DNA of 64,000 nt from Candidatus Pelearchaeum maunauluense (GTDB lineage: Archaea; Thermoproteota; Nitrososphaeria_A; Caldarchaeales; Caldarchaeaceae): NCBI GenBank assembly GCA_030059675.1, contig JANVYQ010000001.1, forward strand, positions 288,001-352,000, in the 5' to 3' direction. Shown here piece by piece: positions 1-64,000 of this stretch (positions within the stretch are counted from its first letter, which is position 1; the number at the start of each line of letters is the position of its first letter). The notes under the pieces are model-generated. The model saw only the letters and a program-made list of their open reading frames with translations, was not told the origin of the DNA and searched no databases. Made by a program: the position numbers and the translations under genes.

Positions 1-429
1 AACTATGTTGAAGTATTGGAGCAGGTAATTGACTATTCCGCTCTCGCCCAGTATGGGTATCCAGGCTATCGTCCTGACGTTCCAGTCTATCAGGAAAGGC
101 ACGAGGAGTAGGCTGATTATGAGGTTCCTCGTCTTTATGCTCTTTATCCTGAATGTCATGAAGTAGGCTGCTGGGTATCCTACGAGTAGTGCTACTAGGC
201 TGGCGAGTAATGACATCCCGAAGGTGTTGGCTAGGATTGTGGGCGTCTGTGGTGAGGTGAAGAACTCAATATAGTTCTCCACCGTGAATATGGGGTTGGT
301 GAAGCTGAACTCCTGCATGAAGCTTATCACAACGGTAAGGAGAAGTGGTATGACTAGAAAGAAGGCTATGACCAGCAGCCCAGGTAGCAGTAGTATATAG
401 TTCATTATCTTCGGCGGTCTGGTGCTCAT
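1..429 (-). CDS. ABC transporter permease, PotB-like (partial, runs off window start)
   Basis: Manual translation from ATG at 429: MSTRPPKIMNYILLLPGLL...FTVENY...GYPAAYFM...LLVPFLIDWNVRTIAW; hydrophobic; directly downstream of the PotA-like ATPase. Confidence 0.85.
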   Translation of the reverse strand, partial: MSTRPPKIMNYILLLPGLLVIAFFLVIPLLLTVVISFMQEFSFTNPIFTVENYIEFFTSPQTPTILANTFGMSLLASLVALLVGYPAAYFMTFRIKSIKTRNLIISLLLVPFLIDWNVRTIAWIPILGESGIVNYLLQYFNIV

Positions 430-430
430 C

Positions 431-1564
431 TCACTTCCCGTAGATAAGCTCCTCTATATCCACGCCCTCAACCACGCTGGGCTTGGACACGATAGTCGCC
501 TTCGTGTAGGGCCACGTAAGCGTGAGCTGTTCACCAACCTTGGCTGTGAAGGGCTCGTTGGCGGAGATTACCGACTTAACCCTTGTCTGCGCGTCTGCGC
601 TGAAGACAAGCTCTAGGAAGTGGCCGAAGTAGTAGTATGTGTTGAAATATACCGAGAGCCTGTTATCCTGGCCACTATCCTCCCTAGATACGCGCACATG
701 CTCCGGCCTGACGATGTATGCCACCCTCCTGCCGACGAGGTCGCGCGCGTTCTCCGTCGCTGGGTGGCGTGCCTTGAATGTGCCGAACTCCGTCTTAACC
801 CAAACCGCGTCTGGGGAGATCTCCTCAACGGTGCCCGCGAAGGTGTTGAGCTCGCCGACGAAGCGGGCTGCGAAGAGCGTCTGGGGGTCGTTGTATATCT
901 CTGTGGGCGTGCCTATCTGCTCCACTAGGCCGCTGTTCATTATGAGCATCCTATCAGCCAGGCTCAAACCATGCTCCTGGTCGTGTGTGGTGAGCATGAA
1001 GACGCCGCCAATCTCGCGGTGAACCTCCTTCAACATCTCCGCAAACTTGCGCTGTAGGCGGTAGTCAACGTGGCTGAGCGGCTCGTCCAGGAGGAGGACG
1101 CTGGGCCTTATTATGAGCGCCCGCGCCAGAGCTACGCGCTGTCTCTGGCCGCCGCTTATCTCGTTGGGCATCCTCTCCTCAAGCCCCTCAATATGGAGTA
1201 GGCGCGTCATCTTTCTCACCTCGCGGTCAATCTCATCCTTATCCTTGCCGAGCATCCTGAGGCCGAATGCTATGTTCTCATAGACGGTCATGTGGGGGAA
1301 GAGGGCGAAGTTCTCCAGCATCATGGAAACATCCCGCCTATGCGGCGGGACATTCTTCATATCCTCACCCTTGATGTAGAGCTCTCCAGAATCATAGTCA
1401 AGTATCCCCGCGATTATCCTCAGCAGGGTACTCTTACCACAGCCACTAGGCCCCATGATGATGAAGAACTCGTTCTCATCAACCTCAAACGAGATTTCCC
1501 TAAGTGCCTCTACAGCTCCTTTGTAGCGTTTGGCCAGTTTGCGGGCTTCTATGACCTTAGCCAC
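431..1564 (-). CDS. ABC transporter ATP-binding subunit, PotA/MalK-like with C-terminal TOBE domain
   Basis: Walker A GPSGCGKST, signature [15 protein letters not shown], Walker B LLLDEP, THDQ switch. Confidence 0.93.
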   Translation of the reverse strand: MAKVIEARKLAKRYKGAVEALREISFEVDENEFFIIMGPSGCGKSTLLRIIAGILDYDSGELYIKGEDMKNVPPHRRDVSMMLENFALFPHMTVYENIAFGLRMLGKDKDEIDREVRKMTRLLHIEGLEERMPNEISGGQRQRVALARALIIRPSVLLLDEPLSHVDYRLQRKFAEMLKEVHREIGGVFMLTTHDQEHGLSLADRMLIMNSGLVEQIGTPTEIYNDPQTLFAARFVGELNTFAGTVEEISPDAVWVKTEFGTFKARHPATENARDLVGRRVAYIVRPEHVRVSREDSGQDNRLSVYFNTYYYFGHFLELVFSADAQTRVKSVISANEPFTAKVGEQLTLTWPYTKATIVSKPSVVEGVDIEELIYGK

Positions 1565-1605
1565 GGCTACGCACCTCTGTGAGCGTGGTTGGCGTGTGGT
1601 TATGG

Positions 1606-2367
1606 CTATATGAAGCTGACTGTCTCCACCTCCTTAAACTGTGATGGTATCCTCCTGTATTTGGGGCGTGGTGTGGGGTATGATGTTCTGCTGTGGCTTA
1701 TGCCCATAGACACTAGCATCTCCGCATACTTGACCTGCGCTATCCCAGGGTCTATGACAGGTATCCCAACAGCATCCTGAACCTCCCGCGCCATTCCAAT
1801 CATACCCGTGCATCCAAGTATAGCCACATCAGCCCCATCCTGCTCAACAGCCTTACGCGTCTCCTCCACAAGGAGGCGCCTAACCTCATCCCGCTTCTTC
1901 TCCAAATCCAAGACAGGGACATTAACATAACGGACTGAAGCAAGCCTATGGTTAAACCCATACTCCCTAACCTTCCTGGAGAAGAGGGGTAGAGTCTCTT
2001 TCAAGACCGTTACTATTGAGAATTTCTCACCAAGAGTGGATGCTATGCTCATCGTGGCTATGAGTGGGCCTACCACAGGCTTGTTCACCGCCTCGCGTAC
2101 CGAGTGGAGCGCGGGGTCTCCCATACAGTCTATTATTATCGCGTCATAATCCTGCTTCGCCGCGCGTACTGCTTTCTCAACTATCCAGGGCGCGGCCAGC
2201 TCCTCATCAATATATGTCTCTATTGAAGCTGGTCCGAAATCCAGCGCGTCTACGACGAACTTTGTTCCTGGGCTTACTGCACGCTTAATCTCCTCCCACG
2301 TGACTGGCTCTAAGTCGCTGTTCTTCAGGATTGGGAGCAGCACGTATAGTTTCATGTTGCGGCTCAC
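1606..2367 (-). CDS. Asp/Glu/hydantoin racemase family protein
   Basis: GPASIE, IIDCMGDP and LGCTGM motifs carrying the two catalytic Cys. Confidence 0.88.
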   Translation of the reverse strand: MSRNMKLYVLLPILKNSDLEPVTWEEIKRAVSPGTKFVVDALDFGPASIETYIDEELAAPWIVEKAVRAAKQDYDAIIIDCMGDPALHSVREAVNKPVVGPLIATMSIASTLGEKFSIVTVLKETLPLFSRKVREYGFNHRLASVRYVNVPVLDLEKKRDEVRRLLVEETRKAVEQDGADVAILGCTGMIGMAREVQDAVGIPVIDPGIAQVKYAEMLVSMGISHSRTSYPTPRPKYRRIPSQFKEVETVSFI

Positions 2368-2445
2368 TCGCTAAACTTCGGAAAGATACTTTATATATCT
2401 TTCTTTAAGATTATTAGAAAATATATGGTCGTTGCTTAGGGTATT

Positions 2446-4035
2446 TTATGCCTGGAGCTCGCCGGCAGCCTTGATGCGCACGCGGACGGCGTTGCTGGGT
2501 AAGTATGTCAGGAAGACCTCGTCAATGTCCACGACTTCTACAGTATCCTTCTTAGCTCCAGCTTTAACGGCCTCCTCCACCGCGAGTTGTTTAGCGCGGT
2601 TCATGACCTCGCTCCTGCTCGTGTTGTCCAGTGAGAAGACCTTCTCAATCTCGCCTCCAACCTGGGCTATCGCCGCGCCGAGGGCGTTGGCGTACTGGAA
2701 TGCCTGCGGCCTAATCACCTTAGACACGCCCCTGATGGAGTCGTACCTCTCAGGGGGTATGATTATCCCGCCGCCCCCGACGAGAACCATGGGCATATCC
2801 TCCTTCCGCGTCTTCACACGCTCAACAGCATCCTCAAGCATGGCCACTATCTTGTTCGCAACCCTCTCCAGCGTTGGGCGGTCTAGGCTCTTTAGACGCT
2901 CAGGCTTCACGTTGGGCTCTTCTATCCTGGCGTAGCCCAGCGCTATCGCCACGTCGGTAGTGGTGAGCGTGTCCCCTCCCCACGCGATCGCGCGCTTCTC
3001 CAGCTCGTAGCCGACGCTCTCAGGTCCTATGCTGAAGCCGTCTCCAGAGAGCTTGACGACAGTTCCGCCGCCGCAGCCGAAGGATACTAGGTCTGGCATT
3101 CTGAAGTTTGTGCGCACACCGCCAACCTCAACTGCCGCGGCAGACTGGCGTGGGAAACCGTTAACCAGCATGCCAGCGAGCATCGTGGTGCCCCCAATAT
3201 CAACCACTATCGCATCTTTGAGGTTCGTCAGGAATGAGGCGCCCCTAAAGCTGTTGGTCGGGCCAGAAGCTATCGTGAGTATCGGATACTGCTTCGCGTA
3301 CTCAACAGACATGAGCGTCCCGTCGTTCTGCGAGAAGTAGAGCTTTGCATGGATGTCGCGCTCCTCGCATGCTTTCTGTATCGCTTCGGTGGCTGACTGA
3401 GCCACCTTAAACAGCGCAGCGTTAAGTATCGTCGCGTTCTCCCTCTCAATCAGCCCTATCCTGCCTATCTTATGCGAGAGCGAGATATGGACACCATCTC
3501 CAGCCAGCTCGCGGATTATGTCATGGACGCGCTGCTCCTGCTCTGGTATGACTGGAGAGAAGACCCCAGATACCGCGAATGCTTCTGCGCCCTTCTGGAG
3601 AGCGTCCCTCACAGCGGCCCTAACCTCACCATCGCTAAACTCCCCTATCTTCCTACCATCATAGTCGTAGCCGCCCTTCACCGTGTACCAAAGCTCGCCG
3701 CCGAGAGCGCTGCGCAGGTCGTGTGGCCACCTATACATGGGCGGGATAGCCTTCCCAGCAGGCTCGCAGATACGTATAACAGCAACACGCGCGAGCCTCC
3801 TCCTCTCGGTAATCGCGTTTATACAGTGAGTAGTCCCAATCATCACATACCTTATATCAGAGACGGAAACGCCGCTGGTCTCCAACGCCAAGTCAAGGCT
3901 GGCGATTATCCCCTGAGTAACGTCTGGCGTGGTGTTCGTCTTCACCGCCGCTATAATCTCGTTCTTATCCGAGACTATGACCGCATCAGTATGCGTGCCG
4001 CCCACGTCAATACCAACCTTCAACGCCATACACAA
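2446..4035 (-). CDS. Hydantoinase/oxoprolinase A family protein
   Basis: GIDVGGTHTD, SGPTNS, VVDIGGTT and NALGAA motifs. Confidence 0.9.
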   Translation of the reverse strand: MCMALKVGIDVGGTHTDAVIVSDKNEIIAAVKTNTTPDVTQGIIASLDLALETSGVSVSDIRYVMIGTTHCINAITERRRLARVAVIRICEPAGKAIPPMYRWPHDLRSALGGELWYTVKGGYDYDGRKIGEFSDGEVRAAVRDALQKGAEAFAVSGVFSPVIPEQEQRVHDIIRELAGDGVHISLSHKIGRIGLIERENATILNAALFKVAQSATEAIQKACEERDIHAKLYFSQNDGTLMSVEYAKQYPILTIASGPTNSFRGASFLTNLKDAIVVDIGGTTMLAGMLVNGFPRQSAAAVEVGGVRTNFRMPDLVSFGCGGGTVVKLSGDGFSIGPESVGYELEKRAIAWGGDTLTTTDVAIALGYARIEEPNVKPERLKSLDRPTLERVANKIVAMLEDAVERVKTRKEDMPMVLVGGGGIIIPPERYDSIRGVSKVIRPQAFQYANALGAAIAQVGGEIEKVFSLDNTSRSEVMNRAKQLAVEEAVKAGAKKDTVEVVDIDEVFLTYLPSNAVRVRIKAAGELQA

Positions 4036-5199
4036 TCACCCAAGCCTCTCACGGTACTTCTTCTCCTTCTCAGGCGGGAGGCGGGCTCTCCGATAATACT
4101 CCCTATGGAGCAGCTCCAGCGGCGTGAAGTCAAAGTCGTAGCCAAAGTATCTGGGGCCCCATACCTTTAGAGCCTCTGGAGTCCTCATTATCTCTGGTGT
4201 CGGTATTCCTATCACCATGACCCTGAAGCCGTAACGTAGGTTCTCCGTCGTTATCGGGAGAGCTCTCTCCATGTCTAGTATTGAGATTATGTCTGGGACT
4301 GAGGCGATTACTTTCCCGTCAACCTTGGCCACGAGGTTCTCGTTTTGGAATGTGATTGAGAGCCTGCTTCCCTGATACTCGTCCAGCCCCTCTATCTCCA
4401 CGCGGCCTACTGCGAAGCCAGCGGTGGTTTGCCTCTCTATGTCTATAATCTTCCCGCGGAAGAGCGGTATGGCCTTCCCGTAGTTCGTCTCCTCGGTAAC
4501 CTCCATAACCCTCTCCAGCGGCGTCTTCCCCGTCTTTGCCGCATGTCGTATAGCGTCGCCTATCTTTATCGCTAGCGAGACGCTGTAGTGTATCCCGGTT
4601 CTCTTCACCTGCTCGCCTGTCATGGCGTACTCGGCCAGGTGGGAGGCGCCTCCCATCCTGATTGTGATTCCGCGCGCGAGCCACTCAAGCTGGTAGTTAT
4701 CTACCGACTCTATGATGCATGAGTTTCCACGCTCATCGGACACGACGGCGGGAGCGCCGCTTATGCCGTATATGTGGAAGGTCTCCATCTGGAGCTCCGG
4801 GAATGCTCTACCCATCCCATCTGCATCAACCACTGGAAGCCCAGTCCTCGCGGCCACGTTGAACGGCATCGTAGAGTTTATCCCGCCAGACTCAATCGGC
4901 ATAGTGGCGTCTGCCTTCCTGCCGAGATGCTTCTCCAGCTTACGCATAGACCTAACAGTCTCCTCTCCAGACGGTATCCTCTCGTTCATTATCGTTGGAG
5001 CGCCCATCATGGCCGTCGGTATGATGAACATGTCGTCTGGAATCTTGTTGGGGTCTAGAAGCTCCACCTCACCATGCTCCTCTATGGCGCGCATCGCCAT
5101 CAGCATCCCCACGTAGGGGTCTCCTCCTCCCCCAGCTCCCAATATAGCCGCTCCTATAGCTAGGCTCTCCAGCTCATCAACACCAACCTTCACAATCAA
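4036..5199 (-). CDS. DUF917 family protein (thiohydantoin desulfurase-like)
   Basis: LGAGGGGDP, ESGGINS, DADGMGRAFPELQM and FQNENL...PDII motifs; next to hydantoinase A. Confidence 0.85.
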   Translation of the reverse strand: MIVKVGVDELESLAIGAAILGAGGGGDPYVGMLMAMRAIEEHGEVELLDPNKIPDDMFIIPTAMMGAPTIMNERIPSGEETVRSMRKLEKHLGRKADATMPIESGGINSTMPFNVAARTGLPVVDADGMGRAFPELQMETFHIYGISGAPAVVSDERGNSCIIESVDNYQLEWLARGITIRMGGASHLAEYAMTGEQVKRTGIHYSVSLAIKIGDAIRHAAKTGKTPLERVMEVTEETNYGKAIPLFRGKIIDIERQTTAGFAVGRVEIEGLDEYQGSRLSITFQNENLVAKVDGKVIASVPDIISILDMERALPITTENLRYGFRVMVIGIPTPEIMRTPEALKVWGPRYFGYDFDFTPLELLHREYYRRARLPPEKEKKYRERLG

Positions 5200-5207
5200 G
5201 CCACCCC

Positions 5208-5519
5208 CTAGCGCCTACCTCGCCTAGCCTTCATCTCATCAACACAAAGAGCTATCAGCCTGTCAATAAGAGCGACAAACTTCTCCTCAGACTCCATCAC
5301 AACATACTTCTCGCGGTCAATCATCTCCTTAACCTCGCTCAGAAACTTGTCAAACTTCTCCCCCTCTATCTTCTGGCCAAGGGCTAGAACCTTGCTCGCG
5401 CCATCAACGAGGCGTAGGGGGCCGTAGATATGCGGCTCATCAACACAGCCGCGCGCCGCTGTGAGGAAGAAGAGCGTAAGGTCCATGAAGTCTTGGCTCA
5501 GCTGCTTCCCACTCATCAC
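5208..5519 (-). CDS. Small helical protein, DUF6092-like
   Basis: ARGCVDEPHIYGPLRLVD motif; translationally coupled within the operon. Confidence 0.6.
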   Translation of the reverse strand: MMSGKQLSQDFMDLTLFFLTAARGCVDEPHIYGPLRLVDGASKVLALGQKIEGEKFDKFLSEVKEMIDREKYVVMESEEKFVALIDRLIALCVDEMKARRGRR

Positions 5520-6046
5520 AGCTCCACCCCATGCCTGTTCAGATACGTTATACTTCCTCCTTCGCGGCGTTTCAACGGTTTTGGCCTATCCTTTGCTGGG
5601 TAGCCAACTTGCAGGAGCACGTCGGTCCTGAAGGTGTCTGGTATGTCCAGAACCTTCCTAATGCCGACCTCGCTGTATGACTTGGTGAAGCATGTTCCAA
5701 GCCCCATGGCGACCGCGGCTATGGCTGCGTTCTCCGCGGCGGCTCCAGAATCTATCAACGAGCAGACATCGCGGCCAAGCCTGCCGAGGCCGTGCTCAGC
5801 CACCTCCAGGTCTGTGTATATCAGCAGGGCTGCTGGGGCGTTGCTCAGAAAGCCAGGCGCTATCTTCCTAATCATGTCAATCGTATCGGGGTCGTCTATC
5901 ACCATGACGCGGCGGTATGGCGTGTTCCCGCCAGTAGGAGCCTTATGAGCAGCCCACGCTAGCTGTAGCAGCTTATCACGCTCAACTGGCTTGTCCTCGT
6001 AGTGCCGCACCGCTACACGCTTCCTAATAGCATCAAATACATTCAC
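5516..6046 (-). CDS. Nitroreductase family protein
   Basis: AIRKRVAVRHY, AAHKAPTGGN, AMGLGTC and VGYP motifs. Confidence 0.88.
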   Translation of the reverse strand: MNVFDAIRKRVAVRHYEDKPVERDKLLQLAWAAHKAPTGGNTPYRRVMVIDDPDTIDMIRKIAPGFLSNAPAALLIYTDLEVAEHGLGRLGRDVCSLIDSGAAAENAAIAAVAMGLGTCFTKSYSEVGIRKVLDIPDTFRTDVLLQVGYPAKDRPKPLKRREGGSITYLNRHGVEL

Positions 6047-6179
6047 GCGACGTAGCGTTGAATGGGATTTTATAATCTTTAAGAGGCAGGCCTGGTAGAG
6101 GCGAAGATAATATAGGTGGCTACGGCTTTGTCTTTGAAGGTATTAACAATCCTTAATGAGGAGAGCCTAACCTTCTCTG

Positions 6180-7712
6180 CTAGTAGCTAGACTTGGAGGC
6201 TGGATACACATCAACCTCCAGCTTCATCCTACGCGCCGTCTTCAGAACCTTATTCTGGCACTTCTTGAAGTAAGTCCTGAGCTGCTCCTCTGGTATGTAT
6301 ATCCTAGCCGTGTCGTTCTCCAGCTCTATCGTATAGTCCTCAATATGCCTCGCGAGTATCTGGCTGATAATCTTCACCCTCTTGTCCTCTGGCTTCTTCT
6401 CCTTAATCGGGACGAAGAAGACACGCTCACCGAAGACGTATAGCTCATGCTCAGGCTCGTCGGTCAGAAAGTTCTTCACTATAACAGTCGGCCTAGCGAG
6501 GTCTGCGCGCTTAAGGCCTGTGGGAACCTTCACGCTCACCTCAAGCGTGTGAATGCTCGCGACGCTCCCCTTATTCATGAAGATAAGAGTATCAACGATT
6601 GAGGGGAGTATCCCAATATCCACCTTGTTGGCAACCCTGTGGAGAGCGTCAATAGGAGAGCTGGCGTGGATTACTCCTATCATCCCAATACCAGCGTAGC
6701 GCAGGTCTATGTAGATGTCAAAGTCAGCCTGCTCCCGCATCTCGTCAAAAACAGTATAGTCAGGCCTACTCAACAAGAGAACATGATGAAGCTCGTTATC
6801 CTTTGAGGCGCTCTTGGAGTACTGCGTTATGTCTGGCGGTAGCTTGAGGTCGCGCGGGCTCTCAATAGTCTTCACAACCTTATTGAGGTTGCGGTAGTAT
6901 TCAGCCAGCGCCTGGGCGAAGGTTGACTTACCCATCCCAGGAGGCCCAGCTATCAGTATCCCCTCAGCACGCACCGCGAGCCTCTCCATAACGCGGGTAG
7001 GTAGCTGATAGTCCTCAAGCCTAACACGCACCATTGGCTTAACGACAGTAATCTCCATACCATCGGAGAGCGGAGGCCGCGTAATCACCACACGATAGTC
7101 GCCGAGCTGGAGTATCGTCAAGTCAGGCTTATCAATCTCTATGAACGTCTCAGTCCCCAGATTATCATAAGCCTTCTGCATGATATGCGCTATCATGGAC
7201 TCTATCGCTATCCTATCCATCACGCGGCTGTCTATCTCTTGGAATACCCAGCTTCCTGGGTGGCCGCGCTTTATCCTAGGCGGGAGCCCCTCCTTCAGGT
7301 GGAGGCTCATCACATCGCTGGTGAATATCTCATCTATGTTGAGCGGGGGCTCTGGTATCACATACCTGCACCTAACACCCATGGCCTCAGCGACGCGGGC
7401 AGTTATCGGGTCTGATGTGAGGAAGGTAAGGCCATTCTCGCGGCAGTACTCTAAGAGCGTCTCGCGCCAGCCAGCATCATGGGAGACGCTCCCCACAAAC
7501 TCAACAACGACGCCATGCTTGTTGCTCTCCTCGGTAAGCCTACGCAGCCCATCCAAAGCAGCAGTATCGCCGCTAAAAGCACGCTCCTCAACCCGCTTAA
7601 GCAGGGCGCGGTGTATCAGGAGCCTAACCGCTCCCCCACCATCACCCAAGAACCCGCGAGCCGCATCAAGCCTGAGAGCAGACTCGTCTGGGAGTATCCT
7701 CTCCTGAACCAT
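6180..7712 (-). CDS. PIN-domain P-loop ATPase with KH-like C-terminus (PINA, Holliday-junction branch migration)
   Basis: Degenerate PIN N-terminus (ILPDES..FLTSD), GILIAGPPGMGKSTFAQALA, KTIESPRDL, RPDYTVFDEMR, GVIHA. Confidence 0.85.
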   Translation of the reverse strand: MVQERILPDESALRLDAARGFLGDGGGAVRLLIHRALLKRVEERAFSGDTAALDGLRRLTEESNKHGVVVEFVGSVSHDAGWRETLLEYCRENGLTFLTSDPITARVAEAMGVRCRYVIPEPPLNIDEIFTSDVMSLHLKEGLPPRIKRGHPGSWVFQEIDSRVMDRIAIESMIAHIMQKAYDNLGTETFIEIDKPDLTILQLGDYRVVITRPPLSDGMEITVVKPMVRVRLEDYQLPTRVMERLAVRAEGILIAGPPGMGKSTFAQALAEYYRNLNKVVKTIESPRDLKLPPDITQYSKSASKDNELHHVLLLSRPDYTVFDEMREQADFDIYIDLRYAGIGMIGVIHASSPIDALHRVANKVDIGILPSIVDTLIFMNKGSVASIHTLEVSVKVPTGLKRADLARPTVIVKNFLTDEPEHELYVFGERVFFVPIKEKKPEDKRVKIISQILARHIEDYTIELENDTARIYIPEEQLRTYFKKCQNKVLKTARRMKLEVDVYPASKSSY

Positions 7713-7878
7713 CCCTTCCCCTTTAACTCAACCCAAACAACCACACGCCACCTATTAAATTGATGGCATCACAGCCGAGGCACGTTTAGAGCTCCCTAGC
7801 TTCCAAAACTCCCAAATTTAAAGAGAATAGCCCCAACAGAATATCAATATATGAGACTAGCTCAATAGATGGTGAGGA

Positions 7879-8256
7879 TTGGTAGAGAAGATACCAAGCT
7901 GGATTGAGAGGCTCTTACTCCCAAAACTAAGCGAAATAGCAGGAGAGTTAAAGGCGGTCAACACTAGAATTGACTCGGTTGAACGGCGTATAGATTCTGT
8001 TGAGAAGCGGCTTGAGAGCTTTGAGACGCGCATAGGCTCTCTTGAACTACGCGTTGGCTCTGTTGAGAAACACGTAGAACGTTTAGAGAATCAGCTCAAC
8101 ACATTACACAAAACTATGGATGACAGGCTCACCAGCCTAAGAGGGGAGATGCTAGCAAAATTTGAGATGCTCAACACGAGGCTTCAAGTTACTGAGCATA
8201 TAGCCACGCTTGAGGCAAAGATTAGGGAAATTGAGAGTAAGCTGGCAAAAGAATAA
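7879..8256 (+). CDS. Heptad-repeat coiled-coil protein
   Basis: RIDSVERRIDSVEKRLESFETRIGSLELRVGSVEK; GGTGAGG RBS before the TTG start. Confidence 0.7.
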   Translation: MVEKIPSWIERLLLPKLSEIAGELKAVNTRIDSVERRIDSVEKRLESFETRIGSLELRVGSVEKHVERLENQLNTLHKTMDDRLTSLRGEMLAKFEMLNTRLQVTEHIATLEAKIREIESKLAKE

Positions 8257-8394
8257 CATCATCACTATTCAAATTTCCAGCGTGTTTTTTCTTCGTGCTC
8301 CTCTGAATATTCGTAGGAAGAGGATGATGAGGAGTATTGCGAGGACTATGATTATGAATTTTCCCTGTACCGCTAGTGCTGCCACGTCTCTCCC

Positions 8395-9486
8395 TTACCC
8401 TGCTAGTATTGTGTTTAGGCTGCGTATTAGTTTGTTGTTTTGTGTTGGTAGTCCTATGCTTATCCGTAGGCAGTTCTCCAGCCCCTTTACGTGTGAGAGT
8501 TTTCTGACAACTAGGCCGCGTTGCATGAGTTTTTCATGAACCTCGTCTGCGTTGTGTTTGTGTAGTTTTATCAGTATGAAGTTGGCCTCTGACGGGTATG
8601 CTGTTATTGTGCTGTTTTTCTGGAGTTCTTTATAGATGCGCTCTCTTTCTGCCAGGGTTGCTTCCACCATGCGCTTGAGCTGCCGTAGGTCGTGGAGGGC
8701 TGTGCTCGCTAGGGCTAGTGAGATTATGCTCAGGCTATTTGGTGGTCTTGCTTTGTTGAGCTCGCGCACAGTCTCCTCGGCAGCTATGATATACCCAACA
8801 CGCGCCCCAGCCAGAGCGAACGCCTTAGAGAATGTCCTGACTATGATGAGGTTGCTGTAGCTGTTGGTGAGCTTTGCGAATGTCTTGCCGCAGTACTCGT
8901 AGTATGCCTCGTCAACGACTACTGTGGCGTTGCTCTCTTCAAGCACCTGTCGGAGGGCTTTCTCGTCTGTTGTGTTTCCCGTCGGGTTGTTGGGGCTGCA
9001 TAGGAAGACCAGCCTGGCCTCCTCGCCTCTACATGCCGCGATTATTCCCTCTATGTTGTCGCTGAAGTCTTCGTGTCTCTGGATGAATATTGCCCTACCC
9101 CCCATGAGCTCGGTTGCGACCCTGAAGTATGAGTATGTAGGCGCCGAGATTACTGCCGCGCTCCCCTGGTCTAGGAACGTCTTTACAACGATATCCAAGG
9201 CCTCGTCAGCCCCGTTGGTTATGACGAAGCGCTCAACATCCATGCCCGTGTATTTTGAGAGGTCTTCGCGTAGTGCGCGGTATGATGTGTCTGGGTAGAG
9301 GTTTACCCGCATATTCTCCAGGTTCTTGGCTATTTTGGCGAGCCATTTCCTTGGGGTGTAGGGCGATGTGTTTAGGTCTAGGCGCGCTACTTGGCTCGGT
9401 CTTAGGCCGTATCGCCGCGCTATCTCGCTGGTTGAGGGCTCCCAGGAGTATGGCTCAAACTGCTGTATGAGTTGCCGTGTCTTCAT
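8395..9486 (-). CDS. hisC: Histidinol-phosphate aminotransferase
   Basis: NGADE, CSPNNPTG, VVDEAYYEY, RTFSKAFALAGARVGY, LRISIG. Confidence 0.9.
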   Translation of the reverse strand: MKTRQLIQQFEPYSWEPSTSEIARRYGLRPSQVARLDLNTSPYTPRKWLAKIAKNLENMRVNLYPDTSYRALREDLSKYTGMDVERFVITNGADEALDIVVKTFLDQGSAAVISAPTYSYFRVATELMGGRAIFIQRHEDFSDNIEGIIAACRGEEARLVFLCSPNNPTGNTTDEKALRQVLEESNATVVVDEAYYEYCGKTFAKLTNSYSNLIIVRTFSKAFALAGARVGYIIAAEETVRELNKARPPNSLSIISLALASTALHDLRQLKRMVEATLAERERIYKELQKNSTITAYPSEANFILIKLHKHNADEVHEKLMQRGLVVRKLSHVKGLENCLRISIGLPTQNNKLIRSLNTILAG

Positions 9487-9528
9487 GCTGCCCGCATGCT
9501 TACTAGAGCGTGGTAATATCCGTTGCCT

Positions 9529-10578
9529 TCACCAGCTCCAGAACCTCTCCACTACTACGCCGCTGCGCGGCTCCCGTATAGCGGAATATACTGCCAGGGC
9601 TAGTGAGATTACGTAGTCGTCATGCACTCCTTCGGGGGCTTCGTAGCGTGTCCCGCCCTTCCCCAGCTTCCTCTGGAACATGCTGAGATGATTTATCAGC
9701 TCAGTCGCGTCCGCTGGTATTGTTAGCCGCCTGTTCTGGATTAGGTTGCAGAGGGTAGTCTCTAGAGCTTCCTTGATGCTTGAGGTTATAGTAATCCCCT
9801 CGGTCTGCGGCAACTTTGACGCGAGCCGCTCATAGAGCGGCAGCCCCATCCCAGTCTTATCAACAGCTATGCACACAGGCCTAAGCCGCGCCCCCGCATC
9901 CTCAATAACTCTTAGCTGCTGGCTGAAGTCTGCTCCGCGGAGCTCGCGTAGGTATATTATGCGCAGGCCACCATCGGGCAGTAGCTCCACGCCCGTTATG
10001 ACCGTTGAGTCGCGGTATCTCCCGAAGTCTATGCCCATGAAGACTGGGTTCTCCACGCGCTCAGGCTCAGGAGTATAGTCCGAGACGCATGCGAGTATGG
10101 CGTCGTATGGTATGAGGGCGCCGCGCTCGTCCAGAAACTCCAGCTCCATCTCCTGCCTAAACTCGGTATGCGTTAGTATTGTGCGGAGCTCTCTAATCTC
10201 TTCCTCGCTTATGTGCCTGCATTCGGAGTAGTGAGCGCTGTGTAGGCTCCAGCCCTTTTTCTTCCTTCCCGCTTGGTATGCTTCGTAGAACCAGCCTCTC
10301 TTTCCCTTTGGTGTGGAGATTAGCGTTATCCTCCCGCGTTGGGCTGTTGTTGTGAAGGCTGTCGCTGTCTTGAGCTGGAAGTCGTCTCTGAACATGGCTG
10401 CCTCGTCTATGTAGATGTGGTCGGCGCGGTAGCCTCTCACGCCATCAGGGTTGTTGGGCAGGCTAACTATCCGCGAGCTGTTTGGAAACTCCACACGCGT
10501 CCGCGTCTCGCTCACAACAGCGCTGAAACGATACACCTCACCCTCAAAACGGATGCTAACATCCTGGAAGCTCCTCAA
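9529..10578 (-). pseudogene. Phage terminase large subunit, N-terminally truncated (provirus remnant)
   Basis: Walker B GVRGYRADHIYIDEAA, LISTPKG..GWFY, nuclease motifs MGIDFGRYRDST, VDKTGMG and HDDYVISLALA; no Walker A present. Confidence 0.85.
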
Positions 10579-11260
10579 GAGCTCGCCGCGTGGCTTCTAG
10601 AGAGCTTATGAGCAGGCCGTGAAGAGAGCCAGCGACGTTCCCAGCGTCAACGCCCAGCTTTGACAGGATTTTCCTGAACTCCTCGTTGGTTACTATCCCG
10701 TCCCGCATTGCGTCTGCAAGGCCTTCAACCGTGTTGAGCAGTAGCTTACTGGACTCGCCCGCGCCCAGTAGCTGGAGCTGTAGAGCCTGCTGAACCATGC
10801 TGTATGTTTGGGTTATGTAGTTGAGCAGCGACGCAGGCGCTGCTAGTCTCTCCCTGCTACGCCTAGCCTCCTCCGTGAGCTCCACATCGTAGCCCAGCGC
10901 CTTACTAACCGCGACGACCACGTCGTAGAAGTCTGATGCAACCACTACCGCGCTGCCTAATGCTGCGAAGCCCTTGGATGCTCTCTCAACGGCCTGCACC
11001 AGCTCCTCAAGCTGCCTACGCGCTTCTTCAGCGCCTGCGCTTAGCGTGTTGAGCTGCTCAGCCCCAAGCTCGGCGAGTTGCCTAAGACCTTCTGGAACGG
11101 CCTCGCCAGCCTGCTCAGCTTCAGCCATCGACTCGCGTATATCATCCATGAGTATGCCAAGAGGCTCAGCCATCTTCAGGACTTCCTGCCGCGTGAGCCT
11201 CCTCATCTCAACCCGCGCGCGTATCCACCTACCAGCCTCCTCCTCGGTAATCCTACCCAA
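10556..11260 (-). pseudogene. Ala/Glu/Leu-rich helical fragment, possibly part of a tail tape-measure protein
   Basis: Long amphipathic/coiled-coil composition; abuts the terminase fragment; no clear start. Confidence 0.4.
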
Positions 11261-11706
11261 GACATTCAGCTCCCCCTCAATCTTGCCCAGGAGCTGGTCA
11301 ACTTCATAGACAGGCTGGTGGCGGAGGAGGAGTTTAGGAACATAGACGACGTATGCCGTTACTATGGGCTCTCAAAGGAGTGGTACTACTCCCTCCGCAG
11401 GGCGGTCAAGATACGCAGGCGGCTAGACCACGATACAAGCGGTCTGCCAGTATCCACGCTCTCCCTGATAGAACGCTCAAACTACCAGCAGACAGGAAGC
11501 AGGGGCTCACACAAGCCCTCGCCGAAGAGCAGCTACCACGCGAAGCCGTGAAGCAAATCGTAGAGAGGATGGAGGAAAAACCAACAATAACAGCGGCGGA
11601 AGCAGTAGAAGAGCAGAAATCACACGAACCACAGAAAATAGAAGAAGGCTTCATAGAGGTGGAGGGAAGACTAACCTACAAATCAAGAGAACAGGAAGAA
11701 CAATAA
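11250..11706 (+). pseudogene. Frameshifted helical/HTH-like fragment of the provirus remnant
   Basis: ORFs 11078-11551 and 11353-11706 join near 11480 into ...VCRYYGLSKEWYYSLRRA...LSLIER/KLPADRKQGLTQAL... Confidence 0.4.
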
Positions 11707-11841
11707 CAATAACAGCACAAGACCCCAAACAACAAACAACAACTAACAATACCAGCAGAAGACCTCCCAATAATCAGAAGGCTTATCCAAGAAATAATAT
11801 AGAAAAGTTATATTAGGGTAGGTCATCTCTGAACCTGGGAT

Positions 11842-12133
11842 TTGGGCCTCAATTAAAATAAACGAGGACACGAAGAGAGCATTAGAGAAGCTAAGAGCTA
11901 AGGTCATCCTCTCAACAGGCATGAAGATAACGCAACAGGAATTGCTTGATGCTATGGTAAGTTTTTCTGAAGAAAGGGAAGAAGAGCTTATACGCTATCT
12001 CTCAGGGGTAAGACTACCTCTTCCGCCTGACGAGCTTAAGAAGCTACTAAGCATACCAGTTGATTGAGGTGTAGAGACAAGCGAAGAGGACATAGACAAA
12101 ATTTTATATGGAAAGGCTGAGAAAAAGCAATGA
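11842..12133 (+). pseudogene. VapB-type antitoxin with premature TGA
   Basis: Manual translation ASIKINEDTKRALEKLRAKV...ITQQELLDAMV...PVD*GVETSEEDIDKILYG; stop abuts the PIN gene. Confidence 0.65.
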
Positions 12134-12543
12134 GTGTTTCTAGATTCAAATGTGTTTATAGCATTTTACAATAAACGGGACTCTAATCATACACGCGCTG
12201 TTGAGTTAATAAATATGATAGCCAACGCTGATTTAGGCACTCCATATACCTCTGATTACATATTTGATGAAGCAGTGACTACCGCGTTAGCAAGAACTGG
12301 TAGGATGACTATAGCCCTTAACTTGGGCAGAATGATATTAGGAGAGATTACAAAGCCATTTGTGACTATGCTTAAGGTTGATGAAGATGCGTTTAGAATG
12401 GCCTGGCTATTTTTCAAAAATACCATAGAAAAACATTGAGCTTCACAGATTGCACATCTATAGCGCTCATGAAGCTAAGAAAAATAGAATATATTGTGAG
12501 CTTTGATTTAGATTTTGATGGAATAGTAAAAAGGGTCTACTAA
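12134..12543 (+). pseudogene. VapC PIN-domain toxin, frameshifted
   Basis: FLDSNVF, TSDYIFDEAVT; after an A-run at about 12416-12420 the other frame gives LSFTDCTSIALM...SFDLDFDG*. Confidence 0.8.
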
Positions 12544-12577
12544 ACCTTTATTCAGTATTATTGTGTTTGTTTTTGTG

Positions 12578-12970
12578 ATGTTGCGGGTTGGTGATAGGGC
12601 TAGTTATACGAAGACGATAACCGCTGAGGATATCCGAGCCTACGCTGAGCTGACTGGCGATAAGAACCCCCTGCACCTTGACGAGGAATACGCCAAGAAT
12701 ACGCGCTTTGGCAGGGTTATCGCGCATGGTATGCTCACCGCTAGCCTAATCTCAGCCGTTATCGGAACGAGGCTTCCAGGGCCTGGGGCGATTTACTTGG
12801 AGCAGAGGCTGCGTTTTACGAGGCCTGTCTATCCTGGTGATACTATTACCGCTGAGGTGGAGGTTGTGGAGTTTCGCGAGGAGAAGGGGGTTGTGAGGCT
12901 TAGGACTGACTGCCTAAACCAGCGTGGTGAGCGGGTGATAGAGGGTGAGGCTGTTCTCCTGCTTAGATAG
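12578..12970 (+). CDS. MaoC/PhaJ-like (R)-specific enoyl-CoA hydratase
   Basis: Hydratase-2 motif YAELTGDKNPLHLD, IAHGML, RFTRPVYPGD. Confidence 0.88.
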   Translation: MLRVGDRASYTKTITAEDIRAYAELTGDKNPLHLDEEYAKNTRFGRVIAHGMLTASLISAVIGTRLPGPGAIYLEQRLRFTRPVYPGDTITAEVEVVEFREEKGVVRLRTDCLNQRGERVIEGEAVLLLR

Positions 12971-12988
12971 AATAACATTATTATATAG

Positions 12989-14443
12989 ATGGCTGAAGCT
13001 AACGCGGCGTGGATGAGCCAGGCCTGGCCTCCTGTTTATGACGACAGCTACCTACCGCCGATGGATGAGCGGTACTGGTTTAGGGGTGTGGAGACGCTCA
13101 AGCCGCGTGAGCGTGAAAGGCTAATCCTTGAGAAGCTACGCGCACAGGTTCGCTACTGCTGGGAGAACTCCCCCTTCTATCGTAGGAAGTGGAGGGAGGC
13201 GGGTGTCTCCCCAGACACGCTAAAGAGCCTTGAAGACCTGCGTAAATTCCCCTTCACCACGAAGGAAGAGTATAGGCGCGACCAGTCTGAGAACCCGCCC
13301 TTCGGCTCAAACCTCTGCATACCGCGCGAGAGGATATTCACCGTTCATGGGACAAGCGGGACGACTGGCAAGCCTGGTGTGTTCGCGTTAAGCTATGATG
13401 ATGTTAGGAGGGTTGCGAATGCTCACGCGCGTATTATGTGGGGTTTTGGGCTTAGGCCGCGTGATACTGTGATGATAGCCGCGTTCTTCAGCCTGTATAT
13501 AGGGAGCTGGGGCGTGCTGTGGGGGGTTAATAGGCTAGGCGCCAAGGCATTCCCATTCGGCGCTGGCGCTCCAGGCCAGACGAGGATGGGCGTGAGGTGG
13601 GCAAGAGAGCTGAAGCCAACAGCACTATACGGAACATTCTCATACATCCTCCACTTCGCGGAGGTCGCGTATGAGGAGGGGATAGACCCGCAGAGAGACT
13701 TCAACTTCAGAATAATCTTCACCTCTGGAGAGCCAGGGGCGGCTCTGCCGACGATGAAGGAGAAGATAGCCAAGATATTCGGGGCCAAGCTGGTTGATAC
13801 AGGCTCAACAGCTGAGATGACGCCATGGATGACCAACGCGGAATGCGAGGAGACATGCGGGATGCACCTATGGCAGGACATAGTATACACGGAGGTGATA
13901 GACCCCAAGACGGGTGAGGTGGTTGACTACGGCGAGGAGGGCGTCCTAGTATATACGCATCTTGAGCGCGACACGCAGCCCATGATACGCTTCTGGTCAA
14001 ACGACATTACGCGATGGATAGACGAGCCCTGCGAGTGTGGAAGGACTTATCCACGTCTCCCGAAGGGGATTTACGGCAGGCTGGATGACATGCTCATTAT
14101 ACGTGGTGAGAATGTCTTTCCAAGCGCTGTTCAGGAGGCGCTTGAGTCTGTTGAGGGCTATGGGGGTGAGCATCAGATAATCATCACGCGGGAGAGGAGT
14201 ATGGATGTCTTGATTGTGCACGCCGAGTATAGCGAGGCGTACGCGAGGCGGGCTGAGCTTGAGCCTGCCCTGCTGGAGAAGCTCCGCGAGAAGATGAAGC
14301 AGAGCATAAGAGCCAAGTGCGGCGTCTCCGCGGTTGTTGAGCTCGTGCCGCCGAAGACGTTTGACAGGACGCAGCTAAAGGCTAGACGCGTAATAGACCA
14401 GCGCGAGCTCTATGAGGAGCTTAAGAGTCTACGAAAGGCCTAG
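12989..14443 (+). CDS. PaaK-family acyl-CoA ligase resembling 2-hydroxyisobutyrate-CoA ligase (HCL)
   Basis: HGTSGTTGKP, SGEPG, GRLDDM; HCL-like segments YLPP..RYWF, ANAHARIMWG, FSLY.GSWG, AKAFPFGAGAPG, YTHLER..QPMIR (reference recalled, not aligned). Confidence 0.8.
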   Translation: MAEANAAWMSQAWPPVYDDSYLPPMDERYWFRGVETLKPRERERLILEKLRAQVRYCWENSPFYRRKWREAGVSPDTLKSLEDLRKFPFTTKEEYRRDQSENPPFGSNLCIPRERIFTVHGTSGTTGKPGVFALSYDDVRRVANAHARIMWGFGLRPRDTVMIAAFFSLYIGSWGVLWGVNRLGAKAFPFGAGAPGQTRMGVRWARELKPTALYGTFSYILHFAEVAYEEGIDPQRDFNFRIIFTSGEPGAALPTMKEKIAKIFGAKLVDTGSTAEMTPWMTNAECEETCGMHLWQDIVYTEVIDPKTGEVVDYGEEGVLVYTHLERDTQPMIRFWSNDITRWIDEPCECGRTYPRLPKGIYGRLDDMLIIRGENVFPSAVQEALESVEGYGGEHQIIITRERSMDVLIVHAEYSEAYARRAELEPALLEKLREKMKQSIRAKCGVSAVVELVPPKTFDRTQLKARRVIDQRELYEELKSLRKA

Positions 14444-14456
14444 CAACCTGCTCACG

Positions 14457-14849
14457 TCATGCTAGAGACCGTATCGTGCTCAGTATCCTTGAGAGCTGGG
14501 AGCCTGGTGGGAAGACCTCCTTAACCCCCAGCTGCTTGAGCCACTCAGCCTCGTTAGGCGGTATTATGCCGCCGACGATTACGGGTATGTCCGCGCCCTC
14601 CCTCTTCAAAAGCTCCAAAACCTCAGGAACCCTTACGTGGTGCATGCCCTGCATAGAGCTTATCCCAATTACATCCACATCCTCGTCAATAGCTACGCGG
14701 ACTATCGTCTCTGGGAGGGCGTATCCGAGGAAGATTATCTCAACACCGTTGTCGCGTAGGTAGCGGGCAACCATCCTAATTCCTACGTCGTGTATATCCA
14801 CACCCAGCTTTGCGAGCAGTACGCGCGGCCTTCGCCACGTCATGCTCAT
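14457..14849 (-). CDS. B12-binding small subunit of an acyl-CoA mutase
   Basis: DxHxxG motif (GVDIHDVG), IGISS, VIVGGIIP, VFPPG. Confidence 0.92.
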   Translation of the reverse strand: MSMTWRRPRVLLAKLGVDIHDVGIRMVARYLRDNGVEIIFLGYALPETIVRVAIDEDVDVIGISSMQGMHHVRVPEVLELLKREGADIPVIVGGIIPPNEAEWLKQLGVKEVFPPGSQLSRILSTIRSLA

Positions 14850-16549
14850 CCCCAGGCCAAGGCCTGCTGAGTCCCATAAACCTCGCGGAATACCTCGTAT
14901 ATCTCGCCCACCGTAGCGTATGCTGATGCAGCCTCTATCGCGTACGGCGTTAGGTTCTTGTTCTGCCTAGCAGCCTCGCGAAGCTCCTCAAGACGCGCCC
15001 TAACAGCCTCATCATTCCTCATGCGCTTCACGTATCTAACACGCTCCACCTGTTTCTCCTCAAGCTCCAACGTAACGCGGAGAAGCTCTATGTCAGGCTT
15101 CTCAGAGCCGCGCGCCTGGTAGATATTCACACCCACGACGGGAATCTCTCCACTCTCTATCTTAAGCAGCGTCTCATACCTAGAGTCGCTTATCTCCTTA
15201 CGCGGAAGCTGTCTCCTCGTAGCCTCAAGCATCCCGCCTATGGCTTCTATCTCATCCAGCTTCCTCCAGATTGCCTCCTCCACACGCTTGGTGAGGTACT
15301 CAACATAATACGAGCCAGCGAGGGGGTCTACGACGTTGGCCACACCCGTCTCGTAGAAGAGGATTTGCTGAGTTCTTAAAGCTATGCGCGCGGCCTTCTC
15401 AGTGGGCAGGCCTAGAGCCTCGTCCATCGCGTCGGTGTGGAGAGACTGAACACCGCCTAGAACCGCGGCGAGAGCGTGGTACGCTGTCCTTACAATATTG
15501 TTCTCAGGCTCCTGAGCCGTGAGCGCAACGCCCGAAGTCTGGGCGTGGAACTTAAACAGCCACGAACGCGGGTCTCGCGCCTTATACCGCTCGCGCATAA
15601 GCTTAGCCCAGACCTTCCGCATAGCCCTGAACTTGGCCACCTCCTCAAAGAAGTCGTTATGGACGCATAGGAAGAATGAGATGTGCCTAGCCGCTTGGTC
15701 TGCTGTTAGGCCGCGCCTCATGGCCTCTTCAACATAGACCATCGCATCGGCAATCGTGAATGCGGCCTCCTGTACCGCCGTAGCCCCAGCCTCGCGGAGC
15801 TGGTAGCCGCATACACTTATCGCATACCAGCGCGGCATGTTATACGCACACCACTCCAGAAGGTCAACCGAGAGCTTCAGAGCAGGCTCAAGGGGGAGAG
15901 GCGGGTTCCCAACATGGAAGAGCATCAGCGTATCGTTCTGAGTAGTCCCGCCTATCTTGCTCACATCAAGGCCACGCTTCCTAGCCATAGCGACAAACAT
16001 GGCGAAAATCGGCATACCAACGAAGTAGGTTATGAGGGAGGTGGTTATCCTATCAATCGGAATATCCTCAAAAGCAGTCTCCATATCATAGAGCGAGCTT
16101 ATCGGACTACCGCCCTGCCCAACCTCACCCCTAACACGCGGGTCGTCGGAATCATACCCGTAGATTGAAGGCGAGTCAAGAACAAGATTAAGCCCAGTCT
16201 CGCCATGCTCAAGCATAAACTTAAACCGCCTATTCGTCTCCTCAGGCGTCCCATAACCAGTAACCATCCTTATCGTCCACATCCTGCCACGATACATGTT
16301 TGGGTAGATTCCGCGCGTGTATGGATACTCTCCTGGAAAGCCTATGTCCCTGAAGTAATCTATGTCTTTCATATCTTCTGGCGTGAAGACGCGCTTTATC
16401 GGTATGCCCGACGCTGTGGTGCTCACATCGCGCTCTGGCACGCCTGTCTTCTCAATCCACTGCCGCAGCGTTATATTCTCCCAACGCTCGCGCTCGCTTT
16501 TCAGCCTCTCCAGAAAATCGCGGGAATAACCATGCTCTACTGGGGCCAA
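14846..16549 (-). CDS. Adenosylcobalamin-dependent acyl-CoA mutase large subunit with atypical specificity residues
   Basis: GEYPYTRGIYPNMYRGRMWTIR, TQND, FFEEVAKFRAMR, HAQTSG, GGVQSLHT, DPLAGSYYVE. Confidence 0.92.
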   Translation of the reverse strand: MAPVEHGYSRDFLERLKSERERWENITLRQWIEKTGVPERDVSTTASGIPIKRVFTPEDMKDIDYFRDIGFPGEYPYTRGIYPNMYRGRMWTIRMVTGYGTPEETNRRFKFMLEHGETGLNLVLDSPSIYGYDSDDPRVRGEVGQGGSPISSLYDMETAFEDIPIDRITTSLITYFVGMPIFAMFVAMARKRGLDVSKIGGTTQNDTLMLFHVGNPPLPLEPALKLSVDLLEWCAYNMPRWYAISVCGYQLREAGATAVQEAAFTIADAMVYVEEAMRRGLTADQAARHISFFLCVHNDFFEEVAKFRAMRKVWAKLMRERYKARDPRSWLFKFHAQTSGVALTAQEPENNIVRTAYHALAAVLGGVQSLHTDAMDEALGLPTEKAARIALRTQQILFYETGVANVVDPLAGSYYVEYLTKRVEEAIWRKLDEIEAIGGMLEATRRQLPRKEISDSRYETLLKIESGEIPVVGVNIYQARGSEKPDIELLRVTLELEEKQVERVRYVKRMRNDEAVRARLEELREAARQNKNLTPYAIEAASAYATVGEIYEVFREVYGTQQALAWG

Positions 16550-16643
16550 ATGTTATACCACCAAAGCCCTAGCGCCACTCCGGTCTAATATAAACATTAT
16601 AACCACGCTTAAAACAGATAACAAACATGGATAAACCTCCGCT

Positions 16644-17726
16644 GTGCGGCTGGGAATCGCTGCGCTGATAGGAGCCATCACGCTAACAAGCGTGGCTACA
16701 GCGGAAAAGGATGCCGCCTACACCAAACCTGGAACCGCTGGTGCAGCCTACCCCCAGTGGACGCAAGATGGCGGGAGGATCATCTACTACCAGCGCGGCG
16801 ACATCTGGATTATCAACCTAAGAACCCTTGAGAGGAGTATGCTGGTAGTGGAGCCATACTGGGATACGCTGCCTGCCCTCTCACCTTCGGGGAGCGTCCT
16901 GGCCTTTACCTCAGAGAGAATCTACGGCGGGAGGACGACGGTCTGCCTAAAGAGGCTCAGCGAAGAAAGACTAAGATGCATAGCACCCCTAGCCGAGCTC
17001 ACCTACACATGCGGCCCACAGACATGGACAGCCAGCGGCGAGAAGCCCCTGATATGCAGCACGCGGCCAATGATAGCCGAGCAGGGAATAACATGGCTCT
17101 CAGAACTCTGGATACTGACACTCAAGACCAACAGCCATGAGCGGATAGCATCATACGTGGGCATCATATCAGCGGCGTGGTCCCAGAAGAATGGCCTCAT
17201 ACTAGTAAGCAACCGCACAAGGAAGGATGCGAATATCTGGCTCCTAAACCCAGAGACGCGCGAGAGCACCCTACTCATACGCGGCGGAAGCTACCCAGCA
17301 TGGTCTCCCAACGGGAAGCTGGTAGCATACAGCGTGGACGGCGACGTATGGGTCATGGAGCTCCACAGCCAGCGTAGATGGAGGATAACCAGCGGAGAAC
17401 ATCTTGAAACAACACCAGCATGGTCACCAGACGGGAGGCGCATAGCATACGCCAAACTAGCCCAGCCAATAGATGAAGCCACGGAGCAGGAGGGAATAAT
17501 CATAGCTGAAGCACCAGAGAAAGAGGAGAGAAAACCGCCGACGACGTTGGTTATGACCGCAGCAGCCCTAGCGGCGCTCCTAACAATCATGGCAACACGG
17601 GGCAGAAGGGCTCACGTGGAGAAGAGCCACATAGCGACGAGAGCCAGCAGAATACCCAAACCCTGCCTCAGCGTGATAGGCTCCCGAAGAACCAGAAACG
17701 CCAGCAGAATCGTAACAACTGGATAG
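16644..17726 (+). CDS. Secreted TolB-like (PD40) beta-propeller with C-terminal membrane anchor
   Basis: Signal peptide; repeated P.WSPDG/PALSPSG/PAWSPNG blades; hydrophobic tail; its 3' end overlaps the EamA gene. Confidence 0.75.
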   Translation: MRLGIAALIGAITLTSVATAEKDAAYTKPGTAGAAYPQWTQDGGRIIYYQRGDIWIINLRTLERSMLVVEPYWDTLPALSPSGSVLAFTSERIYGGRTTVCLKRLSEERLRCIAPLAELTYTCGPQTWTASGEKPLICSTRPMIAEQGITWLSELWILTLKTNSHERIASYVGIISAAWSQKNGLILVSNRTRKDANIWLLNPETRESTLLIRGGSYPAWSPNGKLVAYSVDGDVWVMELHSQRRWRITSGEHLETTPAWSPDGRRIAYAKLAQPIDEATEQEGIIIAEAPEKEERKPPTTLVMTAAALAALLTIMATRGRRAHVEKSHIATRASRIPKPCLSVIGSRRTRNASRIVTTG

Positions 17727-18043
17727 AGGGCTGTCATCGTAACCACGACAGAGGCCTTCCCCTTACTTATCGCGAAGAGGAAGAAGAGCGAGCCGAGGGT
17801 GAGGAAGACGCCAGTCAAAACACCATAGAGCACGCCGTTCACCTGCGTCTCAGGCCTAAACCCAACAAGATACAACGCCAAAAACCCAATAGCAACAGAC
17901 CCCACAACCTCATACACCAACACACTCTCAGGCCTAATGTAGTTCGTCGCCAGCTTCGGAAAGAACCCCCACAAACCACACAGCAACAACGCCAAAATAG
18001 CAAACACAAACCAACCATTTATAAAACCAACAAAAACAAACAA
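17612..18043 (-). CDS. EamA/DMT single-domain membrane transporter
   Basis: GKASVVVTMTALYPVVTILLAFLVLREPIT motif; start uncertain. Confidence 0.8.
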   Translation of the reverse strand: MFVFVGFINGWFVFAILALLLCGLWGFFPKLATNYIRPESVLVYEVVGSVAIGFLALYLVGFRPETQVNGVLYGVLTGVFLTLGSLFFLFAISKGKASVVVTMTALYPVVTILLAFLVLREPITLRQGLGILLALVAMWLFST

Positions 18044-18290
18044 CCAATAAATAAACCATAAACCTACGATGTCAGTAGTGTGTTAATCAATTACTCTCAT
18101 TACTCAAAAATAATCTCACAATAAAAATACCCAATAATGCACACAATCCAAACAACCAAATAACAACAAAACATAGATAGAAGCTACGTGTCTTCTCTGA
18201 CTTACTCATCAGAAAAGAGATAGAACTCCTCCATCAATCCCTAAAGGGGCAGTTAAGTTAAAATCTTGTTAATAAGGGCTAGATCATGGA

Positions 18291-18365
18291 GCGGCCGTGG
18301 TCTAGCCTGGACTAGGACGTGGGCTTTCCGAGCCCAATACCCGGGTTCAAATCCCGGCGGCCGCA
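18291..18365 (+). tRNA. tRNA-Gly (TCC)
   Basis: Acceptor stem GCGGCCG/CGGCCGC plus A, anticodon arm TGGGC-TTTCCGA-GCCCA, T-loop GGTTCAAATCC. Confidence 0.92.
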
Positions 18366-18401
18366 TGAACATTAATACGCAGCGTTATAGTGGCGTTATG
18401 T

Positions 18402-18584
18402 ATGCCGTTGGTGCATATCTACATGGCTGAGGGGAGGTCTGAGGAGCAGAAGCGTGAGATGGTGAGGAGGGTGGCTCAGGTTATTCGGGAGACGATAAAC
18501 CCGCGGTCTTCTATTGAGATAGTGGTTCATGAGATTCCTAGGCAGAATATAGCGATAGATGGTAAGACGCTTGCGGAGATGTGA
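18402..18584 (+). CDS. 4-oxalocrotonate tautomerase family protein
   Basis: MPLVHIYMAEGRSEEQK with catalytic Pro1; about 60 aa. Confidence 0.88.
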   Translation: MPLVHIYMAEGRSEEQKREMVRRVAQVIRETINPRSSIEIVVHEIPRQNIAIDGKTLAEM

Positions 18585-18621
18585 GTTTGATAACTTTTTA
18601 TAAAAACTTGGTGGAGTGTTG

Positions 18622-18680
18622 GGCGGCGATGAAGAGTCCTAGCTGGCTTAGAGGGTGATGTGGGTAAAAAGCTCTGAGCT
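18622..18680 (+). ncRNA. Candidate box C/D guide sRNA
   Basis: C box ATGAAGA 18629-35, D' CTTA 18647-50, C' GTGATGT 18655-61, D CTGA 18674-77; 11-12 nt spacers; TTTTATAAAA about 25 nt upstream. Confidence 0.55.
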
Positions 18681-18686
18681 ATGCGC

Positions 18687-19155
18687 TTAACTCTCTCCTC
18701 TTTTTACCTGTATTATCATCTCTATCTCCACTGGTATGTCCAGCGGTTGCTTGTTTACTCCTACTGCTGTTCTTGTGTGTTTTCCTTTCTCGCCTAGGAT
18801 TTTTATTAGTAGTTCTGATGCGCCGTTTATTTCCCCATGGCTGGCGGTTGAATGTCTCGTCGCTGGCTACGTAGCCTGTGAGTTTGACTATTCGTTCTAT
18901 CTTGTCTAGGTCTCCCAACGCTGCTTTGGCTGTTGCTAGGCAGTTGAGCGCCACCTCCTCGGCTATCTTGTATGCCTGCTCCTCCGTTATCTCCCTGCCC
19001 ACCTTCCCTGTTGCTGTCGGCTTCCCATCCTTCACTGGGCCGTGGCCTGAGAGAAAGAGCAGGTCTCCAACCTGTATGTATGGTATGTACGCCGCGGGCT
19101 TAGCTGGCTCTGGAAGCTCATAACCTAGCTCGCGTAACTTACGCTCAACCTCCAT
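18687..19155 (-). pseudogene. RidA/YjgF family protein, frameshifted near 18832
   Basis: LFLSGHGP...GKVG...IVKLTGYVAS; the other frame continues INGASELLIKILGEKGKHTRTAVGV..PLDIPVEIE. Confidence 0.8.
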
Positions 19156-19295
19156 ATGTTGTGAGCTGCGTGCATGATAGTTAAGTATATAGCCCTTTGA
19201 GCCGAGTCAACATAATAGCAGCCCACTAGAAATTATTGAGATTTTTTGATGAGGTTAGGGAATTTATTTATATCATTTCTGGGTTTTGCTAATAC

Positions 19296-21833
19296 TTGCG
19301 AGCGCGGCCCTTGAGGAAAATCCTAGCAGTGTTGTTGGTTATGCTTTTACTTGTTTCGTTTATTTCAATTATTGCGGTAGGACAGGAGAGTGTAGCATGG
19401 TGGGATAATTTAGTGGTTATTGGTGATGCGTTTAGAACGGAGTTTTACTATGATTTGATTGATGAGCTTAGGGGGAGTATGGTTTTGAGGCTTTGCATAA
19501 CAGTGTTCAGTCGTGGATTGAGTATCGTGAGTGGGCTAGATATCCTGAGGAGTGGAATTTTGTGGAGAGGATGATTCGGGAGATTCATGATAGGGGTATT
19601 CCCGCTGGTGTTGTCTATGGTTATCATGCCGCCGATGTTGCTGCCAGAAGCTATGATGACAATGAGGGCTTCCTATACTATTATAGGTCTATATTGCCCC
19701 AGGATAAGAAATGGCGCTACCCCAACGGTAGTGTTGCAGGAGACCCGTATAGCGTTGGAGCGTCGCGGCAATTCACAGGCGCTTACGCGACACGCATATA
19801 CGGCTCGGCTAGAGACCTGAAGATACACAAAGAGGTTACGCTATACTTTGCGATGCAGCTCCAGAATCCTTATTGGCGTGATTTCTTCGTTGAGTGGGGT
19901 AAGGAGGCGATAGACAGGGGTGCGGACTCTTTCTTCATAGACAGCCCTGATGGTATCTTCACGTTCTATTGGGGTGGTGGCTGGGGCTGTGCAGACATGT
20001 GGGAAGGCTACCTGCTCGCGCAGCATCTCAGGAGAACACTGGGAGAGGAAACGCTCTCAAGGCTGGGCATAAGCTCAATAGAGAACTTCTGCCTCCCAAA
20101 ATACCTAGAGAACAAGTATGAGATAAGAGATGTATTCAGCGACTACGCGTATATACGCGAGCGTTTCAAGGTTTCGTGGCCTACTGAGGTTGTTAATTTT
20201 AGAAATGTTGAAGCTGTGCTGAGCGGCCCCGTCTTTAAAGAGGTGCTCGTATACTGGTATAGGTCTGCGATAGATTTTGTTAAGAGTGTTGCTAAGGAGC
20301 TTAAGGATTATGGTAGGCAGAGGGGTAAGGATGTTCTCCTGACCAGTAATGAGTATCTTGCATGGATTCCCCACATAACACTAACCCCCTACATGGATGT
20401 TATCTATGTTGAGACGAATCAGTTTAACGTTCCACCATATCAGACCAACTCTATCTTCTGCAAACTCGCTCAAGCTGCTGGGAATTATTCTAAGCGCGTA
20501 TGGGTTGGTGAGTGGGTATCATGGTTCTCAAATCCCTTTGACCCGTATAATCCGCCGCGCGATATTTCCAACTTAGTTAAGCTTAAGGTTGCTGAGGCGT
20601 ATTCCTCTGGCTGTTTGATGTTGATTCCCTTCGGGACTGGCTGGGTTGATGAGGGATGGCCTCCCAAGAGGCTTGTCCTAGGCTCAGAGCGGCAGCAGGT
20701 ATCTAGATACTATAGGTTCATAGCAGATAACCGCGAGCTGTTCAGGGATGTAAATAACATGGCTGATGTCGCCATTCTTGTCTCCATACCTACGGCGGTT
20801 TGGAGGAAGATACCCGCTCTAGGAGTGCGTGAGAGCATTAACTATCAGGAAGAGATTCTGGGGTGGGCTATTGCGCTGGAAAACATACACATACCCTACC
20901 AAGCGCTAATGCTAGGAATGGACAGGATATTCAACACCGACTCAAGCGAGAGGCTGGAACGCTACAGCCTAGTAATAGCGCCTCACCTCACGCACATATC
21001 TGAGAAAGACTTGGAGAAGATAGAGAAATACATAGAGAAGGGGGAAGGCTCATCATAAAGGAGGACTTCGCCAAATACGATGAAATGCATAATAGGCGCG
21101 CGAGAGAAAGGATTGATGGAATCCTCTCTCATAGGAATGTCTTAATTGTTGATAATAGGCTGGGCTATGAGTATAAAGCTTCTCTCAACAACGATAGGCA
21201 GGGTTATGTTGTGTTGAAGAAGATTGAGAAGGCTGTGGAGCGTTTTCTAGACGCAACTTACTAACAAACGCGAGGCCAACACTATACATTAACGTATTGG
21301 CCCAGAAGGCTGAGGATAGGATAATAATCCATCTAATCAACTATGATTATGGTTATGATTCTGCGCGCGACCGTATTAATCCGCACCCATCTTTCTGGCT
21401 CTCTCTAAAGCTCCCTGAACTGTATAGAGTATCTGATGTTTATCTAATGACGCCAGACGATAATAGCTCTCCTACTCCGCTGCAATACGAGATTAGGAAT
21501 AATCGGATAAACATTACATTACCCTACGTGGGTGTCTGGAGTATGATAGTTATTGAGCCCGTCTCACGCGTGGAGACTATTACAGAGACGCGCTTCCTCA
21601 CGTTTATGGATATTCTTGAGAGAACTGTAACTAAGGTGAATGTGGAGACCGAGACTACTACAATAGCATCAACATATGCTCGGACGCTCACTATTAGGGA
21701 GGAGCAGCCAGCTCCCTACCCAGCTAGCACGACGACACTCCTAATAGCGGTAGTTGCTGCTCTCGGATTGGCTGTAGGATACATGCTCAGGGGGAGAGGA
21801 CAAGGCCATAACCTACGGAATTCACAACCATAG
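19296..21833 (+). pseudogene. Large cell-surface glycoside-hydrolase-like protein split by about 3 frameshifts
   Basis: Signal peptide; TIM-barrel-like GADSFFIDSPD segment; GATase/trimerisation-like YSLVIAPHLTHIS...YIEKG; IIIHLINYDY beta domain; Thr-rich linker and C-terminal TM. Confidence 0.55.
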
Positions 21834-21918
21834 TACCATACGCAGTATGAATTAACGACGTTTCTCCACGCTTTAGGCAATGCTTATATTCTCGTATGAG
21901 GGGGTGAGTCGTCTAAAC

Positions 21919-22176
21919 ATGAGTGAAGAAAAGCGGCTGTCCAAGAAAGGTTGGGTTACGCAGTCACCTGAGGGTGATTTGCTGCTGGTGAATGATAAGG
22001 GAACGGCGTATAAGGTTAGCGAGTCTGTTGTGGCTGTCTGGAACATCTTTGAGAACAAGACCGTTGAGGAGGTTGTTAGTGAGATTGCTTCGCAGGTTGA
22101 TGTTGACGTTAACGAGCTGCGCGAGGCTATACAGCAGCTTGCTATCCAGCTTCAGGAAGCAGAACTCCTAGCATAA
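21919..22176 (+). CDS. PqqD-like / RiPP recognition element (RRE) protein
   Basis: Three-strand plus three-helix pattern LLLVN...YKVSESVVAVWNIFENKTVEEVVSEIA...LQEAELL. Confidence 0.6.
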   Translation: MSEEKRLSKKGWVTQSPEGDLLLVNDKGTAYKVSESVVAVWNIFENKTVEEVVSEIASQVDVDVNELREAIQQLAIQLQEAELLA

Positions 22177-22335
22177 GAGGAAATTAGGTAAAAAGAGCCT
22201 AACATCCAAACCCCTGGCGTGGGTTGCAGCAGCGCCAGCGCTGCGCACCCAGCTATATTGTTTTCTGATAAAATTATTGACGACTGAACAGTGAGGTTCG
22301 TGGAGTGCTACTACTGCTCGCAAAGAAACGCTAGG

Positions 22336-23555
22336 CTATGTGTATAGTTTCTTGAGCCGTTGTAATAGCCCCTCTGTGAGGTTCTGCAGCGTGAATTGCT
22401 GTGCTCTTGAGCGCGCGTTCTCCGACATCTTGTCGTGTAGCTCCTGGTCTTCTGCGAGTCTTCTTATTGCTGCCGCGGCTCCCCTGTAGTCTTCTGGCCC
22501 CCTTACGTGGATTCCGTCTATCCCATCCCGCACAAGCCAGCGCTGGCCGCCGACGGCCGAGGTTACCACAGGCACGCCGCAATACATGAACTCCAGCTGC
22601 GTTATTCCCAGTGCCTCCATTCTGCTCATGATTATATTTAGGTAGGATTTCTTCATGAGCGCCACTTTCTCCTCGTCGTTTAGCCTCCCTATGTAGCTCA
22701 GGTTGTGAAGCCCCCTGCTCTCGCGTAGCACCTTCTCATGCTGGTTTGATGGTGCTCCAGCTATTACGAAGTGTATATCCCTCCTGTCTGTGAGGAGCTT
22801 TGCCGCCCTCACCACCGCGAGCGGGTTCTTCCGCTCTTCAATCGTCCCGACATAGCTCACCAGCTTGACGTCGGTTGGTATGTTATACTGCTCAAGAATC
22901 TTCTCAGGCTCTCTCGCGGCGTTGTCTATGAACTCCGAGTCAACTCCTCCTGGGTAGAGGTGTATCTGCTCGCGCCGCGCTCCCAGCCTGAGCATGTCTT
23001 CCTCCTCAAGCGGGGTGGTGCAGAGGATTAGGTCCGCCGTCCTGAATATCTGGGGAAAGACGAGCCTATTCCACGCCTCGCGGTAGCACCGCTCAATCAA
23101 GCTATAGTGCGTGGGGTCGGGCGGCTGGTAGTGCGGCATATGGCAGAAGGTTAGGGGCTTCTGAAGAAGCCACTCAGCCATCAAAGCCCTAACCCAGAGA
23201 ACAAACTTCGCCGCATCCTCAGGCCCGTTCCAGAGCGTGCTGTGCGTTATCATCACGTCAAACCCAATCTCCTCATAGAGCCTTCGCAGCGTGTTGACGT
23301 AGTCGCGTAGCATGATGCGGCGCGGTGGCCAGGTTGAATGGTAGCCGTCAACCCTGATTACTGGGACGCCGAACTCGTTTTCGTTGCTCCAGATGTAGCC
23401 CTTCACCGAGGTTTCTATAACCTTAGGCGAGATTACGGGCTTGTAACCAAGTATGACTTGCACCCCTGCTTCTGGAGCTGCAACGCTAGGCGCTGGGCTA
23501 CCAGCTCCTGTCCCTTCGTGAAACTAGTTTGATACATTATGTTGATTATCTTCAT
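22336..23555 (-). pseudogene. GT4 glycosyltransferase, frameshifted near the N-terminus
   Basis: VGTIEERKN, SRMEALGITQLEFMYCGVPVV; the true N-terminus MKIINIMYQTSFTKGQELVAQR is in another frame and overlaps the HAD stop (ATGA). Confidence 0.8.
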
Positions 23556-24322
23556 GAGACATGCATCTCTCTCAAGATTGACTCAACATCGCGCGAGGTT
23601 TGGAGGGACTCTAGGAAGCTCTCCCGCGCGTTGAATGGTATTAGGTGCTTGGCTTCTAGGTTCTTGGGAGACTCGCTGTGCGTTATCCCTATGCTTATCT
23701 CAGCCTCCCTGAACGCTGGGTTATCTGCCTCTGAGTCGCCCATGTATATTACAGCGCCGCTTATGTGGAGGATTTCCCTCAGCCTGCGGAGAGCCTTCCC
23801 CTTATCTATCTCAGCCGCGAAGACGTCAAGATACGGCCGCCCAGGGTATCGCATTACATGAAGCCCGTGCTCCCTGGCCTCCGTCTCTATGAGTATCGTA
23901 GCCTCAACAGCTTTCTCGGCGCTGCGCGATAAGCGCCAGTCAAACGCGAGGCCAGCTAACGTTATGCGGTCGCGTAGTAGCTTCCTCTACACCACTATCC
24001 CATCCAGCCCGCTGGCCAGCTCCTCGGCCAGGGATAGCACACGCCTTATCGCGTGCTGCCTCTCCGCGACGCGCTCATCAACATAGCTCATGTTGTCTCG
24101 CGTGGTTATCTCCAGGCCGCCTACCGTAGCCCATGCGTGGGCGAAGGGGACTGGACGGCTGGCGAAGTGATAGTCCTTCGTCGTTATCACGGCCAGCTTA
24201 AGCTCCTCGGATAGCCTGCTCAGAGCTGCGTGGAGGCGGCTCGTTAGGCGTGCCGCCTCCCTACTCACGTCTGGGGGTATGAGAGTCCCGTCCAGGTCTG
24301 TGAACAGGGCTTCAACAAGCAT
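23552..24322 (-). pseudogene. HAD IIB phosphatase (trehalose-phosphate phosphatase-like) with in-frame TAG
   Basis: LFTDLDGTL, IDKGKAL, YMGDSEADNPAF; the two ORF halves are in one frame, separated by TAG at 23987-23989. Confidence 0.8.
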
Positions 24323-24329
24323 CGCAGGG

Positions 24330-24994
24330 TCATCTTCTCTGTAGCCATTCCTTCACCCTGTCTTTCAGGAGCCATCCAACGACGATGCCCGCCGCGACGC
24401 CTACAAAAATCGCCAAAGACCACGCGAAAGCCTGCGCAACTATGTAGATTATCGTAACATCAACACCAAGCTGTGAGAGCGCTATCGTTATCGTAACAAA
24501 GTAGAGGATTACCTTAACAGCGTCTCCTATCATGCTTATGTAGATTGCCTGAGACGACTCTATCGTGAAGCTCTTCTTTATTGACTCGCCCACCCAGTCG
24601 GAGATTATGAACCCTATGATGAATATTAGGAGGGCGCTGATGAAAGCTGGTAGGTATGTCATGAATGTGTTTATCGCCTGGTCTGCCAGGGTACCTGGAG
24701 GTTCTCCAGGGCTACGAGAATCGCTGCTATGTAGATTATCCACTTCGTCACCGCTTTGGAGAATTCGGAGGCCGTGAAGCCTGCTCTCAGTATTGCGCGG
24801 CCTACTGAGGTTCTCCTAAACGCCGCGTTGGCGCCTATCCTGTCCATAGTCCTTCCTATTATCTTCCCTACCACATGGCCAGCAACCCAGCCAACAACCA
24901 GAACAATAACGGCAGCTATAACGTTAGGGATGTAAGCGTAAAGAGTTTCCAGAAGCCCATTGCTAGTGAGTAAATCAATCTGACTTAGAAACAA
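24330..24994 (-). pseudogene. Mechanosensitive-channel-like (MscS TM repeat) membrane protein, frameshifted
   Basis: Duplicated YIPNVIAAVIVLVVGW / YLPAFISALLIFIIGF repeats, ALSQLGVD; frame break near 24690. Confidence 0.75.
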
Positions 24995-25079
24995 GATTCA
25001 TTCGTAATCGTTTTCTCCTCGGTTTATTTAACTCTGATGCTCTCTAGATTCCTAGAAATCCTAATGCATGATAAGATAA

Positions 25080-26024
25080 TTAGATGAGGTTGAGCTTTCG
25101 CGCTGTCTCTATGATTCTGTTTGCTATTCTTATTGTTGCTGCGTCTATCATCTCTCCCTCAAGCGCTATCGCTCCCCTGCCTTCTGCCCATGCCCTCTGA
25201 TACTCCTCTATTATGAGCTTGGCTCTGCTAATCTCCTCTTGGGTTGGCGTGAATATCTTGTTGCATAGCTCTATCTGGGACGGGTGTATAACCCACTTCC
25301 CATCATAACCCATGCTCCGCGCGAGCTTCGCAGACTCCTCAAACCCACTCAGGTCGTTGATGACCGCATAAGGCCCGTCTATCGCCTGCAACCCCGCTGC
25401 CGCCGCTGCGTTCCTTATCTGAAACATGGCGTAATGCCATATATGGCCTGGGTAGCCCGCTGCCTGCGCACCTATCGTCATGCCGCGCATACCTATGCTC
25501 GCGGCGTAGTCGCCTGGCCCGAAGATGAGCGCCTCAAGCCTATCGCTACACCTAGCTATCTCATTCACATTCGCGAGTCCCTTTGCGGTCTCTATCTGCG
25601 CCTCAAGGGCTATGCGCTTGCCCAGTCCTAAACTCTCTTCAAGGCTGGCTAAGACCTTCTCAACGGCCAGCACCTCCGCTGGCTCATCAACCTTCGGAAT
25701 CATGATACAGTCTATCCTCTCTCCAGCGCCCTCAACAACGCTAACCAAATCACCAACCCAATACCTCGTGCGCACACCATTAATCCTAACAGCAACCGTC
25801 TTCCCCTCCGAAGGCCTAGCCTCGTTAAGGATTTGGACAATATTCCTCCGCGCCTCAAGCTTCTGGCCAGGAGCCACAGAGTCCTCAAGGTCCAGGAAGA
25901 CCTCATCAACAGGAAGCTCCTCAAGAGCCTTACGCATCATCTTAACGCTACTCCCAGGCGAGGCCATCTCACTCCTTCGTAGACGCTCCACAGCCATCCC
26001 AACCATGAAACGCCTTTCCGTCAT
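25080..26024 (-). CDS. CitE/HpcH-family CoA-ester lyase, malyl-CoA lyase-like
   Basis: RRSEMASPGS, FLDLEDSVAP, VRING, IETAKG, FGPGDYAAS, WHYA, IDGPY, GKWVIHPSQ. Confidence 0.85.
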   Translation of the reverse strand: MTERRFMVGMAVERLRRSEMASPGSSVKMMRKALEELPVDEVFLDLEDSVAPGQKLEARRNIVQILNEARPSEGKTVAVRINGVRTRYWVGDLVSVVEGAGERIDCIMIPKVDEPAEVLAVEKVLASLEESLGLGKRIALEAQIETAKGLANVNEIARCSDRLEALIFGPGDYAASIGMRGMTIGAQAAGYPGHIWHYAMFQIRNAAAAAGLQAIDGPYAVINDLSGFEESAKLARSMGYDGKWVIHPSQIELCNKIFTPTQEEISRAKLIIEEYQRAWAEGRGAIALEGEMIDAATIRIANRIIETARKLNLI

Positions 26025-26116
26025 TTAGCACTTCCTCATCTTACCGGTTACAATTCTTTAGCAATAACCCAATTTTTGTATAAGTTAAATTAGCAGCATA
26101 ACCCAACACTACATGC

Positions 26117-27280
26117 ATGTCTAGGTCTTCTAGCGGAAAAACCACACCAAGGACTACAATACTGACCGTGCTTCTCATTATCTTCTTGATAGCTGCTGTT
26201 GCTGGATGGGTTAGGCCCCCTCAAACAGTTGAGAAGACAATAACGCAGACAGTTATGCAGACCACGACTGTGGCGGCTGGTGAGGGTGTCAGAACTATAA
26301 CACAGACAACAACACTAACAAAAACAGAAACCCAAAAGGTAACAGTCACAGTCACCGCGACTCCACAGCCCCCAACACCCATCAAAATAAGACTCGCAAG
26401 CCTCGCCTTCCCCAGCTACATGCTCGTTCTCCAGAAGATAATAGAAGAGAAACGCGTTGACCTCAAGCATGGCCTCGATATAGAGTGGGTCCCACAGACA
26501 ACAATCGCAGGGTTCTACTCCACAATCCTAACCGGGGAGGTCGACGGCATACCTGGAGGAGGCCCCCTCACTTTCCAAAAGATGAAAGTAGAGCAGGGCG
26601 CTCCAATAAAAATCACCAACACACTGGCTACGATGACGTTATCGGTAGTCACGATAAATCCTGATGTCAAGAGTTTTGAAGACCTGCGTGGTAAGAAGCT
26701 GGCCGTAGATGTAGGTGCTACAGACTTCCTCATACTCAAAACATACGCGAGCAAGCTTGGTATCGACATAGAGAAGGAAGTAACTCTAGTCCCTACGACA
26801 TACCCAATAGCGCGCGGCCAGCTTGTTGCTGGGGACGTTGATGCTGCTGTCCTAGTTGAGCCGCATATATCGCTGGCGAAGAGAGATAATCCCAACGCGA
26901 GAGTTATCCTAGTCTTTGATGAGGCCTGGAGGGAAATAACAGGACAGCCATTCGGAATATACCTAGTTACAGCCCTCCGCGAAGATTATCTGGCTAAGAA
27001 TCCCGAAGTCCCAGCTAGGCTCATTAAGGTCTTCCAAGAAGTTGAAGACTTCCTCAGACGCAACCCAGAGGAGGCAGATGCCATACTCTCTGCTGGCATG
27101 AAGATAAGCCCAGGAATCATGTATAACGCTATAATATTCGGCAGGATAGATTATAGAATATACCCAGCATGGAGGAGCGACATAAGGGAAAACCTGGAAA
27201 CAATGTTCCAGTTCGGTGTTGATACTGGCTTCGTGAGCGCGCTTCCAGGGCCAGGCTTCATCTACACACCATCAGGATAG
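26117..27280 (+). CDS. NitT/TauT-family ABC substrate-binding protein
   Basis: N-terminal TM, Thr-rich stalk, GLDIEW, DLRGKKLAV, GDVDAAVLVEP. Confidence 0.85.
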   Translation: MSRSSSGKTTPRTTILTVLLIIFLIAAVAGWVRPPQTVEKTITQTVMQTTTVAAGEGVRTITQTTTLTKTETQKVTVTVTATPQPPTPIKIRLASLAFPSYMLVLQKIIEEKRVDLKHGLDIEWVPQTTIAGFYSTILTGEVDGIPGGGPLTFQKMKVEQGAPIKITNTLATMTLSVVTINPDVKSFEDLRGKKLAVDVGATDFLILKTYASKLGIDIEKEVTLVPTTYPIARGQLVAGDVDAAVLVEPHISLAKRDNPNARVILVFDEAWREITGQPFGIYLVTALREDYLAKNPEVPARLIKVFQEVEDFLRRNPEEADAILSAGMKISPGIMYNAIIFGRIDYRIYPAWRSDIRENLETMFQFGVDTGFVSALPGPGFIYTPSG

Positions 27281-27327
27281 CCAAACATAATAAACCCCGT
27301 AACACCATTCTTATTTTTTGAGGCGAA

Positions 27328-28092
27328 TTGGAGAGAGCCAGGGAAATCGAGGTTCTCAAGCTATATAGAGTATTCAGAGGTAGGAAAGAATATGCTATAT
27401 CGCTCCTAGCTCTGGCGGTAGCGTGGGAAATAGCATCTTACATATTCCCACCATACGCGGTCCCAAGCTGGTCAATAATACTCAAGACACTAATTTCACT
27501 CGACTTCACACACGCCTACATCACGGTAATACGCGTCCTCCTAGCTCTGGCGGCAGCCTTCGCGGTAGGCTTTCTCCTCGCGGTAATCATGTACCTCTCG
27601 CGCAGAATTGAGCGATACATATTGCCCTTGGTTAATCTCGTAATGGCTGTTCCAGCAATATGCTGGGTTCTCTTCGCTATTCTCTGGTTCAAAGAGCCTG
27701 AGTTCAGGATATTCTTCGTGCTGGTAGCTGTCTGCGGGCCTGGATTCCTGATAGATATCCTGGACGGTATGAAGAATATACCGCGTCACTTGAGGGAGAT
27801 GCTCGTATCGTTTAGGCCGTCCAAGAACCAGCTTGTCAGAAAGCTCATACTTCCCGCAATAGTGCCCTCAATACTAACTACCTGGAAGATTAACCTAGGT
27901 CTGGCCGTAAGGGTGGTTACAGTAGCAGAACTCGTCGGAACAATATCAGGTATAGGATACGCTCTAAACTTCGCCCTGGGAAACCTAAGCCTCGCAGAAA
28001 TATTCGCATGGTCACTCGTACTAGTAACAATCCTATTATCTCTACAGGGTGTGGTTTACATGCTTGAGGCTAGGCTTCTTAAATGGCGGTGA
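27328..28092 (+). CDS. NitT/TauT-family ABC permease
   Basis: VPAICW, LILPAIVPSI, VAELVG..SGIG. Confidence 0.87.
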   Translation: MERAREIEVLKLYRVFRGRKEYAISLLALAVAWEIASYIFPPYAVPSWSIILKTLISLDFTHAYITVIRVLLALAAAFAVGFLLAVIMYLSRRIERYILPLVNLVMAVPAICWVLFAILWFKEPEFRIFFVLVAVCGPGFLIDILDGMKNIPRHLREMLVSFRPSKNQLVRKLILPAIVPSILTTWKINLGLAVRVVTVAELVGTISGIGYALNFALGNLSLAEIFAWSLVLVTILLSLQGVVYMLEARLLKWR

Positions 28093-28098
28093 TTTGGT

Positions 28099-28887
28099 GT
28101 GCCACGTATAGTGGTGGAGAACCTTAGGAAGGAGTTTGGACAGCAGAAAGGCGAGCAGAGGGTAGTAGCTATTGAAGAGCTTAGCTTCACCATAGAGGAG
28201 TCGGAGATTGTTAGCATAGTAGGCCAGACAGGATGCGGTAAATCAACATTCCTCAGAATATTGTTGGGCGTGGATTCACCAACCAGTGGACGGGTGTTGG
28301 TTGACGGTATAGAGCCCTATAAGGAGTTTGATAAGTTGAAGGGTAAGATTGCCGCGGTCTTTCAGGAGGATAGGCTTCTCCCATGGAGAACTGCTCTGGA
28401 TAATGCGAAGCTGGGGCTTGAGATACTTGGGATACCTAAGGAGGAGCAGCGGGAGAGGGCTGCGCGTTGGCTTGATAGGCTTGGGCTGGCTGGCTTTCAT
28501 AATGCTTATCCGTCAGAACTAAGCGGAGGTATGAGGCAGAGGGTAGCACTAGCACGTGCTCTCGCAATAGAACCTGCCATAATACTCTTTGACGAAGCCT
28601 TCGGCCATCTTGACGAGGTAACGGCAGCGCGTCTAAGGTCAGACTTCCTAAACCTTAGCAAGCAACAAAGATACACAACAGTTATGATAACTCACAACTT
28701 GGATGAAGCGATAGAATCCACTAATAGGATTCTAGTTTTTGGAAGACCAGCCAAGCTACTGGCTGATATAAACCTGAGCTATGTGGATAAAAGTGATTTG
28801 GCTGAGGTCTATCGTCTCCGCAGGTTGATTCAGTCAGTTATTGAGAGTAATCGTCCACTGGAGTCTGTAGGTGCGCAGACATTTTAG
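28099..28887 (+). CDS. NitT/TauT-family ABC ATPase
   Basis: [43 protein letters not shown]. Confidence 0.92.
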
Positions 28888-30152
28888 AATTGGGTTGCCT
28901 CGGTTGAGCCGCAGAGCGCCGCCCTATCCGCGCCCTCGCCCAGAACTATCCTTAACACCTCGTCGTAGTAGCCTGTGCCTACGAAGCTTTGGTGCTTCAC
29001 AGCCCTGTAGCCTGTCTTCTCCAGCTCAAACTCGTGTTGCTGTAGCTTGACATAAGCCGGCAGCCCTGTCTCGGCCATCCCTCTGGCCAGCTCGTACATG
29101 GAAGCGTTGAGCGAGTGGAAGCCTGCTAGAGTTATGAACTGGAACTTATACCCCATCTCGCCCAGCCGCTGCTGGAACCCGGCTATCGTCTCCTCATCTA
29201 GGTTCTTACGCCAGTTGAATGAGGGTGAGAGGTTGTATGCCAGCATCTTGTTGGGATGTTCGCGGCGTATGGCTTCTGCGAACCGTCTAGCCTCCTCTAG
29301 GTCTGGCTTGGATGTCTCAAACCAAATCATGTCGGCGTATGGTGCGTAAGCTAGGCCGCGCGCTATCGCAGCCTCAAGCCCGCCGCGCATCACGTAATAG
29401 CCCTCGGGGGTCCTCTCACCAGTTATGAACCGCCTATCGCGCGCATCTACGTCGCTGGTTATGTACTGCGCTCCCAGGGCGTCTGTTCTCGCTATGAGTA
29501 TTGTTGGCACTCCCAGGACGTCGGCCGCAAGGCGCGCGGCTATGAGAATCTTCACGAAGCTCCGGGTGGGGACTAGGACCTTGCCCCCAAGGTGGCCACA
29601 GCGCCTCTCGCTAGGTGATTGGTCTTCAAAATGCACGCCAGCCGCGCCGGCTTCTATCATGGCCTTCATAAGCTCAAAGGCGTGGAGCGGCCCTCCGAAG
29701 CCTGCTTCGCCGTCAGCCACGATGGGGACGAAGTAATCCACGCGCGGCCCGCCGTTGAGGTGCTTTATCTGGTCAGCCCTCTGGAGCGCCTGCACTATCC
29801 TCTTCACAAGTATTGGGACGCTGTTGGACGGGTATAGCCCTAGGTCTGGGTACATCTGCCCCGCAGCATTAGCGTCTGCCGCTACCTGCCAGCCGCTTAC
29901 GTAAATCGCCCTAAGCCCAGCCTCAACCATCTGTATCGCCTGGTTCCCAGTGAGAGCACCCATCGCCGAGATGTATGGCATGGTAGCTAGCTGGCGCCAG
30001 AACTTCTCAGCACCAAGCCTGGCTACCGTGTATTCTATCTTGAGCGAACCGCGCAGCCTGAGCACATCCTCAGCCGTATAAGGCCTTGCTATGCCCCTCC
30101 ACCTCTCGGAGCGCCACTCCTCCTCAATTAAGCGTATCTCAGCCTCGCGCAA
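28884..30152 (-). CDS. aceA: Isocitrate lyase
   Basis: [76 protein letters not shown]. Confidence 0.95.
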
Positions 30153-30310
30153 GGTTATTCACCGTTTGTTGGTGAGCGGTGGGATTGGCGCAATACTATA
30201 TGAATATAACGTATATGTCATATGATTTTACATGAAACTTACGTAAAAAACTAAAGGTAACATATTTTAAGCCTGCGTCTTACCTATTTGTGCTTTACGG
30301 GTGGCAGTAG

Positions 30311-31345
30311 TTGAGAATAGAGTACAGGCGGCTCCAGCTCTCGGCCATGGGTAGCTATCTCGTGACGATTCCGCGGCAGTGGGTTGAGGAGCTGGGCTGG
30401 GATAAGGGTACTAGGCTTGTGCTGTGCCTTGAGGGGGGTAGGATTACGATAGCGTCTGAGACCAGGTCGGCGCAGCCGCGTAGGTCTACGCACACGATAT
30501 ACATAGAGGACTTTCCAAACCGTAAGTTTCTGGAGCTATGCATAAACGCCTCCTACATACAGGGGAATGACGTAACTGAGATTCTCTCGCGCGAGAAGCT
30601 GAAGTCTGAGCATCGTAAGTGGATTCGCGACGCTCTGGATAGTGTTGTGGGTGCTGAGATTGCCGAGGAGTACTCGGATAGGGTTATACTCCAGAGCCTT
30701 GTTGACCCGCTGAAGTTCCATATCAACGCTGTGGTGAGCAGGTTCTCTGTGGTGGCTATGGCTGTTTATACCGACGCCGTGAAGGCTCTCTACATAGGAG
30801 ACCGCGACCTCGCGCTAGACGCTTATGAGCGGGGCAAGGACAGCGCGAAGCTCTACCGCCTCCTCATGAGGCAGGTCGTAGAATGCGCGCGGAACCCAGA
30901 GCTTGCGGCGCGTATGGAGATGCCAGACCCAGGTGAGGTGATAGTCATGGCGCTCACGGTGCGGGAGCTGAGCAGGATAGCATACTACGCCATGCGCATA
31001 GCAGAGCACGCGGCGGAGATAGCAGAGGCAGGCCTTGACGACGAGATACTAAACATAATCTCAGAAACACATGCCGCCGCTATGAGCCTGCATAGGAACG
31101 GGATGCAGGCACTGCAGGAGAAGAGCCTACATCTCGCGAGCAAGGTGATAGATGATATGGAAACGCTCCGCGAGCTGTTTGACAGGGGGCTGAGCTACAT
31201 CATGTCTGGGAAGCTCAAGCCAGAGGTGGCTAGGCACGTGTTGTTCATATTGAGGAACTTTAGGGCGATAGGTGGCTATGCTGTTGGGCTTGCCGACAAC
31301 GCGACGCTCAGAATATTCTCGCGGAGCGTTTCATCTGAACCTTAG
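30311..31345 (+). CDS. AbrB-PhoU fusion regulator
   Basis: RRLQ..GSYLVTIPRQWV N-terminus followed by two PhoU-like helical repeats. Confidence 0.85.
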   Translation: MRIEYRRLQLSAMGSYLVTIPRQWVEELGWDKGTRLVLCLEGGRITIASETRSAQPRRSTHTIYIEDFPNRKFLELCINASYIQGNDVTEILSREKLKSEHRKWIRDALDSVVGAEIAEEYSDRVILQSLVDPLKFHINAVVSRFSVVAMAVYTDAVKALYIGDRDLALDAYERGKDSAKLYRLLMRQVVECARNPELAARMEMPDPGEVIVMALTVRELSRIAYYAMRIAEHAAEIAEAGLDDEILNIISETHAAAMSLHRNGMQALQEKSLHLASKVIDDMETLRELFDRGLSYIMSGKLKPEVARHVLFILRNFRAIGGYAVGLADNATLRIFSRSVSSEP

Positions 31346-33223
31346 CAGGGGAAAAGCCAGAGCTATTATCGCGAGCGTTACCCCGTCATCACCCAGCACG
31401 CCTACCCAGAGGGGTATCAGACCAGCTATTCCAAGCGTGATGAGAGACAGCTTCAGCCCTATCGCGAGCAGTAGGTTTGCCTTGAGCGTCTTCACAAGCC
31501 TCCTGCTCAGCCTGATTAGATACTCAACTATGCGGAGGTCGTTCCCCATTAGGGCTACGTCGGCAGCCTCTATCGCTATGTCATTACCAGCAGTCCCCAC
31601 GGCTACGCCGACATCAGCGGCCGCCAACACTGCGGCGTCATTAACACCATCGCCAACCATCATCACTGGCCCATAACGCTGCCGAAGTTCCCTGACCACG
31701 CGAACCTTATCCTCTGGTAGTAGGCCAGCATAATACTCGTCTATCCCCAGATGCTCGGCCACCTCGCGCGCCGCGCGTTCGTCATCGCCCGTGAGCATGA
31801 CAACCGTAATGCCTAGGCGCTTAATCTTCTGAACAGCCTCACGCGCCTCTGGCCGCGGGGTGTCGGAGAGGCTTATCGTCCCAGCAAACCTGTTATTCAC
31901 GGCCACGTCAACGACTGAGCCGCGCAGCTCCTCATGAACCACGTGGCTATGGTTTGCCTGCGAATTCACGAATGAGTGGCGGCCAATCATTATCAGCTGG
32001 CCATCAGTTGTCAGGGCGCTCACACCCATCCCTGGCCTCTCCTCAACCTTCACATCGCCATGAAGGCTTATCCCGTTGGACTTTGCCGCCTCAACAATAG
32101 CATTAGCTATCGGATGCGTTGAGCGCGAGGCTGCCAGGGCTGAGAGCTTCAGAAGCTCCCTCTCGCTGAAGCCGCTTGTGGGCTTCACACCAACAACGCG
32201 GAGCACCCCCTTCGTTAATGTTCCAGTCTTGTCAAACGCAACGACGCGCGTGCGCGCCATCTCCTCCATGTATATCCCGCCCTTGACCAGTGAGGAGCTC
32301 CACATGGCGCGCGTGAGCCCCATCATCACGGTAACTGGTGTGGCTATCACGATTGCGCTTGGGCAGGCTATGACGAGTACGACCAGCGCCTTATACACCC
32401 ATGTCGTCAGGGGCTGGGCTAGCATTAGCGGCGGGACAACAGCTACGAGGGCTGCCAGAACAATAGTAGCTGGCGTGTAGTATCTGGAGAATCTATCTAT
32501 GAAGCGCTCCAGCCTAATCTTCTTCTCACGCGCCTCAATAACAAGCTTGGTTATCCTACTGACGGTGGAATCCCTGAACGGCTTCTCCGCAACAATCTCC
32601 AGCGAGCCCGTTAGGTTGAGCGTCCCAGAGAGAACCACATCCCCATGCTGCTTCTCAACTGGTATTGACTCGCCAGTTACTGTTGACTGGTCTATTGTGG
32701 AGCTTCCCGCCACGATACGGCCGTCAACTGGTATGCGCCAGCCAGGCTTGACAACAACGATGTCGCCGACCTCTATCTCCTCCACAGGTATCTCCTCAAC
32801 CTTGCCGCCGCGCTTGACGAGGGCGCGCTGGGGGAGGAGCGACGCCATCCGCCGCGTAATGTTCCTAACCTTATCAACGGTATAGTCTTCTAGCGTCTCG
32901 GCGAAGTGGTAGAGTATCAGGACGGCCGCGCCCTCTTCATAGAAGCCTATGGCAGCCGCTCCCACCGCGGCGGTGAGCATGAGAACATCGGTGTTGAACG
33001 GGTTGCTCCTAAGCCTGCGCACAGCATCATAAGCAACGGGGACGGCCACCAGCAGGAGAGCAACACCAGCCAGGAAATGCTCTAAAACCCCGCCAACACT
33101 ACTCCAGATTAGTATGAGTGCCATGAATAGGAAGCCTGATGCCACTATAGCTATCCAGAGTCTAGGCGATAGACCGCCATGACCAGCCCCATCACTCCCG
33201 CTACTATCCACGTCGCCAGTCAA
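31331..33223 (-). CDS. Heavy-metal P1B-type ATPase (Zn/Cd-like), no N-terminal metal-binding domain
   Basis: TGES, CPSA in the CPx position, DKTGT, HP, MVGDGVNDA, K in TM7 and DDG in TM8. Confidence 0.92.
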   Translation of the reverse strand: MTGDVDSSGSDGAGHGGLSPRLWIAIVASGFLFMALILIWSSVGGVLEHFLAGVALLLVAVPVAYDAVRRLRSNPFNTDVLMLTAAVGAAAIGFYEEGAAVLILYHFAETLEDYTVDKVRNITRRMASLLPQRALVKRGGKVEEIPVEEIEVGDIVVVKPGWRIPVDGRIVAGSSTIDQSTVTGESIPVEKQHGDVVLSGTLNLTGSLEIVAEKPFRDSTVSRITKLVIEAREKKIRLERFIDRFSRYYTPATIVLAALVAVVPPLMLAQPLTTWVYKALVVLVIACPSAIVIATPVTVMMGLTRAMWSSSLVKGGIYMEEMARTRVVAFDKTGTLTKGVLRVVGVKPTSGFSERELLKLSALAASRSTHPIANAIVEAAKSNGISLHGDVKVEERPGMGVSALTTDGQLIMIGRHSFVNSQANHSHVVHEELRGSVVDVAVNNRFAGTISLSDTPRPEAREAVQKIKRLGITVVMLTGDDERAAREVAEHLGIDEYYAGLLPEDKVRVVRELRQRYGPVMMVGDGVNDAAVLAAADVGVAVGTAGNDIAIEAADVALMGNDLRIVEYLIRLSRRLVKTLKANLLLAIGLKLSLITLGIAGLIPLWVGVLGDDGVTLAIIALAFPLLRFR

Positions 33224-33312
33224 ATTATATGCCAGAAACTAATCATACAAATCTATGCTATAAGGTTTAAGTTGATAATGATAATCAAACTATAGCGTGG
33301 TGAAAGAATATA

Positions 33313-34166
33313 ATGGTATCGGAGATTCTTGTTAGGTATGTTTTAAATAAGCATGAAAGACGTGATAGCTGGTTTTTAGATGATTATTCTCTTAATCCCT
33401 ATAAGCTATGTTAGGGGAAGTAAATACGGAGAGAATATGGGCAATGAGCTGGCCGTTAAGATTAACGCTCCTCTTCTCCTAAGTAAGGAGCTCACAAGAT
33501 TAGCAGCTAGAAACAAATATGGAATAATCGCTATAGGAACAGCTACAGAGCCTTGGATGAAGATAGAAGAAAAATACAAAATAACTAGAGCTTGTCTTGA
33601 GATGATCGCCAAGCATAGATTCCCAGTTCACTGCCTAACAAAATCACCTATAATTCTAAGAGATTTAGACTTGTTGAGAGAAATAGATGAATATGCTATA
33701 CTTCCTTACAACTTGAAAGAACAACTTAATCATAGAAGTATGATAACGATATCTCTATCAACGTTGGATGATTCTGTCGCAGCTATCTTTGAACCAGGCG
33801 CTCCTAAACCAACTGACCGGCTTAAGCTTTTGGGAAAAATTAAGGACGCTGGCATCTATGCTGGCATAGCTTATATCCTGTATTACCATTCATCTCAGAT
33901 TCTGATGAACAGTTAGACGAGATGTGAAGACAGCCAAGGACTCTAATGCTGATTATGTTCTCATAGGTGCATTAACGCTATATGGCGTTGGTAAGAAACT
34001 TTACTATAAACTTCTGGAAAGAAACTATCCAGAGCTACTTCCAAAATACAGAAAGTTATTCAAGCTTTTCAACCAACCACCAAAAAGTTATCAACTAACT
34101 CTGGAGAGGAAAGCAAAAATAATATGTGAGAAATATGGAATTAAGCATAGGCTTGTTAATCTTTAG
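33313..34166 (+). pseudogene. Radical SAM (SplB/Rv2578c-like) pseudogene
   Basis: MVSEILV...DSWFLDDYSLNPY then a frame change to YVRGSKYG with the CxxxCxxC region missing; GTATEPW, LTKS, FEPGAP; further breaks near 33880-33925; AT-rich. Confidence 0.75.
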
Positions 34167-34446
34167 TTACGTATATAGCATATAGAACTAACGCAAATCC
34201 TACAGCAGTTATTAACGCTTCTATTGTATGTGCAGCGACTAAACTATATTGAAAGAATTCAGATAATATGCCCTCTATTACCGCTCCTAACGTTATGAGT
34301 AGAAAAGCAACTGATAACACCACGAATGGAGGCTTGTTAGCTATCTTCTTCCTCGCCTGGTAGCTTATGTAAACTAGAATAAGCCCCGCAACGACGAGAG
34401 CCAGACGAGCTATAACGAGAGCTATGTGAAACGACATAATGCGCAC
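34156..34446 (-). CDS. Small 3-TM membrane protein
   Basis: ISYQAR...AFLLITLGAVIEG...GFALVLYAIY; paralogous to 35060-35266. Confidence 0.65.
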   Translation of the reverse strand: MRIMSFHIALVIARLALVVAGLILVYISYQARKKIANKPPFVVLSVAFLLITLGAVIEGILSEFFQYSLVAAHTIEALITAVGFALVLYAIYVTKD

Positions 34447-34458
34447 CTTAGCATCATT

Positions 34459-34746
34459 TTACAGCCTCTCTAAGAGTCCAGCGCCAACGCACCGTAAGTA
34501 TTGCAGCGATAATATTAACATGAAGAGATGATCTAAGCTAGCAGTTTCTTGGAGAAACGATGTCTTGATATTTTCCAACAACTCCGTTGGTAGACAGCCT
34601 ATTATGAATAAGAGGAGTAATGTGGGGAAATCGTTTAAAATTCTCCTACCTTTTCTAGCTCTCTTGACCACCAAAGACAGTGAGAGTATTATGGCCAGTA
34701 TGAGAACAACCATGGTGGATATATAAAATATATCTTCAACCTGCAC
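34459..34746 (-). CDS. Small membrane protein (possibly damaged)
   Basis: Hydrophobic helices; in operon; AT-rich. Confidence 0.5.
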   Translation of the reverse strand: MQVEDIFYISTMVVLILAIILSLSLVVKRARKGRRILNDFPTLLLLFIIGCLPTELLENIKTSFLQETASLDHLFMLILSLQYLRCVGAGLLERL

Positions 34747-35011
34747 GGCCTAAACGCGCCTCAACATAACTATAATATAATACAACTAGGAGTATGAGGA
34801 GAGCAGATAACAGTTCAAGCAAGGACTTTAGAAGACTTTGCTCAACGAACGCGGCAAGATTGTAAAAGCCGTGTATAAATAGTCCCAACGCAAATAGTAG
34901 GGAGAGAATGAAAAACCGCCTATTAGAACTGTAGACCAACTTAGCTAAATAGAATGGTATTATTGAGGCATACCAAACAACTAAAGCGGTAGCAAGCTGG
35001 AAATAATCCAA
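34736..35011 (-). CDS. Small 3-TM membrane protein
   Basis: Hydrophobic with LFIHGFY motif; AGGTGA RBS. Confidence 0.6.
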   Translation of the reverse strand: MDYFQLATALVVWYASIIPFYLAKLVYSSNRRFFILSLLFALGLFIHGFYNLAAFVEQSLLKSLLELLSALLILLVVLYYSYVEARLGRAG

Positions 35012-35059
35012 CTACGTCACCTTTTCATCACTATGTCTTTCTGAAAGAGTATATGAGTA

Positions 35060-35266
35060 TTAGAAAGCAAGCTTATTTTTTAAGATTTCAAAGAGAAAGC
35101 CCTCTACGAGAGACCCTAGTGTTATTAGTCCAAATCCAAGTGATACAAATAGCATCATTCTGCTTTTTACCCTTCTATAAGCACCATAGCTTACTACTAC
35201 TATTATAATTCCGAGTATAAGCACGACAAGCTTAGCAAATGTGAGAAAAATTATTTCAGAAACCAT
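35060..35266 (-). CDS. Small membrane protein, probably C-terminally truncated
   Basis: SYGAYRR...GFGLITLGSLVEG; coupled by TAATG to the upstream wHTH gene. Confidence 0.6.
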   Translation of the reverse strand: MVSEIIFLTFAKLVVLILGIIIVVVSYGAYRRVKSRMMLFVSLGFGLITLGSLVEGFLFEILKNKLAF

Positions 35267-35569
35267 TATTCCTCTCCACTCCTTAGAGAGTAAAAGCGTC
35301 TAAATGCCTTATCAATTACACCTCTATTGGGCGTAGCCTCCACCTTCAAACCTTATAGTAACGCTGCTGAATGTGCTCCTGTATAGAGAATATTTCTTCC
35401 CATCTTTACTATGTTCTATACGCTCAATAGTTAGTATCCCCTGCTCTTTAAGCTCATTCATAATCCTAAAAGCAGTTGTGTAAGGAATATCACATTCTTT
35501 TATAAGCTCAATGACACTCTTCGCCCTCACAACTGTGCTGGCTATAATCTTAGATGGGGAGTAGGACAT
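35266..35569 (-). pseudogene. Winged-HTH regulator, N-terminally truncated and frameshifted
   Basis: KSVIELIKECDIPYTTAFRIMNELKEQGIL...DGKKYSLYRS; the C-terminus VEATPNRGVIDK...EE* is in another frame. Confidence 0.7.
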
Positions 35570-35863
35570 GAATTCATGGTGGTAAAGGATAAGGATGCAA
35601 TGCTGACGGAGATAAGAGACACGGTAAATGAATTAAAAGCGCAAGGACTTGATGAAGAAGATATTGAGGGCTCGCATGAAATACACGAGATACATGAGAA
35701 ATATGCTGAGGAAGACGTTGCTGTGGAGCCTGGAGAAACTAAAACTTTCTTCCTAAAGTTTGACGCTCCAGGAACTTACTCCTACCTATGTACAGAGTTG
35801 GCAGCAACATTTCCAGATACTCATGCAGATGAGGGAATGGTTGGCAAAATAGTAGTTGAATAA
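35567..35863 (+). pseudogene. Cupredoxin (plastocyanin/azurin-like) lacking its N-terminus
   Basis: HEFMVV in frame upstream of the ATG, VEPGET, PGTYSYLC-x10-H-x4-M-GKIVVE type-1 Cu ligands; His/Glu-rich loop. Confidence 0.75.
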
Positions 35864-35989
35864 TAAAACAACTACTTTTCCTATTATCTTTTTATTCTCC
35901 AATGCATGATTATTAATGAAGTCTTGAGAGTGTGAATGCTTGCTCTAGGTGATGAATGTTCTTCATAGGTTTTGGAGGTGTGGCATCCT

Positions 35990-36601
35990 ATGAAAATGAA
36001 ATATTTAATCCCGTTGGTTGCAGCTGTGGTGGCGCTTGCTGTAGTAGGAGCTTTCTTAGCTCTTCAAGCTCTCTCAACCCCCTCATATACGCCATCAATA
36101 GAGATAGCAGGCAACCAGAAGCTCGAAGACTTCACCCTCATAGACCAGTATGAGAGAGAGTTTAGGCTCTTCTCCGTCAAGGGCAAGGTTGTCCTCCTAT
36201 ACTTCAGCTATACCAACTGCCCAGACGTATGCCCACTTGTCATGAGCAAATACGCATACCTGGCAGAGAAGCTGGGCCCAGACATAGACAAGGTTGCCAT
36301 GATACTCGTGACGACAGACCCTGAGCGCGACTCCCCAGAGGTTCTCCGCGAGTATGTTGAGCGCTACACGCCGAAGATAATCGCCCTAACTGGGCCGCGT
36401 GAGGTTCTGGAGAAGGTCTGGTACGACTATGGCATAGCCGCGAAGGCCGAGAAGCCGCAGGAGGAGGGAGGCCAGTACTTCGTAGCGCATACTGCGCTGG
36501 TCATAGTGGCTGACAAGAATATGGTTATGCGCTTTGCCTTCACGCCAGAGATGCCGCCAGAAGAGTATTTGCAGGGTGTAAAGTATCTCCTGAGCCAGTA
36601 G
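35990..36601 (+). CDS. SCO1/SenC copper chaperone
   Basis: N-terminal TM, YTNCPDVCP, DPERD, conserved His (VAHT). Confidence 0.92.
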   Translation: MKMKYLIPLVAAVVALAVVGAFLALQALSTPSYTPSIEIAGNQKLEDFTLIDQYEREFRLFSVKGKVVLLYFSYTNCPDVCPLVMSKYAYLAEKLGPDIDKVAMILVTTDPERDSPEVLREYVERYTPKIIALTGPREVLEKVWYDYGIAAKAEKPQEEGGQYFVAHTALVIVADKNMVMRFAFTPEMPPEEYLQGVKYLLSQ

Positions 36602-36603
36602 CC

Positions 36604-37149
36604 ATGTTGCGGAGGCTGAGCATCCCAGTACTGGCCGCCTCGTCCCTGGGATACCTAGCCTTCTACATCTTCTTCACAGGAACAGCCCAATACCTAACAA
36701 CGCCAGCATACGGGATAGAGGGAATACACGTCAAGCTTATGAGCATAGAGACGCAGACATACACAGGCCCCATACTCCAGCTCATAGGCGATGGATACCT
36801 GATAACGGTCAGGCTTGTTCCAGCAGCTATAGGCGCTGTCCTAGCAGCGCTGGTCGGCGTCAATGTCTCTATACTCTGGTATCTCTATCGCGCGAGGAGC
36901 CTCAAGGCATGTCTATTGGGGGGCGGTGCTGGTGGTGCTGGAGCGCTGATAGCAAACCTGGCCTGCTTCTCCTACCTCTGCTGCGGATGGGCGCCATCAC
37001 TCATAATACTCGGAACCGCCTTCACCGCAGCCTTCGGAACAGCAATCTCAGCAATAGCCATAGCCCTACTCACGCTAAACGCCATAATCCTCGCAAAGAG
37101 GATGAACGCGATAACCACACCCGGAGTAAACGCTAATTTAGAGGCATAA
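36604..37149 (+). CDS. Membrane protein with C-x4-CC motif, SCO-associated
   Basis: About 4 TM; LACFSYLCCGWAP. Confidence 0.6.
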   Translation: MLRRLSIPVLAASSLGYLAFYIFFTGTAQYLTTPAYGIEGIHVKLMSIETQTYTGPILQLIGDGYLITVRLVPAAIGAVLAALVGVNVSILWYLYRARSLKACLLGGGAGGAGALIANLACFSYLCCGWAPSLIILGTAFTAAFGTAISAIAIALLTLNAIILAKRMNAITTPGVNANLEA

Positions 37150-37169
37150 CAACCAAGAAGAGGCTGCAC

Positions 37170-38054
37170 ATGCCCAAGATAGGTGGAGTAATAACAGCAA
37201 TACTAACACCGTTCAACGAAGACGGCAGACCAAACGAGAAGGCGATAGGCGGCCTTCTTGACTATATCCTAGCTGGAGGTATTGACGGTCTATACATACT
37301 CGGAACAACAGGCTTGGGCCCCTTGATGAGCGTTGAGGAGCGTAAGCTGATTGCTGAGGCTATGGTAACGACGGCGGGCAAGCGGGTTGTGCGCATAATT
37401 CACGTAGGCGGTCTGGTCGTGCAGGATATCCTCAGCCTCGCGCGCCACGCAGAGCAGATAGGAGCGGACGCGGTGGCATGTCTAACCCCATTCTACTACC
37501 ACCTAGACACCAAAGCCCTAGAAGAGTTCTACGCCAAGATAGCGGGGGCAACCTCTCTCCCAATCCTACTATACAACATACCCCAGAACACTGGCTACAA
37601 CATAAAACCAGAAACCATCGCAGCTATTGTTGAGCGCGTCCCAAGCGTGGCGGGGATAAAAGACTCCAGCGGAATCCTAGCCCAGCTTATGGAGACTCAG
37701 TACCTCCTCGGTAATAGCTTCGCAGTCCTCAATGGAAGCGACAGGCTTGTCCTCCCGACGCTTGCCGCAGGCCTGGCAGGCTCGGTAACCGCGTTGAGCA
37801 ACGTGGCGCCCAAGCTGGTCAAGGATATAGACACAGCCTACAGGAGTGGAGACCACGCCAAAGCCCTGCAAAACCAGCGAAACGTAGCCCAGCTCGCCAA
37901 CGCCCTAGGAGAAAAACTAATCCCAGCCCTCTACACACTCCTCAACAACAAAGGCATAAACGTAGGAAAGCCCAAGCCACCCCTCACACCCCTCAAAAAA
38001 CAAGAAGAACAGGAAATCCTCCAGAAAACCAGCAAAATCCCAATAGAAACTTAA
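37170..38054 (+). CDS. DHDPS/NAL-family class I aldolase
   Basis: LGTTG, LLYNIPQNTG, Schiff-base motif GIKDSSG. Confidence 0.88.
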   Translation: MPKIGGVITAILTPFNEDGRPNEKAIGGLLDYILAGGIDGLYILGTTGLGPLMSVEERKLIAEAMVTTAGKRVVRIIHVGGLVVQDILSLARHAEQIGADAVACLTPFYYHLDTKALEEFYAKIAGATSLPILLYNIPQNTGYNIKPETIAAIVERVPSVAGIKDSSGILAQLMETQYLLGNSFAVLNGSDRLVLPTLAAGLAGSVTALSNVAPKLVKDIDTAYRSGDHAKALQNQRNVAQLANALGEKLIPALYTLLNNKGINVGKPKPPLTPLKKQEEQEILQKTSKIPIET

Positions 38055-38087
38055 AATAAACCAAAAGACAAAACGCAAAGGAGAACA

Positions 38088-38222
38088 CCCGCGGTAGCTC
38101 AGCCTGGTAGAGCGCCCGGCTGTAGAAGGCCAGCCCCATGGCTGAGCCAAAGGAACAGCACTACCAGGCACAAAAATACGGAAACCGGGTGGTCGCAGGT
38201 TCAAATCCTGCCCGCGGGACCA
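38088..38222 (+). tRNA. tRNA-Tyr (GTA) with a 58-nt intron at 37/38 (38126-38183) and encoded CCA
   Basis: Acceptor stem CCCGCGG/CCGCGGG, CCCGG-CTGTAG..A-CCGGG anticodon arm, GCAGGTTCAAATCCTGC; central helix CTGT/ACGG with 3-nt bulges. Confidence 0.92.
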
Positions 38223-38310
38223 ATAATAACATCCACCCCCTCTTTACCATGCCCTGAAGGGCCTGCCATGCGTATTTTCTTCTGAAAAATGGCTGGGCGT
38301 GTAGCCTCTA

Positions 38311-38348
38311 TATAGGCAGAAATGCCTATATAGGCAAAAATGCCTATA
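38311..38348. promoter_or_regulatory. Tandem palindromic operator-like repeat upstream of ATPase-wHTH gene
   Basis: Two overlapping copies of TATAGGCA-(G/A)AAA-TGCCTATA with 18-bp period. Confidence 0.6.
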
Positions 38349-38366
38349 CACTGTTAAGGAACGGTC

Positions 38367-39545
38367 TTGGTTGCTGTCCCTCCCTTTGTTGTGGGCAAGC
38401 CAGTTACAGGCGAGCACTTCATAGACCGCGAGCATGAGCTGCGGAGGTTATGGTCTCTGGTCGTGGGTCTTAGGAGCAGGGCTTCAAGCAACGCGGCGCT
38501 AATAGGTCTCCGCCGAACAGGGAAGACATCAATACTGGAGAACCTAATGATAATGCTGGAGAAGGAGAGAGACATTCTCCCAGTCCTGATAAGCTGCTAT
38601 GGGTTGCCCAGTCGGAGCAGACTTGCTAAAATGCTCGTTGATTGTGCTATCCGGATATACGTGGAGAAGACTAGCGATAACATATACTTGAAGAGGATTA
38701 GTAAGATTGTTAAGTCAGGTGCGAGGGAGCTTTTACAGAGGGTCAGCGAGGTAAAGCTGTATGACCTTCATGTCAGGCTCAAGAATCCTGCGGCGGATGA
38801 GAACCAGCTTGTTGAAGAGGCTCTCAACTACATAGAGACATTAGCACATGAGAAGAGTGTATTCTTCGTCATCATGTTGGACGAGTTTCAAGAGATGCTG
38901 AGATGGGGGCAGCTTTTCCTAAAGAGGCTTAGAACAGTCATGCAGGCTCAAAAGCGGGTCTGCTACATACTCGCAGGCTCCGCACCAACCGTGATGAAGA
39001 AGCTAGTCCTAGACAGAAGGTCGCCGTTCTACAGGCAGCTTGTAGAGATTCCCGTAGGCAGGCTCGACGGAGATGTTGTAAGGAAGTTCGTGAAGGAGAG
39101 GCTAGCCAGGGCGGGGCTCATCCCAGAGGATAATGCAATAGAACTCTTCGTGGAATATTGTGATGGCTATCCTGACTATGTGCAGCGCCTAGGGCTGGAG
39201 ATATATCTCCAGTCCAGCCCAGGGGACAGGATAACACGTGAAGACGTGAGACTGGCGTACAACAACATGCTTCTATCACTAACCAGCGAGTTTGAGGCGT
39301 TGCTACAGGAGCTCTCACCGCTTGAGAGGGAGGTGATGATAGCGGTAGCCATAGGTAAGTCAAGAACAAGCCAGATAGCTCGCGAGGTCAGGAAACCTAT
39401 CACGAACATCTCCAAGACGCTTGCTACGCTTGTTAGCTATGGCCTACTAGAGAAAATATCCGAGGGGCAGTTCAGGCAGGCAGACCCAGTTCTGGCTGAC
39501 TGGCTGAGAAGCCGATTTACACCACTCGCCGAGAGGCTGGCATAA
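38367..39545 (+). CDS. Archaeal AAA/STAND-like ATPase with C-terminal wHTH
   Basis: PFVVGKPV..FIDREHEL, GLRRTGKTS, IMLDEFQE, LAGS, GYPDY, DPVLADW. Confidence 0.87.
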   Translation: MVAVPPFVVGKPVTGEHFIDREHELRRLWSLVVGLRSRASSNAALIGLRRTGKTSILENLMIMLEKERDILPVLISCYGLPSRSRLAKMLVDCAIRIYVEKTSDNIYLKRISKIVKSGARELLQRVSEVKLYDLHVRLKNPAADENQLVEEALNYIETLAHEKSVFFVIMLDEFQEMLRWGQLFLKRLRTVMQAQKRVCYILAGSAPTVMKKLVLDRRSPFYRQLVEIPVGRLDGDVVRKFVKERLARAGLIPEDNAIELFVEYCDGYPDYVQRLGLEIYLQSSPGDRITREDVRLAYNNMLLSLTSEFEALLQELSPLEREVMIAVAIGKSRTSQIAREVRKPITNISKTLATLVSYGLLEKISEGQFRQADPVLADWLRSRFTPLAERLA

Positions 39546-39982
39546 CTACGGCATACCAAGGAGGGTGGGCGCAGTAGGCAATATAGCCCCCTGCGCGATG
39601 GCCAACGTTGTGTAGGACAGCATAGTTTTCCAGTTTACGGCGTTTGAACATATTGTTGAGATTTTTTGGAGGCGTTCCTACTTATATTCGCCCAATAACA
39701 TGGGGAGGCTTATGATAGGTGCTCGGAGGAATCTAGGCTCGTTGGATTTTCTGCTGATTCTAGCCCTGTCTTCTCGGCTCCTACTCACTCTACTAGCCAT
39801 GCCAGCGCTGGCTGATCATTCCCAGGCGAGCGCGCGTGCGATGTTGGGCTAAAAGAAGTTCTTCGGAGGCGAGAACCCAGGCCTCGGCCTTAAAAAATGC
39901 CACCCAACAACGGCGGGCAATCAGAAATGAACCTAGCAGGCGAGCTGATTGAAGACTATGAAAGCGCATGCCACATTGAGGA

Positions 39983-40738
39983 TTAGGTAATTCTCCACCT
40001 AGTATTTCTTAGTAGTACTGCTATTGCTATCGTTGATTGTATTGCCGCTGCTGTCCATAGGAGTATCCACTCCTGCTGCGCTGCTGTTACCGCTCCTATT
40101 GCTATATGTACCAGCCTGGCTGCCGTGGCTGTGGGGATTATGTAGGCTACTCCGCGTAGAGCTTCGGGCAGGAGCTCCAAGGGGTAGAAGACTGGCGGCA
40201 GGACGGAGACAAGCCCAGTTATTATCGGCGACCACGTCCATAAATCCCTCAAATCGCGGACGAGTGTTGAGATTATGTATCCGAGAACGGAGAATGTTAT
40301 CCAGACTGTTATGAGCGAGAAGATTATCGTGAAGAATAGTAGGGGTGTGAGTAGTGTGAGCGCGGTTGTTATGACTAGGAAGGTCGCTACACCTGGGGCT
40401 GCTGAGAGCTGGTTGGCCAGGGCTAGGCCTATGACATATGTCAACGGCCTTACTGGCGATGCTACATACATCTCGTGGAGCTTCAGCACTATGCGGTTGA
40501 ATGCTGCTTCTGTCTCCATGGAGACGCTGGCCGTTACTGTAACCATGACGAACCCCCCTGCTAGGGCGTAGCCCACGCTCCCGCTTCCGCCGTAGAGGTA
40601 GATGAAGAAGAGGAAAGCGAGCGGTGCTAGCGCGTAGTGGAATGACCAGTATATGTTTCGTCTTAGTGGGGCTATTCCGTAGAACCATGCGATTGCCGCC
40701 ACGCCTACTATGGAGCGGCGTATCTCTTCTGTTCTCAA
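39983..40738 (-). CDS. ABC-2 type exporter permease
   Basis: About 6 TM; ASPV and PPVFYPLELLP motifs. Confidence 0.85.
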   Translation of the reverse strand: MRTEEIRRSIVGVAAIAWFYGIAPLRRNIYWSFHYALAPLAFLFFIYLYGGSGSVGYALAGGFVMVTVTASVSMETEAAFNRIVLKLHEMYVASPVRPLTYVIGLALANQLSAAPGVATFLVITTALTLLTPLLFFTIIFSLITVWITFSVLGYIISTLVRDLRDLWTWSPIITGLVSVLPPVFYPLELLPEALRGVAYIIPTATAARLVHIAIGAVTAAQQEWILLWTAAAIQSTIAIAVLLRNTRWRIT

Positions 40739-41661
40739 CTCTCCAGCCCCTCGCCGACTAGGGATACGAAGACATCCTCCAGGGTTACTCTGCTCACCGA
40801 GGCTCTGGCTCCGCGCTCTAATGCTAGCCCAACCACCTCGCGGGCGTGTGAGTCGTCAACATACACGCGCACGGTCTCGCCTAGTCTAACCACCTTGCCG
40901 TAGCGGTTAAGCTCCTCCAGCGTGAGGGAGCCTCCTATCACCTCAACACGCGCCGAGGAGTGTAGTAGGCTGCGCACCTCATCAACGCCGCCGCGGGCAA
41001 CTATCCTGCCCCTGTCAATTATCGCGACGGCATCCGAGAGTGTTTCGGCCTCCTCCATATAGTGGGTTGTTAGTATGACTGTCCGCCCCTCCTCGTGCGT
41101 CAGCGTTCTGATAACGTCCCATATCTTGATGCGGGTAATCGCGTCAAGCCCTATCGTGGGCTCATCTAGGAAGAGTAGCTCGGCATCGGTCGCGAGGGCT
41201 GTTGCTACCAGCGTTCTCTGGCGTAGGCCGCCTGAGAGCTGTGAGCATAGCGTGTTAGCATATCCCCCTAGCTCCAGCACGTCTAGGATTTGCTTGGTTC
41301 TGCGCCGTGCTTCCCACAGCCCCATACCACGCGCTATCAAGTAGTGGTAGACGTGCTCGTATGGTGTGTTGAGCAGCGCTGGCCTGCCTTCTTGGGGGAC
41401 TACCGCTATACGCCGCCTAATCTTATCGGCCTCCGTTATCACGTCGTATCCTAGAACCTCTATCCTCCCAGCGCTGGGCATCAGCTGCGTTGACGCTATT
41501 TTGACGAATGTCGTCTTCCCAGCGCCGTTTCTGCCCAGTAGGGAGAAGATACGGCCAGCTCTTATCTCCAGCGATACTCCGTCAAGCGCCACTACGCCGC
41601 CGCTGTAAATCTTCCTCAAACCCTCAGCAGCAACAGCCACGCCGTCAAGCGACAAGAGCAC
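40735..41661 (-). CDS. ABC exporter ATPase (DrrA-like)
   Basis: GRNGAGKTT, LSGGLRQR, FLDEPTIGLD, TTHYMEEAE. Confidence 0.92.
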   Translation of the reverse strand: MLLSLDGVAVAAEGLRKIYSGGVVALDGVSLEIRAGRIFSLLGRNGAGKTTFVKIASTQLMPSAGRIEVLGYDVITEADKIRRRIAVVPQEGRPALLNTPYEHVYHYLIARGMGLWEARRRTKQILDVLELGGYANTLCSQLSGGLRQRTLVATALATDAELLFLDEPTIGLDAITRIKIWDVIRTLTHEEGRTVILTTHYMEEAETLSDAVAIIDRGRIVARGGVDEVRSLLHSSARVEVIGGSLTLEELNRYGKVVRLGETVRVYVDDSHAREVVGLALERGARASVSRVTLEDVFVSLVGEGLES

Positions 41662-41775
41662 TATCCCTCAACTACCGCTAATGCTTATGATGATTTCCCA
41701 TGCTATATAGCTATCCCAGTCAAAACACTGTAATTTACGTGGGTTTTGGTAATACCTGAGTATGGGTATTTGAGC

Positions 41776-44037
41776 CTATCTCCTGCGCAGGCCGTTGAAT
41801 ATGTCCTCGGCGGTTATCGGTATGCGCCTAGCCCTGAAGCCTGTTGCGTGGTATATTGCGTTTGCTATGGCCGCTGGTGGGGGGACTATAGGAGCCTCGC
41901 CAGCCCCCTTGGCGCCATAAGGCCCAGAGCCCGTGAAGTCCTCCACCAGCACTATGTCTATCTTCGGCACCTCCACTGCGGAGGGGATTAGGTAGTCCAT
42001 TAGGGTTGGGTTGAGCATGACGCCCTCCTCGCTTACCTTCATCTCCTCATATAGCGCGAAGCCTATCCCCTGAGCCACGCCTCCAGTTATCTGTCCAGCC
42101 AAGCCATCAACATTAAGCGCCTTCCCAGAGTTCTGGCCAGCGACATAGCGCAGAATCCTCACAGAGCCAGTTTCCTCATCAACCTCAACCAACGCGGCGT
42201 GGGCTGTGTAGGTTGGGTCTATGAGCGATGGGACATAGAAGAACCCGCTTATGGCGCTGCTATCATAGGGCGGGAAGCTCGTCACGTATGAGCCGCGGCC
42301 TTCTATCTCCTCCCCCGCGTAGTGCGCTTTCTCCACAATCTCCGCTATGGTGAGCGCCCTATCCACCGAACCCTTAACATATACCGCGTTATCTCTTATC
42401 TCCAGGTCTTCAGGCCGCGCTTCCAATAGCTTGGCCGCGGCCTCAAGAAGCTTCTGCCTCGCCTGGCGTGCAGCTATCATCACTGCATTACCCGCGCAGT
42501 ATGTTGTGCTACTTCCCTGAGCGCCGTCATTATAGGGCGAGGCCTCGGTATCGCTGGAAACCAGAGTAATCTTCTCTGGTGGGACGCCCAGCTCCCTGGA
42601 GACTATCAAGGGGAGGCCAGCGTACATGGCGCCTGTTCCAGAGTCCGCCGCTCCCGCGATTACTGTGACCGAGCCGTCCTCGTTTATCTTAACTATAGCC
42701 GAGCTGGGGTGCATGGCCGCGGTGAGTGTTATCCCGCATGCTACTCCTATTCCCTGGTTCTTTCCCAGCTGAGCGCCCCAGCCTATAGTCTCAGCTACGC
42801 GGCGCAGCGTCTCGCGTAGGCCTACGTTCTCAAGCCTCTGTCCCCAAGGTGCGATGTAGCCGTCATCCCACACGTTCCTCATCCTAAGCTCCAGCGCGTC
42901 CATACCCAGCTCCTCCGCTATATGCTCCATATGCGACTCAAGCGCGAACGTCGCCTGCGGCGCGCTCACGCTCCTAAAAGCGCCGCACCGCTGCTTGTTG
43001 GTATAAACCGCGTACCCCTCAGCATAGACGTGCTCCACCTTATACGTGCCCGCCGCTATGAGCAGCGCTATATTCACATCAACGGGGCCGTCTCCAGCGT
43101 ATGCTCCAACGTCCATCAAGACCTTGATATACCTCGCTAGCAGGGTGCCGTCCTTCTTTACGCCTGTCTTGAGCTGTATCCGCAGCGGTGTCTGGGGCGC
43201 TCCGCCGAGCATCTCCTCCATCCTACTATACACCATCTTGACTGGCCTCCCCGTCTTCATAGCCAAGACGATACAATAGGGCTCTATTATTGCGCGGAGC
43301 TTAGCGCCGAATCCGCCGCCTGTCTTGGTTCCTATAACCCTAATCCTACTCGCGGGCAGATCAAGGAGCTGGGCTATGTCAGACCTTATGTTGTATGGTG
43401 ATTGTGTGCTTGTCCAGACCGTTATGAAGGGGCCTGGCTCCACCTTCGCTACCGCCGCGTGCGGCTCTAGGTAGAGCTGGCTGACCATCCCGCCTTCAAA
43501 CTCGTCCTCCACCACTAGGTCTGCTTCGCGCATTCCTGCTTCCACGTCGCCGCGCCTGAGTATGCTGTAGCTGCATACGTTGCGCATCCCTAGGCTCTCG
43601 TCTGGGGCATATGGTGATTTCTCCTCATGTATCAGGATGTCCGAGTTGAGGGCCTCGTCTATCGTTGTGATTACGGGGAGCGGCTCATACTCCACCTCAA
43701 CCAGCGCGGCCGCCTCCTCCGCTGTTGCCTCATCCTCGGCAGCCACCGCAGCGATAGGCTCGCCCACGTAGCGCACCTTATCACGCGCAAAGAGTGATTG
43801 GTCAAGTATGGGCGGCCAAAACCTCTTGTCAGGCACGTCGGCCGCGGTGATTACGGCCTTAACACCAGGCAGGGAAGCGGCCTTACTAACGTCAATACTC
43901 CTAATCTTGGCATGAGCATAGCTACTCCTCACGAGCTTGCCATGAAGCATGCCTGGGATGCTAATATCAGTCCCGAACTGCGCCTTGCCCGTGACTAGCG
44001 CCTGACCGTCAAGCCTCACAGCACGTTGGGCTGACAC
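41776..44037 (-). CDS. Xanthine dehydrogenase/aldehyde oxidoreductase family molybdopterin large subunit
   Basis: RSSYAHA, TQSP, GGGFGAK, AFRS, GQITGGVAQGIG, GAKGAGE. Confidence 0.92.
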   Translation of the reverse strand: MSAQRAVRLDGQALVTGKAQFGTDISIPGMLHGKLVRSSYAHAKIRSIDVSKAASLPGVKAVITAADVPDKRFWPPILDQSLFARDKVRYVGEPIAAVAAEDEATAEEAAALVEVEYEPLPVITTIDEALNSDILIHEEKSPYAPDESLGMRNVCSYSILRRGDVEAGMREADLVVEDEFEGGMVSQLYLEPHAAVAKVEPGPFITVWTSTQSPYNIRSDIAQLLDLPASRIRVIGTKTGGGFGAKLRAIIEPYCIVLAMKTGRPVKMVYSRMEEMLGGAPQTPLRIQLKTGVKKDGTLLARYIKVLMDVGAYAGDGPVDVNIALLIAAGTYKVEHVYAEGYAVYTNKQRCGAFRSVSAPQATFALESHMEHIAEELGMDALELRMRNVWDDGYIAPWGQRLENVGLRETLRRVAETIGWGAQLGKNQGIGVACGITLTAAMHPSSAIVKINEDGSVTVIAGAADSGTGAMYAGLPLIVSRELGVPPEKITLVSSDTEASPYNDGAQGSSTTYCAGNAVMIAARQARQKLLEAAAKLLEARPEDLEIRDNAVYVKGSVDRALTIAEIVEKAHYAGEEIEGRGSYVTSFPPYDSSAISGFFYVPSLIDPTYTAHAALVEVDEETGSVRILRYVAGQNSGKALNVDGLAGQITGGVAQGIGFALYEEMKVSEEGVMLNPTLMDYLIPSAVEVPKIDIVLVEDFTGSGPYGAKGAGEAPIVPPPAAIANAIYHATGFRARRIPITAEDIFNGLRRR

Positions 44038-44176
44038 ATACCTTCACCTATGCGATTATATGTAGCGGCAAAACTTCATTAAGCGACTCTTATAAACCTT
44101 CCAAATAACTCAAAGAAAACCACCGCTTTAGGTGAAAAGGTATATACAACCAAGCCAGTCTCCGAAAAACGCTGAT

Positions 44177-44578
44177 ATGAGCAACCCTGTTGATGAGATT
44201 AAATCCAGAATCCTAGCCGTGCCTGAGGCGCTTAAACAACGCGACGCAGACACAATACTACGCATCTACGATGCTGACGACCCGCGCTTCACGGCTTTTG
44301 AAGACCACCCACCATATCACAGGATTGACGGCCAGGCGTTCAAGAGGTTTGTGAATGAGGTTATAGGGAAGCTGGAGGAGCTCCGCATAGACCGAAAAGA
44401 CATACGCATAGATGTCTTTGATGGTTTTGCAGTAGCTACGGGTGTTGACGAGTGGTCGGCGAAGATAGAAGGCCAGGCGTTGTCTGGTGTCTCTAGATTC
44501 ACGCTGGTTTTCCGTAAGACCAGCGATGGCTGGCGCGTGGTGCATGAGCATTTCAGCATCGTTCCCAGCGGGAGTTGA
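44177..44578 (+). CDS. SnoaL/NTF2-like protein
   Basis: RFTLVFRK..DGWRVVHEHFS. Confidence 0.82.
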   Translation: MSNPVDEIKSRILAVPEALKQRDADTILRIYDADDPRFTAFEDHPPYHRIDGQAFKRFVNEVIGKLEELRIDRKDIRIDVFDGFAVATGVDEWSAKIEGQALSGVSRFTLVFRKTSDGWRVVHEHFSIVPSGS

Positions 44579-45624
44579 AGAAGGCTATGCGCGTGGGTAT
44601 AGCTTTTAGCGGCACACCCTTCTCAGCCGATGTTGTGGCAGAGCTCGTTAGATACGCTGAGCGCAGAGGTTTCCACTCAGCATGGTTCGCGGAAGACTAC
44701 TTCCTCCGCGACGCAATAACCATGATGAGCCTCTGCGCAGCGCATACCAAGAAGATTAAAATCGGGACAGGAATCATCAACCCATACACACGACACCCAA
44801 TACTAATAGCAGAGACAATAGCAACGCTTGATGAAGCATCACGCGGCAGGGCATTCCTAGCCCTGGGTACTGGAGTGGGGCCTCTCATAGAGCAGATGGG
44901 CATATCGTTCACGAAGCCTCTCAAAGCGATTAGTGAGGGTGTGCAGATAATTAGGAATGCCCTGGCTGGTGGTGAGGTGTTTTTTGACGGTGAGGTCTTC
45001 AAGGTCAGGGGCGTTAGGCTCGGCTCAAACCCCTACCTAGAGCCGCTGGGAGAGTTCAAGCCACGGCGTAGAGCTGTTCCGATATACATCGCCGCCATAG
45101 GCCCTAGGATGCTCCAGCTCGCGGGGCGCCTGGGCGATGGTGTCCTCCTCACCGCTGGATGCGCCGCGCAGTATGTCAGGAACATGGTGGTTGAAAACGT
45201 AGCCAAGGGAGCCGAGGAATCAGGTAGAAACACCAAAGACATAGACATAACAGCCTACCTGCTCACAAGCGTTGAGCCGACAGCGGCGGAGAAACACATA
45301 CTAAAGTTGTTCATAGCGTTTGAGCTCAGCTACGCTTCGCCAGAGTATCTTAAAGCTTCGGAGGCTGATGAAACGCTTGCCGAGTCTGTGCGCTCAACGC
45401 TCCAGAGCGAGGGACTTGCTGCAGCGGCGGCCAAGATTGACGACGAAACACTAAGACGATTCACCGCCTATGGAAAGCCGCGCGAGATAGGTGAAAGGAT
45501 AAGAGAATACATAGAAGCAGGCCTGAAGACACCCTCAATACTTCCGATAGCCAAGCAGCCGCAGCGGGTTAAGCGGGTGATAGACGTGGTGGCGCGCGAA
45601 GCCATCGGAGGAAGGCGTAGATAG
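44575..45624 (+). CDS. LLM-class (Mer-like, probably F420-dependent) oxidoreductase
   Basis: GFHSAWFAEDY, GTGIINPYTRHP, LDEASRGR, IYIAAIGPRMLQLAG..GDG. Confidence 0.88.
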   Translation: MKKAMRVGIAFSGTPFSADVVAELVRYAERRGFHSAWFAEDYFLRDAITMMSLCAAHTKKIKIGTGIINPYTRHPILIAETIATLDEASRGRAFLALGTGVGPLIEQMGISFTKPLKAISEGVQIIRNALAGGEVFFDGEVFKVRGVRLGSNPYLEPLGEFKPRRRAVPIYIAAIGPRMLQLAGRLGDGVLLTAGCAAQYVRNMVVENVAKGAEESGRNTKDIDITAYLLTSVEPTAAEKHILKLFIAFELSYASPEYLKASEADETLAESVRSTLQSEGLAAAAAKIDDETLRRFTAYGKPREIGERIREYIEAGLKTPSILPIAKQPQRVKRVIDVVAREAIGGRRR

Positions 45625-45679
45625 TGTCTTTCGTAAAATTTGATAAGTTATCGCTCCATGTTTATGGCTGAGTGGGACG

Positions 45680-46432
45680 ATGGCGGGGGATGACGGAATC
45701 CTGAACGAGACGCTAGGGCTCATAGACGCTGCCCAGCAGCGCGGGCTGACGCTCCGCCTACTGGGAGGAGCTGGAATAAGATGCCACTGCAACAAATACT
45801 CAGACTTCTACAGGGCGCTCGGCAGGGTAATCCACGACATAGACATCATAACCTACGGAAAACAGAAGAACGCGATAAACTCCTTCCTCATGGAGCAGGG
45901 CTTCAAGAAACGCCCCCTCACACTCACCGCAGCATACTCATACCGCGAAATCTTCTACAAAGGAGAATTCGTCTTTGACATATTCTTTGACAAGCTCCAG
46001 ATGAATCACACGATAGACTTCCGCAACAGGCTTGAGATGGACTTCCCCACAATACCACTCGCAGAGCTCCTCCTACAAAAAGTGCAGATAGTCCAGCTCA
46101 CCGAAAACGACCTAAAGGACATAGTCGTCCTGCTCCTAGAGCATGAGCTGGGTAATGACGATAACGATAAGATAAACGTGGAGCGTATATCCAGCATCCT
46201 AGCGGATGACTGGGGCTTCTACTACACCGTCATAACAAACCTTAGGAAGGTTAAGGAGCTTGCGCCGAAGGTGGTTGAGATGCCCGAAGAGGGCTGGAGG
46301 GTGGTTTATGATAAGATTGATAGACTAATTGAAGCTATTGAGGGCTATCCGAAGACTATGGGATGGAAGCTCCGCGCAAAGATAGGGACGCATAAGAAAT
46401 GGTATAAGGAGGTTGAGCGTTTTGAGGTCTAG
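45680..46432 (+). CDS. Uncharacterised Pol-beta-superfamily nucleotidyltransferase
   Basis: LRLLGGAGI...HDIDI (GG plus DxD), FDIFFD, LLLQKVQIV..TENDLKD. Confidence 0.65.
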   Translation: MAGDDGILNETLGLIDAAQQRGLTLRLLGGAGIRCHCNKYSDFYRALGRVIHDIDIITYGKQKNAINSFLMEQGFKKRPLTLTAAYSYREIFYKGEFVFDIFFDKLQMNHTIDFRNRLEMDFPTIPLAELLLQKVQIVQLTENDLKDIVVLLLEHELGNDDNDKINVERISSILADDWGFYYTVITNLRKVKELAPKVVEMPEEGWRVVYDKIDRLIEAIEGYPKTMGWKLRAKIGTHKKWYKEVERFEV

Positions 46433-46499
46433 GAGGGCAGGGGAGGCGCGGGGGTGATGTGGCTTCGCCCGCTGGAGAGACCAGATAACGAGATATGAC

Positions 46500-47213
46500 G
46501 TGGAAGACCCAGAGCTCTTCGCCTCGCTGATAGTGCTGCTTGATGGTTATCGCTCACTGAATTATGCAGACCCGCGCCGTATTGAGAGTTTAATCCAGCA
46601 GGGGAGGCTGGGTAAGCGTCTCCGCGAGGATTGGTGGGAGATAAGGAAGATATTGAATAAGCTTGCAGCGCTCCCCAGCAATCTCCACTACCTCACCACC
46701 CTCGCCAAGATACAAAACTATCTACGAGCCATGAGCCAGCTAATCTCGGCGGCAGTCCTGCTCATAGTGGCGGCGTTCTTCTTCTTTTACTGGGGAAGAA
46801 ATCCAGAAGCAGCAAAGCAGATAACAGACATACTCACGTATATCGCCCCGCCGCTCATAGCAATGCTGGCGATAGCAAAGATAGCGCCTTTCATCATAAG
46901 CTCTAAAATCTCAAAAGCTCTGGAGAGCTACAGGAGGGAGAACCTGGAGCGTTTCGTGGAGCTTGAGAACCGCATCAAGGTTATCGTCCAGCAGCTTATT
47001 GACAGTCTATCATATGAGACGATGAAGCGCAAACGCGCAGCTGAGAAGAGGAGGAATCCCCAGCAAGAGGAAGAAGGAAGAATAAGCGAGGAGAGGCGAT
47101 GGCTGGAGCTGAAGTTTGACCTCATGAACATAGACTATAGGGGGATAAAGGTGGTCAAATGGCCTGGGAGGATAAAGAAATACTATACAGTTATGATAGA
47201 TGTGGGTGATTAG
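46500..47213 (+). CDS. Hypothetical 2-TM membrane protein
   Basis: Two central hydrophobic helices flanked by charged soluble regions. Confidence 0.6.
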   Translation: MEDPELFASLIVLLDGYRSLNYADPRRIESLIQQGRLGKRLREDWWEIRKILNKLAALPSNLHYLTTLAKIQNYLRAMSQLISAAVLLIVAAFFFFYWGRNPEAAKQITDILTYIAPPLIAMLAIAKIAPFIISSKISKALESYRRENLERFVELENRIKVIVQQLIDSLSYETMKRKRAAEKRRNPQQEEEGRISEERRWLELKFDLMNIDYRGIKVVKWPGRIKKYYTVMIDVGD

Positions 47214-48154
47214 GCGTCTATCTTCCAGAAGTCCAGCTTCTCACCCTCACGCGGCAGGTCTATGAAATATCCCCGTAGTATTCCCTGCTGGTATTCCGAG
47301 CCTGGGTTCAGGCAGAGCGTTCTCCCCAGCTTCATATGCCCAGGAGACTCGTGTATATGGCCATGCAGGCTGAGAAGGGGCTGGTAGCGTAGTATAAGCT
47401 CGCGCACCGCCTTACCGCCTACATGCGTCATAACAACCATACCCCACTTCGTAATGGGCTTGAGATTCTCATCCAACTTAGGCGCTCTATCAAGAACTGT
47501 ATCGTAGGGCGGCTCATGGAAATTACATACCAGGCGGTCGTAATCATCAGTCCTGCTGAACTCGCGCTCAAGCATGGCGCGCATCTCCTCCTCACTACAC
47601 TCGCGGTGAGTATTCCAAGGAGAGGGAGTAGACCAAGAGCATGAAATCATCCTATACCTATCGTCAAGCTCCACGAGCTTCCCCTCTGGGAAGATAACCC
47701 TACCGCTCTCCTCTATCACCCTATCAACCTCAAACACATCATCATTACCAGGAAGCATGACCACCTTCACACTCTCAGGAATCCTTTCTCTGATTATCTC
47801 TATCCACTCCTCAATCTTCTGAAGAGCCAACGTCTTGAAGAGCTCGTCCATCTTCTTCTTGTCGTTCATGAACTCATCAACCTCCGATTTTGTCATCTTC
47901 TTCACATAGTAGCCGCGCGAGCTGAGCTCCTTTGCTACAGCCTCAACCTCCTGCCGCGTGGTTAGATGCAGCTCCTGGCCGAGAGCCCTGACATACCAGC
48001 CGTTGCCCTGATTAACGATGGGGACTATCGCCTTCCCAGTAAGGTCTCCACCTATGATTATGACATCAGCCTTATACTTCATAGCCGCGTTTAACGCCTT
48101 CTTGAAGACCGCGTCGGCTGCATGGACGTCTGCCACGAAGAATAGCCTAGTCAA
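47210..48154 (-). CDS. Calcineurin-like metallophosphoesterase (Icc-related)
   Basis: DVH, GGDLTGK, PGNDD, HEPP, LHGHIHES, NPGSEY. Confidence 0.88.
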   Translation of the reverse strand: MTRLFFVADVHAADAVFKKALNAAMKYKADVIIIGGDLTGKAIVPIVNQGNGWYVRALGQELHLTTRQEVEAVAKELSSRGYYVKKMTKSEVDEFMNDKKKMDELFKTLALQKIEEWIEIIRERIPESVKVVMLPGNDDVFEVDRVIEESGRVIFPEGKLVELDDRYRMISCSWSTPSPWNTHRECSEEEMRAMLEREFSRTDDYDRLVCNFHEPPYDTVLDRAPKLDENLKPITKWGMVVMTHVGGKAVRELILRYQPLLSLHGHIHESPGHMKLGRTLCLNPGSEYQQGILRGYFIDLPREGEKLDFWKIDA

Positions 48155-48225
48155 TCCCTCATCCCTCTCTACACAACTAGCTGGGGTGGAGGGTTCTAAA
48201 ATAAATTGGGGAGGTGGTTGCCGCT

Positions 48226-49809
48226 TTACTCAGGCGGTATCTCGGCGTAGATATCCCTCGGCGATATGCCGCGCTTCATATTCTTCTGCGCGTAGTAGAA
48301 GTAGATTATCGCACCCAGAGTGTAGATGACGCCTATCATGGCGGCGCTGTAGACGGGGTTCGCTGGCAGCGTGGCGAGCAGATACAGGAACAGCCCAGCG
48401 GAGAACGCTCCGAGTATCGTCATCAAGGGTATGCCCGCAATCTCAATCGTTATTCCGCTCCTATAGATCTCAGGCCTCGTGTAGGGCAGCTCTATCTCAG
48501 CCAAGTGCTGGAAGAGCCTAGCCAATCCATACACGAAGGTAATGCCGAAGACTATCGCCGAGACGGTCTCCACATACGCTCCAGAGAGGATGGACGTGCT
48601 GAGCGTCACGAGGAACCAATACGTGCTCCCGACCCATGGGCTGTGGAATCTCGGATGCACGCGGGCGAAGATTTCTGGTCCCATCCTATCCATGGCCATG
48701 GCGAAGAGAGGCCGCGAGGTGAAGTTCTCATTAACCACAACGTCTGCGAAGTTGCCCCATTGTGGGCCGAAGGCTACGAGGAGGGCGAGGGGCAGTGAGC
48801 CTGCCGCAATCACCGTGGCGAAGAGCGACAGGTCTATGGGCAGGACTGGTGTTAGCGTGAGCTGACCAGCCAGGTCTGGGTTGCTCGTAACGAAAGCATA
48901 GGCGTTGCCGAATGTTCCGAAGAGCCTCATGTAGTTGAAGGCCGTCAGGGTGTTGACCACCATGAGTATGGCCGCGCCGCCCATCATGCTGAGCGGTATG
49001 TTTCTCCTGGGCTTCTCAACCTCGCCCACAACGGGCATCAGGGTATAAGGCCAGGTGTTGGATACTGGTAGTAGCAACGCGGCCAGCGTAGGCTCCCACG
49101 ATATTGTCGGAGGTGTGAAGCCGCCTGCCTGAGCCACGCGGAGAACCTCATCATACGCACCCGCGCCGAAGGTCGCGTCCCACCTCGCGCGCACCACATC
49201 AGGCGAGGCGGATGCCAACAAGCCATTAATGAGCAGTATAGTCAAGAAAGAGCCAGCGCCCCAGAAGAGAACCCACCTAGCCATTATCCGCGGACCAAGG
49301 ACGTTCACCACCCATCCGACGAAGTTGAAGAAGATAGCCAGAGCCACGAGGTTCCACGGGTTGGCGGATAATGCCTGGCCCATATTGACTAGCCCTTGGT
49401 CTCCAGCCAGTCTTCCCACTGTTGAGAACATTGATGCGATGGCTCCTGCTGCTATGAATGCTGTAACTCCTCGTTGGACTGGGTTGGTTATGAATGAGCG
49501 TGTTGCTTCCATGATTCCCAGCAGGGGCGATACAGCTCTGGAGACTGGGATGTAGATTGAGCCTGACCTGGGCATAGCTACGTAGCAGAGAGCCATCGCG
49601 GTTACTTCTAGGAGGACTATCGCCCCGCCCACGAAGTAGATGAAGGGTAGGTTGACGCCTGGGAACCATGTTGGGATGGCCGTGAAGAGGTAGTAGTGCC
49701 ACGGTATGAAGCTTACGCCAAGTCCCCAGAATAGTGCAGGCCACGTGGATATGGCTCTCGTCAGCCCTGAAGCCTGTCTGACGAAAAGTAGAGGCTTCTC
49801 GTCTGCCAT
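48226..49809 (-). CDS. APC-superfamily permease
   Basis: FVRQASGLTR, AMPRSG, GEVEKP, SRPLFAMAMDR..P, EIPPE; about 12 TM. Confidence 0.88.
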   Translation of the reverse strand: MADEKPLLFVRQASGLTRAISTWPALFWGLGVSFIPWHYYLFTAIPTWFPGVNLPFIYFVGGAIVLLEVTAMALCYVAMPRSGSIYIPVSRAVSPLLGIMEATRSFITNPVQRGVTAFIAAGAIASMFSTVGRLAGDQGLVNMGQALSANPWNLVALAIFFNFVGWVVNVLGPRIMARWVLFWGAGSFLTILLINGLLASASPDVVRARWDATFGAGAYDEVLRVAQAGGFTPPTISWEPTLAALLLPVSNTWPYTLMPVVGEVEKPRRNIPLSMMGGAAILMVVNTLTAFNYMRLFGTFGNAYAFVTSNPDLAGQLTLTPVLPIDLSLFATVIAAGSLPLALLVAFGPQWGNFADVVVNENFTSRPLFAMAMDRMGPEIFARVHPRFHSPWVGSTYWFLVTLSTSILSGAYVETVSAIVFGITFVYGLARLFQHLAEIELPYTRPEIYRSGITIEIAGIPLMTILGAFSAGLFLYLLATLPANPVYSAAMIGVIYTLGAIIYFYYAQKNMKRGISPRDIYAEIPPE

Positions 49810-50016
49810 ATTTCCTTACCTGCGGCCGCCTCAAATTTTTTACACGCAGATAAAGCTTTCGGAATTAACTTAAAAGCTTCAGCCAAGATGATTAACATAC
49901 TAATTATTCTTTATGCCCTACATGTAATCATCGTTTAAGAAGTTTTACTCTCCAAGCCGTTATAAACCCTTGAGGTGAAAAACTTACATGACGACTATTA
50001 GCACTTCCCTCTTGTC

Positions 50017-51042
50017 ATGCGTGTTGGGCTTGGTCTCCAGACAGGTCTTCCAGCTAGAGAGCTGATAAGCCACGCCTTGAAGGCCGAGGATAAGGGCTTC
50101 AACTCGGTATGGGTGTCTGAAGACCCTTTCTTCAGGGACGCGCTCCCCATACTGGGCTCGCTAGCCTACAACACAAACAGGATACGCCTAGCCTCCTGCA
50201 TCGTGAATGTCTATACCAAGAACCCCGTATACATGGCGATGTTCGCATTAACGATGAGCGAGCTCTCCGAAAATAGATTCGTCCTAGGCATAGGCCGCGG
50301 CCTGCGCTCGGTGATTGAAGGCCAGCTAGGAATAGAATACCACAAACCACTTGAGTATATGCGAGAGTATCTGGCCGCTCTTAAGAGCCTTCTAAGGGGC
50401 GAGAGCACGTTTAGTGGGCGCTACTTCACGCTTCGCGATACGCGGTTCTTCTTTAAGCCCCCCGACGGGGCGCATCCTAGGATTCTCCTCGCGGCCATGG
50501 GGCCTAAGATGCTTAAGCTGGCTGGGGAGCTGGCTGATGGGGCTATACTAAACTCATGCACCTCAACAAAATACGCCGAATGGGCTGTAGGTGTTGTCAG
50601 GGAATCGGCAAAGAACGCTGGGAAGGGGAAAGACGACATAGAGGTGGCGTGCTCAATATGGACATGCGTCTCCGATGATGTTGAGAACGCGCTGAAAACG
50701 CTTAAACTGCCTGTAGGCTTCCTAACCTCCATCCCAGGATTCGGAGAGCTCCTCCTCCAGCATGGAGGGCTAAGTGTTAACATTCTAGAAGAGCTGAGAA
50801 GCGCATACAGGTGGAGCGAACCGCATAACGACCCCTTCTGGCACCTTGAGAACGCAGACAAGGATAAGGTAATGGAGCTGATAGACGATAAGATGGTTGA
50901 CGCACTAACAATATGCGGAGACGCAGAATACTGCGCTGGGCGTGTGCGCGATTATCTGCGTGCAGGAATAACCACACCAATACTATTCCCGATTGGGTGT
51001 GACGCTGACGCGGTTATAGGGCTTATTGAGTGGCTGAGATGA
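50017..51042 (+). CDS. LLM-class (Mer-like) oxidoreductase
   Basis: GFNSVWVSED, IVNVYTKNP, ELSENRFVLGIG, AAMGPKMLKLAGELADG. Confidence 0.88.
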   Translation: MRVGLGLQTGLPARELISHALKAEDKGFNSVWVSEDPFFRDALPILGSLAYNTNRIRLASCIVNVYTKNPVYMAMFALTMSELSENRFVLGIGRGLRSVIEGQLGIEYHKPLEYMREYLAALKSLLRGESTFSGRYFTLRDTRFFFKPPDGAHPRILLAAMGPKMLKLAGELADGAILNSCTSTKYAEWAVGVVRESAKNAGKGKDDIEVACSIWTCVSDDVENALKTLKLPVGFLTSIPGFGELLLQHGGLSVNILEELRSAYRWSEPHNDPFWHLENADKDKVMELIDDKMVDALTICGDAEYCAGRVRDYLRAGITTPILFPIGCDADAVIGLIEWLR

Positions 51043-51137
51043 GCCCATCTCTGAAGGGGAAAGTATTTCATCAACTCGTGGAGGGTTATCTAAGTAAAAT
51101 TCGCGAGATGAAGTAGCTAGGATAGAGGACTGGGGCT

Positions 51138-51542
51138 ATGGAGGCGGGAGAAAAGCCTGTGGAAGCCTTCGTTCCTTCGCTGCTTGCGGGATTGATGATA
51201 ATAATAGGCGCTATACTCAGGATTCTCCTCTGGCTGACGGGCTACCCTATATGGAGCATACTACTACCGCCGAACCTAGGGGGCTTGATATGGGGCTTCG
51301 CGATAAAGATAATGGGCTTCTGGCTCTTCATGATGCTAATCACCAGCCTCCTCTTCGGACTCGTGATAATGTCATCCGCGCTAATCCTATACAACAAGCC
51401 AGAACAAGCCCGAACATGGGGCAACGTAGTACTCCTAGCATCAATAATCAGCATACTCATACCAGGAGGCTTCTTCGCAGGCTCAGTCCTAGGAATAATG
51501 GGCGGCCTCCTGGCAATAACTTGGAGAAGGCTAAAGACATGA
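51138..51542 (+). CDS. 4-TM membrane protein
   Basis: SLLAG...GGFFAGSVLGIMGGLLAI. Confidence 0.65.
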   Translation: MEAGEKPVEAFVPSLLAGLMIIIGAILRILLWLTGYPIWSILLPPNLGGLIWGFAIKIMGFWLFMMLITSLLFGLVIMSSALILYNKPEQARTWGNVVLLASIISILIPGGFFAGSVLGIMGGLLAITWRRLKT

Positions 51543-51587
51543 TGTTATACAGAACCGCATAATAACAACACGCACCGTACCAAGCAC

Positions 51588-52156
51588 ATGGACTTAAACG
51601 ACGGTGAGGAGCGTTTCTCCAAGCTTGTCGGGAAGAGGGCTAGGATAATAAGCAGTAAGGGACGCATATACGTAGGGCGCGTTGTGGAATATAGCAAGGT
51701 AGATGATGGGCTGTGGGTTGAGGATGTGGAATAACAGCAGACGGGCGAGAAGAATCAAAGACTATTCATCTCGCGTGGTGAGGTATCCCATGTGGAGTTG
51801 GTAGAGGGCGAGAGTAGGTGGAGGGAGCCGCGTGTTATACTGTTGTTTCTCGCGCTGGTCGTTGCGGCGCTCTACACTCTACTAGCGATAAACACGACCA
51901 CGCCCATCGTATATCTAATCCCACCATGCATAGCATTCGGATTTGGAGCAGTCCAATCCATACTAAGCAGGAGTAGGGCATGGCTCGTTGGCTCGCTCTC
52001 AATAATACTCTGGACGCTCTTTATCCAGCTGACGGGAAGCCCAAACCCCCAAAACGGGATAGCCATAATTGTTATGTTGCTGGCTGTTGCCACGATGGCT
52101 GTGTGGGCCTCTACTGCCAGGTTGCCGATAAAAGCCCAGACCATACATAAGATAAG

Positions 52157-52160
<4 letters not shown>
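51588..52160 (+). pseudogene. Sm/LSm-like domain fused to a TM domain, interrupted by TAA at 51732
   Basis: LVGKRARIISSKGRIYVGRV...LWVEDVE*...LFISRGEVSHVEL, in frame with the hydrophobic ORF from 51792; 3' end uncertain. Confidence 0.45.
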
Positions 52161-53107
<947 letters not shown>

Positions 53108-53149
53108 GTCCGTCCAATCCTACAGACAGACTATAAGGTTTAGGTGGAT

Positions 53150-54024
53150 TCACGGCACGCGGGGAAGCCGTTGCTCTAGTTGCTTCTCCTCATCGCTGGT
53201 TAGTGGGCGTGTTGGGGGAAGAGGCCCTCCTATGTCTATCCCCCTAAGCTTCAGGACGTGTTTGTATGATGCAACATCTGGGCCTATGGACTTGAGCACG
53301 TTCCTTATCTTGTTGAGCTGGCTCTGGAGGCGTAGAGCCTCCTCCATCCTACCGTCAACCACGTTTCTGTATATCTGCGCGACCAGCTCTGGGTAGATGC
53401 ACGCCAGGCCGCTTATATGAGCTGGAAGCCCTATAACAAACGTGTTATACACGAGCGTGTCGCTGCCGCTTGCTATGAAGTGCGTGTTGCTAAACCGTAG
53501 GCGTAGCTCAACCAGCTGCTCTGGGTCGCCGCTGGTATCCTTAACACCCTTAACCCCCTTAACCGCCTCAAATACCGCGGCGATGGTATCAACGGGCATC
53601 TGATACCCCTGCCGCGGCGGGTTGTTATACACCAGGAGGGGGACATCGGTAGCCTCGGCTATCTTCTGGTAGAATGAGACGAGTGAGGTCTTGTCGTAGC
53701 GGTAGTAGAAGAGGACTATGGCCGAGATGGCGTCTGCACCTATCTTGCTGGCATGCGCTGCGAGTTGTCCAACGGTATCTATACCAGAGGCTCCCACGTG
53801 GATTATCACCAGCCCGTCTGAGCCACCGCTCTCAACCACGCGCTCCGCAAATGTTTTCCGCGCGTCTATACCGAGCTTAGCCCCTCGCCGTAAGTCCCCC
53901 AAACAAAATAGCCTCCCACACCATTCCTACGTGGGAAATCCAAAAGCTCGGAAACCCTATCCCAATACTCCATACTCGGTGTGAGGAGAGCGGCAATAAT
54001 CCCCCTAAACGCGCTAAGCTCCAT
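53150..54024 (-). pseudogene. DHDPS-family (KDG aldolase-like) gene, frameshifted near 53880
   Basis: N-terminus MELSAFRGIIAALLTP...WGTYGEG in one frame; IHVGA, VYNNP and GVKDTSG in another. Confidence 0.8.
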
Positions 54025-54069
54025 GACAAACACCATACTTGGGATAAATAAAGAAAGCGCTAAAGCTGC

Positions 54070-54450
54070 TCAACACTCGCCCACATAGATGGTGTCATAC
54101 TTCTCGCGGCGTGGGATTACGCAGATAAACTCCACATCCTCACTGCTGTTGTTAAAATACCAGTGCGGAGTCCCCGCGGGTATGTAGACCGCGTCCCCCT
54201 CCTTAACCTCATGCTCCTCGTCCCCTATTCCTATAACCATACGGCCCCTCAGTATGTATTGCTCATGCTCAATATCTGGGTGCATGTGCTTAGGTATCCT
54301 ACCCCCAGGCTTGAGCGTGAATTTACGCATCTCAAAGTTAGGCGCTCCATCGCGAGCGCTGATGAGCCACCTCAGCTCAGTATTAACCGCCCTATCAGGC
54401 TGCTCAGCCCGAACCTCACCACTCCTACGAATCATAAACACAACAACCAT
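54070..54450 (-). CDS. Cupin domain protein
   Basis: HMHPDIEHEQY and GDAVYIPAGTPHW. Confidence 0.88.
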   Translation of the reverse strand: MVVVFMIRRSGEVRAEQPDRAVNTELRWLISARDGAPNFEMRKFTLKPGGRIPKHMHPDIEHEQYILRGRMVIGIGDEEHEVKEGDAVYIPAGTPHWYFNNSSEDVEFICVIPRREKYDTIYVGEC

Positions 54451-54484
54451 AGAACGCGCTCTTAAAGCTTCACAACCATCACAC

Positions 54485-55603
54485 CTAGGCCTGTTTATGA
54501 TGCCTAGCCAATAAAGCGTACCGCAGAACGGGGTCTGCAATCTCATAACCATCATCCACGCGTCTAATGAACCCAGAGTTGGCTAGTGAGTTGATTATAT
54601 TGTGTAGTGTGTTGTCGGATACTGTTCTTCCCTCCATAGCTTGGAGATAACGTTTTATCTTCATCCAGTTTACCGTTGTTTGCGCCATGAGTTCTGCGGC
54701 CATCCTATATCTTCTAGCAGCTATCCCACGTATGCTTAAGAAGTTCTCAAATTCATGAAGGGCAAGCGCTGCTCCCCTTTCAAGGGTTGCGTCAACCGCT
54801 TTGTGCGTGCAACCATACTGCTTTGCCGTCAGCCCAAATTCGGTGAGCCAACCCAACACGCCATCAAGCCTCTCAACGGCGTATTGCAGCACGTCAACAG
54901 GAGGCTTTATGCCAAGCTGCGCAAACCCAATACGGAGAAACTCCATAGAACGCTCATAATCTAGGTTTTCAAGCCTGACCTCGGTGTAATGTCTGCCATA
55001 CAGAGGAGCCCGCGGCTCCTCCAGCCTTAGGAAACGATGGAGCAAACCAACCTCCGAGCCTGTGAGGATTATCGTGATGTTCCTTAACCTGTCGTAACAG
55101 TATGCTAGGATGGGGAGTAGATTAATGCCTCTAAGCTTACTTAGAATCTGAGCCTCGTCAAACGCCACTACTATCCTCTCTCCAGAGCTGTTGGCCCATT
55201 CGTCCAGCTTCTCCAGAAGAGAAGTTATGCTGAGTCTCTTCTTCTTAGACCATTCAAACTCTATTCTAGCACCCATCACCTCAACCCCCCTCACCTTCTT
55301 TAGATAATCGCGCAATCCCCTAGTCCTGTCTATAATCGCCGAGATGGCATCGCTGAGGGCTTCTAAGAACTCAACCCTACTAATTGCTGGGCGCTCCTCA
55401 AACCTCCGCATATCAAGCAGGATTGACCTAACGTTGAGCGTGTTAAGCCCTGTGTAGAGGAGGGAAGTCTTACCAGCCCGCCGAAGACCTACCAGGAGAA
55501 TAAGAGGACTACCCCTCGTGATTGATTCTCTAAAAAGCTGTAACTCTTTTTCACGGTTAAAGAAGTCCTCCAGCCTGGTTTTTGGCCGTTCGTCAAAATA
55601 CAT
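54485..55603 (-). CDS. Archaeal AAA/STAND-like ATPase with C-terminal wHTH
   Basis: MYFDERPK...FFNREKEL, GLRRAGKTS, FDEAQ, TGSEVG, PLYGR, DGVLGWL, DPV. Confidence 0.88.
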   Translation of the reverse strand: MYFDERPKTRLEDFFNREKELQLFRESITRGSPLILLVGLRRAGKTSLLYTGLNTLNVRSILLDMRRFEERPAISRVEFLEALSDAISAIIDRTRGLRDYLKKVRGVEVMGARIEFEWSKKKRLSITSLLEKLDEWANSSGERIVVAFDEAQILSKLRGINLLPILAYCYDRLRNITIILTGSEVGLLHRFLRLEEPRAPLYGRHYTEVRLENLDYERSMEFLRIGFAQLGIKPPVDVLQYAVERLDGVLGWLTEFGLTAKQYGCTHKAVDATLERGAALALHEFENFLSIRGIAARRYRMAAELMAQTTVNWMKIKRYLQAMEGRTVSDNTLHNIINSLANSGFIRRVDDGYEIADPVLRYALLARHHKQA

Positions 55604-55604
55604 A

Positions 55605-55643
55605 CTACTTCAACCCCTTGAAGTAGCTTCAACCCATCAAGCT
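55605..55643. promoter_or_regulatory. Palindromic operator-like element abutting the ATPase start
   Basis: CTACTTCAA-CCCC-TTGAAGTAG followed by a degenerate copy AGCTTCAACCCATCAAGCT. Confidence 0.55.
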
Positions 55644-55769
55644 AATAAACAATACCAGACACAGAACAGCAAAGAGAGGCAAAGGTTAAGCCCACCTGCC
55701 TAGCAGGCGCTCAACGCCTCTCCTCGCCTAAAATTCTTCATATACAGGGATTTTGTTGGTCTGGGGGTT

Positions 55770-56786
55770 ATGTACCGCGTGAGTGTTATTGAGGGCGATG
55801 GTATAGGGCCTCACATAGTAAGCCTTACGCGCGGGCTCTTGGAGTATCTGGCGGACAGGTATGGGTTTGGCGTCTCTTTTGTGGAGGCGCCTGCTGGCGA
55901 TAGGGTGAAGGAGGAGACGGGCGATGCTCTCCCAAGGGATTCGCTGGAGAAGATACTCTCCTCAGACGCCTGCCTCAAGGGGCCTGTGGGCGAGACAGCC
56001 CGCGATGTGATAGTCTTCCTCAGACAGCGGCTAGACCTATTCGCCAACATAAGGCCATTCAAAACCTACCAGGGGGTTAAGAGTGTATGGAGCGGCGTTG
56101 ACCTGGTGATAGTCCGCGAGAATACCGAAGACCTCTACAGGGGCGTGGAGGACGTTGGCCAGGACCACGCTGTTGCGATGCTGGTAGTAACGCGCCGCGC
56201 TACGGAGAGGATTGCGCGCGTAGCATTTGAGATGGCAATGCAGCGCAGGAAGAAGGTTACCATAATACACAAGGCCAACGTTGTACGCTCATATGTTTTC
56301 TTCAGGGATGTGTGTCTGGAAGTTGCGCGGCGCTATCCAGAGGTTAGTGTTGATGAGATGTATGTGGATAACGCGGCGTACCAGCTGATTCTTAATCCCC
56401 AAGGCTTTGATGTGATGCTCACGCCAAACATGTTTGGGGATATTCTGAGCGATGAGGCTGCGGGTGTTGTTGGGACACTCGGCATAGCGGGCTCGGCAAA
56501 CATAGGCGAGAGGTATGGGTTGTTTGAGCCTGTTCACGGCACGGCGCCCACGCTGGAGCCTGAGAACGCCAACCCAACAGCCCAGATTCTCGCCGCTAAG
56601 ATGATGCTAGACTGGCTGGGCCAGAAGAAAAATGATAAAAACATTCTAAAAGCCGCGGCAGACCTAGACAAAGCCGTAACGACGCTCTTGGATACGGGTA
56701 AAACCCTAACACCAGACTTGGGAGGTAGGGCAAAAGCGTCGCAGTTCGTAGAGGCCATTAAGAGGGAAATAGAAGAGCGACGCTGA
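55770..56786 (+). CDS. Isopropylmalate/isocitrate dehydrogenase family enzyme (LeuB-like)
   Basis: GDGIGP, RENTEDLY, HKANV, NMFGDILSDEAA, FEPVHGTAP, TPDLGG. Confidence 0.88.
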   Translation: MYRVSVIEGDGIGPHIVSLTRGLLEYLADRYGFGVSFVEAPAGDRVKEETGDALPRDSLEKILSSDACLKGPVGETARDVIVFLRQRLDLFANIRPFKTYQGVKSVWSGVDLVIVRENTEDLYRGVEDVGQDHAVAMLVVTRRATERIARVAFEMAMQRRKKVTIIHKANVVRSYVFFRDVCLEVARRYPEVSVDEMYVDNAAYQLILNPQGFDVMLTPNMFGDILSDEAAGVVGTLGIAGSANIGERYGLFEPVHGTAPTLEPENANPTAQILAAKMMLDWLGQKKNDKNILKAAADLDKAVTTLLDTGKTLTPDLGGRAKASQFVEAIKREIEERR

Positions 56787-56799
56787 AAACAGGCTGTCG

Positions 56800-57792
56800 G
56801 TGGCTGTTGTGAAGCGTGTCGTCGTTAATGTTCCGTCTAGCTCGGCTAATCTGGGGCCTGGTTTTGATGTTTTCTCGGTCGCGCTTGAACAGCCTTCGCT
56901 GACTGTTGAGGCAGTGTTGCGTGATGATGGCGTTTTTGAGGTTGTTAACGACGGCCCCTATGGTGGTGAGGTTAGCACTCTTCCTGACGAGCATGCTGGC
57001 GCTAGGGCTGCACGGCAGCTGCTGCGGGAGCTTGGGCTTGGGTATGGGCTTTCGCTGAAGGTTGATGTGCGCATCCCGCCGCGTAAGGGGCTTGGGCTGA
57101 GCGGCGCCGAGGCTGCTGGGGCAGTGTTCGCCCTGAACGAGCTACTTGGCCTGGGTATGGATAGGGAGCGGATGGTAATGTATGCTGCGCGGGCTGAGCC
57201 TGGAGAGCACGTGGATAACGTCGCAGCCTCCCTCATAGGTGGTTTCAGCATAGCCATGCGCGACTCGCTGGCTGGTGGTGTGGTGGTTAAGCGTGTAGAG
57301 CCGCCTAGAGACCTTGGGCTTGTGGCCATAATCCCAGACATCCCGAAGGCTTCTACCGCGCGTGCGCGCGAGGCTCTTCCTGATTCTTTATCTAGGGATG
57401 CGCATGTTGAGAGCGCCGCGCGTTGCGCGGTAGCGGCGGCAGCCCTAGCGCTGGGTGATTTAGACCTACTACTCCGCGCTGTCTCCTACGACCCCTACGC
57501 TGAGAAGGCGAGAGCCGACGCGGGCGTATATGGAGATATGCTCACGGCATCAACATTGCTGGAGGAGAAGAAGCATCTCCTAAAGGAGTTCCACGTCGCG
57601 GAGACGATAAGCGGAGCAGGTCCCTCGCGGCTGCTGTGGTTTAAGCTATCCGAGAACAGGCAGCGGCGGGGTGAGCGGCCCATAGACAAGGCAATAGACA
57701 CGGTGGTCTCAGGAATAGAGGAGGCTGGCTACAAGGTCTTGGAGGTGCTGGAGACGAGACCAAGTAGCGTAGGCTGTGCTAGGGTAAAGTAA
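56800..57792 (+). CDS. thrB: Homoserine kinase
   Basis: PSSSANLGPGFDV, IPPRKGLGLSGA, HVDNVAAS..GG, ISGAGPS. Confidence 0.9.
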   Translation: MAVVKRVVVNVPSSSANLGPGFDVFSVALEQPSLTVEAVLRDDGVFEVVNDGPYGGEVSTLPDEHAGARAARQLLRELGLGYGLSLKVDVRIPPRKGLGLSGAEAAGAVFALNELLGLGMDRERMVMYAARAEPGEHVDNVAASLIGGFSIAMRDSLAGGVVVKRVEPPRDLGLVAIIPDIPKASTARAREALPDSLSRDAHVESAARCAVAAAALALGDLDLLLRAVSYDPYAEKARADAGVYGDMLTASTLLEEKKHLLKEFHVAETISGAGPSRLLWFKLSENRQRRGERPIDKAIDTVVSGIEEAGYKVLEVLETRPSSVGCARVK

Positions 57793-57866
57793 TACGTATT
57801 ACTTGAGGCTTATTGGTTTATGGGACACGCTTAGCTCCGTGCTTGTTGATGGTTGTGTTCTTAAAT

Positions 57867-57880
57867 TTAGGCGGCGGCTA
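57867..57880. promoter_or_regulatory. Putative DtxR/MntR-type box upstream of the rubrerythrin-VIT1 gene
   Basis: TTAGGCGGCGGCTA, identical to the element upstream of the DtxR gene; both follow CTTAAAT. Confidence 0.55.
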
Positions 57881-57892
57881 TGAGACTAAGTA

Positions 57893-58774
57893 ATGGACGA
57901 CATACGTGGCTTTTGCAGGGACGAATACGTTGATTACACGGTCTACCGAGAGCTGGCTCGGCGCGAGAAGAACGAGGGTAGGCGGAAGATACTTGAGAGC
58001 CTAGCCGCCACCGAGTATGAGCATTACAGGTTTTGGAGCAAGACGCTAGGCGGCTACGAGCCGCGGGTTAGCGGCCTCTTTATAAAACTCTTCCATGTCA
58101 TGCGTGTCTTATTCGGCCTCACATTCACGCTCAAGCTACTTGAGCGGCATGAGGAGGAGGTTATACGCGGATACAAGCGGTACGCAGCAACGCTTAGTGG
58201 AGATGAGAAGGCTCTAGTTGAGGAGATAATCCAACAAGAGGAGGAGCATGAACGCTACTTCATGTCGCAGATAGACGAGGGCGTGGTTAGGTATATGAGC
58301 TTCATAGTCCTCGGCCTGGCTGATGCGATAGTGGAGATAACAGGCGTCCACGCTGGTTTCCTAGGCGTTACGAGCTCAACCCTCATAGCCGGCATCGCTG
58401 GGCTTGTCGTAGGGTTCGCGGCAGCAATCTCTATGGCGTCAGCAGCGTACTTGCAGGCCAAGCAGGATATAGCCCGTAGTCCAGTAATCTCAGCCCTAAC
58501 CACTGGAGTCTCGTACATAGGCGCGGTAGCGGTCTTGGCTCTCCCCTACTTCCTAACCGAGGACATGATAACTGCATTCACGGTCTCCGTCATGCTCGCT
58601 GTATTGCTAACGGCTGCATTCACGTTTTATGGCGCCGTGATAAATGAGCGGAGCTTCAAGCGCGAATTTGCGGAGAGCGTGGCGCTCATACTTGGGACAG
58701 CATTCGCCACCTACCTCTTCGGAGACTTCCTAGGAAGGCTCTTCGGAGTACAGCAAGCTGTAAGCCTATTCTAA
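57893..58774 (+). CDS. Rubrerythrin/ferritin-like + VIT1/CCC1 fusion (MbfA-like metal exporter)
   Basis: EYEH and EEEHE di-iron motifs, then IVLGLADA..., AISMASAAYL. Confidence 0.87.
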   Translation: MDDIRGFCRDEYVDYTVYRELARREKNEGRRKILESLAATEYEHYRFWSKTLGGYEPRVSGLFIKLFHVMRVLFGLTFTLKLLERHEEEVIRGYKRYAATLSGDEKALVEEIIQQEEEHERYFMSQIDEGVVRYMSFIVLGLADAIVEITGVHAGFLGVTSSTLIAGIAGLVVGFAAAISMASAAYLQAKQDIARSPVISALTTGVSYIGAVAVLALPYFLTEDMITAFTVSVMLAVLLTAAFTFYGAVINERSFKREFAESVALILGTAFATYLFGDFLGRLFGVQQAVSLF

Positions 58775-58776
58775 CG

Positions 58777-59946
58777 CTACCCCTCTCTTATAATGCGCAT
58801 GACGCGCGGAAGCATGCTCACACTAGGTATGATTAGGTCTGCACCACCCTCCATAAACTGGTCAATCCTGTCAATATCGCCGACACCACCATACACCCCC
58901 GCAAAGACGTAGCGGTCTTCAACCTTCTTGGCGTTCTGCCAGAGAATCAAATCCGCGGCGGAGTCGCCTACATACATGACATCGCCCACCATACCCCTCG
59001 CAGCCTCTATCAAGGCGTAGGGGCTCGGCTTCTCATACCTCTCCTTCCCAGCAATATCGTCGTTAACCAAGTCAGCTATGAAGACGCGTGCGCTGGGCTC
59101 AAAGTAGTTGAGCAGCGCGCCCATGGTTTTGCTTGTCTCCCACGAGCCGCGTCCAGTCGCTAGCCCCATCTTCCTAAAGACCGAGGAAAGCTCCCGCATC
59201 GTCTCCTCATCCACTAGGAGCTTCTCCCCCTCCAGACTCCCGTCTAGACTAAAGTACGGCCCAACTCTCCTGACGTTCCGGATATTCCGCGAGCCGAAGA
59301 ACGCCTCATCAAAGAACGTGACCAGCAACCCCTCGCCGTATTTCCCTGGATAGCCCAGCGCCCAGTTGATTGCTCTAATTATGCTCTCCGCATCGCCCGT
59401 GTTGAGCTCTGGATAGACCACCTCCTCCTCTATCTCGCGGTAGCCCATACCTGTTCTCTCGTATTGCTGCACCTTTATCTCAAGTGAGCGGAGCAGCTGC
59501 CTTATCTGGTCTTTAGTCATCTCTGTATGATTGGTGTTCTCTCCCAGTTTTTTCATAAGCTCGCTGGGGCTTATGCTGCTCTCGTCAGCGCTGCGGTGGA
59601 GCTTCGCCAGCCTCTCTAGACTCTCGCGGGGGGCGTGTATAGCCAGCCAGGTCGTCAATAGATGCACGGTATCCCAGTCGTTGTTAAAGCCGCCCACACC
59701 GCGTATGGTGTAGATGGTCTCCAGCGATATGCTATCCCTGCTAAACTCCAACCCAGTCAAAGCACGGACAAGCTCGGCAACAGTATATCTAATAGCCTCA
59801 TCATAGGACGTGCGCGAATCTATCAAAACGCCATCGCAGTCAAAAACCGCGCTCTCCACCCCTGATAGACGCTCAACAGACTCATACCTAACATATGAGA
59901 GGCCTCGCGCTGTCCTAAGCTCAAAATAGTTTCGCGCCTGCGACAA
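58777..59946 (-). CDS. HAD-superfamily hydrolase with large cap
   Basis: FDCDGVLID, GGFNNDWD, ATGR, KPSP, YVGDSAAD. Confidence 0.82.
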   Translation of the reverse strand: MSQARNYFELRTARGLSYVRYESVERLSGVESAVFDCDGVLIDSRTSYDEAIRYTVAELVRALTGLEFSRDSISLETIYTIRGVGGFNNDWDTVHLLTTWLAIHAPRESLERLAKLHRSADESSISPSELMKKLGENTNHTEMTKDQIRQLLRSLEIKVQQYERTGMGYREIEEEVVYPELNTGDAESIIRAINWALGYPGKYGEGLLVTFFDEAFFGSRNIRNVRRVGPYFSLDGSLEGEKLLVDEETMRELSSVFRKMGLATGRGSWETSKTMGALLNYFEPSARVFIADLVNDDIAGKERYEKPSPYALIEAARGMVGDVMYVGDSAADLILWQNAKKVEDRYVFAGVYGGVGDIDRIDQFMEGGADLIIPSVSMLPRVMRIIREG

Positions 59947-59986
59947 GGCTGGTCTTCTTCAGAAGAACATACATGCGGGCTGGTAT

Positions 59987-60685
59987 TTAGGTCTGGGCTG
60001 CTCTCCAGACGCGGTCAAACTCCGCCTTAAAGAGCTTCGCCACCTCATACCCCTCTATAACCACCATGTTCTCATCATTCCTCCTATCGCCGCTGAAGCT
60101 CCAGTTCATGCTCCCAGTTACGACTATGTAGCCGTCTATTATCGCTACCTTGTGGTGCATTAGGTAGGGGTTGGAGTCCAGCCTCACATCCACGCCAGCG
60201 CTCCTCAGCCGTTGGTACACGCTACCCTTGCTATAGGCGTTGTTGGCCTCAATAACCACCTTGATATCAACGCCGCGCGCAGCAGCCCTTATGAGAGCCT
60301 CGGCAACCCCGTCCAGCGTGAAGCTGAATATCATGACATAAACACTCTCCTTAGCGCCATCTATCAGCTTAATGAGCAGGTTTGAGCATCCACCACCTGG
60401 GGAGAAGCAGACCTCACTCACATACCCCGCCTCTGGCTGGGCGGTTATGACTATCCTCTCGGTAACTGTGGTAGGTGAGGCCGATACGACAGTCGTCGCA
60501 ACCAACGTTGTCTCAACGACTGTGGCTGTTCTCTCCACCTCAAGTGTGGTCGTCTCAGTTACAATCTCCGAGACAGTCTTGACATACGTCTCTGTTATGG
60601 CCTCCCCTGGCTTCACAATCCAGCCAGCGGCAAAGCCAGTAGCTAACACGAGTAGAATAACCAAGGCGATGAAGAGGGGGCGCAT
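59987..60685 (-). CDS. Membrane-anchored single-HKD PLD/Nuc-type nuclease
   Basis: N-terminal TM, Thr-rich stalk, FSPGG, HHKVAIID..TGSMNW..NDEN. Confidence 0.87.
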   Translation of the reverse strand: MRPLFIALVILLVLATGFAAGWIVKPGEAITETYVKTVSEIVTETTTLEVERTATVVETTLVATTVVSASPTTVTERIVITAQPEAGYVSEVCFSPGGGCSNLLIKLIDGAKESVYVMIFSFTLDGVAEALIRAAARGVDIKVVIEANNAYSKGSVYQRLRSAGVDVRLDSNPYLMHHKVAIIDGYIVVTGSMNWSFSGDRRNDENMVVIEGYEVAKLFKAEFDRVWRAAQT

Positions 60686-60748
60686 GGAGAAACACCATTA
60701 GCAGCCAAGTAAATATATTATGCCAGAAAAAGAGGGCCTGAAAACGCT

Positions 60749-61342
60749 TTGGAAGGGCATGTAAGACGCTACCTAGTCATAACGAAAAATAACGCTCATC
60801 TCACGCCGCGCGATAGGGGAGGTGTAATTTCAGAACTACGCGAGAGGCTGCGTGATTCATGTAGAGTTGCTGACCTGCGAATAGCATCAAACCACCTAGA
60901 GTTTGATTTGTTCTGTGGTGAGCATGGCTTGGAGAGGACGGTAAGCATACTAAACGGCTTATTCGGTGTTGTTGATGTAAGAAACCTAAGTGACGAAAAG
61001 GATGTTATGGATTTTGATGAAGCGCTAATACGCGCTGTTGGGCTGTTTAACGAGGAGCGCTACTGGGAGGCTCACGAAGCTCTAGAAAACCTGTGGAGAA
61101 ATACCCAAGGGGCTGAGAAGGAGCTGCTGCACGGAATAATATTAACAGCAGCCGCCTACGTCCATACCCAGAAGGGAGAAGAAGACAGGTTCATACCGAT
61201 ACTTGAGAGGGCCTATAAAAGCCTGCTAAGCTGGCCAGAAGACAGCTACAGGGGAATTGATGTCAAAGCCCTACGCGAGGCTGTCAAGCGCCTTCATGAT
61301 GAACTGGCTTTCCATAGAATTACATTAACCCTTAAATATTAG
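60749..61342 (+). CDS. DUF309 domain protein with N-terminal extension
   Basis: LFNEERYWEAHEALENLW...GII..AAAYVH. Confidence 0.82.
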   Translation: MEGHVRRYLVITKNNAHLTPRDRGGVISELRERLRDSCRVADLRIASNHLEFDLFCGEHGLERTVSILNGLFGVVDVRNLSDEKDVMDFDEALIRAVGLFNEERYWEAHEALENLWRNTQGAEKELLHGIILTAAAYVHTQKGEEDRFIPILERAYKSLLSWPEDSYRGIDVKALREAVKRLHDELAFHRITLTLKY

Positions 61343-61369
61343 GCGGCGGCTAACTTAGGCGATGTCTAA
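61339..61369. promoter_or_regulatory. Tandem DtxR/MntR-type boxes overlapping the regulator start
   Basis: TTAGGCGGCGGCTAA and TTAGGCGATGTCTAA (TTAG-N7-CTAA inverted repeats). Confidence 0.6.
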
Positions 61370-61787
61370 CTTCACTCTCACAAAGCCTGAAGCATCATAC
61401 CTCAGCGAGGTTTATAGGATTATTGAGGAAGGGCGCGAGCCTGCTGTAACGCTACTGGCCTCGCGTTTTGGTGTTAAGCTCCCCACGGTTATAGATGTTC
61501 TTAAGAAGCTGGAGAGGAAGGGGCTGCTTGTTAGGGAGAAGTGGCGCGCTCCGAAGCTCACGCGCACAGGCGTTAGGGTGGCATCCTCAATACTTCACCG
61601 CCATAGGATTATAGAGCTTTACTTCAGCAGAAAACTAGGGCTGGCGCAACAGCTAGCGTGCCGCGAGGCTGCCAAGATAGACTACCTCCTCGACGATGTG
61701 GTGGTGGCTAGGATGTGTAAGGAGCTTAACCGCCCAGCCATGTGCTTCCACATGAAGCCCATCAACCACACGCGCTGCAAGAGGTGA
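61362..61787 (+). CDS. DtxR/MntR-family metal-dependent repressor
   Basis: YLSEVY, LASRFGVKLPTV..LKKL, HRHRIIELYF, CFHMKPI. Confidence 0.87.
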   Translation: MSNFTLTKPEASYLSEVYRIIEEGREPAVTLLASRFGVKLPTVIDVLKKLERKGLLVREKWRAPKLTRTGVRVASSILHRHRIIELYFSRKLGLAQQLACREAAKIDYLLDDVVVARMCKELNRPAMCFHMKPINHTRCKR

Positions 61788-62492
61788 GTGGTCATGCTTT
61801 TCTTAATCCTGGCCTTCATCCCGTTTTTAGCCGATGCCATGCTGGCCGTCTTGCTACGCGACAGGCAGCTAACAGCCAACTACGTGAGGTATGTCATAGC
61901 CTTGTCCGCTGGCCTAGTTATTTCGGCCGCGTTCTTTGAGCTTCTCCCAGAAGCCAACATAGAGGCCAACGCGGTCTTCGTTGCTCTGGGCTTCTTCATC
62001 TTCTACCTAGTTGAGAAGACTACCATGCTTCACGCCTGCGGCGAGGAGGAGTGCGAGGCTCATAGCCTTGGGCGGCTCACCGCAATAGGCATGGCCTCTG
62101 ATAACGTGGTAGACGGCTTGGGAATTGCTGTGGCATACCACATAAACCCAATACTGGGGATGATAATAGCGCTAGCAGTCATCTCGCATGAGGTTCCACA
62201 GGCTATAGCCTCGGCCTCGCTGCTGAGAAGAGAGGGGAGACCGCGTAATGAGGTAGTGCTTCTTCTCTCGTTCGCTGGTGCCATGTATCCGCTGGGAGCG
62301 GCGCTCTCGCTCCTCATACCAGAGGAGCTCTACACAATAATAGTAGCATTCGTCGCTGGCGTATTCCTCTACATAGGCGCTGGAGACCTCCTCATGGAAG
62401 CCCATAGACGATTCAACTGGAGGATTATACTCTCAGTCCTCCTGGGTGGAGCGATAATGTTCATGACGGGCACGGTGCTCCACACCGTCTAG
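61788..62492 (+). CDS. ZIP-family metal transporter
   Basis: FFELLPEA, DNVVDG, HEVPQ, AGVFLYI...DLL.E. Confidence 0.88.
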   Translation: MVMLFLILAFIPFLADAMLAVLLRDRQLTANYVRYVIALSAGLVISAAFFELLPEANIEANAVFVALGFFIFYLVEKTTMLHACGEEECEAHSLGRLTAIGMASDNVVDGLGIAVAYHINPILGMIIALAVISHEVPQAIASASLLRREGRPRNEVVLLLSFAGAMYPLGAALSLLIPEELYTIIVAFVAGVFLYIGAGDLLMEAHRRFNWRIILSVLLGGAIMFMTGTVLHTV

Positions 62493-62530
62493 GGGGAGCG
62501 TATATTTGCTGGGCTAAAGGCTGAGAATGT

Positions 62531-63685
62531 ATGCGGCAGGTAGCGATAGTGGGTGTGGGGATGACGAAGATGGGGAAGAGCGATAAGAACGTCGTTGAGC
62601 TACTCGCGGAGGCCGCGCTGAAAGCTATGGACGACGCAGGTGTAGGCGAAGGGTTTGACGAGGTCTTCGTCGGCAACATGGCCGCTGGCGAGTTTGAGGG
62701 CATGTCTGGATTAGGCAGCGCACTCGTGAGCATGCTCTCGCTGGAGCCAACGCCAGCGATGAGGATAGAGAACATGACCGCCAGCGGAGCTTCAGCAATA
62801 CACGCTGGCTGGCTCTCAATAGCGTCTGGGAAGTCCAGTCTCGTACTGGTAGCGGGAGGAGAGAAGATGACATCAGCAACAACCGAGAAGACGGCAGACA
62901 TAGTGGCGAGCTTCACCCATCCAGCGGAGCGCGACCAGGGGGTAACGCTCCCAGCGCTTGTGGCGATGGCGGCGCGCACATACCTTGAGAGATACAACGC
63001 CCCGCGCGAGTCTCTGGCATACGTAGCTGTGAAGAACCATCATAACGGCTCGCTAAACCCCCTAGCCCAGTTCCAGCGCAGGATAACGGTGGAGGAAGCG
63101 CTAGGCTCTCCAGTAATATGCGACCCGCTGAGGCTATATGATTTCTGCCCAATCTCAGACGGCGCGGCCGCGCTCGTACTAGCGCCGCTGGAGGAAGCTG
63201 GTAAATACACGGATAAGCCTGTTAAGATTACTGGTATAGGAGCCGCTACCGACACCCACGCCGTACAGGAGCGCGACGACATAACGCGGATGGACGCTGT
63301 GCGTATAGCTGGTGAGAAGGCGTATAGGATGTCTGGGAGAAAGCCCCGCGACGTTGATGTAGCGGAACTACATGACATGGCTACCGTCCTTGAGATTATG
63401 ATTGCGGAGGAGCTGGGCTTCTTTGAGCGCGGCGCTGGATGGCGGGAGATTGAGCGCGGCGCGGCAGACCTAGGGGGTGAGCTTCCGATAAACACCAGCG
63501 GCGGCCTGAAGGCGCGCGGCCACCCGCTAGGGGGGACAGGTGTAGCCCAGGTAGTTGAGCTAGTGATGCAGCTCCAAGGAAGATGCGGAGAGCGCCAGGC
63601 TGGAGAGCCGCGTATAGGGCTTGCATGCAACCTCGCGGGCTTCGCCAACGCCGCGGCTGTAACGATAGTTGAGCGCGGCTGGTGA
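62531..63685 (+). CDS. SCP2-type thiolase-fold protein lacking the nucleophilic Cys
   Basis: GGEKM, AVKNH.NG..NP.AQ, CPISDGAAA, ELHD, NTSGGLKARGHP.G.TG; ENMTASG at the usual ENACASG site. Confidence 0.85.
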   Translation: MRQVAIVGVGMTKMGKSDKNVVELLAEAALKAMDDAGVGEGFDEVFVGNMAAGEFEGMSGLGSALVSMLSLEPTPAMRIENMTASGASAIHAGWLSIASGKSSLVLVAGGEKMTSATTEKTADIVASFTHPAERDQGVTLPALVAMAARTYLERYNAPRESLAYVAVKNHHNGSLNPLAQFQRRITVEEALGSPVICDPLRLYDFCPISDGAAALVLAPLEEAGKYTDKPVKITGIGAATDTHAVQERDDITRMDAVRIAGEKAYRMSGRKPRDVDVAELHDMATVLEIMIAEELGFFERGAGWREIERGAADLGGELPINTSGGLKARGHPLGGTGVAQVVELVMQLQGRCGERQAGEPRIGLACNLAGFANAAAVTIVERGW

Positions 63686-64000
63686 TGATCGTGTCCAGCA
63701 TAGTCGCCTACCGCTGCCAAGAATGCGGCCATACATCAACAATCAAGAGGCTGCGGTGCAGAAAGTGTAGGGGGAGGGCTTTCGTGGAGGTGAGGCTGGA
63801 GCGGGGGGTGTTGATAACATACACGGTGATGAACGTGGTGCGGCCTGGCTACGCGAAGCCGCTCACAATAGGGGTGGCCGAGTTCGGGGAAGGCGTTAAG
63901 ACTCTTGCACAGCTTGCGGTAAATAACCCGCGTGTGGGTATGAGAGTAAAGCCAACACAAGCAGCGCTACGGAAAACAGAGGGCGGCGAGCTTCTGGGGA
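63685..64000 (+). CDS. DUF35 Zn-ribbon/OB-fold protein (partial)
   Basis: Manual translation YRCQECGH...RCRKC...GVLITYTV...GVAEF...VGMRVK; overlaps the thiolase stop. Confidence 0.85.
   Translation, partial: MIVSSIVAYRCQECGHTSTIKRLRCRKCRGRAFVEVRLERGVLITYTVMNVVRPGYAKPLTIGVAEFGEGVKTLAQLAVNNPRVGMRVKPTQAALRKTEGGELLG

Follow-up and report, generated by a model that had tools for sequence, protein, structure and literature searches.

A cluster of four adjacent genes in the hot-spring, thermophilic Caldarchaeales archaeon Candidatus Pelearchaeum maunauluense probably encodes a catabolic module for 2-hydroxyisobutyrate (2-HIBA) or a very close 2-hydroxy-2-methyl acid. The route that we somewhat favour on the basis of the predicted proteins runs from 2-HIBA to 2-hydroxyisobutyryl-CoA (2-HIB-CoA), (R)-3-hydroxybutyryl-CoA and crotonyl-CoA. 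At its centre is a B12-dependent acyl-CoA mutase from a clade of Thermoproteota that is probably separate, judging from trees and pocket residues, from the bacterial enzymes of known function.

The gene cluster

Translation of the window (the whole stretch of DNA analysed, 64,000 nucleotides) gives four adjacent ORFs between 12563 and 16549 (Table 1), with the four mutase motifs listed in an earlier note on this DNA. The left edge in that note, 12578, is corrected here to 12563, where the first gene has a GTG start. The hydratase gene precedes the ligase gene on the same strand, with 18 nt between them, and the start of the small-subunit gene overlaps the stop of the large-subunit gene by 4 nt. 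Pfam and NCBIfam profile matches support all four protein families. Domain annotation of neighbouring genes shows no MeaB or GntR gene adjoining the module.

Table 1. Genes of the module, with positions in the window
Feature	Position	Strand	Details
PhaJ/MaoC-type (R)-specific enoyl-CoA hydratase (predicted)	12563..12970	+	135 aa; GTG start; PF01575 match
HCL-type AMP-forming acyl-CoA ligase (2-hydroxyisobutyrate-CoA ligase-like)	12989..14443	+	484 aa; PF00501 + PF14535
Cobalamin-binding small subunit of mutase	14457..14849	-	130 aa; PF02310, TIGR00640
Acyl-CoA mutase large (substrate-binding) subunit	14846..16549	-	567 aa; PF01642

Mutase family and active site

The window mutase is a member of the acyl-CoA mutase superfamily with a separate B12 subunit. 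Its large subunit matches PF01642 over positions 1-512 of 512 (632 bits) and TIGR00641 (633 bits), and its closest solved relative is HcmA (4r3u, 475 bits; methylmalonyl-CoA mutase, MCM, 408 bits), from the (S)-specific HcmAB of Aquincola tertiaricarbonis. The small subunit matches PF02310 (91.7 bits) and TIGR00640 (120 bits), is related to 2yxb (104 bits) and HcmB (4r3u_C, 96 bits) among solved structures, and holds the DxHxxG motif within GVDIHDVG (D18-I-H20-D-V-G23). An AF2 model of the large subunit (pLDDT 94.2) is predicted to share the TIM-barrel fold of HcmA (TM 0.95 to 4r3u_A, rmsd 1.5 Å, 40% identity). The two systems also have an identical subunit layout and a ligase partner from the same family.

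MCM is recognized by His244 and by two residues that bind the carboxylate of the substrate, Tyr89 and Arg207 (numbered as in P. shermanii); in isobutyryl-CoA mutase (ICM), Phe stands at site 89 and Gln at site 207. The window mutase contains WTIRMVTGY, GLNLVLD, QNDTLMLFHVGN and GYQLRE. HMMER alignment to solved structures pairs V96 with MCM Tyr89 and HcmA Ile90, V123 with MCM Ala116 and HcmA Asp117, G214 with MCM Arg207, and Q250 with MCM His244, bearing out residues that had been assigned by eye; a check for Tyr/Arg at 89/207 found Val/Gly instead. Three further sites, absent from the earlier note, are L124 (MCM Phe117), M209 (Lys202) and L210 (Glu203), and the full pocket signature reads V96, N121, L122, V123, L124, M209, L210, F211, H212, G214, Q250.

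The signatures of several known specificities are absent. That of MCM is replaced by V96, G214 and Q250 at the Tyr89, Arg207 and His244 sites, and the MCM equivalog cut-off is missed (523 versus 876 bits, NCBIfam); that of ICM is replaced by Val and Gly at the Phe and Gln sites. The window mutase shares fold and cofactor with MCM and ICM (including IcmF) and keeps the Q204-N-D motif and Tyr249, but both specificity pairs are missing, and Met-Leu replaces the Lys202-Glu203 found in every F/Q and Y/R sequence listed. The HcmA signature is likewise absent: Ile90, Asp117 and Gln208 are replaced by V96, V123 and G214 in the alignment to 4r3u_A. The window mutase thus lacks the Asp through which HcmA binds the hydroxyl and which determines its (S)-specificity.

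The pocket largely resembles that of a bacterial enzyme, RcmA. In the K. tusciae protein (Kyrpidia tusciae, P0152), the 89, 117, 207 and 244 sites hold Ile, Val, Gly and Asn. V123, L124, M209 and G214 of the window mutase have identical counterparts there, V96 stands for Ile, and neither enzyme has His at 244. The defining difference of the RcmA type is reportedly a Val where HcmA has Asp117, and V123 aligns with that Val. The residues called unusual in the earlier note are present as described, but they largely recur in natural bacterial RcmA-type mutases. Taken by itself, Gly at 207 is no sign of a bulkier substrate, because RcmA has the same Gly and yet acts on 2-hydroxyisobutyryl-CoA.

According to the accessible text of PMC7176365, RcmAB is a 2-hydroxyisobutyryl-CoA mutase forming (R)-3-hydroxybutyryl-CoA, with hcl, meaH and GntR in its operon. 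Characterised (R)-specific mutases come from K. tusciae and Robertmurraya (Bacillus) massiliosenegalensis (accessible text of PMC7176365 and PMC11599936). A locus in an Oceanobacillus MAG (GntR-MeaB-mutase L-mutase S-HCL-SDR) belongs to the rcm operon type laid out in the accessible text of PMC7176365; its mutase is 80% identical to the K. tusciae protein and 84% to the R. massiliosenegalensis protein. In the archaeal and bacterial systems alike, an HCL-type ligase is linked with an AdoCbl acyl-CoA mutase of two subunits, and the setting is thermophilic and geothermal, from what the accessible text of PMC7176365 describes. They differ in several respects. The window mutase is only 46% identical to RcmA, with N121 for Ser, L122 for Val, L210 for Glu, F211-H212 for Thr-Thr, and Gln rather than Asn at the 244 site. 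Its module has the hcl-type ligase alongside but lacks an adjacent MeaB or GntR gene, the downstream enzyme is an (R)-hydratase instead of the SDR dehydrogenase of the Oceanobacillus locus, and the host is an archaeon whereas RcmA is bacterial. No archaeal example of such a pathway was found in the searchable literature, in agreement with the earlier note.

An archaeal mutase clade

The window mutase sits in a small clade of 16 clusters, all taxonomically labelled members of which are Thermoproteota archaea. A 13-sequence alignment of the clade shows no variation at L122, L124, F211, H212, V213 or N215 and almost none at N121. Position 89 is Val, Ile or Leu in the clade and Phe or Tyr, never Val/Ile/Leu, in the next-best 104 homologues listed (P0017-P0120). 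Given this invariance and the difference at position 89, the residue set is not a product of chance. Trees that did not include HcmA among their rows placed the clade in two ways: with the RcmA group on one side of a 99% branch (87-row LG+G4 tree), or apart from it (99%; 150-row FastTree and 53-row LG+C20 tree). In the best mixture-model tree the clade and RcmA do not group together, and a joint clade is not rejected by the AU test (p = 0.147). The clade probably represents a separate lineage of predicted function, outside the HcmA and RcmA groups.

The ligase and its linkage to the mutase

The ligase aligns end to end with the solved HCL of A. tertiaricarbonis (6hdw) at 549 bits, compared with 259 bits or less for PaaK (PDB search), consistent with the resemblance to the 2-HIBA-CoA ligase claimed earlier. 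It falls under both PaaK equivalog cut-offs (one being 297 versus 646 bits, NCBIfam). The earlier note had asked whether the ligase groups with true PaaK; in the tree it lies on the HCL side, which also holds a ligase from a genuine rcm operon of bacteria, and a 100% branch splits off five PaaK-like paralogues. An N-terminal WPPxYD...YWF extension is common to HCL and HCL-type ligases and missing from the PaaK-like paralogues, and a GAGAPG insert is likewise shared with HCL. The motifs FSLYIGSWG (117/120 closest homologues) and FTSGEP (120/120) are both present in the window ligase. Their Tyr and Ser align with HCL residues and are replaced by Phe and Gly in PaaK and in the PaaK-like paralogues of the same genome. 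We take these two to be HCL Tyr164 and Ser239, allowing for a numbering offset that we infer; in HCL they are said to make a small polar acyl pocket. The HCL Tyr and Ser reportedly hydrogen-bond the 2-HIBA hydroxyl. By sequence, the protein can be assigned to the HCL subgroup of PaaK-like ligases, where it sits in an archaeal 10-row subclade; 2-HIBA or a very close acid is its predicted substrate.

Of the clade's 15 other clusters, 8 apparently have an HCL-type ligase encoded on the mutase contig. Linkage was seen directly at one locus, in another cluster the NCBI accessions (MFQ5710170.1 and MFQ5710173.1) differ by three, and for the remaining six a common contig was read from equal contig sizes (8692, 13177, 15536, 30833, 72075 and 112740). 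The co-located ligases share the 10-row archaeal clade with the window ligase, and the mutase and ligase gene trees are largely congruent; for example, the grouping on the Gln244 side of the ligase tree (window and P0242 with L121, P0245 and P0246) agrees with the mutase tree. In a Marsarchaeota genome, a 70%-identical ligase is flanked on one side by a gene for a MeaB chaperone and on the other by one for a ThDP enzyme of 2-hydroxyacyl-CoA lyase/oxalyl-CoA decarboxylase type.

The archaeal family f44 shows a different arrangement. Five of its ten genomes have the His244 form of the clade, which is the sole PF01642 gene in the three genomes checked. No HCL or MaoC gene lies near the mutase in the two genomes whose surroundings were read, and MeaB adjoins it in the one genome annotated for this. 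A search of one f44 genome (G270) returned PaaK-like matches only and no HCL-type ligase.

The hydratase and the proposed pathway

Among solved proteins, the hydratase (a hot-dog MaoC domain, PF01575, 99.5 bits) scores best against two (R)-specific enoyl-CoA hydratases, 5cpg at 128 bits and 1iq6 at 114 bits, so the earlier assignment of the MaoC-like gene as an (R)-specific hydratase seems sound, with a PhaJ-type enzyme predicted. Within LTGDKNPLHLD, Asp33 and His38 stand five residues apart and are presumably the catalytic Asp/His pair of PhaJ (hydratase-2). The gene adjoins the module in two genomes, both of the window organism's genus, and was seen beside it nowhere else. The Marsarchaeota genome has a MaoC only 31% identical, elsewhere in the genome, and a search of two f44 genomes (G270, G759) gave no MaoC at E<=1e-10. 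Thus, of the neighbourhood conservation that the earlier note had suggested examining, the ligase linkage recurs and the hydratase linkage was seen in this genus only, making the third step of the pathway the weakest.

In the pathway that we propose, the HCL-type ligase would convert 2-HIBA, ATP and CoA to 2-hydroxyisobutyryl-CoA, as its homology suggests. The two-subunit AdoCbl mutase, like bacterial RcmAB, would then form (R)-3-hydroxybutyryl-CoA by migration of the thioester carbon, a step suggested by its pocket and its linkage to the ligase. Dehydration by the PhaJ-type hydratase, proposed from adjacency in this genus only, would yield crotonyl-CoA. A fused crotonase/(S)-3-hydroxyacyl-CoA dehydrogenase, encoded in the genome, could carry crotonyl-CoA toward acetoacetyl-CoA, from which a thiolase is assumed to make acetyl-CoA. 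Activation, rearrangement to an (R)-3-hydroxyacyl-CoA and dehydration, the scheme put forward earlier, appears to be the most coherent reading of the gene set. The genome also encodes a PduO-type adenosyltransferase, and its single MeaB adjoins a canonical MCM.

Alternative readings

The same ligase and B12 1,2-rearrangement logic could serve another small acid, the archaeal clade being a new specificity class. We regard this as possible though clearly less probable, and the same holds for its candidate acids taken jointly: 2-hydroxy-2-methylbutyrate, pivalate, lactate (lactyl-CoA to 3-hydroxypropionyl-CoA) or another 2-hydroxyacid. The substrate could differ from that of RcmA, because the clade differs at the (nearly) invariant positions N121, L122, L210, F211 and H212; of these, N121, L122, F211 and H212 occur in neither RcmA nor HcmA. 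The failure of the better tree to group the clade with RcmA points the same way, as do the f44 genomes in which the clade mutase is the sole acyl-CoA mutase, the one searched yielding no HCL-type ligase, and the very many pocket signatures, mostly uncharacterised, among family representatives clustered at 50% identity. Natural Hcm/Rcm enzymes show promiscuous lactyl-CoA mutase activity, according to the accessible text of PMC11599936. Against this, the ligase keeps the Tyr and Ser and is much nearer the solved 2-HIBA ligase than any other solved protein, and N121 and H212 are only putatively substrate-facing, residues 207-213 forming a helix in the model. For pivalate, the product would be isovaleryl-CoA, and no (R)-hydratase would be required.

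A divergent but ordinary MCM or ICM paralogue, with the ligase and hydratase unrelated, is very unlikely. Clade members carry the database name 'methylmalonyl-CoA mutase', and the sole mutase gene of f44 suggests a housekeeping role there. However, Tyr89/Arg207 and Phe/Gln are all replaced, co-location with an HCL-type ligase recurs in the clade, and neither reaction requires the window mutase, as a canonical MCM (Tyr/Arg) and an ICM-like paralogue (Phe/Gln) are encoded separately in the genome. Also very unlikely is reverse flux in vivo, from crotonyl-CoA through (R)-3-hydroxybutyryl-CoA to 2-hydroxyisobutyryl-CoA as, for instance, an acyl donor or product precursor: both enzymes, mutase and hydratase, catalyse reversible reactions and lysine 2-hydroxyisobutyrylation is widespread, but the AMP-forming ligase points to uptake and activation of a free acid, and the same gene set is catabolic in bacteria (both reports from the accessible text of PMC7176365).

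Implications

It is unlikely, in our estimate, that the archaeal clade is a distinct B12 acyl-CoA mutase specificity class and not a third 2-hydroxyisobutyryl-CoA mutase. If it were, Asn121, Phe211 and His212 would shape the pocket for another small 2-hydroxyacyl-CoA or a tertiary acyl-CoA, and the clade mutase would be the only acyl-CoA mutase of central metabolism in some Thermoproteota. A natural lactyl-CoA/3-hydroxypropionyl-CoA mutase would be one candidate; to our knowledge, that activity has so far been obtained by engineering only. On the 2-HIBA reading that we prefer, the pathway type is one known from bacteria, and what is new is the separate archaeal mutase lineage. The module would feed a small tertiary hydroxy-acid into ordinary fatty-acid breakdown.

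Gene arrangement, ligase and hydratase

Four ORFs of the window form two convergent gene pairs at 12563-16549, with the stop codons of the ligase and small-subunit genes 13 bases apart. All four proteins were assigned to families with Pfam and NCBIfam.

Genes of the module and other features (window positions unless a contig or locus is named)
Feature	Position	Strand	Details
MaoC-domain protein, 135 aa	12563-12970	+	PF01575
PaaK-like ligase, 484 aa	12989-14443	+	PF00501 with PF14535; 18 nt after MaoC gene
Cobalamin-binding subunit, 130 aa	14457-14849	-	PF02310; start overlapped 4 nt by large-subunit gene
Acyl-CoA mutase large subunit, 567 aa	14846-16549	-	PF01642, 632 bits, full length
Racemase/hydantoinase cluster	1606-5199	-	
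Terminase fragment and accompanying features	9529-11260; 12134-12439	-; +	
Indel relative to sister species	11301/11289		13.4 kb; G279:C26 821-14269
EamA/DMT-family gene	17612-18043	-	half-size ORF, ~1 kb from mutase
Low-GC segment	34001-36000		GC 0.384 vs ~0.50-0.58 in rest of window
ICM-like paralogue	G000:C2:30570-32378	+	outside window
EamA/DMT-family gene, genome G270	L118: 11607-12476	+	directly divergent from mutase
Marsarchaeota ligase locus, three genes	L121 (G401:C105): 3-1505; 1489-2919; 3713-4414	+; -; -	

The earlier note had likened the ligase to HCL, and comparison with solved structures bears this out: the protein scores 549 bits against HCL (2-hydroxyisobutyryl-CoA synthetase, 6hdw) versus at most 259 bits against three solved PaaK enzymes, and falls under both PaaK equivalog cut-offs of NCBIfam. 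An N-terminal extension and a GAGAPG insert are held in common with HCL. Where PaaK and the PaaK-like paralogues of this genome have Phe and Gly, the window ligase has the Tyr of FSLYIGSWG and the Ser of FTSGEP; among the 120 closest ligase homologues, the Tyr motif is found in 117 and the Ser motif in all. We take these residues to be the HCL-specific Tyr164 and Ser239, which, in the 2019 work of Zahn and colleagues, reportedly hydrogen-bond the substrate hydroxyl. Rather than grouping with true PaaK, the ligase belongs to a 10-row clade (100%) that includes the mutase-co-located ligases and is nested among HCL-type ligases, well separated from five PaaK-like paralogues.

The solved proteins closest to the MaoC protein are PhaJ-type (R)-specific enoyl-CoA hydratases (128 and 114 bits), and the Asp/His pair is kept in GDKNPLH, in agreement with the (R)-specificity previously ascribed to it.

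The mutase pocket

The four mutase motifs quoted in the earlier note occur letter for letter in the translation, and HMMER alignments to solved structures, which are ungapped across the pocket-site stretches, confirm its placement of Val, Val, Gly and Gln at the MCM 89, 116, 207 and 244 sites. V96 aligns with Tyr89 of P. shermanii MCM and Ile90 of HcmA, V123 with Ala116 and Asp117, respectively, G214 with Arg207 and Gln208, and Q250 with MCM His244; hence V96 and G214 stand where MCM has its Tyr/Arg pair. Two correspondences absent from that note are L124 with Phe117 and M209-L210 with Lys202-Glu203 of MCM. An AF2 model of the large subunit (pLDDT 94.2) superposes on HcmA with a TM score of 0.95 and an rmsd of 1.5 Å, and residues 207-213 are predicted to be helical.

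According to PMC7176365 and PMC11599936, RcmAB, a 2-hydroxyisobutyryl-CoA mutase that prefers (R)-3-hydroxybutyryl-CoA, has been characterized in Kyrpidia tusciae and Robertmurraya massiliosenegalensis. The RcmA family signature is Ile/Leu at 89, Val/Leu at the Asp117 site, Met202, Gly207 and Asn244. The residue after the Asp117-site Val is Leu in the three RcmA-family rows given in full (P0121/L003, P0152), and Phe follows this site in several RCM rows among the 50%-identity family representatives. Paired with the K. tusciae RcmA (P0152; 46% identity, 515 bits), the window mutase reads V96/I, V123/V, L124/L, M209/M, G214/G and Q250/N, and its pocket thus has a precedent, being largely the RcmA pattern. 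RcmA differs from the window clade at N121, L122, L210, F211 and H212. The Gly at the Arg207 site had been read as making room for a bulkier acid, but since RcmA carries the same Gly, this residue alone is an insufficient sign of one.

A scan of genome contigs returned four loci, among them one in an Oceanobacillus MAG (L003), with the gene order GntR, MeaB, mutase large subunit, mutase small subunit, HCL-type ligase and SDR dehydrogenase. This is the order, hcl–mutase–meaH–GntR, that PMC7176365 gives for bacterial 2-HIBA degraders. The L003 ligase is 51.5% identical to the window ligase, and the mutase of this locus shares 80% identity with P0152 and 84% with a R. massiliosenegalensis protein.

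Distribution and phylogeny of the mutase

In a search of 5.8 billion proteins, 16 clusters (P0001-P0016) match the window mutase at 57-100% identity, and all following matches are at 54% or below. Every one of the 16 has Val/Ile/Leu at 89, (N/S)-L-(V/A/T)-L and (M/W)-(L/F)-F-H-V-(G/A)-N; the His244 site is Gln in nine, including the window (P0001-P0009), and His in the other seven. Among the matches listed, the next 104 proteins have Phe/Tyr at position 89. Clustered at 50%, the clade collapses into one representative among 3161 family members with E ≤ 1e-30. The family representatives at this level (P0362-P0510) show dozens of residue combinations at the substrate-specifying sites, with a loop alignment unreliable by one position, and include an Ile/Asp type (P0370) and a Val/Asp type (P0387). 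The range of specificities in the mutase family is wide and uncharted.

All labelled clade members are Thermoproteota archaea: the sister Ca. Pelearchaeum (L001, 95% identity), a Marsarchaeota G1 genome (L002, 77%), Geothermarchaeales (P0010, 64%) and family f44 of the same phylum (55-60%). In its own class the clade is confined to this genus, with 2 of 76 genomes carrying it. A phylum-wide sample of 401 genomes yielded three carriers, and a sample of 201 genomes of the class to which the Marsarchaeota genome belongs yielded one, that genome itself. A metagenome scan with the clade alignment gave, among the matches listed, loci at 53% identity or below and no clade member.

An 87-row LG+G4 tree has a branch of 99% SH-aLRT support with both the clade and RcmA on the same side of it. 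This sister placement is not upheld under wider sampling of the family: in a 150-row FastTree phylogeny and a 53-row LG+C20 PMSF tree, the clade joins an odd representative, P0365 (98-99%), and the two lie nearer ICM-like, MCM and Ile/Asp-type sequences, with RcmA split off by a 99% branch. An AU test leaves a joint clade with RcmA unrejected (ΔlnL 19.4, p = 0.147), in a comparison of trees that hold no HcmA row. As the trees disagree, the residues common to the clade and RcmA may reflect either shared inheritance or convergence, and we do not assign the window enzyme to the RcmA family. The ligase tree agrees with the mutase tree on the Gln244 side (window and P0242 with L121, P0245 and P0246) and leaves the His244-side rows unresolved.

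Conservation of the neighbourhood

The four-gene order recurs in the sister species at 95-97% identity. Beyond directly read loci, we inferred co-location from matching contig sizes and accession numbers. The NCBI accessions of the Geothermarchaeales mutase and ligase differ by three, both being on the same 86,246-bp contig, and for six further mutase clusters the longest contig equals in size that of a top ligase match (8692, 13177, 15536, 30833, 72075 and 112740 bp). Mutase–ligase linkage, one part of the neighbourhood conservation at issue in the earlier note, thus appears to hold in 8 of the 15 non-window clusters, the remaining seven giving no information or, in f44, a negative. Linkage to the hydratase, the other part, was found in this genus alone. 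The Marsarchaeota genome has a MaoC protein just 31% identical, on another contig, and no MaoC homologue at E ≤ 1e-10 was found in two f44 genomes. In the genomes searched, the hydratase is not conserved with the module beyond the genus, and this counts against the pathway proposed below.

The Marsarchaeota mutase lies on a 2.5-kb contig, and a 70%-identical ligase is found on another, between a MeaB GTPase gene and a convergent gene for a ThDP enzyme that, among solved proteins, is nearest to 2-hydroxyacyl-CoA lyases and oxalyl-CoA decarboxylases (140 bits). This neighbour points to 2-hydroxyacyl-CoA chemistry, to judge by homology, and the arrangement resembles the actinobacterial lyase–HCL one, in a genome that also has a clade mutase. 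We find no support for a lyase route in the window genome, because the matches to this ThDP enzyme there and in f44 are just ~25-31% identical.

In f44, the His244 form, which lacks both Tyr89 and Arg207, is present in 5 of 10 genomes and is the sole PF01642 gene in the three checked (G270:C39, G759:C16 and G719:C369; loci L118, L134 and L135). MeaB adjoins it in G759, as annotated, and apparently also in G719, judged from ORF lengths. Neither an HCL-type ligase nor a MaoC gene is found in the surroundings of the G270 and G759 mutases, and the G270 genome has just PaaK-like genes at 35-37% identity in place of an HCL-type ligase. There is no MeaB beside the window module; the genome's one MeaB adjoins the canonical MCM on contig 14. 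These f44 and MeaB findings likewise count against the proposed pathway.

Flanks and genome

An isolated terminase large-subunit fragment of 349 aa (PF17289 and PF03237; phrog_5909 at 3.8e-32) lies upstream of the module, accompanied by a weak tape-measure-like ORF and a PIN-domain gene, and the sister species differs by an indel at this spot (see table). The spot has the look of a leftover prophage within a variable region. Of the flanking genes, the aminotransferase on the left is conserved in the family and the RidA-like one on the right is genus-specific, with the sister assembly breaking at the right flank; this comparison is suggestive of a variable region, short of proof of transfer. 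Given the patchy distribution and the variable, mobile-element-scarred flank, our data suggest lateral acquisition of the module.

The EamA/DMT-family genes near the window and G270 mutases could encode an acid transporter, or their position could be coincidence. Elsewhere in the window, genes for an Asp/Glu/hydantoin racemase, hydantoinase/oxoprolinase A and an S-Me-THD-like (DUF917-type) protein are clustered and adjoin those for an ABC transporter ATPase, a DUF6092 protein and a nitroreductase.

At 1.79 Mb, the genome is 94% complete with 0.6% contamination, and the contig that holds the window is 371 kb long. The genome's mutase large subunits number three: the window copy, an MCM with the canonical Tyr/Arg pair and an ICM-like Phe/Gln protein (with RLFSGY and QTDILKEFIAQKEW). 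The genome also encodes a PduO-type adenosyltransferase, a fused crotonase/3-hydroxyacyl-CoA dehydrogenase and further crotonases, and so has the means to activate the cofactor and to oxidize crotonyl-CoA onward.

Proposed pathway and its significance

The sequences themselves show which families the enzymes belong to, what the pocket residues are and that mutase and ligase are linked. In the scheme we propose, the ligase would activate 2-hydroxyisobutyrate, the mutase would isomerize 2-hydroxyisobutyryl-CoA to (R)-3-hydroxybutyryl-CoA, and the hydratase would convert this to crotonyl-CoA, which would then enter β-oxidation. An (R) product is favoured by the Val, found in RcmA too, at the site of the Asp that determines (S)-specificity, and by the (R)-specific type of the neighbouring hydratase. 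We consider the scheme as a whole somewhat better than an even bet. That the same ligase–mutase logic serves some other small acid is possible, at roughly one chance in four by our estimate. That the mutase is an ordinary MCM or ICM paralogue is very unlikely, and reverse, biosynthetic use of it is about as unlikely. On the favoured reading, conversion of 2-hydroxyisobutyrate to crotonyl-CoA, HcmAB and RcmAB would be joined by a third lineage of ligase-linked B12 mutase, this one from thermophilic archaea and with a conserved pocket of its own.

The earlier note knew of no archaeal example, and in the literature searched, judged from titles and abstract openings, we likewise found no archaeal 2-hydroxyisobutyryl-CoA mutase. 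Nor did we find an archaeal hcl–mutase cluster described in the literature searched on the ligase, RcmA/Kyrpidia, Pelearchaeum or the archaeal taxa. The word 'mutase' is absent from the main texts of two Calditenuaceae genome papers, whose supplements might list such genes under automatic names.

Bio-based 2-HIBA production has a demand for (R)-specific, thermostable mutases, and the authors of an engineered lactyl-CoA mutase expressly urge that natural Hcm homologues be sampled more widely (PMC11599936). With the module there would be a third pocket, diverged independently, for this rearrangement or a related one, a help in pinning down the residues that set substrate and stereochemistry. According to PMC7176365, only a few bacteria have been shown to possess a dedicated 2-hydroxyisobutyrate metabolism, for which no natural source of the substrate has yet been identified. 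If our reading is right, the pathway would extend to a second domain, in hot-spring Caldarchaeales, Marsarchaeota and Geothermarchaeales, and would point to 2-HIBA, or an acid related to it, arising naturally in geothermal settings.
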